This document shows positions 1-64,000 of a stretch of DNA of 64,000 nt, in pieces. Both the position numbers and the translations under genes were made by a program. The DNA is from a virus. How positions within the stretch are numbered: the stretch's first letter is position 1; every line of letters starts with the position of its first letter. Under the pieces are notes generated by a model. It searched no databases. It was not told where the DNA came from and worked only from the letters and a program-made list of their open reading frames with translations. Location: IMG/VR virus record IMGVR_UViG_3300032224_001146, positions 1 to 64,000 of that record; one strand, written 5' to 3'.

Positions 1-6
1 ATAATT

Positions 7-288
7 TTATTCCTCATAGTATTCGTCATCTTGACACCATGCTTCTAAGTGGTGACTTTCAATAATTGCCCATGCAGGAGCATAAGTTTCACCACGCCAA
101 CTTACGCCTTCAGGTAATTCAATTTTGCGTTCTTGACTATCTTCCCAGTATGCATCAATAGCATCAATACATGGTTGCACCATTGAAAGTGGAACGGGTG
201 GATAATGATTAGAACGCAATTGTATTGCAATTGAACTTTCTAAATCTAAATTCATTGTAGCAAGATCAGTGGAGAGATTATTACCCAT
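7..288 (-). CDS. hypothetical early-region phage protein (93 aa)
   Basis: ORF track; AGGT RBS; tightly packed with neighbours. Confidence 0.75.
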   Translation of the reverse strand: MGNNLSTDLATMNLDLESSIAIQLRSNHYPPVPLSMVQPCIDAIDAYWEDSQERKIELPEGVSWRGETYAPAWAIIESHHLEAWCQDDEYYEE

Positions 289-290
289 TA

Positions 291-476
291 TTATTTACCT
301 ACCTTTGTGTTGTAATTAATTGCGTCATAGAATCGGGTGACATCGAAGTTAGAATTATCTTTGCCAAACATTACTGCAAACTCTCTCGCTAAGTATCCAT
401 ACACTGCGGGGTGAGTTTTATCCTGCACACTAGCAAGAATTTCAGCGGTTGAAATATAATCTTTACGGCTCATCAT
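291..476 (-). CDS. small phage protein, paralog of 2438..2617
   Basis: MMSRKDYISTAEIL...EFAVMFGKDNSNFDVTRF aligns by eye with MMTRKDYVNTAEIL...EFASMFSADNERFDFEKF. Confidence 0.8.
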   Translation of the reverse strand: MMSRKDYISTAEILASVQDKTHPAVYGYLAREFAVMFGKDNSNFDVTRFYDAINYNTKVGK

Positions 477-688
477 TTTTCTACAACCTTTCTTCCTTCA
501 CGATAAAATATTTTGGTATAGCATTTACCTGACGGCGTGTAGAGATTAACAGTAGAATATTTATCTGCGAATCCCCAGTCAATAAACTTTGCAAACTCTT
601 TATGAGCCTGCAATTCATCTGAGTATTGGAAAGAATAATCAGGGGTTTTATTCTCATCATAGGTTACAGTAATTTTATAGTTAGTCAT
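473..688 (-). CDS. hypothetical protein (71 aa)
   Basis: ORF track; overlapping start/stop with neighbours. Confidence 0.7.
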   Translation of the reverse strand: MTNYKITVTYDENKTPDYSFQYSDELQAHKEFAKFIDWGFADKYSTVNLYTPSGKCYTKIFYREGRKVVEK

Positions 689-905
689 TATCTACACCTA
701 CCCACATTGTTGCCCAAAAATCTGAACCCCAAGTAGAAATTTTTTCAGGGTTGTAAGTAGGGCGAACCTTTATTTTATAGCAGAAAGAATTATCTTCATC
801 TAACTGAGAATAACGCTCTGCGTATTGGATAATTCCATCACGATTTTTTCTAGCGAGGGAACGGCTACGATAGTATTTGCCTTCTAAGGCTTGTGAGATT
901 AGCAT
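681..905 (-). CDS. hypothetical protein, likely distant paralog of 1606..1806
   Basis: shared pattern L-x-GK-x-Y-x-S...G-x-II-x-AE...Y-x-[IV]-x-[IV]-x-P; GAAGG RBS. Confidence 0.7.
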   Translation of the reverse strand: MLISQALEGKYYRSRSLARKNRDGIIQYAERYSQLDEDNSFCYKIKVRPTYNPEKISTWGSDFWATMWVGVDND

Positions 906-1027
906 TATTTGCTACCTTCTTTCTTTGTTGTGTTATTGGACATTGTAGCAGATAGGACTGACATCGCCTTTTCTGCATTAGCCTTGCGTGTCGCAAGGAC
1001 TAGGGCTTTATACTCATCTAATTTCAT
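905..1027 (-). CDS. microprotein MKLDEYKALVLATRKANAEKAMSVLSATMSNNTTKKEGSK (40 aa), contains an internal promoter
   Basis: translated by hand; AGAAAGG RBS; TAATG coupling to next gene. Confidence 0.6.
   Translation of the reverse strand: MKLDEYKALVLATRKANAEKAMSVLSATMSNNTTKKEGSK
942..964 (-). promoter_or_regulatory. PafBC/RecA-NDp-type promoter 1
   Basis: minus strand ATGTCAG-TCCTATCTGC-TACAAT. Confidence 0.7.
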
Positions 1028-1042
1028 TATTAGACCTTTCTA

Positions 1043-1198
1043 CTAGAGGCAATTTATGCAATTGCAAGATTTAGAACGGATAAGGTAACGGAATAACTCT
1101 AAGCGAGTTTCCTTATCTAATCCATAAGAGGATTTTACTCCGCCGTTATGGAAATCATGAACGATAGTAGAGAATAGAGTTTCATTTAGTGTAGTCAT
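1043..1198 (-). CDS. microprotein (51 aa) ending in CxCxxC
   Basis: MTTLNETLFSTIVHDFHNGG...SCNCINCL; AGAAAGGTGG RBS; directly downstream of promoter 2. Confidence 0.65.
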   Translation of the reverse strand: MTTLNETLFSTIVHDFHNGGVKSSYGLDKETRLELFRYLIRSKSCNCINCL

Positions 1199-1250
1199 TT
1201 GAGACCACCTTTCTTTTTAGCGAGAGTTTCTCGCTTTCTTTATACCTGAA

Positions 1251-1273
1251 ATTATAGCAGGGGGGTCTGACAT
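1251..1273 (-). promoter_or_regulatory. PafBC/RecA-NDp-type promoter 2
   Basis: ATGTCAG-ACCCCCCTGC-TATAAT. Confidence 0.75.
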
Positions 1274-1311
1274 CTACTGACCAGTAATGCCTCAAATCGG
1301 ACATTTTGTAT

Positions 1312-1327
1312 TGTGATTAAAATCACA
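1312..1327. promoter_or_regulatory. CRP/GlxR-family binding site
   Basis: perfect TGTGA-TTAAAA-TCACA. Confidence 0.75.
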
Positions 1328-1353
1328 CGACCAATTCACGCTCAAAAATCCCA

Positions 1354-1369
1354 TGTGTTTAACATCACA
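1354..1369. promoter_or_regulatory. CRP/GlxR-family site (1 mismatch)
   Basis: TGTGT-TTAACA-TCACA. Confidence 0.55.
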
Positions 1370-1377
1370 CCCTTAAG

Positions 1378-1436
1378 CGACACGCCCGAGCCCGCTTCTT
1401 TTGCGGGCCAGCTTGATTTTGTCAAGCCGACACGCC
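1378..1436. promoter_or_regulatory. two CGACACGCC (WhiA-type GACAC) boxes flanking a CCCGC-N7-GCGGG dyad and a minus-strand TTGACA
   Basis: CGACACGCC at 1378-1386 and 1428-1436; dyad 1391-1407; tgtcaa 1420-1425. Confidence 0.6.
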
Positions 1437-1437
1437 G

Positions 1438-1602
1438 TTACATTCCTAAAATATATTCCATCGGATCTTCATCGGCGGGAATGCAAGAACAGGTTTCAAC
1501 ATCAAAATTATTATCATTACCAAAGAAAATAAATCCTGCACCATTGCATTCATCACATTCAATTCCAATAACATTTTTTAATTCATCTAAAATGTTTCCC
1601 AT
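1438..1602 (-). CDS. small Zn-binding protein (54 aa, CxxCxG...CxC)
   Basis: MGNILDELKNVIGIECDECNGAGFIFFGNDNNFDVETCSC...; AGGAG RBS. Confidence 0.65.
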   Translation of the reverse strand: MGNILDELKNVIGIECDECNGAGFIFFGNDNNFDVETCSCIPADEDPMEYILGM

Positions 1603-1605
1603 TTT

Positions 1606-1806
1606 TTATTCTCCTGTCTTTACTGCTAAATAGCGGTAAGTATTTTTTCCAAAATTGCGTGGAGAGATTTCCACTAGATAAGTATCTGATTCAGAATACC
1701 AGACATCATTATTTTTTTCGGCTGAAATAATTTCACCCGTTACAGAACCAGAATAATAAGTTTTTCCCACTAGGAGACTTTCTACTGTATAAGTATTAGC
1801 CGACAT
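1606..1806 (-). CDS. hypothetical protein (66 aa)
   Basis: ORF track; AAGGAGG RBS. Confidence 0.75.
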   Translation of the reverse strand: MSANTYTVESLLVGKTYYSGSVTGEIISAEKNNDVWYSESDTYLVEISPRNFGKNTYRYLAVKTGE

Positions 1807-1949
1807 TAGTTAGCCTCCTTAGTAGTAAATAAAGCACCTTCTTGAAATAAACCAATTTCAAGGTCTAGCATTTCATTTGGAGTGGCTTCGGATAAATCTA
1901 CCCAACCAGCACCATTTTCATTCATTCTAAAAATTTCAATGTAACCCAT
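1806..1949 (-). CDS. acidic microprotein (47 aa)
   Basis: MGYIEIFRMNENGAGWVDLSEATPNEMLDLEIGLFQEGALFTTKEAN; GGGAG RBS; TAATG coupling. Confidence 0.65.
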   Translation of the reverse strand: MGYIEIFRMNENGAGWVDLSEATPNEMLDLEIGLFQEGALFTTKEAN

Positions 1950-1954
1950 TATGA

Positions 1955-2164
1955 TTACTCCCAACTTCTAGTAGTAGCAATTACTACACGCTTACTAGGC
2001 ACATAGTTTTCTAATTCAACTAAATTAGTTTCAAGGATAATTCCACCTTTAGCAACTAAGTAGTCAAGATGCGAATTAGCATCTAATTCTGTGTTACAGA
2101 GAACACCTAAGCAAGTTCCGAATTCTTTTTCGGAGTATTGAACTTTATACGATAATTTGAACAT
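1955..2164 (-). CDS. hypothetical protein (69 aa)
   Basis: ORF track; AGAAAGGA RBS downstream of promoter 3. Confidence 0.7.
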   Translation of the reverse strand: MFKLSYKVQYSEKEFGTCLGVLCNTELDANSHLDYLVAKGGIILETNLVELENYVPSKRVVIATTRSWE

Positions 2165-2214
2165 TTAAGTTCCTTTCTAGTTTGAGAACCTTTCTCAACT
2201 TTCTTTATACTAGA

Positions 2215-2237
2215 AGTATAACAGAGACCACTGACAT
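2215..2237 (-). promoter_or_regulatory. PafBC/RecA-NDp-type promoter 3
   Basis: ATGTCAGTG-GTCTCTGT-TATACT (full TGTCRgtg-N8-TAnnnT match). Confidence 0.75.
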
Positions 2238-2253
2238 TTTGACCCGTTTTTCG

Positions 2254-2290
2254 GGCGTGTCGGAAATCTTTTTTTGTGATTTACGCCACA
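2254..2290. promoter_or_regulatory. GACAC box plus CRP-type site upstream of promoter 3
   Basis: GGCGTGTCG 2254-2262; TGTGA-TTTACG-CCACA 2275-2290. Confidence 0.65.
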
Positions 2291-2330
2291 TCCAGGGAAT
2301 TAGATAAATTCGGACATAAGAGACAAATCG

Positions 2331-2377
2331 CCCGCAAAAGATACGGGCAGCATCGCCTTTTGTCAAGGCGACACGCC
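2331..2377 (-). promoter_or_regulatory. sigmaA-type promoter with adjacent GACAC box and a dyad over the -10
   Basis: minus strand GGCGTGTCG-CC-TTGACA-N17-TATCTT; CCCG...CGGG dyad 2331-2347. Confidence 0.55.
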
Positions 2378-2379
2378 GT

Positions 2380-2451
2380 TTATTCTAAAATATCTTTTAA
2401 AAGCTTTTCGATGTCTTCTAAAATTTCTTCTAGATCTTTATCGGTCCCCAT
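2380..2451 (-). CDS. possible 23-aa acidic amphipathic peptide
   Basis: MGTDKDLEEILEDIEKLLKDILE; GAGG upstream; very short. Confidence 0.4.
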   Translation of the reverse strand: MGTDKDLEEILEDIEKLLKDILE

Positions 2452-2617
2452 TTAGGCAGGCCTCTCTAAACTTTTCGAAATCAAATCTTTCGTTATCTGC
2501 AGAGAACATGCTAGCAAATTCATCCACGAGGTCTTCAAATAAAAATTCGTCAGCTATGAGGTCCCTATACGAAGAAAGAATCTCAGCGGTGTTAACGTAG
2601 TCTTTACGTGTCATCAT
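2438..2617 (-). CDS. small phage protein (59 aa), paralog of 291..476
   Basis: hand translation MMTRKDYVNTAEILSSYRDLIADEFLFEDLVDEFASMFSADNERFDFEKFREACLNGDR. Confidence 0.8.
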   Translation of the reverse strand: MMTRKDYVNTAEILSSYRDLIADEFLFEDLVDEFASMFSADNERFDFEKFREACLNGDR

Positions 2618-2727
2618 TAGTTAAGTCCGCCATTCTTTAGGTCTTTTATCATGAGCACTACTAGTGGGACGGTTACCCCTACTAGGGCCAATTGTACTAG
2701 GCTAGTTAGTATACGGTTAACAGTCAT
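2617..2727 (-). CDS. single-TM membrane microprotein (36 aa)
   Basis: MTVNRILTSLVQLALVGVTVPLVVLMIKDLKNGGLN; GGAG RBS; TAATG coupling on both sides. Confidence 0.6.
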   Translation of the reverse strand: MTVNRILTSLVQLALVGVTVPLVVLMIKDLKNGGLN

Positions 2728-2819
2728 TATTCACACTCTCCACAATAACACTTGCCCAATTCTTTATTATTGCATTCCTCTTTAGTTAGGGAAGGCTCCC
2801 ATTTATTCATTGTATCCAT
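2727..2819 (-). CDS. Cys-containing microprotein (30 aa)
   Basis: MDTMNKWEPSLTKEECNNKELGKCYCGECE; fills the gap exactly. Confidence 0.45.
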   Translation of the reverse strand: MDTMNKWEPSLTKEECNNKELGKCYCGECE

Positions 2820-2972
2820 TTACTTACGCTTCTTTCTCTTGCGTAGTACTAATACGGCTACTACTAGGGCGGTTACGATAAATGTACGCCATGGTAGATA
2901 GACATCTCCCATGTATGAGGTAAAGTCCATGCCCCAATTAGTAAACTGTATGTGTAATAGATTAAGTTCCAT
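2820..2972 (-). CDS. membrane microprotein with polybasic C-tail (50 aa)
   Basis: ...PWRTFIVTALVVAVLVLRKRKKRK; AGGA RBS. Confidence 0.6.
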   Translation of the reverse strand: MELNLLHIQFTNWGMDFTSYMGDVYLPWRTFIVTALVVAVLVLRKRKKRK

Positions 2973-2992
2973 TTTATTTATTTCCTATTCTT

Positions 2993-3202
2993 TTAGTTGT
3001 TAAACATTGCTAGTAGTTCATCCACTTGCTTATCGCTTAAGTGGTCTATTTGTATTGCGTTAGCAAAACCGAAGATGTCCTCTTCTGTAGGGTCTACCTC
3101 TACCTCTTCATCTAGGTAGATGTATGCGTCAGCGATGTCTGACTGTATAGTCTCCCACTTATTAGCAGGGCGGTTATTGAAAGAGTTGTATGTGTATGAC
3201 AT
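2993..3202 (-). CDS. acidic hypothetical protein (69 aa)
   Basis: ORF track; AAAGGA RBS. Confidence 0.7.
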   Translation of the reverse strand: MSYTYNSFNNRPANKWETIQSDIADAYIYLDEEVEVDPTEEDIFGFANAIQIDHLSDKQVDELLAMFNN

Positions 3203-3242
3203 TGAATTAATTTCCTTTTCTTTTAGTTAATTGTTGAGAGTT

Positions 3243-3283
3243 TTATTTGCTAGGCTCACCTTTCGGATTATTTGCTAGGCTCA
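3243..3283. repeat. 16-bp tandem direct repeat (TTATTTGCTAGGCTCA x2) in the 5' leader of 2993..3202
   Basis: exact copies 3243-3258 and 3268-3283 separated by CCTTTCGGA. Confidence 0.85.
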
Positions 3284-3317
3284 AACTCTTTTATTCTTAT
3301 TTAATTGTTATAGTAGA

Positions 3318-3340
3318 ATACTACCATAGGGGTCTGACAT
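3318..3340 (-). promoter_or_regulatory. PafBC/RecA-NDp-type promoter 4
   Basis: ATGTCAG-ACCCCTATGG-TAGTAT. Confidence 0.7.
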
Positions 3341-3367
3341 TTACCCCCATTTTAGGGGGTGTGTTTA

Positions 3368-3383
3368 TGTGATTTATCTCACA
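3368..3383. promoter_or_regulatory. CRP/GlxR-family binding site
   Basis: perfect TGTGA-TTTATC-TCACA. Confidence 0.75.
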
Positions 3384-3577
3384 CGATTAGCGAAGACCCA
3401 CTTACTCTCATTAGGAGAGAGGTAGCGGTGAGAGACAAGACCCTCTGAGGCTACCATAGCAACATACGCCATACGGCTAATGTAGTTACCATTAGCAAGG
3501 CGGAACACATTATTATCCTTAGTGTTAGAGGATGACATAGAGTGATTTGGCTCTACTACTACTGTTAGTGAATTCAT
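3374..3577 (-). CDS. hypothetical protein (67 aa), first gene of the leftward array
   Basis: ORF track; AGAAAGGA RBS. Confidence 0.7.
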   Translation of the reverse strand: MNSLTVVVEPNHSMSSSNTKDNNVFRLANGNYISRMAYVAMVASEGLVSHRYLSPNESKWVFANRVR

Positions 3578-3624
3578 TGTGAATTCCTTTCTTTATTGAC
3601 ACCTTGTCAATTTCTTATAGTGTA

Positions 3625-3647
3625 ACTATAACACACCCCACTGACAT
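3625..3647 (-). promoter_or_regulatory. PafBC/RecA-NDp-type promoter 5
   Basis: ATGTCAGTG-GGGTGTGT-TATAGT (full TGTCRgtg-N8-TAnnnT match). Confidence 0.75.
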
Positions 3648-3663
3648 TTTCAAGTTGAAACAC

Positions 3664-3690
3664 GGCGTGTCGCATGTGATTTACGCCACA
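3664..3690. promoter_or_regulatory. GACAC box plus CRP-type site upstream of promoter 5
   Basis: GGCGTGTCG 3664-3672; TGTGATTTACGCCACA 3675-3690, identical to 2275-2290. Confidence 0.65.
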
Positions 3691-3714
3691 TTTATTTATG
3701 GTCGCACTATCTAT

Positions 3715-3735
3715 TTATCCACAGCCTGTGGATAT
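3715..3735. promoter_or_regulatory. inverted pair of DnaA boxes
   Basis: TTATCCACA-GCC-TGTGGATAT (one perfect, one 1-mismatch), followed by an AT-rich tract. Confidence 0.55.
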
Positions 3736-3822
3736 CTCGTATCATGCATCATAAAAATATATTAACATTTTGTGAAATCTGAATTCCTAGTCAACCAGAA
3801 CATAATATGATATTATATACAC

Positions 3823-3933
3823 ATGCCATCACACAGAATAGTAAAATGCGAAGTATGTGGGCGGGAACTAGAAGTAAGATCTGGTTTTGCTCATAAGACA
3901 CTATACAATCATATGAAAGAACATAAGTTATAA
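3823..3933 (+). CDS. C2H2-type zinc-finger microprotein (36 aa), leaderless
   Basis: MPSHRIVKCEVCGRELEVRSGFAHKTLYNHMKEHKL; TG-A-TATTAT 6 nt upstream of ATG. Confidence 0.65.
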   Translation: MPSHRIVKCEVCGRELEVRSGFAHKTLYNHMKEHKL

Positions 3934-3940
3934 TTAAGCT

Positions 3941-4018
3941 ATGAATCTATTACAAGCTGCAATCATCTTTGGTCCTATGATCATATTAACTATTATATGG
4001 TGGGACGATATTAAGTGA
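3941..4018 (+). CDS. single-TM microprotein (25 aa), leaderless
   Basis: MNLLQAAIIFGPMIILTIIWWDDIK; TATAAT 6 nt upstream; GTGA overlap with next gene. Confidence 0.5.
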   Translation: MNLLQAAIIFGPMIILTIIWWDDIK

Positions 4019-4308
4019 TTAATGACAAATTCATTACTGAATTTGCTACAGCATTAAAATCAGCTAAATATGAACACAAGAGCTATTACCTATCTGATGA
4101 GAACCTTGCTGAAGCAATGCTAGAGCACACTGTAAAATTGCTAGAAGGCTATCTGAGACGTTGTGAGAATGTCTCTGAGGGTAACTGTACAATCTGGTGG
4201 AAACATGAAGAATGCTTGACCCTACAGGGTATTCTTTTTGATATGACAGGAAATGAAAAGTATATGCGGGGATCCATGCATCAAGAAAGAATGTGGATAA
4301 GAAGATAA
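4015..4308 (+). CDS. hypothetical protein (97 aa)
   Basis: ORF track; C..C..H..C motif. Confidence 0.6.
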   Translation: MINDKFITEFATALKSAKYEHKSYYLSDENLAEAMLEHTVKLLEGYLRRCENVSEGNCTIWWKHEECLTLQGILFDMTGNEKYMRGSMHQERMWIRR

Positions 4309-4310
4309 TA

Positions 4311-4328
4311 ATTCTAGTCAACTAGAAT
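4311..4328. promoter_or_regulatory. palindromic operator-like site (best copy of a repeated motif)
   Basis: ATTCTAGT-CA-ACTAGAAT; variants at 3787, 4445, 6470, 7399, 7436. Confidence 0.55.
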
Positions 4329-4344
4329 ATTTGTGTAAATAAAC

Positions 4345-4380
4345 GAAAATCCCTTCGGAGGCGGATCCTAGGGGATTTTC
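4345..4380. terminator. probable bidirectional intrinsic terminator at a convergent junction
   Basis: GAAAATCCC...GGGATTTTC stem with T-rich flanks. Confidence 0.6.
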
Positions 4381-4423
4381 TAATGTAAGGGAGAATGGTG
4401 GTTCTCAACCATACACTACTATA

Positions 4424-4452
4424 AGAATAACATAAGTGTAATTTCTAGTCAA
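4424..4452 (-). promoter_or_regulatory. sigmaA-type promoter firing into the 4340-4417 non-coding segment
   Basis: TTGACT-N17 (ending TGT)-TATTCT. Confidence 0.5.
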
Positions 4453-4542
4453 CTATATTACTGGATTGGCTTCAATAAAATCTACACCATCATCAATACT
4501 AGCTGTATGTTCTTTAGAACAATTTCCACACTCTTTGCACAT
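4453..4542 (-). CDS. Cys-rich microprotein (29 aa)
   Basis: MCKECGNCSKEHTASIDDGVDFIEANPVI; abuts the upstream stop. Confidence 0.45.
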   Translation of the reverse strand: MCKECGNCSKEHTASIDDGVDFIEANPVI

Positions 4543-4719
4543 TTACCATTTACCTATAGGACATGATTCATTAAGACTAGTTGCTTTAACTGGTGCATAA
4601 CATCCACACTTATTGCAATATAAATTAGTTAGATCTAAAAATGGGCAGGCAGAACAAAGCTTCACTCTTGTAGCATATAGATCTTTATGAGCTTGATTTA
4701 CAAATACTGGTTGATCCAT
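4543..4719 (-). CDS. small Cys-rich protein (DUF6171-like, RxxxCxxC...CxxCGC...CPxxKW)
   Basis: RVKLCSACPF...CNKCGCYAPVKA...SCPIGKW. Confidence 0.7.
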   Translation of the reverse strand: MDQPVFVNQAHKDLYATRVKLCSACPFLDLTNLYCNKCGCYAPVKATSLNESCPIGKW

Positions 4720-4928
4720 TAAAAATTCCCAATAGGACAATCAAAAGCGGGATCAGAGTAATAACTCTTTGAGTGTATATCTACCATAGTACACTTTAAC
4801 TCAGTATGATCAAACTCTACACAAGATGTACAGATCTCTTGTCTAAATTCAGCAAGTAGATTTCTTTGTAGCTTTGGCTCTAAAGGGGGTAATTCATTAG
4901 GGTTTAATATTGTCATCTTCTGGTGCAT
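4719..4928 (-). CDS. degenerate DUF6171-like Cys protein (start uncertain)
   Basis: RQEICTSC...KC...DCPIGNF. Confidence 0.55.
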   Translation of the reverse strand: MHQKMTILNPNELPPLEPKLQRNLLAEFRQEICTSCVEFDHTELKCTMVDIHSKSYYSDPAFDCPIGNF

Positions 4929-5118
4929 TTCCTGCTAATGATGGATTAGGTCCTAAAATTTGTCCCGCCGCATGCATGTTGACCACATTCTGCACAAGCT
5001 CAGCATTTTCTGTAATGCCTGTTGCAATGATGGTCAAGATATCATAAATGCGGGCTAGTTGGATATATGTAGCCATGGCTACGTTATCTTCAATGTTGTT
5101 ATTTACTTCTTCTGACAT
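4897..5118 (-). CDS. hypothetical protein (73 aa)
   Basis: start MSEEV after AAGAGG. Confidence 0.65.
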   Translation of the reverse strand: MSEEVNNNIEDNVAMATYIQLARIYDILTIIATGITENAELVQNVVNMHAAGQILGPNPSLAGNAPEDDNIKP

Positions 5119-5369
5119 TTCTCGCCTCTTCATAATATTTACGTAAATGTCCCCGCACATGTTTATGTGAGGACAAATGCTTTCTGATCTTCTTATTATA
5201 GCAAATGGATTGATTAATGGAAAGTGCTTCTACGCCGCCGAGCACTTTTTTTCGCACTAATTTAGGCCCATATAATTATTGTGAAATAAATGTTTCGTGT
5301 ATATAAAATGTGGTGGCAGTAATCATGTTAGCTGGCTCCTTTTCCGTCTGTTATTATTATACCGTAGGA

Positions 5370-5630
5370 TTATGCCTTACGGGGAGTTTTTTGAGCAAGA
5401 TCTAAAACCTGAGCTACAAATTCTGGTGTATCTACGTACATATTTAAAATTTTCCACTCATGACATCTAGCAACATTTAAGCCCCTTGGCTTAATGTCAG
5501 GGCAACCCTGATAAATTTGACCAGTCTCTTGATCAATCAGTAACCATTTTTGTGGAGCTTTAGTTTTTACTGCTAATGCAATTGTTTCTTCAAGTTCTTC
5601 AACTTCTCGCCCGTCAATTAACTTTCTCAT
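5370..5630 (-). CDS. hypothetical protein (86 aa)
   Basis: ORF track; ATGA overlap. Confidence 0.7.
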   Translation of the reverse strand: MRKLIDGREVEELEETIALAVKTKAPQKWLLIDQETGQIYQGCPDIKPRGLNVARCHEWKILNMYVDTPEFVAQVLDLAQKTPRKA

Positions 5631-5824
5631 GCCATCCCATGTTTCTCAAGATACTTTACCAGTTTATCGTAAAGTTCTAAACCTACAAAATTTTTGTATC
5701 CACAATCTAAGCAATATAAATATAGCTCATCGTCTAAAGTTAAATTAGGCATTAACATTACCTGATCCATTGGACAAATCAGCGGGGGAACTTTTGATTC
5801 CCCCGCCAACTCTTGATAAGCCAC
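5627..5824 (-). CDS. Zn-ribbon protein
   Basis: CPMD...CLDCGY. Confidence 0.65.
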   Translation of the reverse strand: MAYQELAGESKVPPLICPMDQVMLMPNLTLDDELYLYCLDCGYKNFVGLELYDKLVKYLEKHGMA

Positions 5825-5851
5825 GATTACTTGTGTTTTAATTTACTGTCC

Positions 5852-6406
5852 CTATGCTTTCTGCATTGTTAAACACTTTGTGGGAAACTCCTCTAGGAAT
5901 TTCTTATATCTTACAGTTCCATAACTTGACCAAGAACTCCAGTCCTTGCCCCCGTTACTCATTCTATAAACGACATCTGCGTTTAAAATGGGGTTGAATA
6001 ATTTTGAATCGGAAGTGAGATTATATTTATCTCTTCTTTCCACTCCAAGATAACCAAGCATATTTACTTGGAAGATCCCATATGAGTGATCCCCTGTTCG
6101 TTTGTTTCCATTAAAAGCAAGCGGTCTTCCGTTAGACTCTGTCTTAGACACAGCCCACGCCTTTCTTAGAGCAAGATTGTTAAATCCAGCAATGCTTAAA
6201 ACTTCTACAAGTTGACAGTCACTTAATTCAGTTGCCTTACTATAAGTTTCTATCTTTTGTGCCATAAGAGCCGCAGCGTTTGGCTGGACAATTAAGGCAT
6301 TTGCAGGAACGGTTGTGTGTGTTACAAAAATAGCTGCTACCGCAAACATTACGAATATGGTAGAATTACTAAGTAACTCATAAAAACGTTTCATACTTTT
6401 CTCCAT
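5852..6406 (-). CDS. secreted lysozyme-like lytic transglycosylase (SLT fold)
   Basis: N-terminal hydrophobic/signal segment; catalytic ES (KTESNG), SYGIFQVN, LFNPILNA, DWSSW; AGGAGG RBS. Confidence 0.85.
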   Translation of the reverse strand: MEKSMKRFYELLSNSTIFVMFAVAAIFVTHTTVPANALIVQPNAAALMAQKIETYSKATELSDCQLVEVLSIAGFNNLALRKAWAVSKTESNGRPLAFNGNKRTGDHSYGIFQVNMLGYLGVERRDKYNLTSDSKLFNPILNADVVYRMSNGGKDWSSWSSYGTVRYKKFLEEFPTKCLTMQKA

Positions 6407-6490
6407 TGGCAAAACCTCCTTTAGAGACAGTGAATATAATCTTAACATTGATAGAACAACCCTGTCAAGTCAGTCAACTAGAAAGTAATC

Positions 6491-7483
6491 ATGAATATTT
6501 CTTATTACACAGTAAAAGCGGGATTAAATCCTGCTGTTGGCTTCGGATATGCAGGTCAAAATATAGTTAGATCATTACAAGAATTGGGACATAATGTAAC
6601 TTATGCAAACCCTAAAGCTGACATTCAACTAAATTTTACACAACCAGATAATTTTAAGTTTCATAAAGGTCAATATCAAATTGGTTATACTCCATGGGAA
6701 TCAACTCATATTGCAAAAGATTGGGTTGAAAAATTTAATGCATGTGATGAAGTTTGGGCAACTTCTAAATGGACTGCGGATGTTTTTGAAAATGCAGGTA
6801 TTGACAAAAAAGTTAAAATATACATGCATGGAATTGAAGACATTTGGAAACCAAAAAAAAGAATCCAAAGGGATGTTATTAGATTTTTACATGTTGGAGA
6901 ACCTTCACCAAGAAAAGGTGGACAACAAGTTGTAGATACTTTTATTAAGTTATTTGGAAATAATCTAGATTATCATTTAACTATCAAGTGCCATCTTAAT
7001 AATACTATTAGAGTATATAATAAATATAATATATTATCTTTACCTAATATATATAATAATATATCAATTATAACAGATGAATATGAACCTTGTCAACTGG
7101 TAAATCTTTTTCACTCTCATGATATACTTTTGTATCCAAGTTGGGGAGAAGGTTTTGGTTTTATCCCGCTTCAAGGTTTAGCAACTGGCATGCCAGTAAT
7201 TTCAACTTATGATTGGGCCCCATACAAACAATTCCTTGGACCATTAAAGTTAAAGTCTAAACTTTCTAGTGAGACTTTACCAAAATCACTTGGTCACACT
7301 TATGTTGGAGAAATGTACAAACCAGATCAAGAACATCTTGAGTCTCTTATGTATGACGCAGTTATAAATTTTAAAATGTATTCTGATTTTTATTTTGCTC
7401 AGTCAACTAGAATACATGAACAATATAACTGGTTACAGTTGACTAAGAATGCTTTTGCAGATTTAGAAAAAAAATTTTCTTAG
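6491..7483 (+). CDS. glycosyltransferase family 4 (GT-B)
   Basis: YTPWES, RKGG, LYPSWGEGFGFIPLQGLATGMPVIST motifs. Confidence 0.9.
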   Translation: MNISYYTVKAGLNPAVGFGYAGQNIVRSLQELGHNVTYANPKADIQLNFTQPDNFKFHKGQYQIGYTPWESTHIAKDWVEKFNACDEVWATSKWTADVFENAGIDKKVKIYMHGIEDIWKPKKRIQRDVIRFLHVGEPSPRKGGQQVVDTFIKLFGNNLDYHLTIKCHLNNTIRVYNKYNILSLPNIYNNISIITDEYEPCQLVNLFHSHDILLYPSWGEGFGFIPLQGLATGMPVISTYDWAPYKQFLGPLKLKSKLSSETLPKSLGHTYVGEMYKPDQEHLESLMYDAVINFKMYSDFYFAQSTRIHEQYNWLQLTKNAFADLEKKFS

Positions 7484-7486
7484 ACC

Positions 7487-7515
7487 TTGCCTCTATAAAA
7501 AGTTTTAGGTATACT
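7487..7515 (+). promoter_or_regulatory. sigmaA-type promoter for nrdJ
   Basis: TTGCCT-N17-TATACT. Confidence 0.65.
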
Positions 7516-7567
7516 TAGACTTCAACTAAAAATAATATTAACCTGTATGGTGGAAGAGAGTTTATAA

Positions 7568-9502
7568 ATGTCACAAACAATTGCTAACCCTTATGAGAAC
7601 TTTATTGCTCTGTCTCGTTATGCGAGATGGCTGCAAGAAGAAAATCGTCGTGAGACATGGGGAGAAACGGTTGATAGATATTTTGCTTTCATGCTTGATC
7701 ACTTAAAGGAAAATAATTTATACACACCAGACCCAAAGCTTGTTGAAGAGTTAAGATCTGCAGTATTTAACAGAAGCGTTATGCCATCAATGCGTTCTGT
7801 AATGACTGCAGGTGCAGCTCTTGACAGAGACCATGTAGCAGGATATAACTGTTCATTCGTTCCAGTTGATTCACCAAGATCATTTGACGAAACTATGTAT
7901 ATCCTTATGTGTGGTACAGGTGTTGGATTCTCTGTTGAATATAAGTATGTTAATAAACTTCCTTCCGTCCCAGAGTCACTTGAAAAGTCTGACACAGTTA
8001 TTGTTGTAGAAGATTCAAAGCAAGGTTGGGCAAAAGCATACCGTGAACTTCTAGCATTGCTTTGGACAGGACACATTCCAGCAATTGATGTTTCAAAAGT
8101 TCGCCCATCAGGTGCACGTCTTAAGACAATGGGTGGACGTTCATCAGGACCACAACCACTTGTAAATCTTTTTGATTTTACAGTTGCAAAGTTTAAAAAC
8201 GCAACTGGTCGTCAACTAAAACCAATTGAAGCACATGACATTATGTGCAAGATTGGTGAAGTAGTAGTTGTTGGTGGAGTTCGTCGTTCTGCTATGATTT
8301 CACTTTCAAACATTAACGACCTAGAAATGGCACAAGCAAAATCTGGTAACTGGTGGGAAAACAATACACAACGTGCACTTTCAAATAACTCTGTTGCTTA
8401 TTCTCGCAAACCAGCAATGGAACAATTTATTGCAGAATGGAAATCTTTATATGATTCAAAATCAGGCGAACGTGGAATTTACAATGTGGCAGCAGCCCAA
8501 AAGCAAGCAGCCAAGTATGGTCTTCGTGATTCAGAAGTTCATTACGGAACAAATCCTTGCTCGGAAATCATTCTCCGTCCTTATCAGTTTTGTAATCTTT
8601 CAGAAGTCGTATTACGTGAAAAAGATACAGTTGAAGATGTTGCCAATAAAGTACGTTTGGCAACAATTCTTGGAACATGGCAATCTACGCTAACTGACTT
8701 TAAGTATCTTCGTAAAATTTGGAAAGACAACACAGAAGAAGAACGCCTGCTTGGAGTTTCTTTGACTGGACAGTTTGGACACAAGTTTTTTTCAGGCAAG
8801 CAGGGTCTTGCAAAGTTAGAAGAAGCATTAAATGGCCTTCGTGAATATGCAAGAGATGTTAATACTAAAGAAGCTGGGAAAATTGGGATTCCCGTTTCTG
8901 CCGCAATTACTTGCGTAAAGCCTTCAGGCACTGTATCTCAATTGGTCGGGGTATCTTCAGGAATGCATCCATGGCATTCACAATATTACACACGTACAGT
9001 ACGTGGGGACAAGAAAGATCCACTTTCAACATTCCTTAAAGAAGTTGGAATTCCAGTGGAAGATGATGTCATGAAGCCAGATGACACATATGTATTTTCA
9101 TTTCCAGTAAAGGCACCAGAAGGTGCAATCCTTAGAAATGATTTAACTGCTTTAGAGCATCTTGAAACATGGTTGGTTTATCAACGTGCTTGGTGTGAAC
9201 ACAAGCCATCAATTACAGTTTCTGTAAAAGAAGATGAGTGGATGGAAGTAGGAGCTTGGGTATACAAGCACTTTGATGAAGTATCAGGAATATCTTTCCT
9301 TCCTCATTCAGATCACACATACAAGCAAGCTCCATATCAGGAGACAACAAAAGAAGAATATATGGCACTTGTAGAAAAGATGCCTAAGACTATTCGCTGG
9401 GAAGATCTTTCTTTCTATGAGACAGAAGATGGAACTAGCGGAACACAAACACTCGCCTGTACTTCTGACGGGAATTGTGAGATTGTAGATATTTCTGCCT
9501 AG
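7568..9502 (+). CDS. nrdJ: class II (adenosylcobalamin-dependent) ribonucleotide reductase
   Basis: YNC, GGVRRSA, GTNPCSEI, TCVKPSGTVS, C-terminal Cys pair (ACTSDGNCE); no small subunit adjacent. Confidence 0.93.
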   Translation: MSQTIANPYENFIALSRYARWLQEENRRETWGETVDRYFAFMLDHLKENNLYTPDPKLVEELRSAVFNRSVMPSMRSVMTAGAALDRDHVAGYNCSFVPVDSPRSFDETMYILMCGTGVGFSVEYKYVNKLPSVPESLEKSDTVIVVEDSKQGWAKAYRELLALLWTGHIPAIDVSKVRPSGARLKTMGGRSSGPQPLVNLFDFTVAKFKNATGRQLKPIEAHDIMCKIGEVVVVGGVRRSAMISLSNINDLEMAQAKSGNWWENNTQRALSNNSVAYSRKPAMEQFIAEWKSLYDSKSGERGIYNVAAAQKQAAKYGLRDSEVHYGTNPCSEIILRPYQFCNLSEVVLREKDTVEDVANKVRLATILGTWQSTLTDFKYLRKIWKDNTEEERLLGVSLTGQFGHKFFSGKQGLAKLEEALNGLREYARDVNTKEAGKIGIPVSAAITCVKPSGTVSQLVGVSSGMHPWHSQYYTRTVRGDKKDPLSTFLKEVGIPVEDDVMKPDDTYVFSFPVKAPEGAILRNDLTALEHLETWLVYQRAWCEHKPSITVSVKEDEWMEVGAWVYKHFDEVSGISFLPHSDHTYKQAPYQETTKEEYMALVEKMPKTIRWEDLSFYETEDGTSGTQTLACTSDGNCEIVDISA

Positions 9503-9545
9503 TGGTAGAATATTGTTAGGGACAGAGTCCCAAAAGGAGAAATAA

Positions 9546-9731
9546 ATGAACAAGCAATTACAAGCAGCACTAGCATCTTATGCTAGAACAGCAGTATCAG
9601 CAGTACTAGCCATGTACTTGGCTGGAAATACAGACACAAAGGCTTTGGCAAGTGCAGCAATTGCATCTGTAGCTGGACCTTTGTTACGTGCATTAAATCC
9701 AAAAGACAGTGCATTTGGTATTACAAAGTAA
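9546..9731 (+). CDS. small holin-like membrane protein
   Basis: two short hydrophobic helices, PLLRALNPKD; AGGAG RBS. Confidence 0.55.
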   Translation: MNKQLQAALASYARTAVSAVLAMYLAGNTDTKALASAAIASVAGPLLRALNPKDSAFGITK

Positions 9732-9748
9732 CTAAATACTTTAGAACG

Positions 9749-9782
9749 GCCTCTATGATAAAATGAGCATAGAGGCTTTTCT
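9749..9782 (+). terminator. intrinsic terminator
   Basis: GCCTCTATG-loop-CATAGAGGC-TTTT. Confidence 0.7.
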
Positions 9783-9793
9783 ATTTATATAAG

Positions 9794-10153
9794 GTGGTAA
9801 TTGTGGCTGCAACCAAAAATTTTGATGTTGATCAAAACGCTACTTTTTCATTTCGTATAGAATATAAAGATTCTTTAGATAATCCAATTAATTTAACTGG
9901 ATCAACTGCTAAAATGCAGGTTAGAGATTTAAAGGGTGGAAAGCAATTAGTTGCTACTCTCTCAACACCACATTCAAGCGGAATTGATATTGATGGACCA
10001 AATGGTGTTGTTAATGTTACAATTCCCGCCGCTTCTACAAATAAATTTATTTATCCAAAATCAGCTTATGATCTTGTGATTACAGATACAAATGGAAACA
10101 AGATTAGATTGCTTGAAGGATTTTTAACTCTTAATAGATCGGTAACAATTTAA
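9794..10153 (+). CDS. virion protein, BppU/LtfC-like Ig domain
   Basis: DQNATF...PINLTGSTAKMQVR...YDLVITD...RLLEG pattern. Confidence 0.7.
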   Translation: MVIVAATKNFDVDQNATFSFRIEYKDSLDNPINLTGSTAKMQVRDLKGGKQLVATLSTPHSSGIDIDGPNGVVNVTIPAASTNKFIYPKSAYDLVITDTNGNKIRLLEGFLTLNRSVTI

Positions 10154-10596
10154 TGGCAGAAAAAGTAGTTGTTCATGAAACCGTAAACCAAGTAGTAGTT
10201 GGTGCCAATGGGCCACAAGGTCCAAGAGGTCGCACTATTCTTAATGGTCATGGAGTTCCAGCAGCAGGCCTTGGGTTAGCAGGAGATTTTTATTACGACA
10301 AAGATACAACCAGATTTTATGGTCCCAAAGATGTAGATAGCACATGGGCTGGTGTTACCAGTTATTTACTATATACAGAAACGGCATTAAGATACCCTTG
10401 GGAGCTTTCTCAAGTTACTGGCCCAGTAAATGGAGTATATTCTTTAAAGATAGAACACAACTTACATTTTCAGCCAAATGTTACTGTTAAATCTAGTACA
10501 GGTGACGTATTAGAGACGGGAATAGACTATAATAGTATTGATGTCTTGACATTGACAATGTCACAGGCATTTTCTGGGACAGCTTACCTGTCTTAA
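10153..10596 (+). CDS. short collagen-like virion protein
   Basis: GPQGPRG, GDFYYD, IEHNLHFQPNVTV. Confidence 0.7.
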   Translation: MAEKVVVHETVNQVVVGANGPQGPRGRTILNGHGVPAAGLGLAGDFYYDKDTTRFYGPKDVDSTWAGVTSYLLYTETALRYPWELSQVTGPVNGVYSLKIEHNLHFQPNVTVKSSTGDVLETGIDYNSIDVLTLTMSQAFSGTAYLS

Positions 10597-10611
10597 AAGG
10601 AGATAACACAG

Positions 10612-12339
10612 ATGGCAAGAAAATTTTTAGTTAGTTTAGACTTAAACAAGAATGAGTTATTGAATGCAAGAGTTCAAAACCTTCCTACAGTATCTAAGCC
10701 AGCAAGTCCTGTAACAGGTCAGATTTACTATGACACTACAGACAATTTCCTTTATTTCTGGAACGGTTCAACTTGGCTAAGAGCCTCTGGTGACTTCGGT
10801 GCCGCAGGACAAACAACAGCATTAAAATTTGGTAATACAAAATCTGATGGAATTTCTACATCAGTAGCAAGAGCAGATCACACACACTCAATCCCAGACA
10901 TTTTGGGAACATCTTCTTATGTTGGTGTTGCAAAAGATGCCACAACTGGCAATGCAACAATCTCTCTTGTTGATTCTGGCGTAACAGTTGGATCATACGG
11001 TTCAACAACAAAGATCCCAACATTTACAGTAGATGCAAAAGGTCGTTTAACTGCCGCAGGTGAAGCAAATGTTGCAACAGTCCTCAGCATTGCAGGAGAA
11101 ACTGGTACAGATACAGTAAATCTTCTTACAGACACACTAACTGTAACTGGTGATTCAGCAATTGATACAGCAGTAACAAATAATACAATTACAATTACTG
11201 CAAAAGATGCCACATCATCTCAAAAGGGTGTTGCCTCATTTGATTCAACAGACTTTACTGTAACAAGTGCAGCAGTAACATTAAATGCTGAGCGTGTACA
11301 AGATATTGTTGGCGGTTTGGTACAAAGCGGAACTGGAATTACAGCAACATACAATGATGCTGGAAATACAGAATCAATTAATATTACAAACACTGGTGTA
11401 ACAGCTGGTACATATGGTTCTGCAACAAAGACCTCAACAGTAACAGTAAATGCACAAGGACAATTAACTTCTGCAACACATCAAGATATTTCAATTCCAT
11501 CAACACAAGTAAATGACTTCCAGGAAGCCGTTGAAGATGTTGTTGGAGCAATGGTTTCAACTCCAAATACAGAAAATGGCATCGTAGTAACTTATGATGA
11601 TACAGCTGGCAAATTAAACTTTGATGTCAATGATCCAACAATTACACTTTCAGGAGATGTAACTGGTTCTGCAACAATGACAAACCTTGGTAACGTAACA
11701 ATTACCACAACAGTACAGCCAAATTCCGTAGCACTTGGAACAGATACTACTGGAGATTATGTAGCTGGAATTCAAGGTACTACAAATCAAGTTGTTGTTA
11801 CAAATTCAGGCGGAGAAGGATCAACAGTCACAGTAGGTCTACCAGACAATGTTGAGCTTGTTGGAAACCTAAGAGTTGGCGGGAATCTTAATGTTGTAGG
11901 AACAGTTAATTCTGTAAATACAACTCAAGTAAATATTGTTGATAACAAGATTAATCTTAATACCGATTTTACTGGAACTCCTACAACAGATGCTGGAATT
12001 CGTGTAGAGCGTGGAACATCTGCAGACGTAGAAGTTCTATGGAATGAAACAAATGATAACTGGACACTTACAAATGATGGCACAAACTATTATGCTATTG
12101 CAAGAAAGTTTGCAGCAGATTTATCTGCTAGTTCAAATGTAGTTGTTTCAGGAGCAGGAACAGTATTTGTAGTAACACATAATTTAAATACAAGAGATGT
12201 TCAAATTCAAGTTTACGAAGCAGCAGCAGAATGGAATAACGTTGAAGTTGATACAGAAAGAACAACTGTTAATACAACAACAATTAGATTTGGTACAGCA
12301 CCAGCAGCTGGAGCATATAGAGTCGTTATAACTGGCTAA
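10612..12339 (+). CDS. tail fibre-like structural protein (575 aa)
   Basis: GSYGS..TVDAKGRLTAA repeats, Thr-rich, C-terminal HNLNTRDV. Confidence 0.8.
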   Translation: MARKFLVSLDLNKNELLNARVQNLPTVSKPASPVTGQIYYDTTDNFLYFWNGSTWLRASGDFGAAGQTTALKFGNTKSDGISTSVARADHTHSIPDILGTSSYVGVAKDATTGNATISLVDSGVTVGSYGSTTKIPTFTVDAKGRLTAAGEANVATVLSIAGETGTDTVNLLTDTLTVTGDSAIDTAVTNNTITITAKDATSSQKGVASFDSTDFTVTSAAVTLNAERVQDIVGGLVQSGTGITATYNDAGNTESINITNTGVTAGTYGSATKTSTVTVNAQGQLTSATHQDISIPSTQVNDFQEAVEDVVGAMVSTPNTENGIVVTYDDTAGKLNFDVNDPTITLSGDVTGSATMTNLGNVTITTTVQPNSVALGTDTTGDYVAGIQGTTNQVVVTNSGGEGSTVTVGLPDNVELVGNLRVGGNLNVVGTVNSVNTTQVNIVDNKINLNTDFTGTPTTDAGIRVERGTSADVEVLWNETNDNWTLTNDGTNYYAIARKFAADLSASSNVVVSGAGTVFVVTHNLNTRDVQIQVYEAAAEWNNVEVDTERTTVNTTTIRFGTAPAAGAYRVVITG

Positions 12340-12351
12340 GGGAGATAGTAA

Positions 12352-12603
12352 GTGTCTGTAAAAAGATTAGTACCCTTAAATACAGTTGAATTAGCTAATA
12401 ACCCTGCAACAGGCCGCCGTGGTGATATCTATTACAATACCACAAGCAATGAATTAAGAGTTTACACTGGAACCGAATGGGTTGCAGTAGGTGGTGCACA
12501 AATTGGTGTACTAGAGCACATTCACACATATGATGGACCAATTGCTTCTGTTGGATCGTTTAATGTTTCATCAACAAATACAATTGACGGAGGACTTGCA
12601 TAA
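12352..12603 (+). CDS. small virion protein
   Basis: GDIYYNTTSNELRVYTGTEW motif; ends IDGG. Confidence 0.65.
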   Translation: MSVKRLVPLNTVELANNPATGRRGDIYYNTTSNELRVYTGTEWVAVGGAQIGVLEHIHTYDGPIASVGSFNVSSTNTIDGGLA

Positions 12604-14168
12604 TGGATATGACAATCCAAATTCGCAGAGGAACTTCAGTTCAATGGGCAGCTTCTACAAGAATTTTAAAAGAAGGCGAAATTGCTTTAGATACTACATT
12701 AAATAAAATTAAAGTTGGAAATGGGTCAGCAAATTGGTCATCACTTCCGTTTATAAATATATTACCATCAGAGTTAAAAGAGTTATCTCAAGATTATATT
12801 AACGATGCAATTGTTTCTGGAACACATTCTCATATTACAATCACATACGATGACGCTAATAATAAATTTAGTTTTGCAACAAATCCAGAAGTTGTTTTAT
12901 CATCTGGACTTAGTAATACATTAGGAGATTATTTAACTACATCTGCATTTAATGCACAGTTAGATTCTGCTGGTGGAACACCAACTTTAGATCAAGATTC
13001 CTATATTCGAGATGTAGAAGTTTCTCCAAGAATAGCAAGAACTGATTCTCAAACATTTACTGGAACAGTAATACTTCCTTCAACAACATCAATTGGAAAT
13101 GTTTCTTCAACTGAAATTGGATATGTTGACGGAGTAACATCAGCAATTCAAACACAATTAAATTCAAAAGCACCACTTGCTTCACCAACATTAACTGGAA
13201 CAACAAATGTAGATAACCTTACAATTGGAGGAACGTTAACATTTAATGGTACAGCAACAACAATTAATTCTACAAACCTTTCTATTGCCGATCCACTTAT
13301 TTATATGGGAACAAGTAACTCTGCAAATGCAGTAGATCTTGGAATTGTTACACACTTTAATAATGGAACATATCAACACTCTGGTTTGGTTAGAGATCAT
13401 AATGATAACAAATGGAAGTTGTTTAGCGGCATAACAGATGAACCAACAACAACAATGAATTTTGCTCAAGCAGTTTATGATACATTAAAAATTGGTGGAT
13501 TAGAAATAACTGAAACTGCAACTGGAATTACAAAAACAATGGTTGGGTTAAGCAATGTTGATAATACAAGTGATGCTAATAAACCAATATCAACAACAAC
13601 AGCATCAGCTTTAGCATTAAAAGCCCCACTTGATTCTCCAACTTTTACTGGAACTGTTATTTTGCCAACAGAAACTATATCAAATGCTGATATACACTGG
13701 GAACATTATGATACAGAATCTAATTTACCATCTGCAACATTAAAACATGGAATGTTTGCTCACGTACATGGAACAGGAGCAGCATATTATGCACACTCTG
13801 GAGCATGGTATAAATTAGCAAAACAAACAGATGTAGATTTAAAATCAAATAATTTAAACTCATATTTAACAGTTTCTGGTACATCAAAAACAATATTAAC
13901 TTCAGACCTTTATAATATTATTGAATTTACAAATGGCTCATCTATTTCAGTTGTAATACCAAATGATCCAACTGATTCTAGTTTTCCAATTGGATCTTCT
14001 TTAGAAATTAGACAAATGGGAGCAGGACAAATAACTATTTCTGCAACATCCCCTGCCACTGTAGTTTCAGCAGACAATCAATTTAAATCCAGAGTTCAAT
14101 ATTCAGCAATTAATATTGAAAAAAGAGCAAGCAATTCTTGGATATTAACTGGAGATACAACTGCATAA
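12603..14168 (+). CDS. tail fibre with Mtd-N/hyaluronidase-N-type N-terminus
   Basis: IQIRRGTSVQW...GEIALDTT..KIKVGNG..NWSSLPF; GLSNVDNTSDANKPIS; KAPLASPTLTG. Confidence 0.8.
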   Translation: MDMTIQIRRGTSVQWAASTRILKEGEIALDTTLNKIKVGNGSANWSSLPFINILPSELKELSQDYINDAIVSGTHSHITITYDDANNKFSFATNPEVVLSSGLSNTLGDYLTTSAFNAQLDSAGGTPTLDQDSYIRDVEVSPRIARTDSQTFTGTVILPSTTSIGNVSSTEIGYVDGVTSAIQTQLNSKAPLASPTLTGTTNVDNLTIGGTLTFNGTATTINSTNLSIADPLIYMGTSNSANAVDLGIVTHFNNGTYQHSGLVRDHNDNKWKLFSGITDEPTTTMNFAQAVYDTLKIGGLEITETATGITKTMVGLSNVDNTSDANKPISTTTASALALKAPLDSPTFTGTVILPTETISNADIHWEHYDTESNLPSATLKHGMFAHVHGTGAAYYAHSGAWYKLAKQTDVDLKSNNLNSYLTVSGTSKTILTSDLYNIIEFTNGSSISVVIPNDPTDSSFPIGSSLEIRQMGAGQITISATSPATVVSADNQFKSRVQYSAINIEKRASNSWILTGDTTA

Positions 14169-15316
14169 TGGCAAAGAACAGAGTCAAGAATGTAATTGCT
14201 TCAAGATTAAAAGCTTTACTTTCTATAACAGAGACATTTAATAGATCAGATACTTCTTTATTAACTACAGCTGGATCAACTTCTGCAAAATGGGATTCGG
14301 TCAGAGGTTCCTGGGGAATTTCTTCTAATAAAGCTTCTTCATCAACTTCCGCATCTTCTTATCCAATTTCAACTTTAACATTTTCAAAAGAAGATGTTAC
14401 TATTTCTGTTGATGGAATTACTCCAGGAGTAGGAACAGCTTTTTGGGTAACCGATTCAGGCAATTGGTGGGGCACATATGTTGATGGAACACAATCCTGT
14501 CAAACTTGTGCTTCTGGAGGAAACTGTGCTTCTTATTATTCTTGTTGCCAAGGAACAATGAATTCAAGTAATCCATATAATTATGCATGTTGTACTGGTA
14601 ACTATAATCAAGGATATACTGATTCTGGAACAAATCCAGCTACATGCCCAGGAGGATTTGCTTATGACGCTTGTCCATGCGGAACATACAATCAAGGTTA
14701 TACAGCGGGATATTACGTTTGGTATACATGTGGTGGTTCAGGAAACGCTGCTCCAGCTTCTTCATGCGGATTGACATTTGCCCAAGCACAATCATGCGGC
14801 GGATGCAAAAGAAATAGTCAACCTTATTATAATCAAGGAAATTGTACCTGTTCTGGTTCATCATATTGTGTTGGTGGGTATGTTGCAGGAACTCCTTATA
14901 GTCAATGGGTAGCTGGAACCTGCAATCAAAATGGTACATGTACAGCTTGGAATACTTCAAATTGTAATTCTAATTATGCAGCAAACTGTTGTGGGGCATA
15001 TAATGCAACAACTTATTATGATTGCAATTGTGTAACAAATAATAGTATTAAATTAATTAAATCTATTGCTGGTACAATTTCAACAGTTGCAACATTTGCT
15101 TTAAGCTCAACAGTTGCAGGATTTAAAACAATTTTAAACGGTAGCACAGTTACAGTGCAAGCTTATTCTGGATCTGGATATACATCTCAAATAGGATCAG
15201 ATCAATTTTCAACAGTTTCTGGATATTCAAAAACTAAAAAACATGGTATACTAAAAGCTCCAACAACATATGCGGCATCACAAGGATCGGCAATAGACGA
15301 ATTTAAGGTTGTATAA
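14168..15316 (+). CDS. putative receptor-binding protein with a 24-Cys insertion
   Basis: beta-rich N/C halves flanking about 185 aa Cys/Gly/Tyr-rich segment. Confidence 0.7.
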   Translation: MAKNRVKNVIASRLKALLSITETFNRSDTSLLTTAGSTSAKWDSVRGSWGISSNKASSSTSASSYPISTLTFSKEDVTISVDGITPGVGTAFWVTDSGNWWGTYVDGTQSCQTCASGGNCASYYSCCQGTMNSSNPYNYACCTGNYNQGYTDSGTNPATCPGGFAYDACPCGTYNQGYTAGYYVWYTCGGSGNAAPASSCGLTFAQAQSCGGCKRNSQPYYNQGNCTCSGSSYCVGGYVAGTPYSQWVAGTCNQNGTCTAWNTSNCNSNYAANCCGAYNATTYYDCNCVTNNSIKLIKSIAGTISTVATFALSSTVAGFKTILNGSTVTVQAYSGSGYTSQIGSDQFSTVSGYSKTKKHGILKAPTTYAASQGSAIDEFKVV

Positions 15317-15636
15317 TGTCTCATAAATACAAGCATATTAAAAAAGAATACAGAAAGCAAAGAAGAAAACAATTCTATGCCAAAATTAACTTTTACAAAA
15401 AATGGCAATATAAAAAGTTTATATCTAAAAATATTCATCCAGATGTATCTTCTATAACAAATCATATAGCGTTTGTAATTGATGGAGAAGTTGTAGAAAT
15501 TATTCATTGCCAACCAAAAATGGCTGCCATTTTAATGAGTAATCCAGATATAGTTGAAATTCCAAAAGATAAAAAACCAGCACTTGGAGACAGATACGAA
15601 AACGGTCTGTTTATTTCAATAGAAAATAAAAAGTAA
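15316..15636 (+). CDS. hypothetical protein (fibre chaperone-like, IAFVIDGEVVEII)
   Basis: ORF track; TAATG coupling. Confidence 0.65.
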   Translation: MSHKYKHIKKEYRKQRRKQFYAKINFYKKWQYKKFISKNIHPDVSSITNHIAFVIDGEVVEIIHCQPKMAAILMSNPDIVEIPKDKKPALGDRYENGLFISIENKK

Positions 15637-16397
15637 TGAAAGTTCTTCAATTTTTAAGAAAAAGGGGATTCCAGTACAATTTAGAGTACCCAAAACCATC
15701 TTCTGAGTTTATTCCAGAATGGTTTAGAAAAGCCGAATCTTTTATTGAGATTGAAACTGGACTAATTGCCAATATTGATCAACAAGGAATTTCTGGAGGA
15801 TTGAAATCATGTATGCCATTTTTAGATGCTCTTAGTTCTGGGTATATGATGGTTTCTGTAGCAAACATAAGAATTACTAAAAATGAAAATGATGTTGTTG
15901 AGTGGGAATATGTAGAAAAAGATAAAAATGGAGAATGGCAAGTTACAGATATTGATTGGACTCAAATTGCTGAAAGACATGGAGATATTGGACATACAAT
16001 TCCAAGACCTTATGGGTTTGCAAATAACCATCTTGTTTGGACAAATCATTGGGGAATGAAACTTCCTAAAGGTTGGAGTGTTTTAGCAACACATCCATTA
16101 AATAGAACAGATTTGCCATATTATACTTTAAGCGGAATCGTAGATAGCGATAGGTTTGCTCCAAACGGCAACCTTCCCTTTTTTATTAAAGATGGTTGGC
16201 TTGGCGTTATAGAAAGAGGAGCTCCCCTAGTTCAACTAATTCCAATTAAAAGATCTACCTGGGTTTCAAAAGTTGGCCATTTAAATGAGATGGATCATTT
16301 TTTTGGACACGAAGCAAGAAATATTGCATACGGATATTACAGAAAAAATATGTGGGTTCCTAAAAAATATAAAAGAGGTAAAGATGAAGTGGAATAA
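15636..16397 (+). CDS. conserved phage protein, dUTPase-like/DUF6065-like beta fold, paralog 1
   Basis: PEWF..., KSCMPFLDALSSGY, PKGWSVLATHPLN, LSGIVDSD, GAPLVQLIPIKR, YRKNMWVPKKY. Confidence 0.65.
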   Translation: MKVLQFLRKRGFQYNLEYPKPSSEFIPEWFRKAESFIEIETGLIANIDQQGISGGLKSCMPFLDALSSGYMMVSVANIRITKNENDVVEWEYVEKDKNGEWQVTDIDWTQIAERHGDIGHTIPRPYGFANNHLVWTNHWGMKLPKGWSVLATHPLNRTDLPYYTLSGIVDSDRFAPNGNLPFFIKDGWLGVIERGAPLVQLIPIKRSTWVSKVGHLNEMDHFFGHEARNIAYGYYRKNMWVPKKYKRGKDEVE

Positions 16398-17151
16398 AAA
16401 GTCTCCAAAAGACACTTCGTCCAACGGGAACATTGATTTTGTATTAGTTGATTCTGATAAAGATGGAAGTTTTTTAGAGGTTAAAAAAGCAATAGATGTA
16501 ATGCCAGAGTGGTATAAAAATTTACCAGGCACAGCAGTACTAAGAGAAAACGACAAAAGAAAAGATTTGACAGCAAAAAGATGTATTCCAATATTAGATG
16601 CATTTAATTCAGGTTATGTTCTTGTAACAACAGAAGACTATATTTTTGGAAAAAATGATAATCAATATACTTTTACTGGAAGTAGAAATGTTGCAACAAA
16701 AGCAATAGGCATGCATCCGTGGACTCAGCTCGGAGACATTACTCTTTCTCCTGAATTTATTGAATACGCTTTTAAATGGGGAAACCCATATTTAATTAAA
16801 ACTCCTCCTGGGTATAGTTGCATGTTTACGCACCCATTAAATTATTTTGATCTCCCATTTCACAGCATGTCTGGAGTTGTTGATACAGATAATTATATTA
16901 TGCCAGTTTTATTTCCATTTATGATGAAAAATAATTTTGATGGATTAATCCCAAAAGGAACTCCAGTAATTCAAATAATTCCTTTTAAACGTGAAGATTG
17001 GAAAAGCAACATTTACGATAAAGTTTCTCCAGTATTTACAGTAAAGAAAGAAGATGCTAGAATTGATTATGAATCTGAAAGATATTTAAATGGAGAAGCA
17101 GCAGGCGGAATGTACAAAAGAGATTATAGAAAGAAAAAGAGGTATATTTAA
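16384..17151 (+). CDS. conserved phage protein, dUTPase-like/DUF6065-like beta fold, paralog 2
   Basis: PEWYK, KRCIPILDAFNSGY, TPPGYSCMFTHPLN, MSGVVDTD, KGTPVIQIIPFKRE. Confidence 0.65.
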   Translation: MKWNKKSPKDTSSNGNIDFVLVDSDKDGSFLEVKKAIDVMPEWYKNLPGTAVLRENDKRKDLTAKRCIPILDAFNSGYVLVTTEDYIFGKNDNQYTFTGSRNVATKAIGMHPWTQLGDITLSPEFIEYAFKWGNPYLIKTPPGYSCMFTHPLNYFDLPFHSMSGVVDTDNYIMPVLFPFMMKNNFDGLIPKGTPVIQIIPFKREDWKSNIYDKVSPVFTVKKEDARIDYESERYLNGEAAGGMYKRDYRKKKRYI

Positions 17152-17420
17152 TGTCTGATGTTCCAAATAGATCAGCAAGACCATGGGATCTTTTTAATAA
17201 AAAGATTGAAAGGGTTACAGAGATAATTGCAGAAGAAAGGCTTAACATTTGCAAAGCTTGCCCAGAATACATAAAATCCACACATCAATGCAAGAAATGT
17301 GGTTGCATAATGAATTTAAAGGTAAAACTAGCTAATGCTAACTGTCCAATAAAAAAATGGGATTCAGTTGATCCTCAACAAGAGATAGAAAAGTACACAG
17401 ACGAACAATTAGGCCTTTAG
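17151..17420 (+). CDS. DUF6171-like Cys-rich protein
   Basis: RLNICKACPE...QCKKCGCIMNLKVKL...CPIKKW. Confidence 0.7.
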   Translation: MSDVPNRSARPWDLFNKKIERVTEIIAEERLNICKACPEYIKSTHQCKKCGCIMNLKVKLANANCPIKKWDSVDPQQEIEKYTDEQLGL

Positions 17421-17446
17421 TCCTCCAAAGAGGTATAATATAAGAT

Positions 17447-19606
17447 ATGACTACCCTGTACCCAACTGACTTAGACACCTTTGTAAACCCGCAATCAACT
17501 GATTCGGTTCAAGTTGTATCTCACTCAGAACAGCATTCCAAGGCAAATGATGCCATAAAAGCCCTACAAAGAAAAGTTGGAAAAACTGGGTCAACTGACG
17601 TAACTTCTGTTGAAAATAGGCTGACCACATTAAAATCATTTGTAGACAATATTACAACTGCTTCAGTTGCTGAAAATATTTCTAGTCTTTATTTTACTGA
17701 AGAACGTGCTCAAGATGCAGCGGCAAAAGCTTTAGTTGATGGATCTCACTCTCATATAACGGTTACATATGACGATGCAACAAATAAGATTAATTTATCA
17801 GTAGCTCCAGAAGTTGTACTATCAACTGGACTTACAACAACTCTTGGAGATTATTTAACTGTTTCAACATTTGAAGCTTTTAAAGATGTTCCATTTGGAA
17901 CCCCAACACTTGACGCAAATGGGTTATTAAGAGATTCAGAAATTCCGTCTTCAATTACAAGAGATGTAGAGCTTGCAGCTGGAGTATTAGAGGCAAAATC
18001 TTATACAGACCAAGAGGTTGCAGGTGCCGTCTCAGGTGCAGCTTTAGATGCTCAATCAAAAGCTGATCAAGCACTTTCTGCAGCTGGATTTTATACAGAT
18101 CAAAAAATTTCAGGTTTGGTAAATGGAGCCCCAGCAGTATTAGATACTTTAAAAGAGTTATCAGACGCACTTGGAGCAGATAAAAATTTTGCTACAACAA
18201 TGTCAACAAGTTTGGCTGGAAAATCAGCAGTAGGTCATACTCACGTATCTACAAATATCACAGATTTTATAGAGGCAGCACAAGATGCTTCAGCAATTCT
18301 TTTTAATCATACAAGCCATAATAATGTTACAGCAACTTATGATGATGCTAATAATAAAATTGTTTTAACCGTTAGCCCACAACTTACTCAAGAACAAGTT
18401 CAAGATTATATTGCTCCATTGTTTACACATGGCAATAATAAAAATATGAACTTGATGTATGACGACGAAGCTAATCAACTTATTTTAGAAGCCATTACAG
18501 AGCCTTCTAAGGCTGTTATGTCAGATACTCCACCATCTAATCCCGCACACGGTGCTTTTTGGTTAGATACAGATGAGTTTAGAAGCGGTGTTAGAGCACT
18601 TAAGATTTACAATAAGTATCCAGCTGCTTATAAAGGAGACTATAATAACGGCGGGTATTATGCATTAAACGATGTTATTTCTATTCCAGTTGGTAGTCCA
18701 TATGGAACTGCTGGAGATTTTTATATTAGAACAGGAAACCCTGGTAATCCTGGATATCCTCCAACAGTTCTTGGAAACTGGACACTATATTCATTTACTC
18801 CAAATTGGGAGTATGCTTCAACTGCTTTAAGTCTAACTACAGAAAATGTTTGGACAACTAAAAATACTTTTAATCAAGGTATTATTATGGGCATGGATGT
18901 TGCTCCAAGCAATCCAGTTGAAGGACAAATTTATTACAACCTTGCAGCAGAAAAACTTAGAGTATTTGATGGTTTAGTTTGGAAAGATGTTTCAGGTGGT
19001 GCAGGCGGAGGCGGAGGATTGCCAAGCATTTCTACAGATGGAACTGCAACACCAGCAACCCTTTTCTTTGGAATGATTGCTCCACCAAATGCTGCGGCTC
19101 TTGAAGGAGACATTTGGTTTGACGTAGATGATCTTGGAATGCCATATGGACAATTCTTTACTGGAACAACTGCACCAGATCCAGCACAATATGAATTTTG
19201 GGTAGATCCTAATTTAGCTCCAGGGGAATTAATTTATTCTGCTACAGAGCCTCAGACTCCAAGTTATACTGGTGAACTTTGGATTGATACTGATGATTTA
19301 GATGGACAATTGGTACAAATTGGAACAACTGCCCCAAATCCCGCAAATGCACAACTTTGGGTGGACACACAAGATTTAGATACTCCAACATATTATTCTA
19401 ATTTATATTTTCCAACTTATAATAGTGTAACTGAATTTCCATATGCTGTTTCAAAACCAGGCATGATTGCAGTAGACTCAAGTACAAATGTTGTATATGT
19501 TTCAATTAATGGTGGGTGGGTTCCACAGCCATTAAACAGTAAAGTTTCAGAAGTTGAGGTTGTTTCTCGTAAAAATGAAGCTTTAACATGGATGGGCTTT
19601 TTATAA
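17447..19606 (+). CDS. tail fibre-like structural protein (719 aa)
   Basis: APAVLDTLKELSDALG, QDxx..TYDDA repeats, P-x-x-G-x-[IL]W-x-D repeats. Confidence 0.8.
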   Translation: MTTLYPTDLDTFVNPQSTDSVQVVSHSEQHSKANDAIKALQRKVGKTGSTDVTSVENRLTTLKSFVDNITTASVAENISSLYFTEERAQDAAAKALVDGSHSHITVTYDDATNKINLSVAPEVVLSTGLTTTLGDYLTVSTFEAFKDVPFGTPTLDANGLLRDSEIPSSITRDVELAAGVLEAKSYTDQEVAGAVSGAALDAQSKADQALSAAGFYTDQKISGLVNGAPAVLDTLKELSDALGADKNFATTMSTSLAGKSAVGHTHVSTNITDFIEAAQDASAILFNHTSHNNVTATYDDANNKIVLTVSPQLTQEQVQDYIAPLFTHGNNKNMNLMYDDEANQLILEAITEPSKAVMSDTPPSNPAHGAFWLDTDEFRSGVRALKIYNKYPAAYKGDYNNGGYYALNDVISIPVGSPYGTAGDFYIRTGNPGNPGYPPTVLGNWTLYSFTPNWEYASTALSLTTENVWTTKNTFNQGIIMGMDVAPSNPVEGQIYYNLAAEKLRVFDGLVWKDVSGGAGGGGGLPSISTDGTATPATLFFGMIAPPNAAALEGDIWFDVDDLGMPYGQFFTGTTAPDPAQYEFWVDPNLAPGELIYSATEPQTPSYTGELWIDTDDLDGQLVQIGTTAPNPANAQLWVDTQDLDTPTYYSNLYFPTYNSVTEFPYAVSKPGMIAVDSSTNVVYVSINGGWVPQPLNSKVSEVEVVSRKNEALTWMGFL

Positions 19607-19641
19607 AAACTTTGGTATACTTTGTAAAGGAGTAATATACT

Positions 19642-20271
19642 ATGTCACTTAAAAGATGGGATGGCTCTTCATGGGTCGTCGTAGCAGGATCTAGACCAGG
19701 ACCTCAAGGTCCTCAAGGTGCTACTGGTCCAGCTGGAACAAATGCAACAATTTCTGTTGGCACAGTAGACACAACAAGTTCTGGAACAAATGCAACAATA
19801 ACAAATTCTGGAACAGCAACTGCAGCAATTTTAAATTTTCAAATTCCTAGAGGTGCAACTGGACAACAAGGTACACAAGGAATTCAAGGTGTAGCTGGAG
19901 TAAGAGGTTCACTTAATTACACTGGAACAAATGCACCAACATCAACAAGTCCTGCAAAAGCTGGATTACTTGGCAACGATACATATCTAGCAACTTCAAC
20001 TGGCAACTGGTATGTATATGATGCATCAGGTGCTGGAACATGGTCATTACAAGGAAACATTAAGGGCCCAACTGGAGCAACTGGAGCAAAGGGTGACACT
20101 GGAGCAACTGGTCCATCAGGAAGCGTTTTAGCAAATGAACTGTATGCAAAAACGGCGGCATGGGAAGTAGACGTACTATGCAATTTGGGTATATACTATC
20201 CAAAGTACACTACAACATTAACACAAACACAATTAAACAGTAGATTTGCAGCTAGCAGTTTCTTATTTTAA
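19642..20271 (+). CDS. collagen triple-helix repeat virion protein
   Basis: multiple Gly-X-Y runs. Confidence 0.8.
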   Translation: MSLKRWDGSSWVVVAGSRPGPQGPQGATGPAGTNATISVGTVDTTSSGTNATITNSGTATAAILNFQIPRGATGQQGTQGIQGVAGVRGSLNYTGTNAPTSTSPAKAGLLGNDTYLATSTGNWYVYDASGAGTWSLQGNIKGPTGATGAKGDTGATGPSGSVLANELYAKTAAWEVDVLCNLGIYYPKYTTTLTQTQLNSRFAASSFLF

Positions 20272-20283
20272 GGGAGTAAATAC

Positions 20284-23200
20284 ATGGCAAGAAGACAAAT
20301 AGAAGAGACATATTATACATTTACACCAAGCACTAATACTCTCTATATTCCTAGAGTAATCAAGCAAGAACGCTTGATGCTTATTACTAACGTCACACAG
20401 GGCGTAGTAATTTATAACTTCTCAGACCCAAATATCGGTGCAATTTCTGTAACACAAAATAATTCAAGTGTTAATAAGCCAGGAACAACAATTGTTCTTG
20501 AATATAATTGTTCCTCAATGCTTTCAACAGACAAACTTGCCATTGTCTATGATGAAGTAAATGATACAGTTACATTTGAACCAGCTCTTTTAGATGCTGT
20601 TCAAAAGCTTCGTGTTGCACCACCACAATCCCTCATGGATACAGACTTTGAATATGGTGTTCAGCCATCAAAATGGGAAGCATTAGTAACATGCGATAAT
20701 TATCCAACATTTTTCTCTAGAACTACAGGCGGAAATTCATATGACCTTATCTCAATTTCAGCAGATGGAGTTTCTCCAAGATCTACAGTTACCGTAGTTA
20801 CAGCTTCAGCACACGGACTAGCAACTGGAGATGTTGTATCAGTTCAAGAAACAACTTCAAGCGTAACAGATGGAACCTTTCCAGTATTAGTAGTTGATTC
20901 AACATCATTTACATATACTGCTCGTGGAGTTGTATCAGGAACACTTAAAGATGGAAACATGACTGGTATTTATGGTGGAGGAATTTATGATAATGCACAT
21001 ATCATGGGCGGACTTACAGGTGGATTTGGCGGATGGAGTGCAATTTCAGATCAAGCAACACCTTCTGTAATTACAGTTCAAACACCAAGACCTCATGGTC
21101 TTCTTCCAGGAACACCAATTCTTATTGGTGATTTAACTTCTCCAATTGGTGGAAATCAATTTATCACAAACGTTTCTCAACCAAATCAATTTAAATTTAC
21201 AGTAGCATCTGGCTCACAGGTTTTGAATCCAATTTCAACAACTAACATTGGATTATACACACGTCCAGAAGGTTATGTTGATCACCGCCCATTTGATGGT
21301 GGAGTTATTTTAACAACAGCAAACAACGTTTGTGGTGTTCAAACAGTTCGTCAAACACGTCGTTATTTCCGCTACCAATCAGGTAAATCAATTCAATTCT
21401 CAACTGGTGCAAAACTTACACCAACTTATGACATTGATAATATTTATGCTAACAACAATGCAGTTGGTGTCGTAGATGTATTCGTAACAACAAGGCAGGA
21501 TCATGGTCTACAACCAGGTGCAAAGATTAGAGTTGAAAATGCAACAGTAACAGGTTCTTATAACCCATGGAATAATACATTTACAGTTTCAGAAACAACT
21601 GGAACAAATACATTTAAATTCCAAATGACATTACCACAAGTAATTCCTTCAACAGATCAATTCCCAGGTGGAACAGACCTTAAGATTACAGTTACAAAGT
21701 GGAAGGGTGCAGCAACTCGTTGCGGATTGTTTGATGATCAAAATGGATTTTTCTTTGAATATGATGGAGATCAATACCATGTTGTTCGTAGATATACAAA
21801 GAAAGAATTATTTGGCCGCTTAAATCTAACACAATATTCTAACTATGTTCAAGGAACAAATACAAGATTTAGAAAACAGCTTGTAGTTGGAGACCAGATT
21901 GCAATTAGAGGTGCTCATTATAGAGTTATTCAAATTAATAATGATACAGAACTTTATATTTCTCCTGCTTATAAAGCACAGACAGTAACATCTGCTAGAT
22001 ATTTAAAGACAGAGCAAGTGAAAGTTCCTCAATCACAATGGAACATTGATAAGATGGATGGAACAGGACCTTCGGGTTATGTAATTGATCCAGGTCGCAT
22101 GCAGATGGTTTATATTGACTATACATGGTATGGTGCAGGATTCATCCGTTTTGGATTTAGAGCAACTGATGGAAATATTTTCTATTGCCACAAGATGCCT
22201 AATAACAATGCTAATACAGAAGCATATATGCGTTCTGGTAACCTTCCAGCTCGTTATGAAGCAGTCAATGAGCCAACAAAGTTTGCTCGTTTAGTAGCAG
22301 GCGGAACAGCAATTAGTGGTGCAAATCTTAACCCAACAGAAATTGCAATGTATGTTGATAACGTTGATTTTTGGCCAACAGATGGCTATTTAATGATTAA
22401 GGATGATCAGAATACTGAAATTCTTTCTTATTCATCAATTGGTGCATACAATGCAGTTGCAGGCGGATACTTAATTAATATTGCACGTAGACAACCAATG
22501 TCAATCAATTATTCAGGTTCAATGGTTAATTTAACTGGAACATCAACATCTGTTGTTTTCACACCAGATGCTACAATTCCAGGAGGAGCAGGAACTACAC
22601 AAGTTTCAGTACAACCAATTTCACAGCAATGTGCACCAGTTATTTCACACTGGGGATCTTCGGTTATTATGGACGGAAGATTTGATGATGATAAGTCATA
22701 CATCTTTACCGCTGGTATGCAGAGATTCTTGCAAATTTCAGGATCTGGTACATTTACTGCAAAGATTGCATCTCGTTCAGCAACAGGTGGTGTAGCAACT
22801 CTTACAACATCTACAGTACATACAATTCAGCCAGGATACAACGTTTCTATCTCTGGTGTTAACACAACAGCAACAGTAACAGCAGCAGCAATTACCACAA
22901 ATAATACTGCAACACTTACAACTTCTGGTGCTCACAACCTGATTGCAGGACAAACAATTTCAGTAACTGGTGTTATTGCTGCAGGAAATACAATATTTAA
23001 TGGAACATATGTAATTGCAACTGTTCCAACATCAAATCAAATTACATATACAAGAGTATGGCCTCAAAACGTTTCTTATACTGGACTTTCGGGAACAATA
23101 ACAGAATCTCAAACATTTAACGGAACATTTTCTGTAACAGCTGTAACATCAAATACAATTACATATAATATTTCAAACTCAACAACATTTGCAACATTGA

Positions 23201-23781
23201 TTGTGTCTGGTACAGCAACACAATCCTTTGGTACATCTTCACAAGCTAGACCATTGGTATCAATTAGAATTGCCCCTTCAGTAGACAATGGTCTTGGAAG
23301 AAATTATGGAATTCGTGAAATTGTTAACCACATGCAGCTTAACCTTTCATCAATTGGTATTTTGTCCTCTGGACAGTTCCTTGTACAAGGATTTTTGAAC
23401 CCAGCTTCAATGGCTGGTGTATCAATTCCAGGAGATTGGGAAACTACAAGAATTCCAGGTGGTTCTCTTGCACAAGTAATTTATCATGATGGTTCTGGAG
23501 TTCCAGGAACAACAATTACTAACCCAACAAATACAATTACGGGAGGTGACCAGGTGTTTGCGTTCTATACTGAAAACTCTGGTGGTGATAACCTTTCTGT
23601 TACAAACTTTGATCTTTCAAAAGTAAGAGATCTTGGAACATCAATTCTTTCTGGAAATGGAAATACTTCAGCTCCAGGATATCCAAATGGTCCAGATATT
23701 CTTACAATCGTAGCAACAAACCTTGGTGCTACAACTGGTAACATTACAACACGTCTGTCTTGGACAGAAGCTCAAGCTTAA
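20284..23781 (+). CDS. large virion structural protein (1165 aa) with repeated HG[L]xxG beta modules
   Basis: DTDFEYG..KWE, RQTRRYFRYQSGK, YIDYTWYGAGFIRFG, repeated T..HGL..GD.V.V modules. Confidence 0.75.
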   Translation: MARRQIEETYYTFTPSTNTLYIPRVIKQERLMLITNVTQGVVIYNFSDPNIGAISVTQNNSSVNKPGTTIVLEYNCSSMLSTDKLAIVYDEVNDTVTFEPALLDAVQKLRVAPPQSLMDTDFEYGVQPSKWEALVTCDNYPTFFSRTTGGNSYDLISISADGVSPRSTVTVVTASAHGLATGDVVSVQETTSSVTDGTFPVLVVDSTSFTYTARGVVSGTLKDGNMTGIYGGGIYDNAHIMGGLTGGFGGWSAISDQATPSVITVQTPRPHGLLPGTPILIGDLTSPIGGNQFITNVSQPNQFKFTVASGSQVLNPISTTNIGLYTRPEGYVDHRPFDGGVILTTANNVCGVQTVRQTRRYFRYQSGKSIQFSTGAKLTPTYDIDNIYANNNAVGVVDVFVTTRQDHGLQPGAKIRVENATVTGSYNPWNNTFTVSETTGTNTFKFQMTLPQVIPSTDQFPGGTDLKITVTKWKGAATRCGLFDDQNGFFFEYDGDQYHVVRRYTKKELFGRLNLTQYSNYVQGTNTRFRKQLVVGDQIAIRGAHYRVIQINNDTELYISPAYKAQTVTSARYLKTEQVKVPQSQWNIDKMDGTGPSGYVIDPGRMQMVYIDYTWYGAGFIRFGFRATDGNIFYCHKMPNNNANTEAYMRSGNLPARYEAVNEPTKFARLVAGGTAISGANLNPTEIAMYVDNVDFWPTDGYLMIKDDQNTEILSYSSIGAYNAVAGGYLINIARRQPMSINYSGSMVNLTGTSTSVVFTPDATIPGGAGTTQVSVQPISQQCAPVISHWGSSVIMDGRFDDDKSYIFTAGMQRFLQISGSGTFTAKIASRSATGGVATLTTSTVHTIQPGYNVSISGVNTTATVTAAAITTNNTATLTTSGAHNLIAGQTISVTGVIAAGNTIFNGTYVIATVPTSNQITYTRVWPQNVSYTGLSGTITESQTFNGTFSVTAVTSNTITYNISNSTTFATLIVSGTATQSFGTSSQARPLVSIRIAPSVDNGLGRNYGIREIVNHMQLNLSSIGILSSGQFLVQGFLNPASMAGVSIPGDWETTRIPGGSLAQVIYHDGSGVPGTTITNPTNTITGGDQVFAFYTENSGGDNLSVTNFDLSKVRDLGTSILSGNGNTSAPGYPNGPDILTIVATNLGATTGNITTRLSWTEAQA

Positions 23782-23793
23782 TAGGGGGAATAG

Positions 23794-24462
23794 ATGCCAA
23801 GTTTCAGTACTTTATCTAATCAGATAACAGTATTTAAAAATAAGGTTGATGCATTAACAGCATCAGGTAGCCTTACAGCTAATGACCTACTCCTTCTTGC
23901 AGAAGCACTAACTGTTATTGGAACAGCATTAGGTGTACAAGATATTGTAGCAGCAACAGCTGATGCAGTTACTCAAGTACAAGCAGCTGGAACATCAACA
24001 ATTGCAACAGTAAATGCAACTGCAAATGGAACTGCTGTATCAAATCTTCAATCTTCATATAATACATTACAATCATCTTATACAAATCTATCTCCTCGTG
24101 TTACATCACTTGAAACAACAAGCACTTCTCAAGCATCAGCAATTGCCACAGCATCAGCATTGGCATCCCTCGGTGGATGGAATGCTTGGCAGCTTGTAAC
24201 AGCAAATAAAACATTAGTAAATGCTGATAGAGTATTTGTGGTTCCAGCAGCTAACTTGGTAATTACACTTCCAGTAACTCCATCAATTGGACAAGCAGTA
24301 AGAATTGTTGATGCTGCAGGAACAGCAGGAACAACAAACTTTACAATTGCAAGAAATGGTTCTAATATTATGGGTGTAGGTCAAGATATGACTGTAAATA
24401 CAAACTCTGCTAGACTACACTTGGTTTATGTTGATTCAACAAGAGGATGGAGATTAGTATAG
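23794..24462 (+). CDS. short fibre protein, N-terminus paralogous to 30247..30579
   Basis: KVDAL...DL..LA.A...LGVxDIVAAT; C-terminal ITLP..G..V.IVD...LVYVDSTRGW. Confidence 0.7.
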   Translation: MPSFSTLSNQITVFKNKVDALTASGSLTANDLLLLAEALTVIGTALGVQDIVAATADAVTQVQAAGTSTIATVNATANGTAVSNLQSSYNTLQSSYTNLSPRVTSLETTSTSQASAIATASALASLGGWNAWQLVTANKTLVNADRVFVVPAANLVITLPVTPSIGQAVRIVDAAGTAGTTNFTIARNGSNIMGVGQDMTVNTNSARLHLVYVDSTRGWRLV

Positions 24463-24854
24463 TGGCACTTTATAGCGATGTTGTTAACTCAACAATGAAT
24501 TTTACTAATATCACCACAACAGGAGCCACAATCTCTGGATATAAAACAGGACGAATTGATCTGGGAACAACAAGCGGTACAGTAAACCTAGATTTATCTC
24601 TTTCAAATGATTTTACATGTACACTAAATGGAAATACAACATTTAATATTACAAACACTCCATCAACTGGAGTTGTGGGATTTTCACTACAGCTTAATGG
24701 TGGAGGATCTTATACAGTAACATTTACAAATGCCAAGTATCCAGCAGCTACAGCACCAGCTTTAACTGCAGGTGGAATTGATGTTATTACATTTATTACA
24801 TACGATAATGGAACTTCTTGGAGAGGCACAGTAGCGATGAAGGACTCAAGATAA
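24462..24854 (+). CDS. small virion protein, paralog family of 32259..32696
   Basis: GTG start coupled; DVITFITYDNGTSWRG vs TVLNFYTRDGGTTIYG. Confidence 0.65.
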   Translation: MALYSDVVNSTMNFTNITTTGATISGYKTGRIDLGTTSGTVNLDLSLSNDFTCTLNGNTTFNITNTPSTGVVGFSLQLNGGGSYTVTFTNAKYPAATAPALTAGGIDVITFITYDNGTSWRGTVAMKDSR

Positions 24855-25354
24855 TGTATGCACAAGTTATAGATGAAGAAATCGTTCAAGTTATTGATGA
24901 GCAATCATTAAGAGAGTTATATCCATCAACACATTTTCCATCACCAATCCTTCAGTCACATCTAGAAGGTTTTGATGATTGGTATGTCGTTCAAGATGAT
25001 CCAACAGTTCCAGAATTTGATAAGGCAACAAAAAAACTTTTGTTTACCCGTGAATGGAATGCGGGAGCAGTTGTTGGATCTTATAAAGTTTTAAATTTAA
25101 CAAATGATGAAAAAAAAGCGGCACAAGATGCTCAATGGGTAACTGTTAAGTATAATAGAAATAACATGCTTAAAGCTACAGATTATCTTATGCTTACAGA
25201 TGTTTATAAGAACTTTAATGCATCTGAAAAAACACAAATTGCAGATTTTAGACAAGCACTTAGAGATATTACAGAACAAGCAGATCCATTTAATATTGAG
25301 TATCCAACATTAGGAATTTCATCGGTTACATTACCAGACTTATTGAGGTCTTAA
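24854..25354 (+). CDS. tail fibre assembly chaperone-like protein
   Basis: RNNMLKATDY...FRQALRDITEQ..P motif. Confidence 0.75.
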   Translation: MYAQVIDEEIVQVIDEQSLRELYPSTHFPSPILQSHLEGFDDWYVVQDDPTVPEFDKATKKLLFTREWNAGAVVGSYKVLNLTNDEKKAAQDAQWVTVKYNRNNMLKATDYLMLTDVYKNFNASEKTQIADFRQALRDITEQADPFNIEYPTLGISSVTLPDLLRS

Positions 25355-26272
25355 ATGCCATTTCCACCAAATAGATATATGGCTTCTCCTCAAGCAAAAA
25401 CATTTTTGCTTAGAGAAATTATTACTACAGGCTATCTTTTATCTGGATATCAAAATTCAAGTGTATGGCGTAACGTAAATAGAATGCAACATTCTACAGA
25501 TACATCAACAAATCTTGGAGATTTACTTCCTTCAGGTGGAGCTTATTGCGGTGGAATTTGTGGATCAACATATGCATACCTTTTAAGAACTATGTCTTCT
25601 TTTTGTCCAACTAGCAATGGTGTTTCACAATTACAGATGGTTACAGAAACAGGATCTACAGGACCTACAATGCCATATACAGTTGCACAAACAGGACAAG
25701 GATGCCAGCAAGAAAAATTAAAGGCATGGGTTGTTCCAAATGGAAACAATGCCCTTATGCGTTTTGATTTTACAACTCAAGCATGGCTTTCATCAGTTGG
25801 ATTATCTTATGTTGGTTATGGCGGCGGAGGAAACTCTTCATTCTTTACAGAAACAAAGGGTTGGACATATGAAGATGGAAACGCTTCTATGAAAATGACA
25901 TTTGCAACAGAGACTCAGTCTTCTGCATCTCCAGCTGGAGCACACGATCAACAGCATGGTCAATCTTCAAAGCTTACATATGTATATGCAGGTAATGAAG
26001 GATCATATAATGGTGGTTATAACCTTCGCAGATGGAATGTTACAACAGAAACAAATGCTGGAAATATTACAAAGCCTTGTGGAAATACTGGAGAAGAAAA
26101 TTTTGATATGGGTCAAGATCATGGTTATATGATGGGCTCATATGATGGAGCACAGAACAATAGATCTTATAGATTAAATTACACCACAGATAGTGGTTTT
26201 GAGGGCGGAGCAACAATGCAGCCCAAGGGCGTAGGTGGCAGAAGTTCTGGCATCGCAGCGTGGAGAGCATAG
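25355..26272 (+). CDS. beta-propeller-like putative adhesin
   Basis: about six repeated GY..G.Y...R..[FY].T[DE]T blades. Confidence 0.6.
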   Translation: MPFPPNRYMASPQAKTFLLREIITTGYLLSGYQNSSVWRNVNRMQHSTDTSTNLGDLLPSGGAYCGGICGSTYAYLLRTMSSFCPTSNGVSQLQMVTETGSTGPTMPYTVAQTGQGCQQEKLKAWVVPNGNNALMRFDFTTQAWLSSVGLSYVGYGGGGNSSFFTETKGWTYEDGNASMKMTFATETQSSASPAGAHDQQHGQSSKLTYVYAGNEGSYNGGYNLRRWNVTTETNAGNITKPCGNTGEENFDMGQDHGYMMGSYDGAQNNRSYRLNYTTDSGFEGGATMQPKGVGGRSSGIAAWRA

Positions 26273-26284
26273 ATAGGAAAATAA

Positions 26285-27019
26285 ATGCGTTACATCAATG
26301 ACATTGAGTCTGATGTTTCCAATTATACAAAAGAACAAAAAGACATTCTTTTGTATTCCGTAAATAGAAACTGGGGAACCCCAGTATTTAAAATGGATAA
26401 TTTTATTGGAAATGCACAATACTCACCATTTGGTAAGCTAAGACAATTCATGCTGGAACTAAAAACCAGAGAAGATATGATCCTTAAAATGGAGCATGAA
26501 ATTGAAAAAACAAAACTTCAAATTGAATTGATTGAAGAATATAAGCAACAGGTATCTTCTCCAGCACAATTAAAGCTACATGATTTGGATATTAAAGAAA
26601 AATATAGAGAGCTGGATAATGTTAAAAATATTTTAACTATGTCTTATGAAGAACGTGACAAGTTTATGATGCTTATTACCAGATTTAATGAATCTGAAGA
26701 AGGTATGTTGCCAGATGGTAGAAGAGTCATTGATATTATTGGTAATTATGAAGAGGAAGAACGACTAGAAGCAGAACTTTGGATTACCCGCCTGGGACAA
26801 CAAGCAGCAAATGATCTTTTATTCTATGGTCATGTTGGCGTTGGAAATATGGAAGCAATTGGCCAGTTGCCAGAAAAAGATCAGATGAAAGCAATTGAAT
26901 GTGCGGTAGAAAAAACAATTACTACTGGACATAAATTAGAAATTGCACATAAGGTTGTTTCAGAAAAATTAGCTTTAGAAGCTACAGATTCTTCAGACTG
27001 GGAAGAACTAGAAGTATAA
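26285..27019 (+). CDS. coiled-coil hypothetical protein (possible fibre chaperone)
   Basis: ORF track; heptad-rich middle. Confidence 0.65.
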   Translation: MRYINDIESDVSNYTKEQKDILLYSVNRNWGTPVFKMDNFIGNAQYSPFGKLRQFMLELKTREDMILKMEHEIEKTKLQIELIEEYKQQVSSPAQLKLHDLDIKEKYRELDNVKNILTMSYEERDKFMMLITRFNESEEGMLPDGRRVIDIIGNYEEEERLEAELWITRLGQQAANDLLFYGHVGVGNMEAIGQLPEKDQMKAIECAVEKTITTGHKLEIAHKVVSEKLALEATDSSDWEELEV

Positions 27020-27579
27020 TGATTTATATAATTTATGATATTGAAAGCATAGGAAATCATCAAGGTTATATTGAAGAAATTGGTGGTTACTTGGGTCTTA
27101 GATTTGGTAGGTTTGACGAATCGCTTTTGCCATATATAAAAATGATTGATTGCCTAGTTGTTCCAGAAAAAGTTGCAATGGCATATAAATTTGCGGGAAA
27201 ACTAAAAGGAAGCATAAGCGTAAGAATAGGAACTACTCAGTACGATCAACTTGGAGAAGATGTCCTAGAAGTATATAAAGATAAATTTAAATATTATTTT
27301 ACAGAAGAAGACAAAGTAAATGCAGTACTTTGTGATAAAGCAGTTATGCATCACATGTTAAATAAATATTATTATAATAAAATATCTATATCTTTAACTA
27401 CTCTTAAAATATTTAGAGATGAAAACTGGCAATCAGAACATGTTCTTATTGAAAAGAAAAAACAAATAATGGGGGAAATAGATGCTTGCCAAACTATGGA
27501 AGATACGGTAAACTTATTACACAACCGTTTTGGCATCCAAAAAGATTATCTTTCTGGAGATTTTAAACTAGATTTGTAG
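27019..27579 (+). CDS. hypothetical protein (186 aa)
   Basis: ORF track; TAATG coupling. Confidence 0.65.
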   Translation: MIYIIYDIESIGNHQGYIEEIGGYLGLRFGRFDESLLPYIKMIDCLVVPEKVAMAYKFAGKLKGSISVRIGTTQYDQLGEDVLEVYKDKFKYYFTEEDKVNAVLCDKAVMHHMLNKYYYNKISISLTTLKIFRDENWQSEHVLIEKKKQIMGEIDACQTMEDTVNLLHNRFGIQKDYLSGDFKLDL

Positions 27580-27583
27580 GATA

Positions 27584-29227
27584 ATGTTTAGCGTTCCTCT
27601 TAACCCAAAGTTAAAAGAAAATCAATTAAACGAATTTATAGTATTCTTAAAAGAATACAAATCGTTTATTTATGATTTTTATTTTACCTGCAGAGTTGAA
27701 CCATTTACTCAAGATGCCATGGGAGATGTTTTTCAAGGCGGAAAAGAAGATCACGAGTACCTTGTCTCCCTTGCCCTTTATATTCAAAATGAAACTGGAG
27801 TAACTGCTTCAGCAGTATTTAATAATATTGAGGTAAGACCATCGCAGCAGAACCTTGATTTATTTATAGAGTCTTTTAGGCCAGTATATGAATCTGGAAT
27901 TAGATCAGCAACAATTCCCCACACACACTGGATGGCAACAGGACAAATCAAAAAAGCTTTTCCAGAGTTATTTGTAAAAAATACTATCCTTCGAAATGTA
28001 TCAGAACCAAGAGATATAGAAAAATTGGCAAAAGCTGGATTTGATTATATTAACCTTGACCGTGATCTTATGAGGGATCATGAAAAACTAAAAAGATTTA
28101 AAAAGGCTAAACAACAATTTGGAGTAAAGCTATCTTTGCTAGCAAATGAAAGTTGTTATGGCGGATGTATTATGATGGATGAACATTATCAGTTTAATAA
28201 TACCCGCACAGATGGGCCTCAATATTTTAATGATCCAATAAGCCGTGTATCTTGCCCAAAATGGGACCATGAGGATTTTGCGGTATCATTGAAAACAGCT
28301 AATTTTCCGCCCTGGCGTGAAGATTGGCAGGAGTTTATTGATGACCTTGGGATTGATGTTATTAAAATGCATGGGAGGGAGTCCCATACAAGGCTTAAAG
28401 AAACTATGGATATAATCAGGAGGTATGCCAATAATGAAGAAATTCTATTTGACAGCTTTAATGATTTTATTGAAGAAACTAATATGGTTGATAAGCCGAT
28501 TACCATCTGGCGTAATAAGATCAAGAATTGTAAATTTGATTGCTGGGATTGTGGCTATTGCGACAAAATAATGGCTGCTAAATATGGCAACCATATTAAT
28601 CCAAAAGTTGCTATGGTTGCACAAGAGTTGGTTAATTCTGTAAATGCACCAATTGAAATTAATATTCCTGGGTTAACATCAACTAGAGTTCAATCTTTAA
28701 TTAATGGATTAGCAAAAAATTCATCTAAATATTTAGAAATTGGTTCTTATCAAGGTGCTACAGCAGCTAGTGCTTTATTGGGAAATAATCTATCAGCGTA
28801 CTTTGTAGATACGTGGCAGGAAGCCCCACAAGCAGTTAGAGATGGTTGGGAGACACCAATCACTAATACACTAGAAGAATTTAAAAATAATATTAAGCCT
28901 TACACGGGTAATAATAAAATATTTATATCTAACTCTGATATGTTTAAAGTTAATGTTTCTAAGATTTCAGACGTTGATCTTTTCTTTTATGATGGCCCTC
29001 ATGATTTTGAGTCCACAAAAAATGCGGTCAAGTATTACTCACCTTCATTTGCTAATCAATCTATTTTAATATTTGATGATGCAAATTGGACGGAAGTTGT
29101 GCAGGGTGCCCATAAGGGAATAGTTGAATCTGGATTAACAATATTGTATAGTAAGAAGATATTAAATAGCTTAGAATCCGACACCGACTGGTGGAATGGA
29201 CTTTATATAGTAGTTGTGGAAAAGTAA
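27584..29227 (+). CDS. peptidase U32-family (Fe-S hydroxylase-like) domain fused to class I SAM methyltransferase (Methyltransf_24-like)
   Basis: INLDRDL, LLANESCYGGC, SC, IKMHGRE, CKFDCWDCGYC; then YLEIGSYQGAT, VDTW, FYDGPH, IFDDANW. Confidence 0.75.
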   Translation: MFSVPLNPKLKENQLNEFIVFLKEYKSFIYDFYFTCRVEPFTQDAMGDVFQGGKEDHEYLVSLALYIQNETGVTASAVFNNIEVRPSQQNLDLFIESFRPVYESGIRSATIPHTHWMATGQIKKAFPELFVKNTILRNVSEPRDIEKLAKAGFDYINLDRDLMRDHEKLKRFKKAKQQFGVKLSLLANESCYGGCIMMDEHYQFNNTRTDGPQYFNDPISRVSCPKWDHEDFAVSLKTANFPPWREDWQEFIDDLGIDVIKMHGRESHTRLKETMDIIRRYANNEEILFDSFNDFIEETNMVDKPITIWRNKIKNCKFDCWDCGYCDKIMAAKYGNHINPKVAMVAQELVNSVNAPIEINIPGLTSTRVQSLINGLAKNSSKYLEIGSYQGATAASALLGNNLSAYFVDTWQEAPQAVRDGWETPITNTLEEFKNNIKPYTGNNKIFISNSDMFKVNVSKISDVDLFFYDGPHDFESTKNAVKYYSPSFANQSILIFDDANWTEVVQGAHKGIVESGLTILYSKKILNSLESDTDWWNGLYIVVVEK

Positions 29228-29228
29228 T

Positions 29229-30143
29229 ATGCCAAGTTTATCTATTTTATTTCAAGAATGGTACTACATTCTTATGTTGGGAACCGTGCTGGTTCTTTCA
29301 TATTATGCTAAAAAATATGATGTGTTTCAACCTTTGTATTTATCAATTTCAAGAATATTTAAATCTAAAAGAGCGGTCATTGCAATAACTTCAGCAATTG
29401 CTGGGGTACTTCCAATTAATGGTCGTGTAGTTATTTCAGCGGGAGTTTTAAATACTGTAGCACCGCAAGATAAAGAAAAACGCAAGAAATATGCCGTAAT
29501 TGATTATTTGGCTACTCATCATTTTTATTTTTGGTCCCCATTAGAGCAAACGGTAATTATTCCAATGGCTGCACTTCATATTAGTTATTGGACATTCCTA
29601 GGACGTACCTGGGCTATTTTGGCTACAGCAATTACATGTGCCCTTTGGTATATTTTTGGAGTACTTAAAGAAGAAGACGTTGAAATAAATTTTAGGTCAG
29701 AACGCAAAAAGCACAATATGGATCCAGCAAAAGAATTTAGAAGCGGATTAAAAACAATGTTGTTTGTCACAGGCCTATTAATGATGGGTAATTTTGTTGG
29801 ATATCATCATGAGGCATTTCAACGTATGTTTGATAATGCTCAAAAAACTAGCTTGCTTATAGTGGTTTTAATAGCCTCATTTGCCATCAGTTGGCTTTTG
29901 GGAAGTAGCGAAAAGTTTTCAGGACTTATTGGAATATCTTCAGCAGCATTTGGCCTTCAATATCTTCCAATTCTTTTTGCAGTAAATTGGGCTGGATACT
30001 TTTTGTCCCCAATGCACAAATGTATGCTTCTGGGAAGACAGATTTTTGGGGCCTCATTCAAAGATTACTACAGGGTCTTGGTGGGAGTCGTATCAATGGT
30101 TATTTTGGTGGGTATAGTCCATACATATACTACAGGGCTTTAG
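29229..30143 (+). CDS. multi-pass membrane protein, DUF401/ion-transporter superfamily-like
   Basis: many hydrophobic segments; GVLPINGRV, HHFYFWSPLE, GYFLSPMHKC. Confidence 0.6.
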   Translation: MPSLSILFQEWYYILMLGTVLVLSYYAKKYDVFQPLYLSISRIFKSKRAVIAITSAIAGVLPINGRVVISAGVLNTVAPQDKEKRKKYAVIDYLATHHFYFWSPLEQTVIIPMAALHISYWTFLGRTWAILATAITCALWYIFGVLKEEDVEINFRSERKKHNMDPAKEFRSGLKTMLFVTGLLMMGNFVGYHHEAFQRMFDNAQKTSLLIVVLIASFAISWLLGSSEKFSGLIGISSAAFGLQYLPILFAVNWAGYFLSPMHKCMLLGRQIFGASFKDYYRVLVGVVSMVILVGIVHTYTTGL

Positions 30144-30246
30144 TAGGCTTCTTAAGACTTACTAAGGTATAATAAGAAGTATTGTAGGCTGGCGGGAACC
30201 TAAACAATAATTGGATTATGCTATAATTTAGTACAGGAGAAATATT

Positions 30247-30579
30247 ATGCCAAGTTATGACAGTTTATCAAGTCAAATCACTACCTTCAAGACTAAGGTA
30301 GATGCTCTTAGCAGCAGCACCCTCTCTGCTCAAGACCTAGTGTTTCTTGCAAAAGCAATTGAAGCAATGGGAAATCTTTTAGGGGTAAATGATATTGTAG
30401 CTGCTACTTCATCTAGCATCAATTCAATTCAATCTTCTGGATCAGGTCAGGTAACTTCAGTGCAAACAGCTGGTGCAACACAAATTGCAGCAGTAAATAC
30501 AGCTGGAACACAGAACATTGCTAGCCTTGCATCACAGATCAGCAACTACACTTTATACACAAATATGGGAGTAATTTAA
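30247..30579 (+). CDS. small virion protein, paralog of the 23794 N-terminus
   Basis: MPSYDSLSSQITTFKTKVDAL; own TGCTATAAT promoter and AGGAG RBS. Confidence 0.7.
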   Translation: MPSYDSLSSQITTFKTKVDALSSSTLSAQDLVFLAKAIEAMGNLLGVNDIVAATSSSINSIQSSGSGQVTSVQTAGATQIAAVNTAGTQNIASLASQISNYTLYTNMGVI

Positions 30580-30580
30580 T

Positions 30581-30898
30581 ATGGCAACAGTAAGCTTACC
30601 AGCACGTTTTGCTGCAGGAACAGCAACAACATCAGAAACAACAATTCTAACAGTTCCTGGCGGAGAGACAGATGTAGTTACTTCTGTTACCTTCGATAAT
30701 ATCACAGACGCAGCCAACCAAGTAACATTGAAGATGGCTGGAATTAACTTCTGCAAAAATCTTGATCTCGCACCAAGATCTTTGACAGTTCTAGACTTTA
30801 AGCAAGTATTAAATACAGCAGAGACAATTACAGTTACAGCATCAGTTAACTCTGGTGTTACATACTTTATCTCTGGCGTAAAGATCACAAACGTATAA
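30581..30898 (+). CDS. small virion protein, paralog of 34848..35210
   Basis: LPARF...QVLNTAETI...YFISGV vs LPSRF...QVTYPGETI...FILSGV. Confidence 0.7.
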   Translation: MATVSLPARFAAGTATTSETTILTVPGGETDVVTSVTFDNITDAANQVTLKMAGINFCKNLDLAPRSLTVLDFKQVLNTAETITVTASVNSGVTYFISGVKITNV

Positions 30899-30922
30899 TT
30901 AGAAATTAGAGGAGTTTAAACA

Positions 30923-31900
30923 ATGGCTGTAGCAAATTCAACTACACAAATTTTAGTGCCAGGTCTTGATAAATCAGTTCAAGATAACTTAAATGCAGCA
31001 TTAAATTCAAATACAACACTTGCTGGTGTACTTGCAGCAGCAGGAAACATTGCAATTAAAGTAGTCAAGCCTGTTACAGTCAAATTAGATTCTACTCAAT
31101 ATTGGACACGACCAGCAAATACAGTTTCGGCTATTGATGCTATTGTTGTTGGTGCTGGAGGTTCTGGCGGTTGTGGACACTCATCACATTATTCTGGCGG
31201 TGGCGGAGGTGGCGGTCAGGTAATTAGAAGAAATTTAGATATTTCTTCTGTTGCAGTAGGACAATCAATCCTTGTTACAATTGGTTCAGGAGGAGCTGCA
31301 GTTTCTGGTTCAAGTAATACAAATGGTAACAATGGTGGAAATACAACATTAACTTATGGTGCAACAACTATTACTGCTTACGGCGGTGGCGGTGGCGGAG
31401 CTTACGGTAACCATGCACCACAATCACCAGGTGGATCAACTGGCGGTGGAGGTTCAAGAACTCACCACGGTGCAGGCGGTGGCGGTGGCGGAGCTGGCGG
31501 TGCAGGCGGACAAGGCTGGGGACAAAATCAAGAACACTCTTGGAGAATGAGAGCAGGACATGCTTCACATACTCCTGCAACAGATGAAGGTTCATCAATG
31601 GGTGGAATGGGAATGGGTGGAGATTCATCTGGTTCACAATCTACAACTGGTGGACAAGGTGGAAGAGGACTTTACGGACTTGGCGGAGGTGGCGGTGGCG
31701 GAGGCCGTCATGCAATGGGTGGAGGTTCTAACGGTGGTGGAGCAGGTGGAGCAGGAAATGGTTCTCCTTATGGTTCAGCAGGACAACCTGGAATTGATGG
31801 TTCAGGTGGCGGAGGCGGAGGTGCTACAGATGGTAGCACTGGAGGTAAGGGCGGCAATGGAACTGTCGTTCTAACATATTGGTTAAAGGAGAGTGCATAA
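30923..31900 (+). CDS. glycine-rich adhesin-like protein, copy 1
   Basis: WTRP..VVGAGGSGG, poly-Gly runs, GGNGTVVLTYW. Confidence 0.8.
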   Translation: MAVANSTTQILVPGLDKSVQDNLNAALNSNTTLAGVLAAAGNIAIKVVKPVTVKLDSTQYWTRPANTVSAIDAIVVGAGGSGGCGHSSHYSGGGGGGGQVIRRNLDISSVAVGQSILVTIGSGGAAVSGSSNTNGNNGGNTTLTYGATTITAYGGGGGGAYGNHAPQSPGGSTGGGGSRTHHGAGGGGGGAGGAGGQGWGQNQEHSWRMRAGHASHTPATDEGSSMGGMGMGGDSSGSQSTTGGQGGRGLYGLGGGGGGGGRHAMGGGSNGGGAGGAGNGSPYGSAGQPGIDGSGGGGGGATDGSTGGKGGNGTVVLTYWLKESA

Positions 31901-32259
31901 TGTCGTACAGATCATTGGCTTTGGTTAATTCGGATAACATTGTTGAAAATGTATTGGTAATGCCTAGCGATGAAGCAGAATATAATGAATTGCTTCCTAA
32001 GTTAGAAAAAGATTTAGCACCACTTAAATTAATTGAGTGCACAGATTGGGAAGACCCAACTGGATTGCATTCACATGTTGGAGTTGGCTTTACATGGGAT
32101 GGATCAAAGTTTATTGGTATTCCAAAAGGTGTAGACACAATTACAGAAGAAGATTTAAAAAGAGCAGAAGAAATGCTTAAGAGAGATCAAGAGCTAGCTG
32201 CAGAAAGACTTGCACAAGGGTTAGATGCACCAGCAGTTGCACCAGGAGGAACAAACTAA
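31900..32259 (+). CDS. small partner/chaperone of Gly-rich protein
   Basis: ALVNSDNIVENVLV...GVGFTWDG..F motif typical downstream of Gly-rich fibres. Confidence 0.6.
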   Translation: MSYRSLALVNSDNIVENVLVMPSDEAEYNELLPKLEKDLAPLKLIECTDWEDPTGLHSHVGVGFTWDGSKFIGIPKGVDTITEEDLKRAEEMLKRDQELAAERLAQGLDAPAVAPGGTN

Positions 32260-32696
32260 TGCCAATTACATCCATACCACAAACAGTATCTCCAGCACTC
32301 TGGACATACACATATCTTCAAGCACCAATTAATGGTCAAGGATATACATATTTTAATATTCCTTCAGCAGTTGAAGCAAAAGGAAATATTGCTGCAAATG
32401 GTACAGCAACATGCGATATTTCAACTTACAACGTTTTTGCAATGACGGTTCTTGGAAATGCAACAATCGCATTTTCAAATATTCCTTCAACAGCTAAAGC
32501 AGCATTTTGGCAAGTTGAAATTAAGTCTGGTGGATCATATACAGTTACATGGCCATCAGCAGTTAAGTGGGATGGTGGTGGAGCTTCTAACGTAGCACCA
32601 CTTCTTTCTACAAATACAACAGTATTAAATTTTTACACTCGTGATGGCGGAACCACTATTTATGGTGCATACGCATTCGCAGACTTGAACGTATAG
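32259..32696 (+). CDS. small virion protein
   Basis: TVTWPSAVKWDGG..P.LS. Confidence 0.65.
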   Translation: MPITSIPQTVSPALWTYTYLQAPINGQGYTYFNIPSAVEAKGNIAANGTATCDISTYNVFAMTVLGNATIAFSNIPSTAKAAFWQVEIKSGGSYTVTWPSAVKWDGGGASNVAPLLSTNTTVLNFYTRDGGTTIYGAYAFADLNV

Positions 32697-32709
32697 GGAG
32701 AAACATTAA

Positions 32710-33702
32710 ATGGCAGTTAGCACAACTACAACACAATACGTACTACCAGGATTAGATACAACAATGCAAAATAACATGCAAGTTGCATTGAATTCTAATG
32801 CAACGTTGGCATCTGTTCTTGCAACAACAGGTGGTGTATCTGGAAAGGTGCTAAAGCCTATAACAGTAAAATACAATACTTCTTCTACTTGGACACGCCC
32901 AGCTAATACAATGTCTTCAATTGAAGTTATTCTTGTAGGTGGCGGAGGCGGTGGAGGTGGATGTCATTCATCTGGTCACGCAGGCGGTGGCGGAGGAGGC
33001 GGACAGGTAATTCGTCGTTTTATTGATATTTCTTCAGTTCCAGTTGGTCAATCAATTACAGTTAATATTGGAAATGGTGGAACAAACGTTTCTGGAAATA
33101 CAAATACAAATGGTGGAGACGGCGGAACTTCATCACTTGTTTATAACGCTGCAACATTAGTACAGGCTGGCGGAGGCGGTGGCGGTGGAGCTTATGGACA
33201 ACCTGGTCGTCAAGGTGTTGGTGGATCTTCTGGTGGCGGTGGAGGACAATCTTCACACTCAGGTGCTGGCGGTGGCGGAGGAGCAGGCGGAGCTGGAGAT
33301 CATGCTCGTTGCATGATGATTCACCACTCATGGTATACATATGGTGGACAAGGAACACACAATGTTTCAGGATTAAATGGCGGAGAAGGTGCATCAATGG
33401 GTGGTTCTGGAGAATATAAAGGTTCTTCATCAGATCAAAATTGCTGCGGTGGAAATGGCGGATCAGGTCTTTGGGGCTTCGGCGGTGGCGGAGGCGGTGG
33501 CGGAGACTGGGGAGTTGGTGTAGGTTCCAATGGTGGAGGTTCTGGTGGATCTAGAGTTTCATATTCAGTTTATGGAAGCTCAGGTTCAGCTGGAATTGAT
33601 GGTACTGGCGGAGGCGGCGGAGGCTGCGAAGAGGGTGCAACATCTGGAGTTGGTGGCAAGGGAACCTGTTTAATTACTTACTTCTTAAAAGAGTCGGTGT
33701 AA
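32710..33702 (+). CDS. glycine-rich adhesin-like protein, copy 2
   Basis: collinear with 30923..31900; ends ITYFLKES. Confidence 0.8.
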   Translation: MAVSTTTTQYVLPGLDTTMQNNMQVALNSNATLASVLATTGGVSGKVLKPITVKYNTSSTWTRPANTMSSIEVILVGGGGGGGGCHSSGHAGGGGGGGQVIRRFIDISSVPVGQSITVNIGNGGTNVSGNTNTNGGDGGTSSLVYNAATLVQAGGGGGGGAYGQPGRQGVGGSSGGGGGQSSHSGAGGGGGAGGAGDHARCMMIHHSWYTYGGQGTHNVSGLNGGEGASMGGSGEYKGSSSDQNCCGGNGGSGLWGFGGGGGGGGDWGVGVGSNGGGSGGSRVSYSVYGSSGSAGIDGTGGGGGGCEEGATSGVGGKGTCLITYFLKESV

Positions 33703-33703
33703 T

Positions 33704-34111
33704 ATGTACGCCGTAATAGAAGGCAATAATATTGTCGCATACGGCACAGTAGAACAAATTTTAAACGTTTCTATTGGTGAAGCTGGAATTACTAAAGATT
33801 TTGTCAAAAATAATAATCTTGTAGAAGTAATTACAAGAATTGAATGCGATTCAGATATAGAAAAATGTGTATCTGTTGATCCGTATATCAAAGATAAGAA
33901 AGTTTATTCAGTAAAAAAAGAAAAACTTTCTAAGGAAGAAATTAAAACAAACGTAGAAGCTCACGTAGACTTTGAACTTCTTTCAATGGAAGGCAGAAAA
34001 GACAAGGCTGCAAAAGATTATATTAAGGCCTTGCAGACTATTAAAGCTCAGGCAGAAACTTTCTCAAAGATTGATTGGCCAACCAAGCCAATGGAGGATA
34101 AAACAGAATAA
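33704..34111 (+). CDS. fibre chaperone-like protein
   Basis: ends YIKALQTI...IDWPTKP. Confidence 0.6.
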   Translation: MYAVIEGNNIVAYGTVEQILNVSIGEAGITKDFVKNNNLVEVITRIECDSDIEKCVSVDPYIKDKKVYSVKKEKLSKEEIKTNVEAHVDFELLSMEGRKDKAAKDYIKALQTIKAQAETFSKIDWPTKPMEDKTE

Positions 34112-34839
34112 TGTTAGGTAACCAGCGTTCAATTTTTAGAAGAAACCGTTTTACTCAAAAAGGTTTACAACTTTGGATAGATGCAGCTCTTCCAGGAACA
34201 ATTACAAAAGACGGTTCAAATAAAGTTTCTGTGTGGAAAGATAAAACAATTAATGCTAGAAATTTTACACAAGCAACTACAGCTCAGCAACCAACATTTC
34301 TTCCAACAGGTATTAATGGTTTAGGTGCAGTTTATTTTGACGGTGCAGCATTTAATATGCCGTTTTCAGATCAAACTCTTGCTTATATTTCAGGTTCATC
34401 ATTTACTATTGCTTATGTTGCTACAAAAACAGCAGGAACTTCAAATCAATATGTAATTGGCGGACAAGGAACAGGAACAAGAAATAACCTTATCCTTGGA
34501 TATGTATCTGCTAATACCTATAAATTTGGTCTTGCAAATGATGATATGAATGCTATTGTTAACGTAGTTAACGCAGGTGTTCCAGAACTTTATTTGGTTA
34601 CATTTGACGGAACAAACTTTGAAAGAAGAACTCGCAGAAATGCAGCAGATGAAGCACTTGGTGCAGCAAATGGATCACTTAGCGGAATGACTGGACAAGC
34701 ACTTGGAAAGTATCTTTCAGCTTATGGAAACTTTGCCCTAGGGGAACTTTTAATTTACAACAGAGTATTATCAGCATCTGAAATTTCAGGTGTAGAGCGT
34801 GACCTCATGTCTAAGTGGTCAATTGCATACGGTAGCTAG
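34111..34839 (+). CDS. ConA/LamG-like lectin-fold protein
   Basis: LQLWIDA, VSVWKDK, GINGLGAVYFDG, ELLIYNRVLS..E. Confidence 0.75.
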   Translation: MLGNQRSIFRRNRFTQKGLQLWIDAALPGTITKDGSNKVSVWKDKTINARNFTQATTAQQPTFLPTGINGLGAVYFDGAAFNMPFSDQTLAYISGSSFTIAYVATKTAGTSNQYVIGGQGTGTRNNLILGYVSANTYKFGLANDDMNAIVNVVNAGVPELYLVTFDGTNFERRTRRNAADEALGAANGSLSGMTGQALGKYLSAYGNFALGELLIYNRVLSASEISGVERDLMSKWSIAYGS

Positions 34840-34847
34840 GAGAAGCA

Positions 34848-35210
34848 GTGACTGTAACAACAGCAACAACTTATTTACCATCACGTTTTGGTAACCCTAC
34901 AACTTTAACAACAACACCAATTAACGTGTATACGTTTGACCAAGTTTCTATTTTGAAGCAGTTGCTAGTTGCAAATATTTTTAATGGTTTATTAACATTC
35001 TCACTCTATCTTGTCCCATCAGGAGAAGTTCTTCGTGAAAAATACAAGATTTTTGGTGATGTTCAGGTAGATGCAAATACAGTATTGACAATTGACTTAA
35101 CACAAGTTACGTATCCAGGTGAAACTATTTATGCTTCAGCTAACGTTGCAAATGGATTAAACTTTATTCTATCAGGAGTGGAAATCTACAACCCACCAGT
35201 AGTTGAATAG
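34848..35210 (+). CDS. small virion protein
   Basis: paralog of 30581..30898; AGGAG RBS, GTG start. Confidence 0.65.
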   Translation: MTVTTATTYLPSRFGNPTTLTTTPINVYTFDQVSILKQLLVANIFNGLLTFSLYLVPSGEVLREKYKIFGDVQVDANTVLTIDLTQVTYPGETIYASANVANGLNFILSGVEIYNPPVVE

Positions 35211-35225
35211 GAATAGGAATGCCAT

Positions 35226-37514
35226 ATGGCTTACAAACAGTATGGAAATGTTCTTAATACCTTAAATATTAAACAAAAAAATATATTTAACTGGAATTTA
35301 AATTATTATGATAAATATGGAAGAATTAATTTTAACTCACAAAGCTCTCACACATATATTACAAGATCTTTATCTGTAGCAACTTCATCTGGAACTTTGC
35401 AGGGATATCTTCCATCCATAAAAAATATTGATTATAATACAGCATCCACAATTTTAAGAAATTCTGGTTTTACACCTTCGCCAACATATATTTATACAAA
35501 CAATACTGCATTTCAAACATATAATGCATTAGGTGGTTATGTTACGACACAGTCACCAGCACCTTCAGCATCTTCTGGACAACTTGTGCAATTTGGTAGT
35601 TCCATTCAAATGGATGTAATTTTATACACATCTGTTCCAATTGTAACTACAACTGTTCCAAATGCTCCATTATGGTCTAACGCAACATCTGGAGATTCTT
35701 CAGTCACTCTAACATTTGTGGCACCAGCAAACGGTGGTTCAGCTATAACTAGATATGAATATTCAATTACAAATGGTGCTACATGGATTTCTGTAGGATT
35801 GCCAACAAATAGTACATTTACTGTTTCAGGACTTGTAAATAATGTTGCATATACTTTTTATATTAGAGCAGTAAACTCAATTGGCAATTCAGCATCAAGT
35901 GCTGGTGTAACTAAATCTCCAACTGCAGGTTCTATTGGTGGAACTGTAACAACTCCAGGTGCTCCTACATTTACAACATCATTCGTTACAAATACATCAT
36001 TTAGAATCACACTCACAGCTCCATCAAATAATGGTGGTGCTGAAATTACAAGATATCAACATTCATTAGATAACGGTTTGACATGGACAAATGATTTTAC
36101 AAATACTGGACCAATTACAGTTTCTGCACTTAACCCAGGACAAACATATCAAGTTTCTTTACGTGCAGTAAACTCAGCTGGTAGTGGTGCGGCAGCAGCA
36201 ACACAATCCTTGACTACAACACAAATCGTTCCAGATCTAGTAGGACTTGCACTTAATACAGCAAAAACAGTTATTACGTCTTCTGGATATGTTTTTGGAA
36301 CTGGAACAGAAAGTGCATCTAATAACCAATATTATTTAGATTATTCTGGTGGACTTGTAAGTGCACAATCTCCAACAGCAGGAGGGTCTTTATCTGGTGG
36401 AGGAACCATTAGACTTGACTACACAGTTTATTTGGCTGCACCTTCATATGGAACAATTCCAAATGTAATTGGACTTAATTATTCTGAAGCTATTACAAGA
36501 ATTCAGCAAGCAGGTTATTCAAATATTACACAAGTTACAACATCTGATATTAACAAAACTTATGGGCAAATTTATGCACAAAACCCAGCAGCAGGAACAG
36601 CATCATTGGTTAACCAGGTAGTTACAATAACCTATTCAAACTATACTGGATCATTAGCCATTCCAACAAATACAGTTGCTCCAAGTGTTACTGGAGATAA
36701 TCTATATGTTGGAGCTAAATTTAATGTTGTTCCAGGAACTTGGACAGATAGTCCAACATCATATAATTATCAATGGGTTGATTCAAATGGAAACAATTTT
36801 ATCAATGCTACGTCATCAAGTTACATCGCTAATTCAACTGCAATTTCTAGATCAATTGGAATAAAGTTAGCAGCAACAAATGCAGCTGGTACATCTTCGT
36901 ATGTAACTTCTTCAAACTTTTTAGGACCAATTAAAATTCTTCAAAAGCCAACAGATATTCAGTACGCAGCAACAAACCCAAGATCAGCTACATCAATATC
37001 AGTTACTTGGTCTGGAGGAGATTCTCCATTTTACTTTGTTGGTATATATAAACCAGGGACATCATCTTACGTATCAACCAAAATTGTAACAACTCAATCA
37101 ACAACATTTACTGGTTTAACTGCAGCAAATAATTATTATATTCAGATATTTGGAAACAATAATAATGAATATACAGCTGATTCATATACAAGTGCAGTTT
37201 TATCAACAACATTTTCTGCACAGCCTTTTATTCCAGTTTTAAATACAGCAGCTAAATCTGGAAATAATATTAATTTTACTGCAACTCGTGGAGCAAATAA
37301 TGCAAAAGTTAGAGTTCAATTAGAAAATACAGGCGGCGGATTAGTTGCTGGTACAACCTACCAAGATTTTGGTTTAGATTTAACACAATCATCAATATCA
37401 AGTTCATTTAATATTAATGGTATTTCTTCTGGATCTTATAAGATAGTTGCATATGGATACAATGAAGATTATGGAATATCTGCATCTGGCTCTTCCTTGG
37501 ATATTACGATATAA
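35226..37514 (+). CDS. PASTA + fibronectin type III multidomain protein
   Basis: VPDLVGL..A......G...V.AQSP.AG and IPNVIGL..A...QNPAAG (PASTA); APANGGSAITRYEYS...YIRAVNSIG (FN3). Confidence 0.8.
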   Translation: MAYKQYGNVLNTLNIKQKNIFNWNLNYYDKYGRINFNSQSSHTYITRSLSVATSSGTLQGYLPSIKNIDYNTASTILRNSGFTPSPTYIYTNNTAFQTYNALGGYVTTQSPAPSASSGQLVQFGSSIQMDVILYTSVPIVTTTVPNAPLWSNATSGDSSVTLTFVAPANGGSAITRYEYSITNGATWISVGLPTNSTFTVSGLVNNVAYTFYIRAVNSIGNSASSAGVTKSPTAGSIGGTVTTPGAPTFTTSFVTNTSFRITLTAPSNNGGAEITRYQHSLDNGLTWTNDFTNTGPITVSALNPGQTYQVSLRAVNSAGSGAAAATQSLTTTQIVPDLVGLALNTAKTVITSSGYVFGTGTESASNNQYYLDYSGGLVSAQSPTAGGSLSGGGTIRLDYTVYLAAPSYGTIPNVIGLNYSEAITRIQQAGYSNITQVTTSDINKTYGQIYAQNPAAGTASLVNQVVTITYSNYTGSLAIPTNTVAPSVTGDNLYVGAKFNVVPGTWTDSPTSYNYQWVDSNGNNFINATSSSYIANSTAISRSIGIKLAATNAAGTSSYVTSSNFLGPIKILQKPTDIQYAATNPRSATSISVTWSGGDSPFYFVGIYKPGTSSYVSTKIVTTQSTTFTGLTAANNYYIQIFGNNNNEYTADSYTSAVLSTTFSAQPFIPVLNTAAKSGNNINFTATRGANNAKVRVQLENTGGGLVAGTTYQDFGLDLTQSSISSSFNINGISSGSYKIVAYGYNEDYGISASGSSLDITI

Positions 37515-37523
37515 TGGAGAGAT

Positions 37524-39272
37524 ATGTCCTATTATCTTGATGTAATAAAAGACAATCCCATGGTATTTTTGCCATTGGATGAATCTACATTTACATCTGC
37601 AAATGATATATCAGGCTGTGGAAATCATGGAACATATAATGGATCATTTTCAAATAAAATTATGCCATTAATTTATGGTGGATCTAATTCAACCAGGATT
37701 GCATCAGATGCATATATTCAATATTCAATAGCAAAAGACTATGCTGCAAATACAAGTTTAGGCGGGCTTGCAGTAAAACAATATACAGACAATGATTTTT
37801 CTTTAGAAGTCTGGTTTAAGCCAAACATAACCTCATCAACATTAACCCCAATTCTTGCTGACTCAACAAATCAAATAGGAATATTTTATCAACAAGGAAT
37901 AATTTTATTTAAACTACAGTCCGAGTCTTTGTCCTATAAACTTTCTTTTTCTAAAAAAACTATGCATATTGTAGCTAAGTATTCTGTTAATTCAATGGAA
38001 CTGTATATTGATGGAATGCTGGTTAAATCAAAACCCCTTGTAGGATTTAAACTTACAAATACTTCTGTTTTATTTAAGTCTGGACCAGCAACTGGAACAG
38101 ACACATTCTTAATTGATGCTCCAGCAATATATAGATATGGATTAAATAAAAATAAAATTAAACTTCATTATAGCTCTGGGTTAAAACACATTAATCCAAT
38201 TCAAGTTGTTGCACCAGATAAAGGTGTGCTTGTTCCATTAACTGGACAAACTCTTTCACCAATTTTTAAATATGAATATGATTCAGAAAAAAAATGGAAA
38301 TCAATTGTAAATGAAACCGTATACTATGATTCTTCAAACAACTTTATTTCTTTCCCACAAACAGTAGAGTCTCAAACAGCAACATTTACAGGCTACGATA
38401 TTATAACTATTCCTAATTCAATTGATGTATCTTCTTCAAAAGTTGAATGGCGGGGAGACAATGGCATATCAGTATTTACAAGTACCGATGGCACAAACTA
38501 TCAACAATGTGTTAATGGATCATTTATTCCTCAATTTAATAAAGAACAATCAATTACAATATCTCCATTGTATATAAAGATTGTCATGACAAGCACAAAT
38601 ACATCTATAGATCTTCCTAGACTTTCTTCATTAAATTTTTATTTCTATTCAAATAAAAAGCTTTACGCACAGAATTTTGGATACTATGCAGATTCAAATA
38701 AAGAATATGACATATCTTTATTTAATTACCCAGTTCTTTTAAGGCATCCAAATGTAGGAATTAAAACGGTAGGAACTGGCGGGTTTGATATTGCAGTAGA
38801 TCAAGAAATCAAATCAATAGAGTTTATGTTTACTCCATCAACCCTAGACAACAATATTCTATTTTATTCTCCAACAACTGGATCATACCCAGAGACTAAG
38901 TTTGGCTGGAATGGGACGGGAACGTTAAAGACAAATATATCCAAGGTATACCTAAATGGTCAGGATGTAACATCTGCTAACTTTAAAAATCAATTAGTAG
39001 CTGGAGAACCACATTACATAACCCTAGTCTTCTCCTCTGTTATTAAGTCAGTCTTTCAATTTAACTACTTATCTTCATCTAATTATGGACCATCATGCAA
39101 CTACCATAATATAGGACTATATTTAACAGAATTAGTTGCATCCAAGGTCTTAGAACACTACAATCTTTATGTCGGAAGACCATCTACTATTGCTCAAAAT
39201 TCTTCATTTACCTTGACAGAATCCTCAGTTAAGTACTATAATAATGAATGGATAGTTGTATCTAACAACTAA
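37524..39272 (+). CDS. LamG-domain virion protein
   Basis: SYYLDVIKDNP..PLDE, FSLEVWFK, HIVAKY...LYIDG, IDAPAIY. Confidence 0.75.
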   Translation: MSYYLDVIKDNPMVFLPLDESTFTSANDISGCGNHGTYNGSFSNKIMPLIYGGSNSTRIASDAYIQYSIAKDYAANTSLGGLAVKQYTDNDFSLEVWFKPNITSSTLTPILADSTNQIGIFYQQGIILFKLQSESLSYKLSFSKKTMHIVAKYSVNSMELYIDGMLVKSKPLVGFKLTNTSVLFKSGPATGTDTFLIDAPAIYRYGLNKNKIKLHYSSGLKHINPIQVVAPDKGVLVPLTGQTLSPIFKYEYDSEKKWKSIVNETVYYDSSNNFISFPQTVESQTATFTGYDIITIPNSIDVSSSKVEWRGDNGISVFTSTDGTNYQQCVNGSFIPQFNKEQSITISPLYIKIVMTSTNTSIDLPRLSSLNFYFYSNKKLYAQNFGYYADSNKEYDISLFNYPVLLRHPNVGIKTVGTGGFDIAVDQEIKSIEFMFTPSTLDNNILFYSPTTGSYPETKFGWNGTGTLKTNISKVYLNGQDVTSANFKNQLVAGEPHYITLVFSSVIKSVFQFNYLSSSNYGPSCNYHNIGLYLTELVASKVLEHYNLYVGRPSTIAQNSSFTLTESSVKYYNNEWIVVSNN

Positions 39273-39332
39273 CTTTGTCATCTAGGCTGACAAAATGTGG
39301 CCTTATGTGCCTAGAAATGGTAAAATAAAACA

Positions 39333-39668
39333 ATGGATATTAAAAGAACCAACTCCCAGTTTATTGAAGAAACAACCCTAGGGCTATATGTTTGGGAAAT
39401 GCCAGACGGACGCTGGGTGGGAGATGATGATGGTAACTTTATGACTATCCAAGCTTTTAAAGGTGATAAAGTAAAAATGGATATGCTTGCAAGAGCAGTT
39501 CGTGGATACGGCATTGATGAGGGTCAGCCTACATTTTTGTCGGGACGAAGAAAAGTTACAGACGAAGAATTTGAAGAACAGCAGACAAGATTAAAGTGGG
39601 GCCTAGTACCAGATAAATATGATATGGGTGTCTATAAAGAAGATAAGGCGAAGGGTTTGATTGTATGA
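39333..39668 (+). CDS. conserved hypothetical protein upstream of portal, leaderless
   Basis: ORF track; TGG-TAAAAT 6 nt before ATG. Confidence 0.7.
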   Translation: MDIKRTNSQFIEETTLGLYVWEMPDGRWVGDDDGNFMTIQAFKGDKVKMDMLARAVRGYGIDEGQPTFLSGRRKVTDEEFEEQQTRLKWGLVPDKYDMGVYKEDKAKGLIV

Positions 39669-41260
39669 CAAAAGTTGTTTATGAAGAGGATAGCGAGATC
39701 ATTGATAATGATGTTCGTGTAAGCACATATGCTGACATGGTTAGATTTAGCAAAGCTCAAGAACAAACAACAACAGATGCCTTTGCAGTTGATGCAGAAG
39801 AGCTAAAGAAATTCTCAGGCATGTCTCCAGCATTTAGAAGAAAGCTTGGAAGAGAATTATCAAAAGCTTTTGTAGGACAAGATGGATCACAAACACAACA
39901 AAGCCTTCTTGCTCAGGCGATCACTGGATATGCACTATTAGATGTAATTGAGCCAACATACAATATGGAATATCTCTCAAGACTTTATGAAATTTCAACA
40001 TATAACTATTCTGCTTGTAATGCTAAGACATCAAATATTGTTGGCCTTGGACATTCATTTATGGAAACAAGAAAAACTAACGACGCAATTGATGGAATTA
40101 CAGATGAAAAGCAATTAGATCGTGCTCGTAGAAAATTAACAAAATTAAAACAAGACTTAGATGATTGGTTGGAATCTTGCAATGATGAAGATACTTTTAC
40201 AGAGACTCTTATTAAAGTATGGACAGACTATGAAGCTACTGGTAACGGGTACCTCGAAGTCGGTAGAACGGTTCGTGGAGACATCGGATACTTAGGACAT
40301 ATCCCATCAAAGACAATGCGTGTACGCCGCCTTAGAGACGGTTTTATACAGCTTCTTTATGGCAAGATTGTATACTTTAGAAATTATGGAGATCAAGAAA
40401 CTCCTAATCCAGTACTGGGTGGAAATGACAGACCAAACGAAATTATCCATCTTAAGAAGTACACACCAGTAAATCAGTATTATGGTGTCCCAGATATTAT
40501 TGCAGCACAAAATGCTTTGGCTGGAAATGAATTTGCGGCTAAATATAACTTAGATTATTTTGAAAATAAGGCGGTCCCAAGATATATTATTACAGCAAAG
40601 GGAGCAAAGCTTTCTCCAGAGTCAGAGCGTAAATTGCTTGAATTTTTCCAGGTTGGATTAAAGGGTAAGAACCATCGTTCACTTTATATTCCACTTCCAG
40701 CAGATACCCCAGAGTCTAAGGTTGAATTTAAGATGGAGCCTATTGAGGCAGGGGTTCAGGAAGGCTCATTTGATAAATATCGCAAATCAAATAGAGATGA
40801 AATCCTCCTTGCTCACCGTGTCCCAATTAATAAAATTGGAACTCCAGAAGGTGTAAACCTAGCAGTTGCTCGTGATGCGGATAAGACATTTAAAGAGCAG
40901 GTTTGCCGTCCATCACAGATGAGATTAGAAAAGAAACTAAATAGAATTATTGAAGAAAAGACAGATGCCCTAGTTATTAAGTTTAATGAATTGAGCTTAA
41001 CAGATGAAGATACTCAGTCTAAAATTGATGAAAGATACTTGCGTATGCAGGTTATTGTTCCTAATGAAGTTCGTATTCGCAAGGGTATGATTCCTATTGA
41101 AGGTGGAGACAAAGTAGTTCAACTTAAGCCAGATCAAGCAGCCGAACAAACTGCACAAGCTGGAAATACAAGACAAAGAACCCAACAAAGAGATGCTAAT
41201 TCCCCAGACAAATCTGGAGAAGGTAGAAATGCTCAGGGTGACGGAAGACAAACTCCGTAA
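39665..41260 (+). CDS. portal protein
   Basis: DYEATGNGYLEV, EIIHLK, YYGVPDI, YFENKAVP, ILLAHRVP, PNEVR. Confidence 0.9.
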   Translation: MTKVVYEEDSEIIDNDVRVSTYADMVRFSKAQEQTTTDAFAVDAEELKKFSGMSPAFRRKLGRELSKAFVGQDGSQTQQSLLAQAITGYALLDVIEPTYNMEYLSRLYEISTYNYSACNAKTSNIVGLGHSFMETRKTNDAIDGITDEKQLDRARRKLTKLKQDLDDWLESCNDEDTFTETLIKVWTDYEATGNGYLEVGRTVRGDIGYLGHIPSKTMRVRRLRDGFIQLLYGKIVYFRNYGDQETPNPVLGGNDRPNEIIHLKKYTPVNQYYGVPDIIAAQNALAGNEFAAKYNLDYFENKAVPRYIITAKGAKLSPESERKLLEFFQVGLKGKNHRSLYIPLPADTPESKVEFKMEPIEAGVQEGSFDKYRKSNRDEILLAHRVPINKIGTPEGVNLAVARDADKTFKEQVCRPSQMRLEKKLNRIIEEKTDALVIKFNELSLTDEDTQSKIDERYLRMQVIVPNEVRIRKGMIPIEGGDKVVQLKPDQAAEQTAQAGNTRQRTQQRDANSPDKSGEGRNAQGDGRQTP

Positions 41261-41278
41261 TTTTTAGTCAATTGATAT

Positions 41279-41307
41279 TTGCCTTTTTAAGCACACGTTG
41301 ATAAACT
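41279..41307 (+). promoter_or_regulatory. sigmaA-type promoter for protease/capsid operon
   Basis: TTGCCT-N17-TAAACT. Confidence 0.6.
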
Positions 41308-41316
41308 TTATACAGT

Positions 41317-42639
41317 ATGAATATTGAAAAAGCACATTGGTCAAGTAATGGTAACCGCCTGTCAATTGCGGTCCCATTTTCAAAGGTCAATAAAGAGAAT
41401 AGAACAGTCTCAGGCTTTGCTACATTAAACAATGTAGACCAGACTGGAGATGTTGTCACGGCTGAAGCAAGCCTAAAGGCATTTGATAATTTCCGTGGAA
41501 ACATTCGTGAAATGCATCAATCAATTGCGGTAGGCAAGATGCTTTCATTTAAGTCAGAGACATTCTTTGATCCAATCTCAAAATCATTTTATGATGGAGT
41601 TTGGGTAAGTGCATATATTTCTAAAGGTGCACAAGACACTTGGGAAAAAGTTCTTGACGGCACTCTTTCAGGTTTTTCAATTGGCGGAAGAATTAATGAT
41701 GTTGATAATGAAGTTAATAAGTCAAGTGGTGAAACAGTAAGATTCATCAAGGACTACGATCTTATTGAATTGTCACTTGTTGATTCACCAGCAAATGAAC
41801 TTTGCAATGTTCTTTCAATTGAAAAAGTAAACGGATCACTTGTTTACAAAGGATTAGCTGCAGAGACTTTAGCAGCAAATGTTTTTTTCTGCCAAGCAGA
41901 TAACATTGTAGTTTCTGAAATGTCAGCAACTCGCAACTGTTCTGTTTGCGGAACAAATATGGAAATCATTGGTTGGGTGGAAAACAATGATATTAATAAG
42001 GCGGATACAGTTAGATATGTTTATGAAAAATATATCAATAAGTTTTCTAGTTCTGCACAAGAACCAGAAAGTAACACCGAAGTAAAGGGAGGTACAATCG
42101 TGTCAGAAGCAACAGTAGAAGACACCACTGTCGAAGCTCCTGCAACAGAAGCACCAGTTACTGAAGAAGTAGCTGCACCAGCAGAAGATGCAGCACCAGC
42201 AGAAGCAGTTGTAGAAGAAGCAGCACCAGCTGCAGAAGCAGATGCCGCCAATACCGAAGATGCACCAGCAGCAGATGCAGTAGCTGAGGAATCAGAAATT
42301 GCAAAGGCAATGGGAGATCTTAAGGGCTTCTTGTCAGATACACTTAGTAAGGCAGCAGAGACAAACGCAGCACAGGTTGCAGAAGTTAAGTCAACTGTAG
42401 AGTCCTTTATCAAAGGTGTAGAGACAAAAGTTTCAGAATTGGCAGAACAGTACAACACACTCAGCGAAACCGTTAAAGGAATCACTGAAGGAATTGGCTC
42501 AGTTGAAAAGCGAGTCAACGCAGTTGAAACAGATACTGCAGTAAAGAAGTCTGCTGACCTTGGCGGGTCAACAGAGTTTGTAAAGAAATCAAAATGGTCA
42601 GGAGCTTTCCTCGGTTCCGTGAACGATATTTTAAACTAA
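41317..42639 (+). CDS. prohead protease with C-terminal scaffold
   Basis: RTVSGFAT..VDQTGD, REMH, GFSIGG, ELSLVDSPAN; Ala/Glu/Pro linker and coiled coil. Confidence 0.88.
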   Translation: MNIEKAHWSSNGNRLSIAVPFSKVNKENRTVSGFATLNNVDQTGDVVTAEASLKAFDNFRGNIREMHQSIAVGKMLSFKSETFFDPISKSFYDGVWVSAYISKGAQDTWEKVLDGTLSGFSIGGRINDVDNEVNKSSGETVRFIKDYDLIELSLVDSPANELCNVLSIEKVNGSLVYKGLAAETLAANVFFCQADNIVVSEMSATRNCSVCGTNMEIIGWVENNDINKADTVRYVYEKYINKFSSSAQEPESNTEVKGGTIVSEATVEDTTVEAPATEAPVTEEVAAPAEDAAPAEAVVEEAAPAAEADAANTEDAPAADAVAEESEIAKAMGDLKGFLSDTLSKAAETNAAQVAEVKSTVESFIKGVETKVSELAEQYNTLSETVKGITEGIGSVEKRVNAVETDTAVKKSADLGGSTEFVKKSKWSGAFLGSVNDILN

Positions 42640-42659
42640 AAAAGGCAGGTGAAAAAAAT

Positions 42660-43709
42660 ATGAGTAACGAATTATTAGAAAAGGCAGTAGCAGCTAATAC
42701 AACAGCAACTACTAGCATGAACGGCCAGAGCCTTTCAGGTTCAGGTATCCACGTCGGAGCTACCCAAACAGGTGGTCTCCTAAATCCAGAGCAGTCAGCA
42801 CGATTCCTCGACTACGTATTTGATGCTACCGTTATCGGTAAGGTCGCACGTACAGTAAGAATGAAGGCAGATACAACTGAGATTGATCGCATCGGAGTTG
42901 GCGAGAAGCTAATGAAGGTTGCGTCAGAAGCAGAAGACACAGGTTCAAACGCTGGTGTCACATTCTCAAAGATCAACTTGACAACTAAGAAGCTTCGTCT
43001 TGACTGGGAACTCTCAACAGAGTCTCTAGAAGACAACATCGAAGGTCCAGATCTAGAAGATCACATTGCACGTCTAATGGCAACACAAGCTGGAAATGAC
43101 ATTGAAGATGTAGTCCTTAATGGAGATACATCACTTTCATCAGATAACCTATACAAGGCATTTGATGGTGTTGTTAAGAAGGCTAAGGCTAACGGACACG
43201 TAGTTGATGCAGCAGGAGCAGCAGTTTCTCGTGCAGTATTTAACTCAGCACTTAAGGCACTTCCACGTAAGTACAAGCAACGTCGTACAGACCTTCGCTT
43301 CCTTTCAGGATCAAACCTTATCCAGGACTTCCTATATAGCCAGTCTATCTCAACCAACTTTGCAAACCCACAAGATATCGCATCAAGCGTTATTCGTGGT
43401 GAAGTTGCACCACTTGGTGGACCAGCAGGTTATGTAGCACCATACGCATTTGGTATTCCAATTGTTGAAGTTCCACTACTTAATGAAATCCAAGCTGGAG
43501 ATTATTCAGGACACACAGGTTCACATGGTGACATCCACCTTTCATTCCCAAATAACGTTGTTATTGGAATTAAGCGTGATGTAACTGTATACCGTTTCTT
43601 CTGGCCACGTAAGGACTCAGTTGAGTACACACTTTACACAAGAGTTGGCGTTCAAATTGAACAAGCTGATGCTTGGGTAGTTGTAAAGAACGTTAAGGTA
43701 GCTTCCTAA
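42660..43709 (+). CDS. major capsid protein (HK97 fold)
   Basis: GGLLNPEQSARF, ELSTESLEDNIEG, NGDT, ALKALPRKY; biased codon usage; position after scaffold. Confidence 0.9.
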   Translation: MSNELLEKAVAANTTATTSMNGQSLSGSGIHVGATQTGGLLNPEQSARFLDYVFDATVIGKVARTVRMKADTTEIDRIGVGEKLMKVASEAEDTGSNAGVTFSKINLTTKKLRLDWELSTESLEDNIEGPDLEDHIARLMATQAGNDIEDVVLNGDTSLSSDNLYKAFDGVVKKAKANGHVVDAAGAAVSRAVFNSALKALPRKYKQRRTDLRFLSGSNLIQDFLYSQSISTNFANPQDIASSVIRGEVAPLGGPAGYVAPYAFGIPIVEVPLLNEIQAGDYSGHTGSHGDIHLSFPNNVVIGIKRDVTVYRFFWPRKDSVEYTLYTRVGVQIEQADAWVVVKNVKVAS

Positions 43710-43727
43710 TTTAGGAAATATACTATT

Positions 43728-43768
43728 GTAAAGGCCCTCAAATTAATTTTTGAGGGTCTTTACCTTTT
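43728..43768 (+). terminator. intrinsic terminator after capsid gene
   Basis: GTAAAGGCCCTCAA...TTGAGGGTCTTTAC-CTTTT. Confidence 0.75.
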
Positions 43769-43809
43769 AAGCTCATAATGCTATAATTGAACAGAACAAA
43801 GGAGATTAT

Positions 43810-44217
43810 ATGTCATTTTCAACAATGAAAATTGCAGAACTCAAGCAAATCGCAGAAGACTTCGCAGTTGACCTACCTAATTCAAAAAGCAAAGCAGAAA
43901 TTATCGCAGCCTTCGCAGAAGAAGGCGTAACATGGGATATTTACCAAAAAACATTAAAGAATCTAGAAGAAGATTCAATTGAGTCAGACGAAGCTGTAGA
44001 GATCCTACCTAAGTTTGATCCAAAGGCGGCAACACCAGAAGATACAACTCTAGTTAGAATGACCAGAGCAAACTTCAGATATGATATTCTTGGATTTACC
44101 TTTACAAAGGAACATCCATTTGTAGCAATGCCATCAGAAAAAGCAGAAGAACTTTTCAGAATTGAAGAGGGATTCCGTATGGCTACAGCTACTGAAGTAA
44201 AAGATTTTTACAACTAA
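43810..44217 (+). CDS. protein with N-terminal HeH/Rho-N-like motif
   Basis: MKIAELKQIAEDFAVDL...KAEII. Confidence 0.6.
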   Translation: MSFSTMKIAELKQIAEDFAVDLPNSKSKAEIIAAFAEEGVTWDIYQKTLKNLEEDSIESDEAVEILPKFDPKAATPEDTTLVRMTRANFRYDILGFTFTKEHPFVAMPSEKAEELFRIEEGFRMATATEVKDFYN

Positions 44218-44230
44218 AAGGAAAAATTAA

Positions 44231-45223
44231 ATGGCAGAGTTATATGTAAATAGTAATGGAGTTTTGCGTCAAAAAATTTACTGGGCTGGAAAGCCTGTGG
44301 ATACTGACAATAACGTATCTGTTGCTGTTTACGATGTAACTGAAGACCCAGCCATTATTCCAGCACTTTCTCCAACAACATTGTTGGGAACATATACAGC
44401 ATCTAATTTAGAAACAGATAATGGAAACTACGAACTAGTTCTTCCATTCAATCTAACTTCTAGAAATAGAAAATTAAAGTTAATTTGGTCTTATGCTGTA
44501 AATGGAGAGGCTGGACAACAAACAACATTTGCTGATGTTGTAACTCCTTATGTTAATATTTCAGAAGCAATTGATGCTTTAAATTTTGGAGTTGATCCTT
44601 CAGATCCAGAATATAAGTCTTATGAAGAGCTTATGCGAGCAGAAGCATATGCAAGAAAGCTTATTGAAAATTATACATTTGATCAATTCTATCTTTATGA
44701 TGATGTACAAATTGTTTATGGGGCTGGAGATGACTCCATTGCCACCCTTTATAAGGTAAATCAAATTCATGAACTTTATGCAAATGATATTTTATTATTA
44801 GATAATCCAAACAATGTTAATAATATAGGGTATGATATTGTTCCAGCTTCAACTGGTTATGGAATTAAGATTGATAGAGGTTCATCTATTGTAAGAGATA
44901 ATACTGTGTATCTTGCCAATGGAATGGTTTCTCCTACAGTATATGATATGGGATTCCAAGGTTTCTTTCAAAAAGGTGTGGCTTACAGAATACAAGGAAG
45001 ATTTGGTTGGGATTATATTCCAGACGAAGTCAGCCTTGCAGCAATTGAATTAATGAAAGACTTTTTTAACAAAGATACTCAATGGAAGCACAAATACGTA
45101 AAGAATATTCAGACATTTGACTGGAATTTTGAGTATGACCCACAAGTTTATAGTGGAACAGGAAACTTTTATGCTGACAGCGTTCTTTCAAATTATGTTG
45201 TCAAGCAAATGTTGGTGATCTAA
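44231..45223 (+). CDS. head-tail adaptor (connector) protein
   Basis: ARKLIENYT, GRFGWDYIPDEVSLAAIELM; position. Confidence 0.7.
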   Translation: MAELYVNSNGVLRQKIYWAGKPVDTDNNVSVAVYDVTEDPAIIPALSPTTLLGTYTASNLETDNGNYELVLPFNLTSRNRKLKLIWSYAVNGEAGQQTTFADVVTPYVNISEAIDALNFGVDPSDPEYKSYEELMRAEAYARKLIENYTFDQFYLYDDVQIVYGAGDDSIATLYKVNQIHELYANDILLLDNPNNVNNIGYDIVPASTGYGIKIDRGSSIVRDNTVYLANGMVSPTVYDMGFQGFFQKGVAYRIQGRFGWDYIPDEVSLAAIELMKDFFNKDTQWKHKYVKNIQTFDWNFEYDPQVYSGTGNFYADSVLSNYVVKQMLVI

Positions 45224-45651
45224 TGTTAACAGATTTGGTAGGAACAATCCTGTCAATGAAAGTTGACATCTATGTACAGCAAGATTCTCAAGATTCAGAT
45301 ACTGGTGCATTAAAAAAGAATTGGGTTTTAGACAGAACTGTTCAGTGTTTTGCAAAAGGAAATATTTCAAATTCTTCTACAGGGCGTGGTTCTGACAGAC
45401 AAAAATATGGCACACGTTATAGAGATGTAGAATCAATTTCAGTAAGAGTGGGAGAATTTATTTCTCACAGAGAAAAGCTTGTAAATATTAGAAGTCAAAA
45501 AGATGAGACACTTTGGTTTGAATTAAATTATCCAACTAGCACACCAACTGTTTTTGAAGTTGTTGGCAATACACCAATTATGGATCCATTTGGTTCAGTA
45601 CTTGGATACAATTTAATGTGTGCAAGATCGGAAAACCAAACAATTGATTAA
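45223..45651 (+). CDS. head closure/stopper protein
   Basis: position; VDIY.Q..Q..DTG..K.W pattern. Confidence 0.6.
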   Translation: MLTDLVGTILSMKVDIYVQQDSQDSDTGALKKNWVLDRTVQCFAKGNISNSSTGRGSDRQKYGTRYRDVESISVRVGEFISHREKLVNIRSQKDETLWFELNYPTSTPTVFEVVGNTPIMDPFGSVLGYNLMCARSENQTID

Positions 45652-46435
45652 TAGCATTGCATCCCTAGATACAGCCTCACGAGGCTTAGAACGCCTTATG
45701 GTGGGCTCTAAGCAAAAGGGTGTCATAGATGATGGCGGGACAGTTCAAAAAATTTCTGCTGGCCTTTATTACCAAGCAAGAGTAATGGGTGCAATGGTTA
45801 CAGAAGAATGTATTGCTACTGGTTACACAAATAAAATATTTAATAAGATTAAATTTGATCTAGAAGAATTTATAGATATGCAAGCTAGATCAAGACCAAA
45901 GGCATTTCATCACGTATATGAGTGGGGTCAAACTGGTAAAAACACAGCAAGACTTTTTGATATTCATAGATCTGGCCAGTCAGGTTTTGATTTTGTTTTA
46001 GGATATGATTTTAAATTATCAAACACACCAGTTCCAGCAAAAGGAAAAAGTCCAAAAACTTATTTCTTTAAAAACAAAGCCTTTGTAATGGAAAATGGTC
46101 AACAAGTTACAGTAAGACCAAAAAATCCAGATACAAGCTTAACATTTAATATGGGCGGACAATACATAACTTTGGAACCTGGCAAGGCAGTAAAAATAAA
46201 TAATCCAGGCGGCAAAGAAGTAAAGTTATCTTTTGCTGGAGCATATACTAGATTTATGAATGGTCCTGTTGAAAATTCAATTGCAATGTCTGGAGCAAAA
46301 GATTCATTTAATTTAGTTGTTTCAAGATCAATGAAGTTGCCAGGAATTGTAAAAGCTAAGTCTTATTCTTATAATCCAGCATCTATTAAAAATGCAGCTC
46401 ATGCTGCTGTTCAATTGAATGGGAGAAACATGTGA
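45620..46435 (+). CDS. neck/tail completion protein (start uncertain)
   Basis: position between stopper and terminator; HHVYEWG. Confidence 0.55.
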   Translation: MQDRKTKQLINSIASLDTASRGLERLMVGSKQKGVIDDGGTVQKISAGLYYQARVMGAMVTEECIATGYTNKIFNKIKFDLEEFIDMQARSRPKAFHHVYEWGQTGKNTARLFDIHRSGQSGFDFVLGYDFKLSNTPVPAKGKSPKTYFFKNKAFVMENGQQVTVRPKNPDTSLTFNMGGQYITLEPGKAVKINNPGGKEVKLSFAGAYTRFMNGPVENSIAMSGAKDSFNLVVSRSMKLPGIVKAKSYSYNPASIKNAAHAAVQLNGRNM

Positions 46436-46944
46436 CTGCAAATTATAAAATAGACTCAGCAAATGAGATACGTAAGTTTTTATGGCATGAATTAACAATG
46501 AAGGGCTTGTTTAAAGAAACAGACTATTTTTCTGACAATGTAAATGAAACAATCATTCCTATCTTGCCAGTACAGCAAGTCCCAGAAATGAATCAATTCT
46601 TAAATGGTAAAAAACATATTATCTATGATAAAACCAGTATGAGTTATGAATCTAATTGGCTGGTCTGTACAGAGAAAATGCAGTTTACCCTGTATGCTAT
46701 TGATGTGGCAGAAATCAATGAAATGAGAAACTTTTTAATTGACCTTTTTAGAAGGTCTGATGAGTCAGCTAGAGATATTAATAATTTTATGGATAAAGAT
46801 AGCAAGCTTCGTTTTCATACTATTTATATGTCTGACATATCCCCCATTGCCCCATCTGAAGAAATACAAGGGTTCTTGGCTGCGGATGTAATATTAGACA
46901 TTAAATACTCAAGAGATGTAGATAGATCAGGAAGATTTGCTTAG
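46432..46944 (+). CDS. tail terminator protein
   Basis: position immediately upstream of tail tube gene. Confidence 0.55.
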   Translation: MTANYKIDSANEIRKFLWHELTMKGLFKETDYFSDNVNETIIPILPVQQVPEMNQFLNGKKHIIYDKTSMSYESNWLVCTEKMQFTLYAIDVAEINEMRNFLIDLFRRSDESARDINNFMDKDSKLRFHTIYMSDISPIAPSEEIQGFLAADVILDIKYSRDVDRSGRFA

Positions 46945-46947
46945 TCC

Positions 46948-46976
46948 TTGCTTTATGAACTAATCAACTGTAAAAT
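46948..46976 (+). promoter_or_regulatory. sigmaA-type promoter for major tail gene
   Basis: TTGCTT-N17-TAAAAT. Confidence 0.6.
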
Positions 46977-47045
46977 TGGAGTTGAGGAAAGAGCCTAGCC
47001 AGCAGCCACTAAGAAAGTAACAGTTATTCCAGGAGGTGGAAATAA

Positions 47046-47687
47046 ATGGCATTTGAAGCAAAAAATATTATTGTCGGAGCAGCACCGCTGTTCTTGTCAA
47101 AGAAGGATTCAACAGAATCTACATACGCAACAGTGCTTCCAGAAGGATCAAACGTAACAGCTAATACATCAATTTATGACGCTGATACTCGTGAGCTTAA
47201 GGGAAACCTTGCAACAGCTTACGCAAACGTTGGATACACAAACAACGGTCTTCAAATTACTTACAACCCAACATACGGTTCAGTAACAGTAGATCAGCTT
47301 CTTGATACAGCAAAGCTGTTCAAGGAGTCAATGGAAGTTATGTTAGCAACTGAAATTACAGAAGCAACACTTGAGAACATTCTAAAGGTATTCGGACAGG
47401 GAGCTTCAACTCTCTCAGGCGATGCACTTGGTATGGAAGCAGGAGCTCTTGGACAAGAGCCTACAGAGCGTCAGCTAATTGCTGTCGGTCTTGCACCACG
47501 TTCAGCAGCTAACAAAAAGCGTGAAAGAGTTTATTATGGCCGTCGTGTACTTTCAGTACAACAGTCACAATTCACACTTGCACGTAACAATGCAACAGTA
47601 TTCCCAGTAACCTTCCGTCTTCTCCCAGATGCAGCATATGCAGGAGCAGAATACGGTAAGATTATTGACCGTCTAATCGAAGCATAA
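47046..47687 (+). CDS. major tail tube protein
   Basis: NIIVGAA, VGYTNNGL, VTVDQLLD, EATLENI, FPVTFRLLPD; AGGAGG RBS. Confidence 0.85.
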   Translation: MAFEAKNIIVGAAPLFLSKKDSTESTYATVLPEGSNVTANTSIYDADTRELKGNLATAYANVGYTNNGLQITYNPTYGSVTVDQLLDTAKLFKESMEVMLATEITEATLENILKVFGQGASTLSGDALGMEAGALGQEPTERQLIAVGLAPRSAANKKRERVYYGRRVLSVQQSQFTLARNNATVFPVTFRLLPDAAYAGAEYGKIIDRLIEA

Positions 47688-47716
47688 TTTACAATTTAAT
47701 AACAACTTAATATAGA

Positions 47717-47750
47717 CAGTGGCCCCCAAACTCTGGGGGTCTCTGCATTT
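47717..47750 (+). terminator. terminator-like hairpin after tail tube gene
   Basis: GGCCCCCA-AACTC-TGGGGGTC. Confidence 0.55.
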
Positions 47751-47802
47751 GGTTTATCAATACACTTTTGATATAATTAAAATAATCAGAACGGGGAATA
47801 AA

Positions 47803-48135
47803 TTGGCTACTACAGTCTATGACGTAGAAGAAATTGAATTACAAAACGGAAACAAGGTAAAGCTTAAGCCTTTATCAATTAAAGAACTTAGAAAGTTCAT
47901 GGTTGTCATTGCTAAGACAGGACAAGTATCAACAGAAGATGATACATTAAATATTTTGATTGAAGCTTGTGCAGTAGCATTAGAAAAGCAACTTCCTGAG
48001 CTTGTTGCAGATAGAGATGCATTTGAAGATGCACTTGATGTGCCTACAATCAACAGAATCCTAGAAATTTGTGGCGGGATTAATATGTCAGACCCAAACC
48101 AACTAGCGGCAACAGTTCTAGCTGGTCAGAACTAG
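47803..48135 (+). CDS. tail assembly chaperone (G)
   Basis: TTG start after GGGG; between tail tube and tape measure genes. Confidence 0.75.
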   Translation: MATTVYDVEEIELQNGNKVKLKPLSIKELRKFMVVIAKTGQVSTEDDTLNILIEACAVALEKQLPELVADRDAFEDALDVPTINRILEICGGINMSDPNQLAATVLAGQN

Positions 48136-48467
48136 ATTTAGCCGCTTTAGAAGGACAGGCTTTTCTTTTAGGACATTGGAGGAACTTCGATGAACTTGAA
48201 GAAAACCTATCAATGCCAGAGCTTATACAAGTACTGAAAAGTATTAGTAAAAGAGAAGATGACAACAGAAAATTCCAAGCTTCATTGCAAGGAGTTGATC
48301 TAGGGGAGGAAGAAGTTGCCGATAGTAAAACCTCATCTTTCGAAGAGATTCGAATGAGAGCGTTAGGAATTAATGGATTACCAAATGATATCATTGGTCT
48401 TCAAGGCAACGCAGCTTCCGCAAAAGGTTTTGGAATAAATGAAGGTTTAGGTTATTCCGAAGAATAA
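48093..48467 (+). CDS. -1 frameshift extension of tail assembly chaperone (GT)
   Basis: slippery C-CCA-AAC at 48093-48099; -1 frame open from 48084 to 48467 (SWSELDLAALEGQAFLLGHW...). Confidence 0.75.
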   Translation, partial: PKPTSGNSSSWSELDLAALEGQAFLLGHWRNFDELEENLSMPELIQVLKSISKREDDNRKFQASLQGVDLGEEEVADSKTSSFEEIRMRALGINGLPNDIIGLQGNAASAKGFGINEGLGYSEE

Positions 48468-48470
48468 AAA

Positions 48471-51400
48471 ATGACAGAAAACATTAATACTCAGATCACC
48501 GCTAGTGCTGACTTCTCAAGTTTGATTGGTCAGATACATCAAGCGGTATCTCAACTTACATTATTACAGCAAAAGATTGGTGCATCCAATGTTGCTCTGA
48601 GTCAACAGATCGCTGCTAGTAATAATGCTTTTGCAAATACGCTTAAAAATAGCAATCAATTCAGCACACACTTTGTAACTCTCGCAAGTGATACTGAAAA
48701 GTTTGGAAAAGCTTTAGATAGCGGAAAATTAAAACTTAGAGATTACTACAACTCTTGGCAGCAATATCATCGCCAAGGTGCTAGCTTAATTAAAGATTTA
48801 GCTAAGCAGCAAGCAGCCATGCAAAATGCAATCATTCAACCAATGGGCAGAAATGGCCAAGGGCAAATGCAATTCAATGTTCACGTTCCAACGGGAATTG
48901 ACGAGCTTGCAAATAAAACAAGAATTGCAAAACAAGAAATGTCTATCCTTAATAAGGTTATGTCTGACGGGGCCACACAATTAATTAACTGGGGTAAGAA
49001 TACTCAGTGGGCAGGCCGCCAATTAACAGTAGGTTTAACAGTTCCAATGGCAGCATTTGGACAAGCTGCCGCACAATCATTTTTGCAGGTTGATGCAGAA
49101 CTTGTAAGACTTACAAAGGTTTATGGCGGACTTGCACAAACTTCACAAGCAGAACTTGGAAAAGTAAGATCTGACACAATTAAAACAGCTAAAGAACTTT
49201 CTGGTGCTTATGGAGTAAACTTTAAAGAGACTATTGCTCTAGCTGCAGATATTGCCGCAACTGGTAAGCAAGGCAATGAGCTTATGGGTTCATTAAAAGA
49301 AACAACAAGACTTTCTGTACTTGGTGAAGTAAGCAGACAAGATGCAATGAAAGCCACACTCGCTATTCAAAATGCATTCAAGCAAAATACAACAGAGCTT
49401 GGTCAATCAATTGATTTCCTTAACGCAGTTGAAAACCAAACTTCAACAACGCTACAAGATCTTGTAAATGCAATTCCTAAAGCTGGACCAGTTGTAAAAG
49501 GTCTAGGCGGAGATGTAAAAGATCTTGCATTGATGATGGTTGCAATGAAAGAAGGAGGAGTTGATGCTGCTTCTGCTGCAAATGGATTAAAGTCAGCACT
49601 TGGTTCTTTAATTAATCCAACAAAAAATGCAAAAACTTTATTTAGAGGTTTTGGAATTGACCTTCAAGGTATTGTAAATAATAATGCTGGACATGTAACA
49701 GAAACAATTTTAGCATTGCAAAATGCATTAGATAAACTAAATCCATTACAAAAACAACAAGCATTAGAAACTTTGTTTGGTAAATATCAGTTTGCAAGAA
49801 TGGGTGCGTTATTTGATAATCTTGGTAAAAAAGGCTCTCAGACATTACAGGTATTAGATTTAATGAAAGCAAGCACACAGGAGCTTGCAGGTGTAGCTAG
49901 TCGAGAATTAGCACAGCAAACAGAATCAGCTTCTGGTAAATACAAGAGAGCACTTGAATCTTTAAAAGCAGATCTAGCAACAGTTGGATCAGGATTTCTT
50001 GGAGTTTCTGCAAATCTTCTTAAAATTGCTGATGGAATTTTAAAAGCATTTAATGCACTTCCTGGCCCAGTAAAGAAATTTGTAACACTGTTGGCTGGAC
50101 TTACAGCAGTAGCAGGACCAATCATTATGCTTACTGGTGTATTCTCAAACTTCCTTGGCTATGTGATGAAAGGTTTTGCTGGTATCAGAGCATTCTTTAG
50201 TCATGCAGATAAATTTAAATTATTAACTCCAGAAATTGTTGCTGCAGATGAAGCAGCAATGATTATGGAAAAAACATTCTATTCAGATGCTGAAGCAGCA
50301 ATGGTATTAAAAAATGCTTTAACAGCACTTAAACTTGAGATGCGTCAAATTGCTGAAATGGCATCATCAAATACAATTACAGCAAAACCGCTTGTTCAAA
50401 ATATTAGTAATGCTACACATGGCGGAACAGTTCCAATTAATGGCTTAGACTTTGCTCATTATAATCCACAAGCAAGGTTATCTGAAGAAGATAGACTTAA
50501 GCAAACATTCCATACATCAATACCATTAGATCCAACAACTAATAAAAAAATTGGTGAAAATCCACAAATGATGGTTATGCCAGGAACTGGAATTCCAAAA
50601 GTTCAAGGACTTACCATGATTAATGGTGCAACAACTGGAGTAAATGCGGTTGAAGCAGCAAAGTGGAATACAATGATGACAACTATGGCTATGAGAACAA
50701 AAACTCAAATGGCTGAGGTAGAGAGAGTACTTGATACAACTGGTCAATTGCCAGCAGAATTTATGGCTGATTTTAATTTAATTTTACCTAAGATGCAAAA
50801 TATTGCAGCTACAGCTGCACAATCTTCTGCTCGTGTTGCACGTTCTGCAGAAGCTGGAATTTTAACAGTTGAAGAATCACAAAGAGCATTGCAGGCAATT
50901 AACGCAAAGATGATTGAAAGAATGAATGCACTTTCAATTGCATCTGGTGTTCCAATTGAAAGAATGACAATGGTTCCAGGAACAAACACACAGGTTGCTA
51001 CTGGAACAGCAGCAATGAAAAATCAAGATTACAACATGAGAAGTGTTACAAGAACTGGTGCTGGAAGAGTTGGCGGACTTACATCTAAGATTTCAAATGC
51101 ACTTAAGGTAGGCGTAAGAAGAATTAAGCTACAAGATGGAGCAGTTGGTATTGGTGGTATTCAAAAATATGCAGGTGGAGTTATTGGTGCAGGACTTACA
51201 TTAGGTCTTAAAGCAGCAAGAGCATTAAGTTTAGTTGGAGCAAGAGCAGGACAAAAAGCTTATAAATTTAAATCAGCATTTGGTGTATTTGGAAAAACAC
51301 TTCCAGGCCAAACTGCAGACTCAATTAACTTGCTTCTTAGAACTGGAAAAATGCCAGTTGGAGATTATGTAAGATCATTAATGTTAGCAGGAAGAGGAAG

Positions 51401-54400
51401 AGTTGCAGGCGGAACAGACTCATTTATTTCTGCATTAAAGCATAATGGAATTATTAGTGAATTAGATGAAGCATATTTACTTAATGATTTGTCTGACGCA
51501 TATCTTTCAAGAATTTCTAGACAAAAATTTATTGGTGATGCTAATAACCCGTATGCAGATGTATCAAATAAATTAATTGGACAAACTTTTGCTAATAGAC
51601 CAGAAATTTTAAATTTATGGAAACAGTTCTCAAGACAAGCTCCAGCAAGAACAAGTATTGGAAGAAGAAGTACAAACTGGAAAAATATTGTTCTTGATCA
51701 CAATGGTCAAAAAATTACTATTTCTGGAAAAGAATTTAAGGGATCAAAACAAGACAATAGCATATTCCTCCATGCAACTAATCAATCTGGATATGATAGA
51801 AAGATTGGTAGATATGCTGGTGGCATTACAAGACTTCCAGGTTACGGCGGCGGAGATGTAATACCAGCAATGCTTGAGCCAGGAGAATCAGTTGTAACAA
51901 AACAAGCTACATCAAAATATGCACCAGTTCTTCAAGCAATGAATCAAGGAACATTACCAGGATTTAAAATTGGTGTTGTTGGTGTTGGTAAAGCTGTTGC
52001 AGCAATGGGAATTGCTGAAGGAGGCAGAAGAATTGGAGAAAATATTGGCGGACCAATAGGATCTACTATTTCATTTGCATCACAATTATTTGGATATGGT
52101 GCAGGACTTTCAATGTTTTCTAGAGAGGGTGCTAAAGCTGGAAGAGTTGCTGGAATGTTTTCTAGTATCACAGCTAAGTTTCCTGGGCTATTTGCTAAAA
52201 CAGTATTTGGTTTAAGTAGATTTAACGTAGCCCTTGCAGTTGGAATACCAGCCTTAACTTACGGAATTAATAAATATAAAGAATATCAAGAAAATCAAAG
52301 ATTAACAGCTTTAGGTTATGGATTAACAGCAGATGCTGCTAAAAAAGCTGGACTTAGATATACAGATTTTAATGGCAAGATGAAAGATGCTATTGCTAAT
52401 GCACAGCTGATGAAAGAAAAAAATCATTTAATTTACGAATCAATGACTCAATCTAATACTCCACTTAAAATTACAATTGAAGAATATAAGAAGCTAAAAG
52501 AAACAGTTTCAAAAACAATGCCAGACTACATAAAGCTTGTAAATATTACAAACTCAAAAGATGTAGGATCACTTGCTGTTCAATTAAAAGCACAATTCAT
52601 AAGTGCTGGAAAATCTGCAGAAGATGCAACCAAGATGGTTTATGCTTTAATTGCTGCATCAAATAAATCTGCAATGGCTGGGAAAGCAATAGGATCTCAA
52701 GACTTTGCTGGAGTTACAGATGCACAAACAGCTTCTGTTCAAACAGTAAAAACATTTGCAACTTCTACTAAACTTTCAAATGGTAAAGCTCAAACACAGG
52801 CATTTATGACTGCATTGCAAGGTATTGATGCTGCAATACTAGACATTGAAGCAAATGCTAAGAAGATGGGCAAGCCAGTAGATGCCGCAGCCGTACAGTT
52901 TGAAGCAATCAATAAGGGTGCTGGAAAAAGTGTAACTCTTACTAAATCAATGATTGATAACCTTAAAAATGAAAACCCAGAGCTTGCAAAAATTCTTAAT
53001 ACATCAGACAATATTCAATCAGCATGGGCAAAGTATAAGCTCCTTATTGGTGGATCAACCGCAGACCTTGTAACCTTAACTGGACAAGCAGCAATTGCAT
53101 TACAAACAATGGATGCAGCAATTGAAAAATCTGTTGTATCAGGTTTAGGTGCATCTGGCGGGATGTTGGAAAAAACAAATGCTAGATTAAAAACTCTTTA
53201 TGATGATAAAGCTAAATATGAAAAGCAAGCTGCAGGGCAATCTGCAAAAGCACAAATTGATTCTAAAGCTCAATTAAAATCACTTAATGATCAAATTGAT
53301 AAAATCAATAAAAAGGCAGAAGCAGAAAAGAAAGCACTTGAAGATAAAGCAGCAGCTGAAGACATTGTTCTTCAAATTCAACAAAAAAGATTGGAATATC
53401 AAAATGCAATTGCTACAGGCAATATGCAAGCAGCTGCTCAAGCACAACTTGAGGTAGACAGATTACAAAAACAACAACAACTTACAGCTGGCGTAAATGC
53501 AATTGAAGAAAAAAGGCAAAAAGATGTTGCACCACTACAAGCCCAGATAGATGCATTAAATGCAGCACAAGATAAATTAGCTAACTCAGCAACCCTTGCT
53601 TCAGATGCTCTTAATAAAACAAATAAAGAAATTGCAGATTTAGAAACCAAAGCATCTTTGGTAACAGCAGCATTTACAAGATTAGAAAAAGGTCTTAATG
53701 AGCAAGGCGATGCATATAAAAAGACACAAACCTACAAAGACGATATTGCAGCATTGGCTAAAGCAATTGCAGACGGAAAGTTTGCAACACCTGGAATCTC
53801 AGATACAAAGACTGTATATAGTGGAGCTTATCCAACAACTGTAAAAAAGACTCCAGCAGAAATGGCAGAAGAATATTTAAATTCTGCACGTAAGGGTCTT
53901 GAAGCTGGAATATCTGCAAATACAGTTTACTTGAATGCAAAAGCTGTTTTGGATGCAGATAAAAAAGCATCTGGAACTCAATATACAACTTCAGAATTAT
54001 TTAAAAAGCAGTCCTATACTCTTACTGGAGAAGGACAAGATGCAATGTATGACAAAGGCGGAACAATTAAACAACAGGTCAGAACATCTTTGCTTTCACA
54101 AAATGATGGAAAGAATTTTAAGATTGGTGATAGATTTACAGTCAATGGACATACATATGGAGTTAAAAAAGGTTCACTATTTAATAATACATATGGAATG
54201 CAAATTGTTGAAATTGATATGGCAAATAAAGCAGATGGAGGAATCATCCGTGGACCAGGAACTGGAACATCAGACTCTATTCCAACAATGCTTTCAAATG
54301 GCGAATATGTAATTAAGGCAAGCTCAGTAAAATCAATTGGTGTACCAGCACTTGATAACTTAAATAAAATGGCATCAGGCGGACTTGTTGCTAGATATGA

Positions 54401-54593
54401 TATGCCAAGAATGACAACTGGCGGAAGATTAAAAATGGGTACGGGAGGTCTTGCTCAATCTGGCGGATCAGAGTATAATATTAATGTAACACTTAATGGA
54501 TCTAATTTAACACCAGATGATGTAGCCAACGCAATTGAAAGAAAGATGCGTCAGCTAAATGCTATGAACGGAACACAAAGGACATTTAATTGA
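48471..54593 (+). CDS. tape measure protein (2040 aa)
   Basis: GRQLTVGLTVP..., Ala-rich helical core, GPGTGTSDSIPTMLSNGEYV motif. Confidence 0.92.
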   Translation: MTENINTQITASADFSSLIGQIHQAVSQLTLLQQKIGASNVALSQQIAASNNAFANTLKNSNQFSTHFVTLASDTEKFGKALDSGKLKLRDYYNSWQQYHRQGASLIKDLAKQQAAMQNAIIQPMGRNGQGQMQFNVHVPTGIDELANKTRIAKQEMSILNKVMSDGATQLINWGKNTQWAGRQLTVGLTVPMAAFGQAAAQSFLQVDAELVRLTKVYGGLAQTSQAELGKVRSDTIKTAKELSGAYGVNFKETIALAADIAATGKQGNELMGSLKETTRLSVLGEVSRQDAMKATLAIQNAFKQNTTELGQSIDFLNAVENQTSTTLQDLVNAIPKAGPVVKGLGGDVKDLALMMVAMKEGGVDAASAANGLKSALGSLINPTKNAKTLFRGFGIDLQGIVNNNAGHVTETILALQNALDKLNPLQKQQALETLFGKYQFARMGALFDNLGKKGSQTLQVLDLMKASTQELAGVASRELAQQTESASGKYKRALESLKADLATVGSGFLGVSANLLKIADGILKAFNALPGPVKKFVTLLAGLTAVAGPIIMLTGVFSNFLGYVMKGFAGIRAFFSHADKFKLLTPEIVAADEAAMIMEKTFYSDAEAAMVLKNALTALKLEMRQIAEMASSNTITAKPLVQNISNATHGGTVPINGLDFAHYNPQARLSEEDRLKQTFHTSIPLDPTTNKKIGENPQMMVMPGTGIPKVQGLTMINGATTGVNAVEAAKWNTMMTTMAMRTKTQMAEVERVLDTTGQLPAEFMADFNLILPKMQNIAATAAQSSARVARSAEAGILTVEESQRALQAINAKMIERMNALSIASGVPIERMTMVPGTNTQVATGTAAMKNQDYNMRSVTRTGAGRVGGLTSKISNALKVGVRRIKLQDGAVGIGGIQKYAGGVIGAGLTLGLKAARALSLVGARAGQKAYKFKSAFGVFGKTLPGQTADSINLLLRTGKMPVGDYVRSLMLAGRGRVAGGTDSFISALKHNGIISELDEAYLLNDLSDAYLSRISRQKFIGDANNPYADVSNKLIGQTFANRPEILNLWKQFSRQAPARTSIGRRSTNWKNIVLDHNGQKITISGKEFKGSKQDNSIFLHATNQSGYDRKIGRYAGGITRLPGYGGGDVIPAMLEPGESVVTKQATSKYAPVLQAMNQGTLPGFKIGVVGVGKAVAAMGIAEGGRRIGENIGGPIGSTISFASQLFGYGAGLSMFSREGAKAGRVAGMFSSITAKFPGLFAKTVFGLSRFNVALAVGIPALTYGINKYKEYQENQRLTALGYGLTADAAKKAGLRYTDFNGKMKDAIANAQLMKEKNHLIYESMTQSNTPLKITIEEYKKLKETVSKTMPDYIKLVNITNSKDVGSLAVQLKAQFISAGKSAEDATKMVYALIAASNKSAMAGKAIGSQDFAGVTDAQTASVQTVKTFATSTKLSNGKAQTQAFMTALQGIDAAILDIEANAKKMGKPVDAAAVQFEAINKGAGKSVTLTKSMIDNLKNENPELAKILNTSDNIQSAWAKYKLLIGGSTADLVTLTGQAAIALQTMDAAIEKSVVSGLGASGGMLEKTNARLKTLYDDKAKYEKQAAGQSAKAQIDSKAQLKSLNDQIDKINKKAEAEKKALEDKAAAEDIVLQIQQKRLEYQNAIATGNMQAAAQAQLEVDRLQKQQQLTAGVNAIEEKRQKDVAPLQAQIDALNAAQDKLANSATLASDALNKTNKEIADLETKASLVTAAFTRLEKGLNEQGDAYKKTQTYKDDIAALAKAIADGKFATPGISDTKTVYSGAYPTTVKKTPAEMAEEYLNSARKGLEAGISANTVYLNAKAVLDADKKASGTQYTTSELFKKQSYTLTGEGQDAMYDKGGTIKQQVRTSLLSQNDGKNFKIGDRFTVNGHTYGVKKGSLFNNTYGMQIVEIDMANKADGGIIRGPGTGTSDSIPTMLSNGEYVIKASSVKSIGVPALDNLNKMASGGLVARYDMPRMTTGGRLKMGTGGLAQSGGSEYNINVTLNGSNLTPDDVANAIERKMRQLNAMNGTQRTFN

Positions 54594-55051
54594 GCACAGT
54601 ATATTTACCAGTAGGTTCTGCACTCTTTGTTGATACATCAACAACGGATACACCAACATGGCAAAAATTAACTGAGCATAATAGATCTCCAATTTCATTA
54701 GATATTACAAGAATTGAACAAAATTTAAGAACATCAAATGGCACATTGAGAAAGCTTTTTATCGCAGATAAAAAAACATTCAATACTTCTTGGAGCATGC
54801 TACCAGCACTATCTACAATGACTGTAGACGGTGGATGGGGTGCAAGAGAGATGAGAGATTTTTACCTTGGATCTAAAGGCAAAAATTCATTTAAAATAAA
54901 ACTATCATATAACGGAGTAACCACAGAAGATAATATAGTCGTATCTTTCCAGAGTGCCAACTTTTCAATTATTAAAAGAAACGTTAAGGCAAAATCAACT
55001 GATACACCCCAAGAGTTTTGGGATGTTACTATATCGCTGGAAGAAGTATAA
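54590..55051 (+). CDS. distal tail protein-like
   Basis: position after TMP; RTSNGTLRK...SWSMLP...DVTISLEEV. Confidence 0.65.
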   Translation: MSTVYLPVGSALFVDTSTTDTPTWQKLTEHNRSPISLDITRIEQNLRTSNGTLRKLFIADKKTFNTSWSMLPALSTMTVDGGWGAREMRDFYLGSKGKNSFKIKLSYNGVTTEDNIVVSFQSANFSIIKRNVKAKSTDTPQEFWDVTISLEEV

Positions 55052-57021
55052 TGATTGTTGTTCCACAAACCGCCAAAGATTTAATATCTAAAAGCACTAC
55101 ACTCAACATGGGTGTTGGGGCTACAATTGATATTAATGTTAATTCAATGGTTGATTTTACAGACTCATCAATTACTGGAAATGATTATACAACAATTGGT
55201 GGAAGACAACCATTTAAAAAACTATTTCCTTTAGATACTATAATTAAACCATTAAGACCAGTTTCCGCTGGAGTTAAATACGGAATTTTTGGTGATATTG
55301 CAAATCAAAGTTATGGTGATCCATCAACAGTTACATTTAAGCCTTCAGGTCAAACAGCTACAACTAAATATCGAACATATTACGCTGGAACAGACACCTA
55401 CTATAAGTATTGGGTAAGCCCTAAAAATGTTAATGCAGTCATAAACATTACATACCCTAAAACAGTTTATGCTAATAAAGTTGTAGTAACTTTTGAAATT
55501 AGCCATGCAATGCCATCAGCATGGACTGTAGCAATTGGCGACTCAACAATATCTGGCACTTCAGCAGATATTAAAAACTTTAACTCTATAAACTATGATG
55601 CAGGAAGTCTTACACTATATTACAATGGAACGTCATGGTCTAAGAATTCTAATGATTTAAATTTAAATTCTTATAAGAGCTTTACAACAACTTCCTTGAC
55701 AGCAACTAATCCAGGCGGTTATATTGGTGTTATTGAATTTGCACCACATTGGGTTAGGGATCTTACAGATTATGTAGTTGATTTTGATATTAGAAAAGAA
55801 TCTTCATCTAGTACAGAAGCTTTAGTTCCAGTTGGAAATATTACTGCCAACTCACTTAATATGTCATTAAATAAATATGATTCAGCAGCAATGTTTTTTC
55901 AGTCTTATAATAAGTCAAGCACAATAGATTTAACAAAAATGTATTTGTATAAGCAAGCACAAATTAATGTTTACCTAAAGTTATATGATTCAAATGCAGC
56001 AGACGCAGATTCAAAAACAGATTCAAAAGGAAAGTACTATAAGATTAATCAGGGTACATTTTATTTAGATAGCTGGGACATAACAGAATTTGGTGATCTA
56101 ACTTTATTTGGACTAGACTCTGCAAAGATACTTCAGGACACATTGGCACCAGACATAATGTGTGAATCATTTTCTTCTATAGCAATTATTAGAAGGCTAT
56201 TAGATTCTGTCGGATACACAAACTATAACTTTAATTATAATACTTCAGATAGCTCAATCATATCTCCAAAATATTGGTGGTCTGACAGTACTACAACAGT
56301 GTGGGATAACCTTCAATCTCTTTGCCGTGACGCACAAATGAGTGCTGTAGTTGACGAAAATAATGTTATGCAGATTTACACAAGAGATTATATATATGAT
56401 AATGCAAGAACTACACAGCACACATTTAGAAATGCAACATCTGGAACAGATTTAGCAAATATAGTTTCATTAACCAAAAAAGATTTGCCATCAGCAAATC
56501 AAGTTAAAGTAATTTATTATACAGTTGTTTCATCAGCTTATGATCAAAATAGTGCACCACTATGGACATCAGGAGATTCTTATTTAGCAGCAGCTGCTTT
56601 AGCATCGGACCTACTTACTTCAACTTTACCAACTTCAAATACAAAAGTTTATATGAAGTTAAATCCAATCACAGTAAATGATTTGTCTTCAGAACAAGTT
56701 GTATATAGTTTTAATGGTCATTTTTTAATTGGATCTGAAATTATTGAATATGATGCTATAGAATATCAGTATGTGGATATTGATAGTGCACAAGATGTAA
56801 CTGTTGATATTACTGGTGAGTCAGACCTTTTAAAGAACAAAGGAAAAGCAAGAATTATAAGTAATGCTGGAAATGATTCTTATAAGTCTACCTTTATCCC
56901 AACAGGAAGATACAGAATTAAAACCAGAGGTGCCTTTGGCACAAAAATAGCAGATCATTTTGTTGATGCTAAAAATGCAGCATTAGGCTGGAATGGATAT
57001 CAAGGGGTGATTTGGAAATAA
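55051..57021 (+). CDS. minor tail/hub protein
   Basis: position; GTFYLDSW, TVWDNLQSL..D. Confidence 0.65.
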   Translation: MIVVPQTAKDLISKSTTLNMGVGATIDINVNSMVDFTDSSITGNDYTTIGGRQPFKKLFPLDTIIKPLRPVSAGVKYGIFGDIANQSYGDPSTVTFKPSGQTATTKYRTYYAGTDTYYKYWVSPKNVNAVINITYPKTVYANKVVVTFEISHAMPSAWTVAIGDSTISGTSADIKNFNSINYDAGSLTLYYNGTSWSKNSNDLNLNSYKSFTTTSLTATNPGGYIGVIEFAPHWVRDLTDYVVDFDIRKESSSSTEALVPVGNITANSLNMSLNKYDSAAMFFQSYNKSSTIDLTKMYLYKQAQINVYLKLYDSNAADADSKTDSKGKYYKINQGTFYLDSWDITEFGDLTLFGLDSAKILQDTLAPDIMCESFSSIAIIRRLLDSVGYTNYNFNYNTSDSSIISPKYWWSDSTTTVWDNLQSLCRDAQMSAVVDENNVMQIYTRDYIYDNARTTQHTFRNATSGTDLANIVSLTKKDLPSANQVKVIYYTVVSSAYDQNSAPLWTSGDSYLAAAALASDLLTSTLPTSNTKVYMKLNPITVNDLSSEQVVYSFNGHFLIGSEIIEYDAIEYQYVDIDSAQDVTVDITGESDLLKNKGKARIISNAGNDSYKSTFIPTGRYRIKTRGAFGTKIADHFVDAKNAALGWNGYQGVIWK

Positions 57022-58406
57022 TGGCACTTCAATACGACGTATACGGATATCAAGCAACACAGGCAAGCGTTGCATCTCCTGCAAATACATCAACTGGCAC
57101 ATATGATGGTGCAGAAAAAGTTTCATATACAGTTGGAAAAGAATTCAATGTTTCAAAATCTTTACTTACTATAAATACAGATTCAAATGACACAACAAAT
57201 TCAATAATTGTTAAAGGTTCTGGCATTGATACTTCTGGAGAATACTTTGCTTTTGGAACAACTATGTTTTTTAAAGCAACGTTAAACGATACAAAACAAT
57301 CAGGTGGCTGTGGATTTTTTTTAAATGCTTCTTCAAATGGGGCAACTGGATATTACGTTTCTGTTGCTACAACATCTACTGCTGCAGCTCAAGGTGGAAA
57401 CTCATTTAACTTTTATAAAATTATTAATGGTAAAAAGTATGTGCTGCAGGACTCTCAATCTGTTAGCGATGCAGCAAAATTAAGGGGTATATACAACGGA
57501 TCCTCATATAAGATAGATATTTTTGTGGACTATGGATCAACTAGTACCACACTTATTGCATATGTAAATGGATTTAAGATAACTGCAACTGATGCAACAA
57601 AAACAATTGGTGGAGTTTCTGTAGATAGACTTTCAAAAACAGCAGTCATAGCACTATATGCAAATCTTGGAACGGCAGCATTTGATTATGCTTATGCAAT
57701 GCCTATTACAAAATCACAATATGACTCAGCATCACTTTATAATATTTACAAAGATAATTTTATTAAGGCTGGAATTGATATGGCTTACGGAGATTTGTTT
57801 GTTACTGGATTACAACAAACTGATTCAACCACAGCCACAAAATACATAGATGAGTTTGGCCCAGTTGCCAGAGAAATTAGAAATATTAAAACTAGATACG
57901 ATTCATCTCCAGCAATTCCAAAATACGTAACTACTGGTTTAAATCAGGCTGTCTCATTACTTGGACAAAAACTTGGGGTGTTTACTGGAGAAGCTTATGT
58001 TTTAAATAACACAGGCACCTATGTACCATTAAGCGACGGTGCAATGACATCTTTTGCTATTATTGGTCCAACAATTAGCAAGAGTAGCCCAATTGAATAT
58101 ATGGATACAGAAATTGATAAGTATTCTCCACAAGAGCCAGTCACATTTGACTCTCAATGGATTCAAAGAGAATCAGATGCCAAGAACCTGTCTGACTGGA
58201 TTAAAAAGCAATGGAAAAATAAACAAAGGGTAATAGATATAAACGTGTTTGGAAACCCATTAGTATCTGTAGCAGATATTATTGTTGTTGATTATCCTTA
58301 TAATGATTTAACAAATACTCAAAAGTTTGTTGTAACAAATGTAACTCAAGCATGGAAGGATGGGTTAACTACCACTATTACGGCTAGATCTATATATAGC
58401 CAATAA
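57021..58406 (+). CDS. minor tail protein
   Basis: DSQWIQ..DA..L, FGNPLVSVADII. Confidence 0.65.
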   Translation: MALQYDVYGYQATQASVASPANTSTGTYDGAEKVSYTVGKEFNVSKSLLTINTDSNDTTNSIIVKGSGIDTSGEYFAFGTTMFFKATLNDTKQSGGCGFFLNASSNGATGYYVSVATTSTAAAQGGNSFNFYKIINGKKYVLQDSQSVSDAAKLRGIYNGSSYKIDIFVDYGSTSTTLIAYVNGFKITATDATKTIGGVSVDRLSKTAVIALYANLGTAAFDYAYAMPITKSQYDSASLYNIYKDNFIKAGIDMAYGDLFVTGLQQTDSTTATKYIDEFGPVAREIRNIKTRYDSSPAIPKYVTTGLNQAVSLLGQKLGVFTGEAYVLNNTGTYVPLSDGAMTSFAIIGPTISKSSPIEYMDTEIDKYSPQEPVTFDSQWIQRESDAKNLSDWIKKQWKNKQRVIDINVFGNPLVSVADIIVVDYPYNDLTNTQKFVVTNVTQAWKDGLTTTITARSIYSQ

Positions 58407-58422
58407 ATGGTATAATAAAATT

Positions 58423-58875
58423 ATGACCAAGCCAACTAAAGTTTCCAGTAATCAAGTTGCTAAAAATTCCCCAATATTTTTAGTTGCTGGCTCACCAGAG
58501 CTTGTTGATTTAGATCCATCTTTTGTTAGAATTGTTGGTGGAGATTTAGCAAGTAAATATGCACAAGCTTATTTGCATGGCGGAGATTTTGGTGGATCAT
58601 CTGGAGACCCAGACAATCCAACTAAGCCAGAAGATCCTAATAATCCAAATGGTCCAAAGGATCCCTCTTGGGTTGACAAGCCAAAAGCTGATGAAGGCGA
58701 TGCAAGTTATACTATAGGTCTTAGAGGGTTAGCACCAGATCTTTCTGATATTCAAATTTTAAAACAGGAAGTTGATTTTAGTGTTGTCCCACCTAAAGTA
58801 AATATTACATTTAGAGTGCATAATTCTACTGGAAGGCAAGTGATTGGATTGAATGCGTTGGTTCCTAAACAATGA
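58423..58875 (+). CDS. hypothetical tail-region protein with Pro/Asp/Gly linker, leaderless
   Basis: TGG-TATAAT 6 nt before ATG. Confidence 0.6.
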   Translation: MTKPTKVSSNQVAKNSPIFLVAGSPELVDLDPSFVRIVGGDLASKYAQAYLHGGDFGGSSGDPDNPTKPEDPNNPNGPKDPSWVDKPKADEGDASYTIGLRGLAPDLSDIQILKQEVDFSVVPPKVNITFRVHNSTGRQVIGLNALVPKQ

Positions 58876-59747
58876 TTACTAAATTTGGAAAAAGATTTTT
58901 AACCTCTTATCTTGCAGGAGGATCAGCATTCCCAGCTCAAGAGATGGCATTTGGAATAGATTCAACAGCAGTAAATGCAAGTGGGAATGATACAAGACTT
59001 GGTTTTGAATTTTATCGTTTCCCAGTCTCACTTGCTACAATTGATATTCAAACAGATAGCAATGGAGATAGCACATATGCAGTTGTATACAAAACAACTG
59101 TCCCGCAAGATGTTGCTGGAATAATTAAAGAGGTTGGTTTATATCCATCAAGTAAGCAATCTTTAAATGCTACAGATAGCAAATTTATTACAGATTTTGA
59201 AAACAACATGTTATGGTTTGATGCAGATTTATACAACCCACAATTAGTAACAACACCTACTCCTAGAGTTGGTGCCACCATGTTTAAAGTACAGTCCGTA
59301 TCAAATTCATCAAAAGAATTTATTTCAAAGGTTGACACCTTTAACCTTGCTGGATATAGTGCAAATGACACAATTACATTAGCTTATAATCAGGAAGACA
59401 ACAATCTATCTTCTATTAAAATAAAGTTTTATAGTTCGGATACAGATTATTTGTATACTACTTTTAACAATTTTTCTTCAACAGGAGAAGCAATTAAAAA
59501 AGCAGCTTTATCAACATTAGCAATTAGTGGCAATCCAGATTCAACATCAATTATTAAAGTTGGAGTAGAGGTAGCAGCTAAATCTTCTGGTAATACTGTT
59601 GTGTATTTAGATGGGCTAAGAATTAATGACGAGGACACCTTTGATCCTAAATATGGAATCATTGCTAGATCAGTATTAAGTTCACCGCTTACAAAACTTG
59701 CTGGAAGACCTGTTGATATAGAGTTTAGATTGGCATTGAACTTTTAA
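58872..59747 (+). CDS. tail/baseplate-associated protein
   Basis: MITKFGKR..., RLGFEFYR, IKEVGLY pattern. Confidence 0.6.
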   Translation: MITKFGKRFLTSYLAGGSAFPAQEMAFGIDSTAVNASGNDTRLGFEFYRFPVSLATIDIQTDSNGDSTYAVVYKTTVPQDVAGIIKEVGLYPSSKQSLNATDSKFITDFENNMLWFDADLYNPQLVTTPTPRVGATMFKVQSVSNSSKEFISKVDTFNLAGYSANDTITLAYNQEDNNLSSIKIKFYSSDTDYLYTTFNNFSSTGEAIKKAALSTLAISGNPDSTSIIKVGVEVAAKSSGNTVVYLDGLRINDEDTFDPKYGIIARSVLSSPLTKLAGRPVDIEFRLALNF

Positions 59748-62149
59748 TGGCAAACTTAAACATTCCTGCTGATTTAACTTTTACTGGTTTTCCAGATCCA
59801 TCAGATAAAAATTATTTTGATGTTACAGTAAAAGGTTTAAACCCAGATACACATTATGGAATTCAATTTCAATGGTTGTTTGCAGATGGCACAAAAAGCG
59901 ATTGGTCTGCAACAAGGGATGTTCTTTCAAGTTTAATTACAACACCAGGACAGCCAGACCTTGGAGTTAATGATGTTGTTGGTGGACCTGGATATATTAA
60001 GGTTACATGGTCTGGAACGGCTGGTGGATCAACAGCAACAGATGTTGCAAGAGTAGATGTTTATATTAGCGGAGCACCATTTGATGGAACAAAGCCAGCC
60101 GATTCATTTGTAGCTTCAGGAACAAAAACAATTACTGCCCCAGCAGGTACATATATAGTAAAGCTTAAAGCATTGCGTTCTGACGGTACTACATCATCTT
60201 TATTTAGCGTAACAAGAACAATTACAGTTCAGGGAATTGGTCAAGTTGTAGAAACACCCACACTTCCAACAGGACTTTCAGTTACATCAATTCCATTTGG
60301 AACACAGGTTTCATGGGATGGTACATACGTATCTTCAACATTTAAAGGTTTTCAATCTATTGTAATTAATGCTTCAACAACAAATGTTGGTGCTTCAGTT
60401 ACAACAGAACCAGGAATACCAGTAGCACAGCTATCTGTAAATAATGCAAAGAATAGTGCAAACATACCTTTGGGTGCTAATGTCGGATATGCTTTTGACA
60501 CATTCTATTATTACATTGCAACTAATACAGATGGAACCGTGTATAAAGAAAATGGCGTTGCCACATGGACAAGAATTAATTCTGTTGGAGTCAGACCAAC
60601 AAAAGCAAATAAAATAGATCTTGAAAATGGTGTAATATCTATTGAAAATCTTGTCGCTGGAAATGGTGCATTTACAACATATCTTAAAGCTGGTGCAGAT
60701 ACTGGTGCAAGAGTTACACTTAGTGGTTTAACAACAACTACAAATGGTGTTCTTCCAGGATTAACAATTTACAAATCTGATGGTACAACTCCAGCAATGA
60801 GAGCAGACTTTTCTGGCAATCTTTCTTTTAGTGGGGACATAAGTGGTGCAACAGGTACACTTACTAATGCTTTAAATGTTGGAACAGCAGTTAATGGAAA
60901 ATATCCATTTAGTGTTTCTGGTAGCGGAATATTAAATTCCACTGCTGGATCAATAGGTGGCTTTACAATTGATGCTACTTCATTGCAAGCAAACAATAAT
61001 ACTTTTCAGTTAGACAGTACAAACGGAAGACTTGCTGTTGGTCCTATTAGTGGATCACATATTGAAATTGATGGTACAAGTGGAATTCTTCACAAGTCTA
61101 GCTCATCTGCATCTGGCAATTTTCAATTAACTTCTTCTGGACACCTTACACTTGGATCAAGTTCTGGATCAGGAAATTATTTAGAATGGGATGGAACTAA
61201 TTTAAATATTCGTGGCGGACTTACAATCACAAGTGGTGCAACTTATGATGATATTCAGTATTCAAAAAATAATGTTGGCGGTATAGTTACACTTACAGAC
61301 AGCCTTGCAACTGGTACGGGGTTTAATAATGGAACTGGAAAAAGCTTAACAGATCTTGTTGATTTTTACAAATCTTTAGATAGATTATTTACTGGAGATT
61401 ATACAAAAGTTGATGGTGGAAAAATTAGTACTGGAATTATTCAGTCTACAGGTTATGTTACTATAAACCAAACCAACGTTCCAGCAACAACTATTAATTT
61501 AAATAGTGGAGAATTTTCTATAGGTGCTGGTGCATTGACATTTAATTCAAATACTAAAGAAGCAGTTCTTACACTTAATGCTACACATGATCAACCATTT
61601 CAAATTAAAGCAGTAGCAGGGACTTCATTGAGTGCTACTAGCTCAACATATAACTGGGATGGAACTACTGACTCTTTAGGAGGTACAGATGCTGATACAA
61701 CTATTCGCAGTGTTGATACTTCTTCAGTTTCTTTAAGTGCCACAGAAACAATTGGTATAATTCAAAAAAATACATCTGGTTCAACTGGTCCAAGACTATT
61801 AATGTCTACTGGATCTGGAGGGTTTACAGAAATTGGTGCTTATGGGTCAACTTTTAACTCTTCAATTATTTTTAATAACGGTCACATTATATTTAAATCA
61901 AACCTTTCTAGCCCCTATGTCATGCAAGGTCTTGGGTCTACCACTCACCCAAGTTATAGTTATGCAGATATTCCTACTACGTTAAATATTAATGCACAAG
62001 GAACTCTTAGCAGAGGAAGAGCTTTTTTCCGTTCTGGAAATACAGAAACAAACATCCTTACGGGAAGATATTCAGCAAATAACAATCAGCCCGTTGGTTA
62101 TTCTTGGATAGGTGTATCTGGGGATATTATTTTTAGTACAGCGGATTAA
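59747..62149 (+). CDS. FN3-containing tail fibre/host-specificity protein
   Basis: VKGLNPDTHY...SDWS; GSIGGFTI; Ser/Thr/Gly-rich. Confidence 0.7.
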   Translation: MANLNIPADLTFTGFPDPSDKNYFDVTVKGLNPDTHYGIQFQWLFADGTKSDWSATRDVLSSLITTPGQPDLGVNDVVGGPGYIKVTWSGTAGGSTATDVARVDVYISGAPFDGTKPADSFVASGTKTITAPAGTYIVKLKALRSDGTTSSLFSVTRTITVQGIGQVVETPTLPTGLSVTSIPFGTQVSWDGTYVSSTFKGFQSIVINASTTNVGASVTTEPGIPVAQLSVNNAKNSANIPLGANVGYAFDTFYYYIATNTDGTVYKENGVATWTRINSVGVRPTKANKIDLENGVISIENLVAGNGAFTTYLKAGADTGARVTLSGLTTTTNGVLPGLTIYKSDGTTPAMRADFSGNLSFSGDISGATGTLTNALNVGTAVNGKYPFSVSGSGILNSTAGSIGGFTIDATSLQANNNTFQLDSTNGRLAVGPISGSHIEIDGTSGILHKSSSSASGNFQLTSSGHLTLGSSSGSGNYLEWDGTNLNIRGGLTITSGATYDDIQYSKNNVGGIVTLTDSLATGTGFNNGTGKSLTDLVDFYKSLDRLFTGDYTKVDGGKISTGIIQSTGYVTINQTNVPATTINLNSGEFSIGAGALTFNSNTKEAVLTLNATHDQPFQIKAVAGTSLSATSSTYNWDGTTDSLGGTDADTTIRSVDTSSVSLSATETIGIIQKNTSGSTGPRLLMSTGSGGFTEIGAYGSTFNSSIIFNNGHIIFKSNLSSPYVMQGLGSTTHPSYSYADIPTTLNINAQGTLSRGRAFFRSGNTETNILTGRYSANNNQPVGYSWIGVSGDIIFSTAD

Positions 62150-62152
62150 AAT

Positions 62153-64000
62153 ATGGCAGGAAAATCATACATAAAAGTAGGCTCTTCTTGGTCTAAGATA
62201 AAAAGAATGTATGTTAAAACTGGTCCAGTTTGGACATCAGTTAGAAAAGCATATATTAAAACTGGAAACGTTTGGAACAAGATGTTTGACTCTTCTAGTA
62301 GAATTCCATATACAACAGAAACTCCTACAATTAGACATGACGCATATACTGGAACTGTTGTTTCAGGTGCAGTAATTCAATATCCAGATCCAACTGGAGA
62401 ATCAGTAATTGGAATTAAATTGTGGGGAAGAGAAAATCCTTCTTCTTGGGGCAATGGTCCATTTACTCAAACAAAATATCAATGGTATGCTGCTGATAAT
62501 AAACAAGGAACAAATGCATATGTAATTAAAGATAGCTCAGATACGTATTATGTAGGGTCTTCAGAAAACAATGATCAGTATGATGGAAATTATTTATTCT
62601 TTAGAGCTTTATATACAAATGCTTATGGAACTGGAGTAGCCAATAGCTTGCCAGTATATGTTCACAAAAATGAACCATATAAAATAACTGGAGTAAATGG
62701 CGGGACAACTGGAATTTCTTCAACAGCAACAGAAGTTGGAACCCCGATACAGTTTGATTTTTATTGGAACAATGCATACACACGTTCTATAGATAGATAT
62801 TATTCAACTATAGAATGGTATAGAGGCTCACCACTATCAGATAAAAGCAATCGTGTTCAAGTTCATACAATGTATCAAGCAAATTGGATAGTTGATAACA
62901 CAACAGAATTTTCTGGAAATGACACCTATACTCCATCACCCTCCGACCTTGGATATACAATTTATGTAGTTATGACTGGCAATAATACATATACTATGGA
63001 CCCAATACAAACTGCATTATATACGGCTCCAATTGTAAGTACATATTACACAGCAACTGTAGTTAGTTCTAAGCCAGTAATTAATTCACCAGTAACAATT
63101 ACAAAAGTTGATGGATATCAAACAATTAATTATCAACTTAAAGCTAATACTCAAACTTATACACCTTCAGCAAGTACTGTTTATTGGGGCTGGCAGTGGG
63201 CTTCTTCTGCAACAGCATCAGATTCATCATGGAGAGCATTACAAACAAGATCTTATTTTCCAATATATGGAGGGTATCAAACTACAAATTATTATGGTTC
63301 AGAACCAAATCAAGGTGTAGATCATTATTTATATATTCCATTAACTGTATATGATGGGTCAACTGATGTTAGCACAATTGGAAAGTATTTCAGGTTTTAT
63401 TCAATTGGAAGTGCAAACGGTGCACAATCAATTACAAATAACTCAGCTGTACTTGGACCAATATACAACTATCCAACAACACCTGGAAACCCATCAATTT
63501 CTTTTTATGCTGCTTACAATTCTTCTCAAGCTTACATTAGGGCATTTTGGAATCCATCAACTTATTCTTTAGACTATACGCTTCAATATAAATCTGGAGG
63601 CACATGGTATGATGCATTAACAGTCACAGATGCTCCCCAATATGTTTCTACAGATGGAATTTTGGTTCCTACTGGAACTTTGATATTTAGAGTTAGAGCA
63701 AGAAATGCAGAAAACATATATCAGTATTCTTCAGAAATTACATTTAATGTTCCTGCCTCATACTCATTTTCTTTTGGAAATTATTTATATCCAAATACAA
63801 ATGGGCAAATTGGTTTAGATAGTGGCACAACATCAACAACTCCAAGCGGTGGAAGATTAATTGCAGTATACCCATTAGATATGGCAGAAACCACAACTGG
63901 ATATTATTCTGATGGTAGATATTATTATATTCAATTTTCTGGATATCAATATCAAAATGTTGGAGTTTCAACCTATGCATTAAGATATCAAGTTAAATTT
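62153..64000 (+). CDS. large Ig-like/FN3 tail protein, truncated by window end
   Basis: MAGKSYIKVGSSWSKIKRMYVKTGPVWTSVRKAYIK...; no stop seen before 64000, so absent from the ORF track. Confidence 0.7.
   Translation, partial: MAGKSYIKVGSSWSKIKRMYVKTGPVWTSVRKAYIKTGNVWNKMFDSSSRIPYTTETPTIRHDAYTGTVVSGAVIQYPDPTGESVIGIKLWGRENPSSWGNGPFTQTKYQWYAADNKQGTNAYVIKDSSDTYYVGSSENNDQYDGNYLFFRALYTNAYGTGVANSLPVYVHKNEPYKITGVNGGTTGISSTATEVGTPIQFDFYWNNAYTRSIDRYYSTIEWYRGSPLSDKSNRVQVHTMYQANWIVDNTTEFSGNDTYTPSPSDLGYTIYVVMTGNNTYTMDPIQTALYTAPIVSTYYTATVVSSKPVINSPVTITKVDGYQTINYQLKANTQTYTPSASTVYWGWQWASSATASDSSWRALQTRSYFPIYGGYQTTNYYGSEPNQGVDHYLYIPLTVYDGSTDVSTIGKYFRFYSIGSANGAQSITNNSAVLGPIYNYPTTPGNPSISFYAAYNSSQAYIRAFWNPSTYSLDYTLQYKSGGTWYDALTVTDAPQYVSTDGILVPTGTLIFRVRARNAENIYQYSSEITFNVPASYSFSFGNYLYPNTNGQIGLDSGTTSTTPSGGRLIAVYPLDMAETTTGYYSDGRYYYIQFSGYQYQNVGVSTYALRYQVKF

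Follow-up and report, generated by a model that had tools for sequence, protein, structure and literature searches.

The window analyzed here, positions 1 to 64,000 of the virus record IMGVR_UViG_3300032224_001146, carries at its start a block of small genes on the minus strand (positions 7 to 3577), comprising 16 ORFs of 30 to 93 aa. No Pfam family was found in the 12 of these ORFs that were scanned, and tblastn against 99 related loci returned matches for all 16, in 2 to 47 loci each, with five of them matching 40 to 47 loci. The block genes are probably of the early, host-takeover type. Terminal blocks of many tiny orphan genes with many closely spaced promoters for the host RNA polymerase are familiar from large virulent phages such as SPO1 and T5, whose early promoters are of the ordinary -35/-10 sigma-A or sigma-70 type. 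The present block resembles these takeover blocks in its terminal position, its tiny orphan genes, and its many predicted promoters, but it uses a promoter class with a -26 element.

An earlier note on this DNA had reported five minus-strand copies of ATGTCAG followed, exactly 10 nt later, by TAnnnT. An exact-pattern search of the window (ATGTCAGN10TANNNT) recovered all five, at positions 942-964, 1251-1273, 2215-2237, 3318-3340, and 3625-3647, confirming the observation for every site. None of 100 dinucleotide-preserving shuffles reached this number (mean, 0.35; maximum, 3), and the entire 87,193-nt record holds no sixth copy (forward, 0; reverse, 5; reversed-pattern control, 0 on either strand). 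As the note had also described, TGn immediately precedes the -10 hexamer at all five sites, the 10-nt spacers all differ, two sites (2215-2237 and 3625-3647) match the longer N8 form, reading TGTCAGTG, and each site is followed by an AAGG/GAAAGG-type ribosome binding site and the ATG of a small ORF. The -26 element is TGTCAG, including the GTC core, at five of five sites. All but one of the sites are intergenic; that at 942-964 falls within the 40-aa ORF 905-1027.

Following the minus strand downstream, with predicted start sites placed about 7 nt after each -10 box, promoter 1 (3625..3647) consists of ATGTCAG, the spacer TGGGGTGTGT, and TATAGT; its predicted start is at about 3618, and its -10 box lies 47 nt from the ATG of ORF 3374-3577, the gene it would serve. 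It is preceded by a -35-like TTGAAA (3648-3653) located 17 nt from the -10 box. Promoter 2 (3318..3340; ATGTCAG, ACCCCTATGG, and TAGTAT; predicted start at about 3311) has no -35-like hexamer (2/6 matches). A 115-nt structured leader, which is also the distance from the -10 box to the first ATG, precedes the ORFs of its predicted operon (2993-3202, 2820-2972, 2727-2819, 2617-2727, and 2438-2617), at the end of which lies a terminator-like hairpin with a T run (2329..2349, minus strand). Promoter 3 (2215..2237; ATGTCAGTG, GTCTCTGT, and TATACT; predicted start at about 2208) is an exact match to TGTCRGTG-N8-TAnnnT and would serve, after a gap of 50 nt, ORFs 1955-2164, 1806-1964, 1606-1806, and 1438-1602. 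Promoter 4 (1251..1273; ATGTCAG, ACCCCCCTGC, and TATAAT; predicted start at about 1244) precedes ORFs 1043-1198 (gap, 52 nt) and 905-1027. Promoter 5 (942..964; ATGTCAG, TCCTATCTGC, and TACAAT; predicted start at about 935), the site inside ORF 905-1027, has a near-identical counterpart in the relatives G003 and G001; it lies 36 nt from ORF 681-905, and its predicted operon continues through ORFs 473-688, 291-476, and 7-288, with transcription running off the start of the record.

Relaxing the element to TGTCRG added a single match, beginning TGTCGG, at 1784-1805 on the minus strand. It overlaps the ORF 1606-1806 start codon, and its counterparts in relatives likewise encode that protein's N terminus; we therefore rejected it as a promoter and read it as probably a coding coincidence. 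A second, canonical promoter class (TTGACA, 17 to 18 nt, TATAAT) serves other regions of the genome. Its contrasting representative at 6439..6468 on the minus strand (TTGACA, 18 nt, and TAAGAT with TG) heads the transglycosylase operon that runs from 6448 to 4453. Since the canonical class occurs elsewhere in the genome, the -26 type appears to mark one gene class.

The earlier note had proposed a controlled scan of related phages, and whole-record scans for TGTCRG-N10-TANNNT showed that related uncultured phages (36 to 38% GC) carry 8 to 18 copies that share one orientation within this small-gene block. In G001 (93% complete), 11 minus-strand sites cluster at 100 to 109 kb, with 2 forward sites; in G002 (99% complete), 17 of 18 minus-strand sites lie in the first 10 kb, with 1 forward site; G003 and G004 hold 8 and 16 sites, and G005, a fragment without the small-gene block, has 0. 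Reversed-pattern controls gave 0 to 2 matches per record, and for G002, with its 19 sites, 200 Markov simulations averaged 1.6 and peaked at 6. The spacing is strict. Across five records, 10-nt spacing yields 6, 18, 11, 16, and 8 minus-strand matches versus 0 to 2 for each spacing of 6 to 9 or 11 to 14 nt, and the early blocks contain no TGTCRG at 9 or 11 nt. When sites were anchored independently of TGTC, as early-strand TGnTAnnnT followed by a ribosome binding site and a start codon (n = 41), TGTCAG or TGTCGG lay exactly 10 nt upstream in 34, and one of the seven others reads AGTCAG, retaining the GTC. A strict-pattern search of IMG/VR returned at least 120 stretches versus 13 for the reversed pattern, and of 80 loci compared, 76 have proteins in common with G000 or G002, which suggests that almost all matches come from one broad phage lineage. 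The sites are thus non-random, conserved, held in fixed register, and placed before real genes, and the five in the window are predicted promoters of a lineage-wide class.

A logo built from 65 non-redundant phage sites of the lineage further defines this class. A or T directly precedes TGTC in 64 sites, position 5 of the element is A in 51 and G in 14, TGTCRGTG is read in 35, and G occupies -14 in 54. The -10 hexamers are near consensus (TATAAT, 23; TACAAT, 14), with TGn before them in 44 sites. C and A are enriched at positions 27/28, 6 to 7 nt past the -10 box, where a start site would be expected, and the same enrichment is seen in host sites (see below). A -35-like hexamer (at least 4/6) stands at 17 or 18 nt in 34 of the 65 sites versus 0 to 5 at most other offsets. 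In the window, the -35 position matches 1 to 3 of 6 bases at four of five sites and is TTGAAA at one. Phased CRP-type palindromes and CGACACGC boxes also lie upstream of many phage sites, a feature that distinguishes them from the published promoters discussed next.

PafBC promoters are described as sharing the 22-nt consensus tGTCgg(N10)tA(N3)T, in which PafB reads a GTC at -23 to -28 and a SigA -10 box, but no -35 element, is present (PMC8635444); the geometry that the earlier note had given is therefore right. According to further accounts, PafBC is activated by single-stranded DNA (PMC11804915), and in Actinomycetales, Streptomyces among them, damage genes are preceded by the RecA-NDp promoter (PMC5087735), a mode of control interpreted as "sigma adaptation" in Mycobacterium, Streptomyces, and other actinobacteria (PMC8635444, PMC11804915, PMC6789036, PMC5087735). 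The layout of the predicted phage promoters equals this consensus, with TGTCRG, its GTC core, and a distance of exactly 10 nt to TAnnnT. Further likenesses are TGTCRGTG, seen in two of five window sites and in more than half of the lineage sites, and the C/A enrichment 6 to 7 nt after the -10 box, as in host sites. The phage sites nevertheless differ in that they are clustered, 5 to 18 on a lytic-type phage, and serve orphan small genes instead of repair genes. In addition, their -10 boxes are consensus extended, and although four of the five window sites have no -35, about half of the lineage sites have a -35-like hexamer, which the published class lacks. The earlier note knew of no such arrangement in a phage, and we likewise found no description of such phage promoters in the literature on PafBC or RecA-NDp with phages.

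Which host might supply this activator is suggested by the phage's kinship. The portal and major capsid proteins are 55 to 60% identical to those of Streptomyces BE-cluster phages (Stanwilliamsviridae: BillNye, Coruscant, Mildred21, TunaTartare, and Annadreamy), and the order transglycosylase (-), glycosyltransferase (+), ribonucleotide reductase (+) is common to phage BillNye. WhiB, which serves to mark actinophages (PMC10202952, PMC10914622), is present in both near-complete relatives (E about 1e-13, above the cutoff). Because of WhiB in the relatives and the kinship to Streptomyces phages, an actinobacterial host is plausible. The MAG bins that hold relatives span many phyla; this is mis-binning, without host signal. 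The resemblance to the BE-cluster phages does not extend to the small-gene block, which shows no DNA-level likeness to them, nor to the motif: although their hosts possess PafBC, the five cultured Streptomyces relatives are not enriched in it (0 to 3 matches versus 2 to 5 in the control per genome). Kinship to them is therefore no predictor of the motif.

On the host side, we turned to the small-genome family of a 1.3-Mb Actinomycetota MAG (G006), which stands as one example of a possible host. WYL domains, mostly in tandem pairs, occur in 26 of 26 genomes of this family, and a PafB/PafC pair was confirmed in one of them: the PafB-like gene (PDB 6sj9, E = 1.6e-40; M. smegmatis chain 7p5x_AY, E = 7.9e-35) retains the RMFERDK helix, and the adjoining PafC gene has Pfam HTH_PafC (E = 5.6e-31), WYL, and WCX. 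In a second sampled actinobacterial family, HTH_PafC was found in 15 of 15 genomes. The exact motif stands upstream of recA, on the recA strand, in 8 of 23 genomes of the G006 family, and the pre-recA motif of PafBC-encoding freshwater actinobacteria is mostly TGTCAGTGG. Raw counts of TGTCRG-N10-TANNNT in host genomes are no higher than those of the control; only the longer form exceeds it, TGTCRGTG-N8-TANNNT giving 150 matches versus 48 for the reversed pattern (hand sum over 61 genomes, with 4 matches on a phage-like contig). Four of 10 scanned genes downstream of host sites have a role in DNA metabolism, namely recA, dnaN, and the genes for a DEDDh exonuclease and a PD-(D/E)XK nuclease. TGTCAG, the phage-preferred form, is also present in 24 of 33 host sites, of which just one has TG before the -10 box, and the host hexamers are weak. 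Some host ORFs begin 6 nt after the -10 box, which suggests leaderless transcripts.

Considering these data, we propose with moderate confidence that all five sites are genuine promoters, belonging to one class that serves the small-gene block and most likely read by the host SigA polymerase with host PafBC on TGTCAG. In each, the -26 element, (A/T)TGTCRG with its GTC core, is joined to an extended -10 box (TGnTAnAAT) exactly 10 nt downstream, which is the architecture of actinobacterial RecA-NDp promoters. As at those promoters, a PafBC heterodimer activated by single-stranded DNA would sit between SigA region 4 and the DNA, reading the GTC, and expression of the block would thus be coupled to the single-stranded-DNA alarm of the host or enhanced by it. 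Since sequence and spacing are the same as in PafBC-switched host promoters, the phage probably borrows the host switch. We infer the host, PafBC binding and dependence, the start sites, the "early" timing, and the trigger from sequence; that incoming phage DNA itself trips PafBC is speculation.

Of the other explanations, one that we regard as somewhat unlikely is that unaided SigA holoenzyme uses these promoters through the extended -10 box and a partial -35, with TGTCRG acting not as an activator site but as a spacer element that tunes the polymerase or as the operator of a phage or host shut-off repressor that silences the block later in infection. Promoters of the extended -10 type can be active even when a -35 or an activator is missing, and phage early promoters are often shut off together. 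Given the near-consensus extended -10 boxes and the -35-like hexamers, the phage promoters may fire without PafBC, which may thus be dispensable. Furthermore, PafBC-type host sites lack these -10 and -35 features, and promoter 1 (TTGAAA-17-TATAGT, 3653-3625) passes a generic sigma-70 scan. It is the one site of the five in the window to pass such a scan for a TTGACA-like -35 at 16 to 18 nt and a TATAAT-like -10, however, and the low -35 match (1 to 3 of 6) at the other four argues against this explanation. So does the recurrence of TGTCRG at sites picked without it, in a register tighter than operators usually need, and its identity with the known site of an activator that acts with the RNA polymerase of actinobacteria. 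The earlier note's proposal that the host damage response drives these genes accordingly stands as far as sequence and strict spacing go, whereas the extended -10 boxes, unlike those of host sites, and the -35-like hexamers, at one site here and about half of those in the lineage, weigh against it.

Distinctly unlikely, in our view, is a phage protein unrelated to WYL/PafBC that reads TGTCRG and recruits or remodels the SigA polymerase, as MotA/AsiA does; it might come from the canonical-promoter operon running from 6448 to 4453 or be injected, and the block would then be "middle" rather than "early." In T4 middle promoters, a MotA box at -30 is combined with a sigma-70 -10 box in what has been called "sigma appropriation" (PMC8635444). 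The systems are alike in that an upstream box takes the place of the -35 and a bridging protein links the DNA to sigma region 4, as proposed for the phage here, but the T4 proteins are phage encoded and remodel region 4, whereas here no phage candidate was found and the box equals the site of a host activator. The confinement of the motif class to one broad lineage means that a lineage-specific factor could be involved, and its absence from the five cultured Streptomyces relatives fits this as well, as does the canonical promoter at the head of the upstream operon, which encodes conserved small proteins without assigned function, several of them Cys rich. Against it, no DNA-binding family was recognized among 20 (Pfam) or 10 (PHROGs) small early proteins, and such a reader would have had to arrive by chance at the PafB site of the host, at the 10-nt register of that site, and also at the host preference for TGTCAGTGG. 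The phage-encoded mimic suggested by the earlier note found no counterpart either: searches of five to seven phage records, including the 93% and 99% complete ones, detected no WYL, PafB-like, HTH_PafC, or sigma gene, and Sigma70_r2 is absent from all seven. Finally, although the motif is short and degenerate and the genome AT rich, chance matches or functionless leftovers of a duplicated DNA segment are refuted to the point of being negligible by the shuffles, by spacers and flanks that vary around a core kept over the 65 sites, by the single strand throughout with a ribosome binding site and an ORF after every site, and by the IMG/VR counts.

If host PafBC does read these promoters, a broader scenario can be sketched, albeit a tentative one that we regard as unlikely in full. 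An abundant lake-phage lineage may have wired its takeover block to the single-stranded-DNA alarm of its host, such that PafBC, tripped by infection or sunlight damage, fires up to 18 promoters per genome, and the strong sites may also draw the PafBC-polymerase off host repair and defense genes. If true, this would be the first virus exploiting "sigma adaptation" and the first phage using a host WYL sensor, normally a control of defense, as its own ignition key.

Our analysis confirmed the five minus-strand sites on which the earlier note had built its claim, each consisting of ATGTCAG, a 10-nt spacer, and TAnnnT. Promoters 1 to 5 lie at 3625-3647, 3318-3340, 2215-2237, 1251-1273, and 942-964, respectively. 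Dinucleotide-preserving shuffles contained a mean of 0.35 such copies, and none of 100 reached five; the rest of the 87,193-nt record held no further copy, and the reversed control likewise gave none. As had been described, TGn precedes the -10 element in all five sites, the spacers all differ, TGTCAGTG is present in two of the five, and an RBS with an ATG follows each site by 36 to 115 nt. Four of the sites are intergenic, and the one at 942-964 falls within a 40-aa ORF. At 1784-1805 the relaxed core TGTCRG has one more match, which was not counted as a promoter, since it overlaps a start codon and recurs as coding sequence in relatives.

The probably early block served by these promoters runs on the minus strand from 3577 down to 7 and extends past the start of the record. 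It comprises 16 ORFs of 30 to 93 aa, all of which we regard as real genes because each has tblastn matches in 2 to 47 of 99 related loci, with five of the ORFs matching 40 to 47 of these loci at 35 to 100% identity. No Pfam family was found in the 12 block ORFs scanned. For 20 small early ORFs of the window, Pfam returned only DUF6171 and a zinc ribbon, while a PHROGs search of ten small early proteins gave three families of unknown function; neither resource detected a DNA-binding family among the small proteins scanned from the block and its upstream operon. The block of the related phage record G002 includes DUF932, GP88, and DUF1281_C proteins.

The window spans positions 1-64000 of an IMG/VR virus record classed as linear and 69% complete; the GC content is 36.5%. 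The genes in the window include those for portal, prohead protease, tail and fiber proteins, and a PASTA/FN3 protein. The best matches of the portal and major capsid protein are Streptomyces BE-cluster phages (Stanwilliamsviridae) at 55 to 60% identity, Streptomyces phages accounting for 127 of 331 records matching the portal and 127 of 230 matching the capsid protein. Furthermore, phage BillNye has the same order of transglycosylase (-), glycosyltransferase (+), and ribonucleotide reductase (+). The tail-region protein at 35226-37514 has FN3 domains and two PASTA domains, the latter in keeping with a Gram-positive host. At 27584-29227, a Methyltransf_24 domain is fused to an unassigned N-terminal part. 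Between the canonical-promoter operon and the block, three minus-strand TTGACTAG elements (3794, 4321, and 4452), partly inside short inverted repeats, surround a plus-strand gene set at 3823-4308 that encodes a 36-aa zinc ribbon and a 97-aa ORF; this region looks like a control region.

Relatives were found through the neighboring glycosyltransferase (11 IMG/VR loci, 69 to 98% identity), and five of these records were scanned whole for TGTCRG-N10-TANNNT, with the reversed pattern as a control. The motif is repeated in four of them: G001 (109 kb, 93% complete) has 11 minus-strand matches, located at 100-109 kb, and 2 forward matches; G002 (106 kb, 99% complete) has 18 minus-strand matches, 17 of them in the first 10 kb, and 1 forward match; G003 (41.7 kb, 38% complete) has 8 and G004 (24.1 kb, 21% complete) has 16, all on the minus strand. 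G005, a 24.9-kb fragment (21% complete) without the block, has none. The reversed pattern gave 0 to 2 matches per record, and the 19 matches observed in G002 compare with 200 Markov simulations that averaged 1.6 matches and never exceeded 6. The spacing is rigid: minus-strand matches with 10 nt numbered 6, 18, 11, 16, and 8 in five records, versus 0 to 2 for each spacing of 6 to 9 and 11 to 14 nt in the same records. When sites were instead chosen independently of TGTC, as TGnTAnnnT followed by an RBS and start codon within 90 nt on the early strand, TGTCAG or TGTCGG stood exactly 10 nt upstream in 34 of 41, and one of the remaining seven carried AGTCAG.

In IMG/VR as a whole, the strict 22-nt motif occurred in at least 120 stretches, many with several co-oriented copies, and the reversed pattern gave 13 single matches. 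Among the matches listed, 59 of 80 stored loci have at least four relaxed matches in the same orientation, and 76 of the 80 have proteins in common with record G000 or G002. Motif clusters are kept in two records whose portals are only 49 to 51% identical to that of the window. Five cultured Streptomyces BE phages showed no enrichment (0 to 3 matches versus 2 to 5 in the control), which rules out the motif as a trait of the family Stanwilliamsviridae. Outside the early block, a PafBC-type site precedes a 224-aa plus-strand gene in G002 (80509-80530, plus strand) and G001 (67709-67730, plus strand); the homologous site near position 71643 of the window's record has kept TTGAAT and the extended -10 element and lost TGTCAG.

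It is nearly certain that these sites are promoters of one conserved class. Among 65 nonredundant sites, A or T precedes TGTC in 64, position 5 of the logo is A in 51 sites and G in the other 14, and position 6 is T in 48, with G or C at each of the two positions that follow; TGG is seen 27 times, ACC 10 times, and TCC 7 times. G occupies -14 in 54 of the 65 and TGn is found in 44, while the -10 hexamer is mostly TATAAT (23 sites) or TACAAT (14 sites). Positions 27 and 28, which lie 6 to 7 nt past the -10 element and coincide with the expected start site, show an enrichment of C and A; in the window, the predicted starts are near 3618, 3311, 2208, 1244, and 935 on the minus strand. A GAAAGG-type RBS with a start codon follows 61 of 69 sites. 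Canonical TTGACA-N17/18-TATAAT promoters exist elsewhere in the genome, as at the transglycosylase operon (6468-6439 in the window; 14413 in G002), so the phage has two promoter classes.

Several further elements accompany the promoters of the block. The leaders at 3590-3615, 2180-2205, 1215-1240, and 3236-3290 share TATAA(A)GAAAG, a short hairpin, and a AAAGAAAGG RBS, in that order, and the long leader of promoter 2 has a tandem GAGCCTAGCAAATAA repeat that is also found in G004 and in the related locus L019. Palindromes of the CRP type, TGTGR-N6-TCACA, lie upstream of four of the five promoters (1312-1327, 3368-3383, 2275-2290, and 3675-3690) and at 36 of 66 promoters of the lineage. Their center-to-TGTC distances cluster at 26, 36, 46, and 56 nt, that is, at whole helical turns, an arrangement that resembles class-I activation by a host protein of the CRP/GlxR type. 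CGACACGC boxes are present upstream of 22 of the 66 promoters, in relatives and in the window between 985 and 3672 (e.g., 3663-3670 and 2253-2260); in 13 cases the forward form begins exactly 26 nt before TGTC, and GCGTGTCG, the inverted form, is located about 17 nt ahead of TGTC.

The PafBC promoter geometry given in the earlier note agrees with the consensus in PMC8635444, where the in vivo motif is the 22-nt tGTCgg(N10)tA(N3)T, and the phage motif is identical to it in core sequence and register. According to the same paper, tA(N3)T is the SigA -10 element, GTC at -23 to -28 is read by the PafB HTH, the promoters are without a -35 consensus, and PafBC is placed between SigA region 4 and the DNA. 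Two further papers describe activation of PafBC by single-stranded DNA bound to its WYL domains (PMC11804915) and RecA-NDp promoters that precede damage genes in Actinomycetales, Streptomyces among them (PMC5087735). We consider it moderately probable, as the best mechanism, that host SigA polymerase would read the phage promoters while host PafBC occupies the -26 element.

The main rival is that SigA alone suffices, through a strong extended -10 and a partial -35 element, with TGTCRG as a tuning element or a shut-off operator. Information at the -35 position is at most 0.43 bit; at least four of six matches to TTGACA occur at 17 or 18 nt in 34 of 65 sites, versus 0 to 5 at most other offsets, and in the window a -35-like hexamer, TTGAAA, is present only at promoter 1. 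This reading is opposed by the rigid register and by the identity with an RNA polymerase-coupled host site, and we judge it unlikely. Quite improbable is a MotA-type phage-encoded factor that reads TGTCRG, which would fit the confinement of the motif class to one broad lineage but would need to reproduce the host site together with its spacing and TGTCAGTGG flavor. The earlier note had allowed for a phage-encoded mimic; WYL domains, PafB-like proteins, and HTH_PafC were absent from all five phage records searched, and sigma-70 region 2 was absent from seven, in each case including the records that are 93% and 99% complete. None of the four was found in the window's own record, which is 69% complete. 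A mixed mode seems likely, in which SigA would give basal firing and active PafBC a boost. More speculatively, resected phage ends, host DNA breakdown, or sunlight damage may activate PafBC during infection.

With respect to the host, both near-complete relatives encode WhiB (E about 1e-13, above the Pfam cutoff), which serves as an actinophage marker in PMC10202952 and PMC10914622; it was not found in the window's own record (69% complete). A portal scan of genome contigs recovered eight relatives in metagenome-assembled genomes (MAGs) labeled Bacteroidia, Cytophagaceae, Luteolibacter, Bacteroidetes, Flavobacterium, Actinomycetota, Acidimicrobiaceae, and Gammaproteobacteria. This spread over many phyla was taken as misbinning, and the bins were rejected as evidence of the host. 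In public MAGs among these, labeled Bacteroidia, Actinomycetota, and Acidimicrobiaceae (loci L030-L037; genomes G006, G007, and G008), the phage motif is clustered on several short contigs, such as G008:C6, G008:C57, G008:C106, G006:C195, and G007:C102, and the bins are thus contaminated with DNA of this phage lineage. Isolated "Ca. Nanopelagicales" phages were rejected as members of the same lineage because they are 39 kb in size and carry their own sigma factor (PMC10202952).

The family of G006, a 1.3-Mb Actinomycetota MAG, served as a plausibility test for a candidate host. When candidate families were checked for pafBC, as the earlier note had proposed for predicted hosts, WYL domains occurred in 26 of 26 genomes of the G006 family, mostly in tandem genes, and HTH_PafC in 15 of 15 of the G007 family. 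In one G006-family genome, a PafB-like protein that matches PDB 6sj9 (E 1.6e-40) and M. smegmatis chain 7p5x_AY (E 7.9e-35) and retains the RMFERDK recognition helix adjoins PafC (HTH_PafC, E 5.6e-31, plus WYL and WCX). Eight of 23 genomes of this family have the exact motif upstream of recA and on the same strand as the gene. In 61 genomes, TGTCRGTG-N8-TANNNT gave 150 matches, 4 of them on a phage-like contig, and its reversed control gave 48, whereas the raw TGTCRG-N10-TANNNT was not above its reversed control in the 26 small actinobacterial genomes of the G006 family. Four of ten scanned downstream genes belong to DNA metabolism (recA, dnaN, a DEDDh exonuclease, and a PD-(D/E)XK nuclease). 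Host sites share with the phage a preference for TGTCAG (24 of 33) and, after it, TGG; unlike the phage sites, they have weak -10 hexamers, with TG before the -10 element in only 1 of 33. At eight host-family sites in small freshwater actinobacteria (L072, L074, L075, L078, L080, L081, L086, and L090), the start codon of a 60- to 73-aa ORF lies exactly 6 nt after the -10 element. Such a spacing is that of leaderless transcripts, and these ORFs likely encode leaderless damage-induced small proteins; the one scanned had no Pfam family.

Hosts are known to sense DNA damage through PafBC and other WYL regulators, which are increasingly recognized as detectors of phage attack as well. The earlier note knew of no PafBC-type promoter on a phage, and we found no description of one among the papers listed on PafBC and phages, on RecA-NDp, or on sigma adaptation and phages; a 2025 study by Rafique et al. 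in ACS Infect Dis, cited in PMC12848934, reportedly concerns pafBC and mycobacteriophage resistance and may bear on the matter. With such short, portable promoters and a conserved PafB recognition helix, the PafBC idea can be tested in culturable PafBC-bearing actinobacteria. If it is true, the phage would have placed its first-expressed genes on a sensor-activated promoter type, turning an alarm into an infection trigger, and sigma adaptation would be seen in the service of a virus for the first time. The success of phages in the very abundant actinobacteria of fresh water would, moreover, be linked in a testable way to DNA damage, for instance by UV in surface water.
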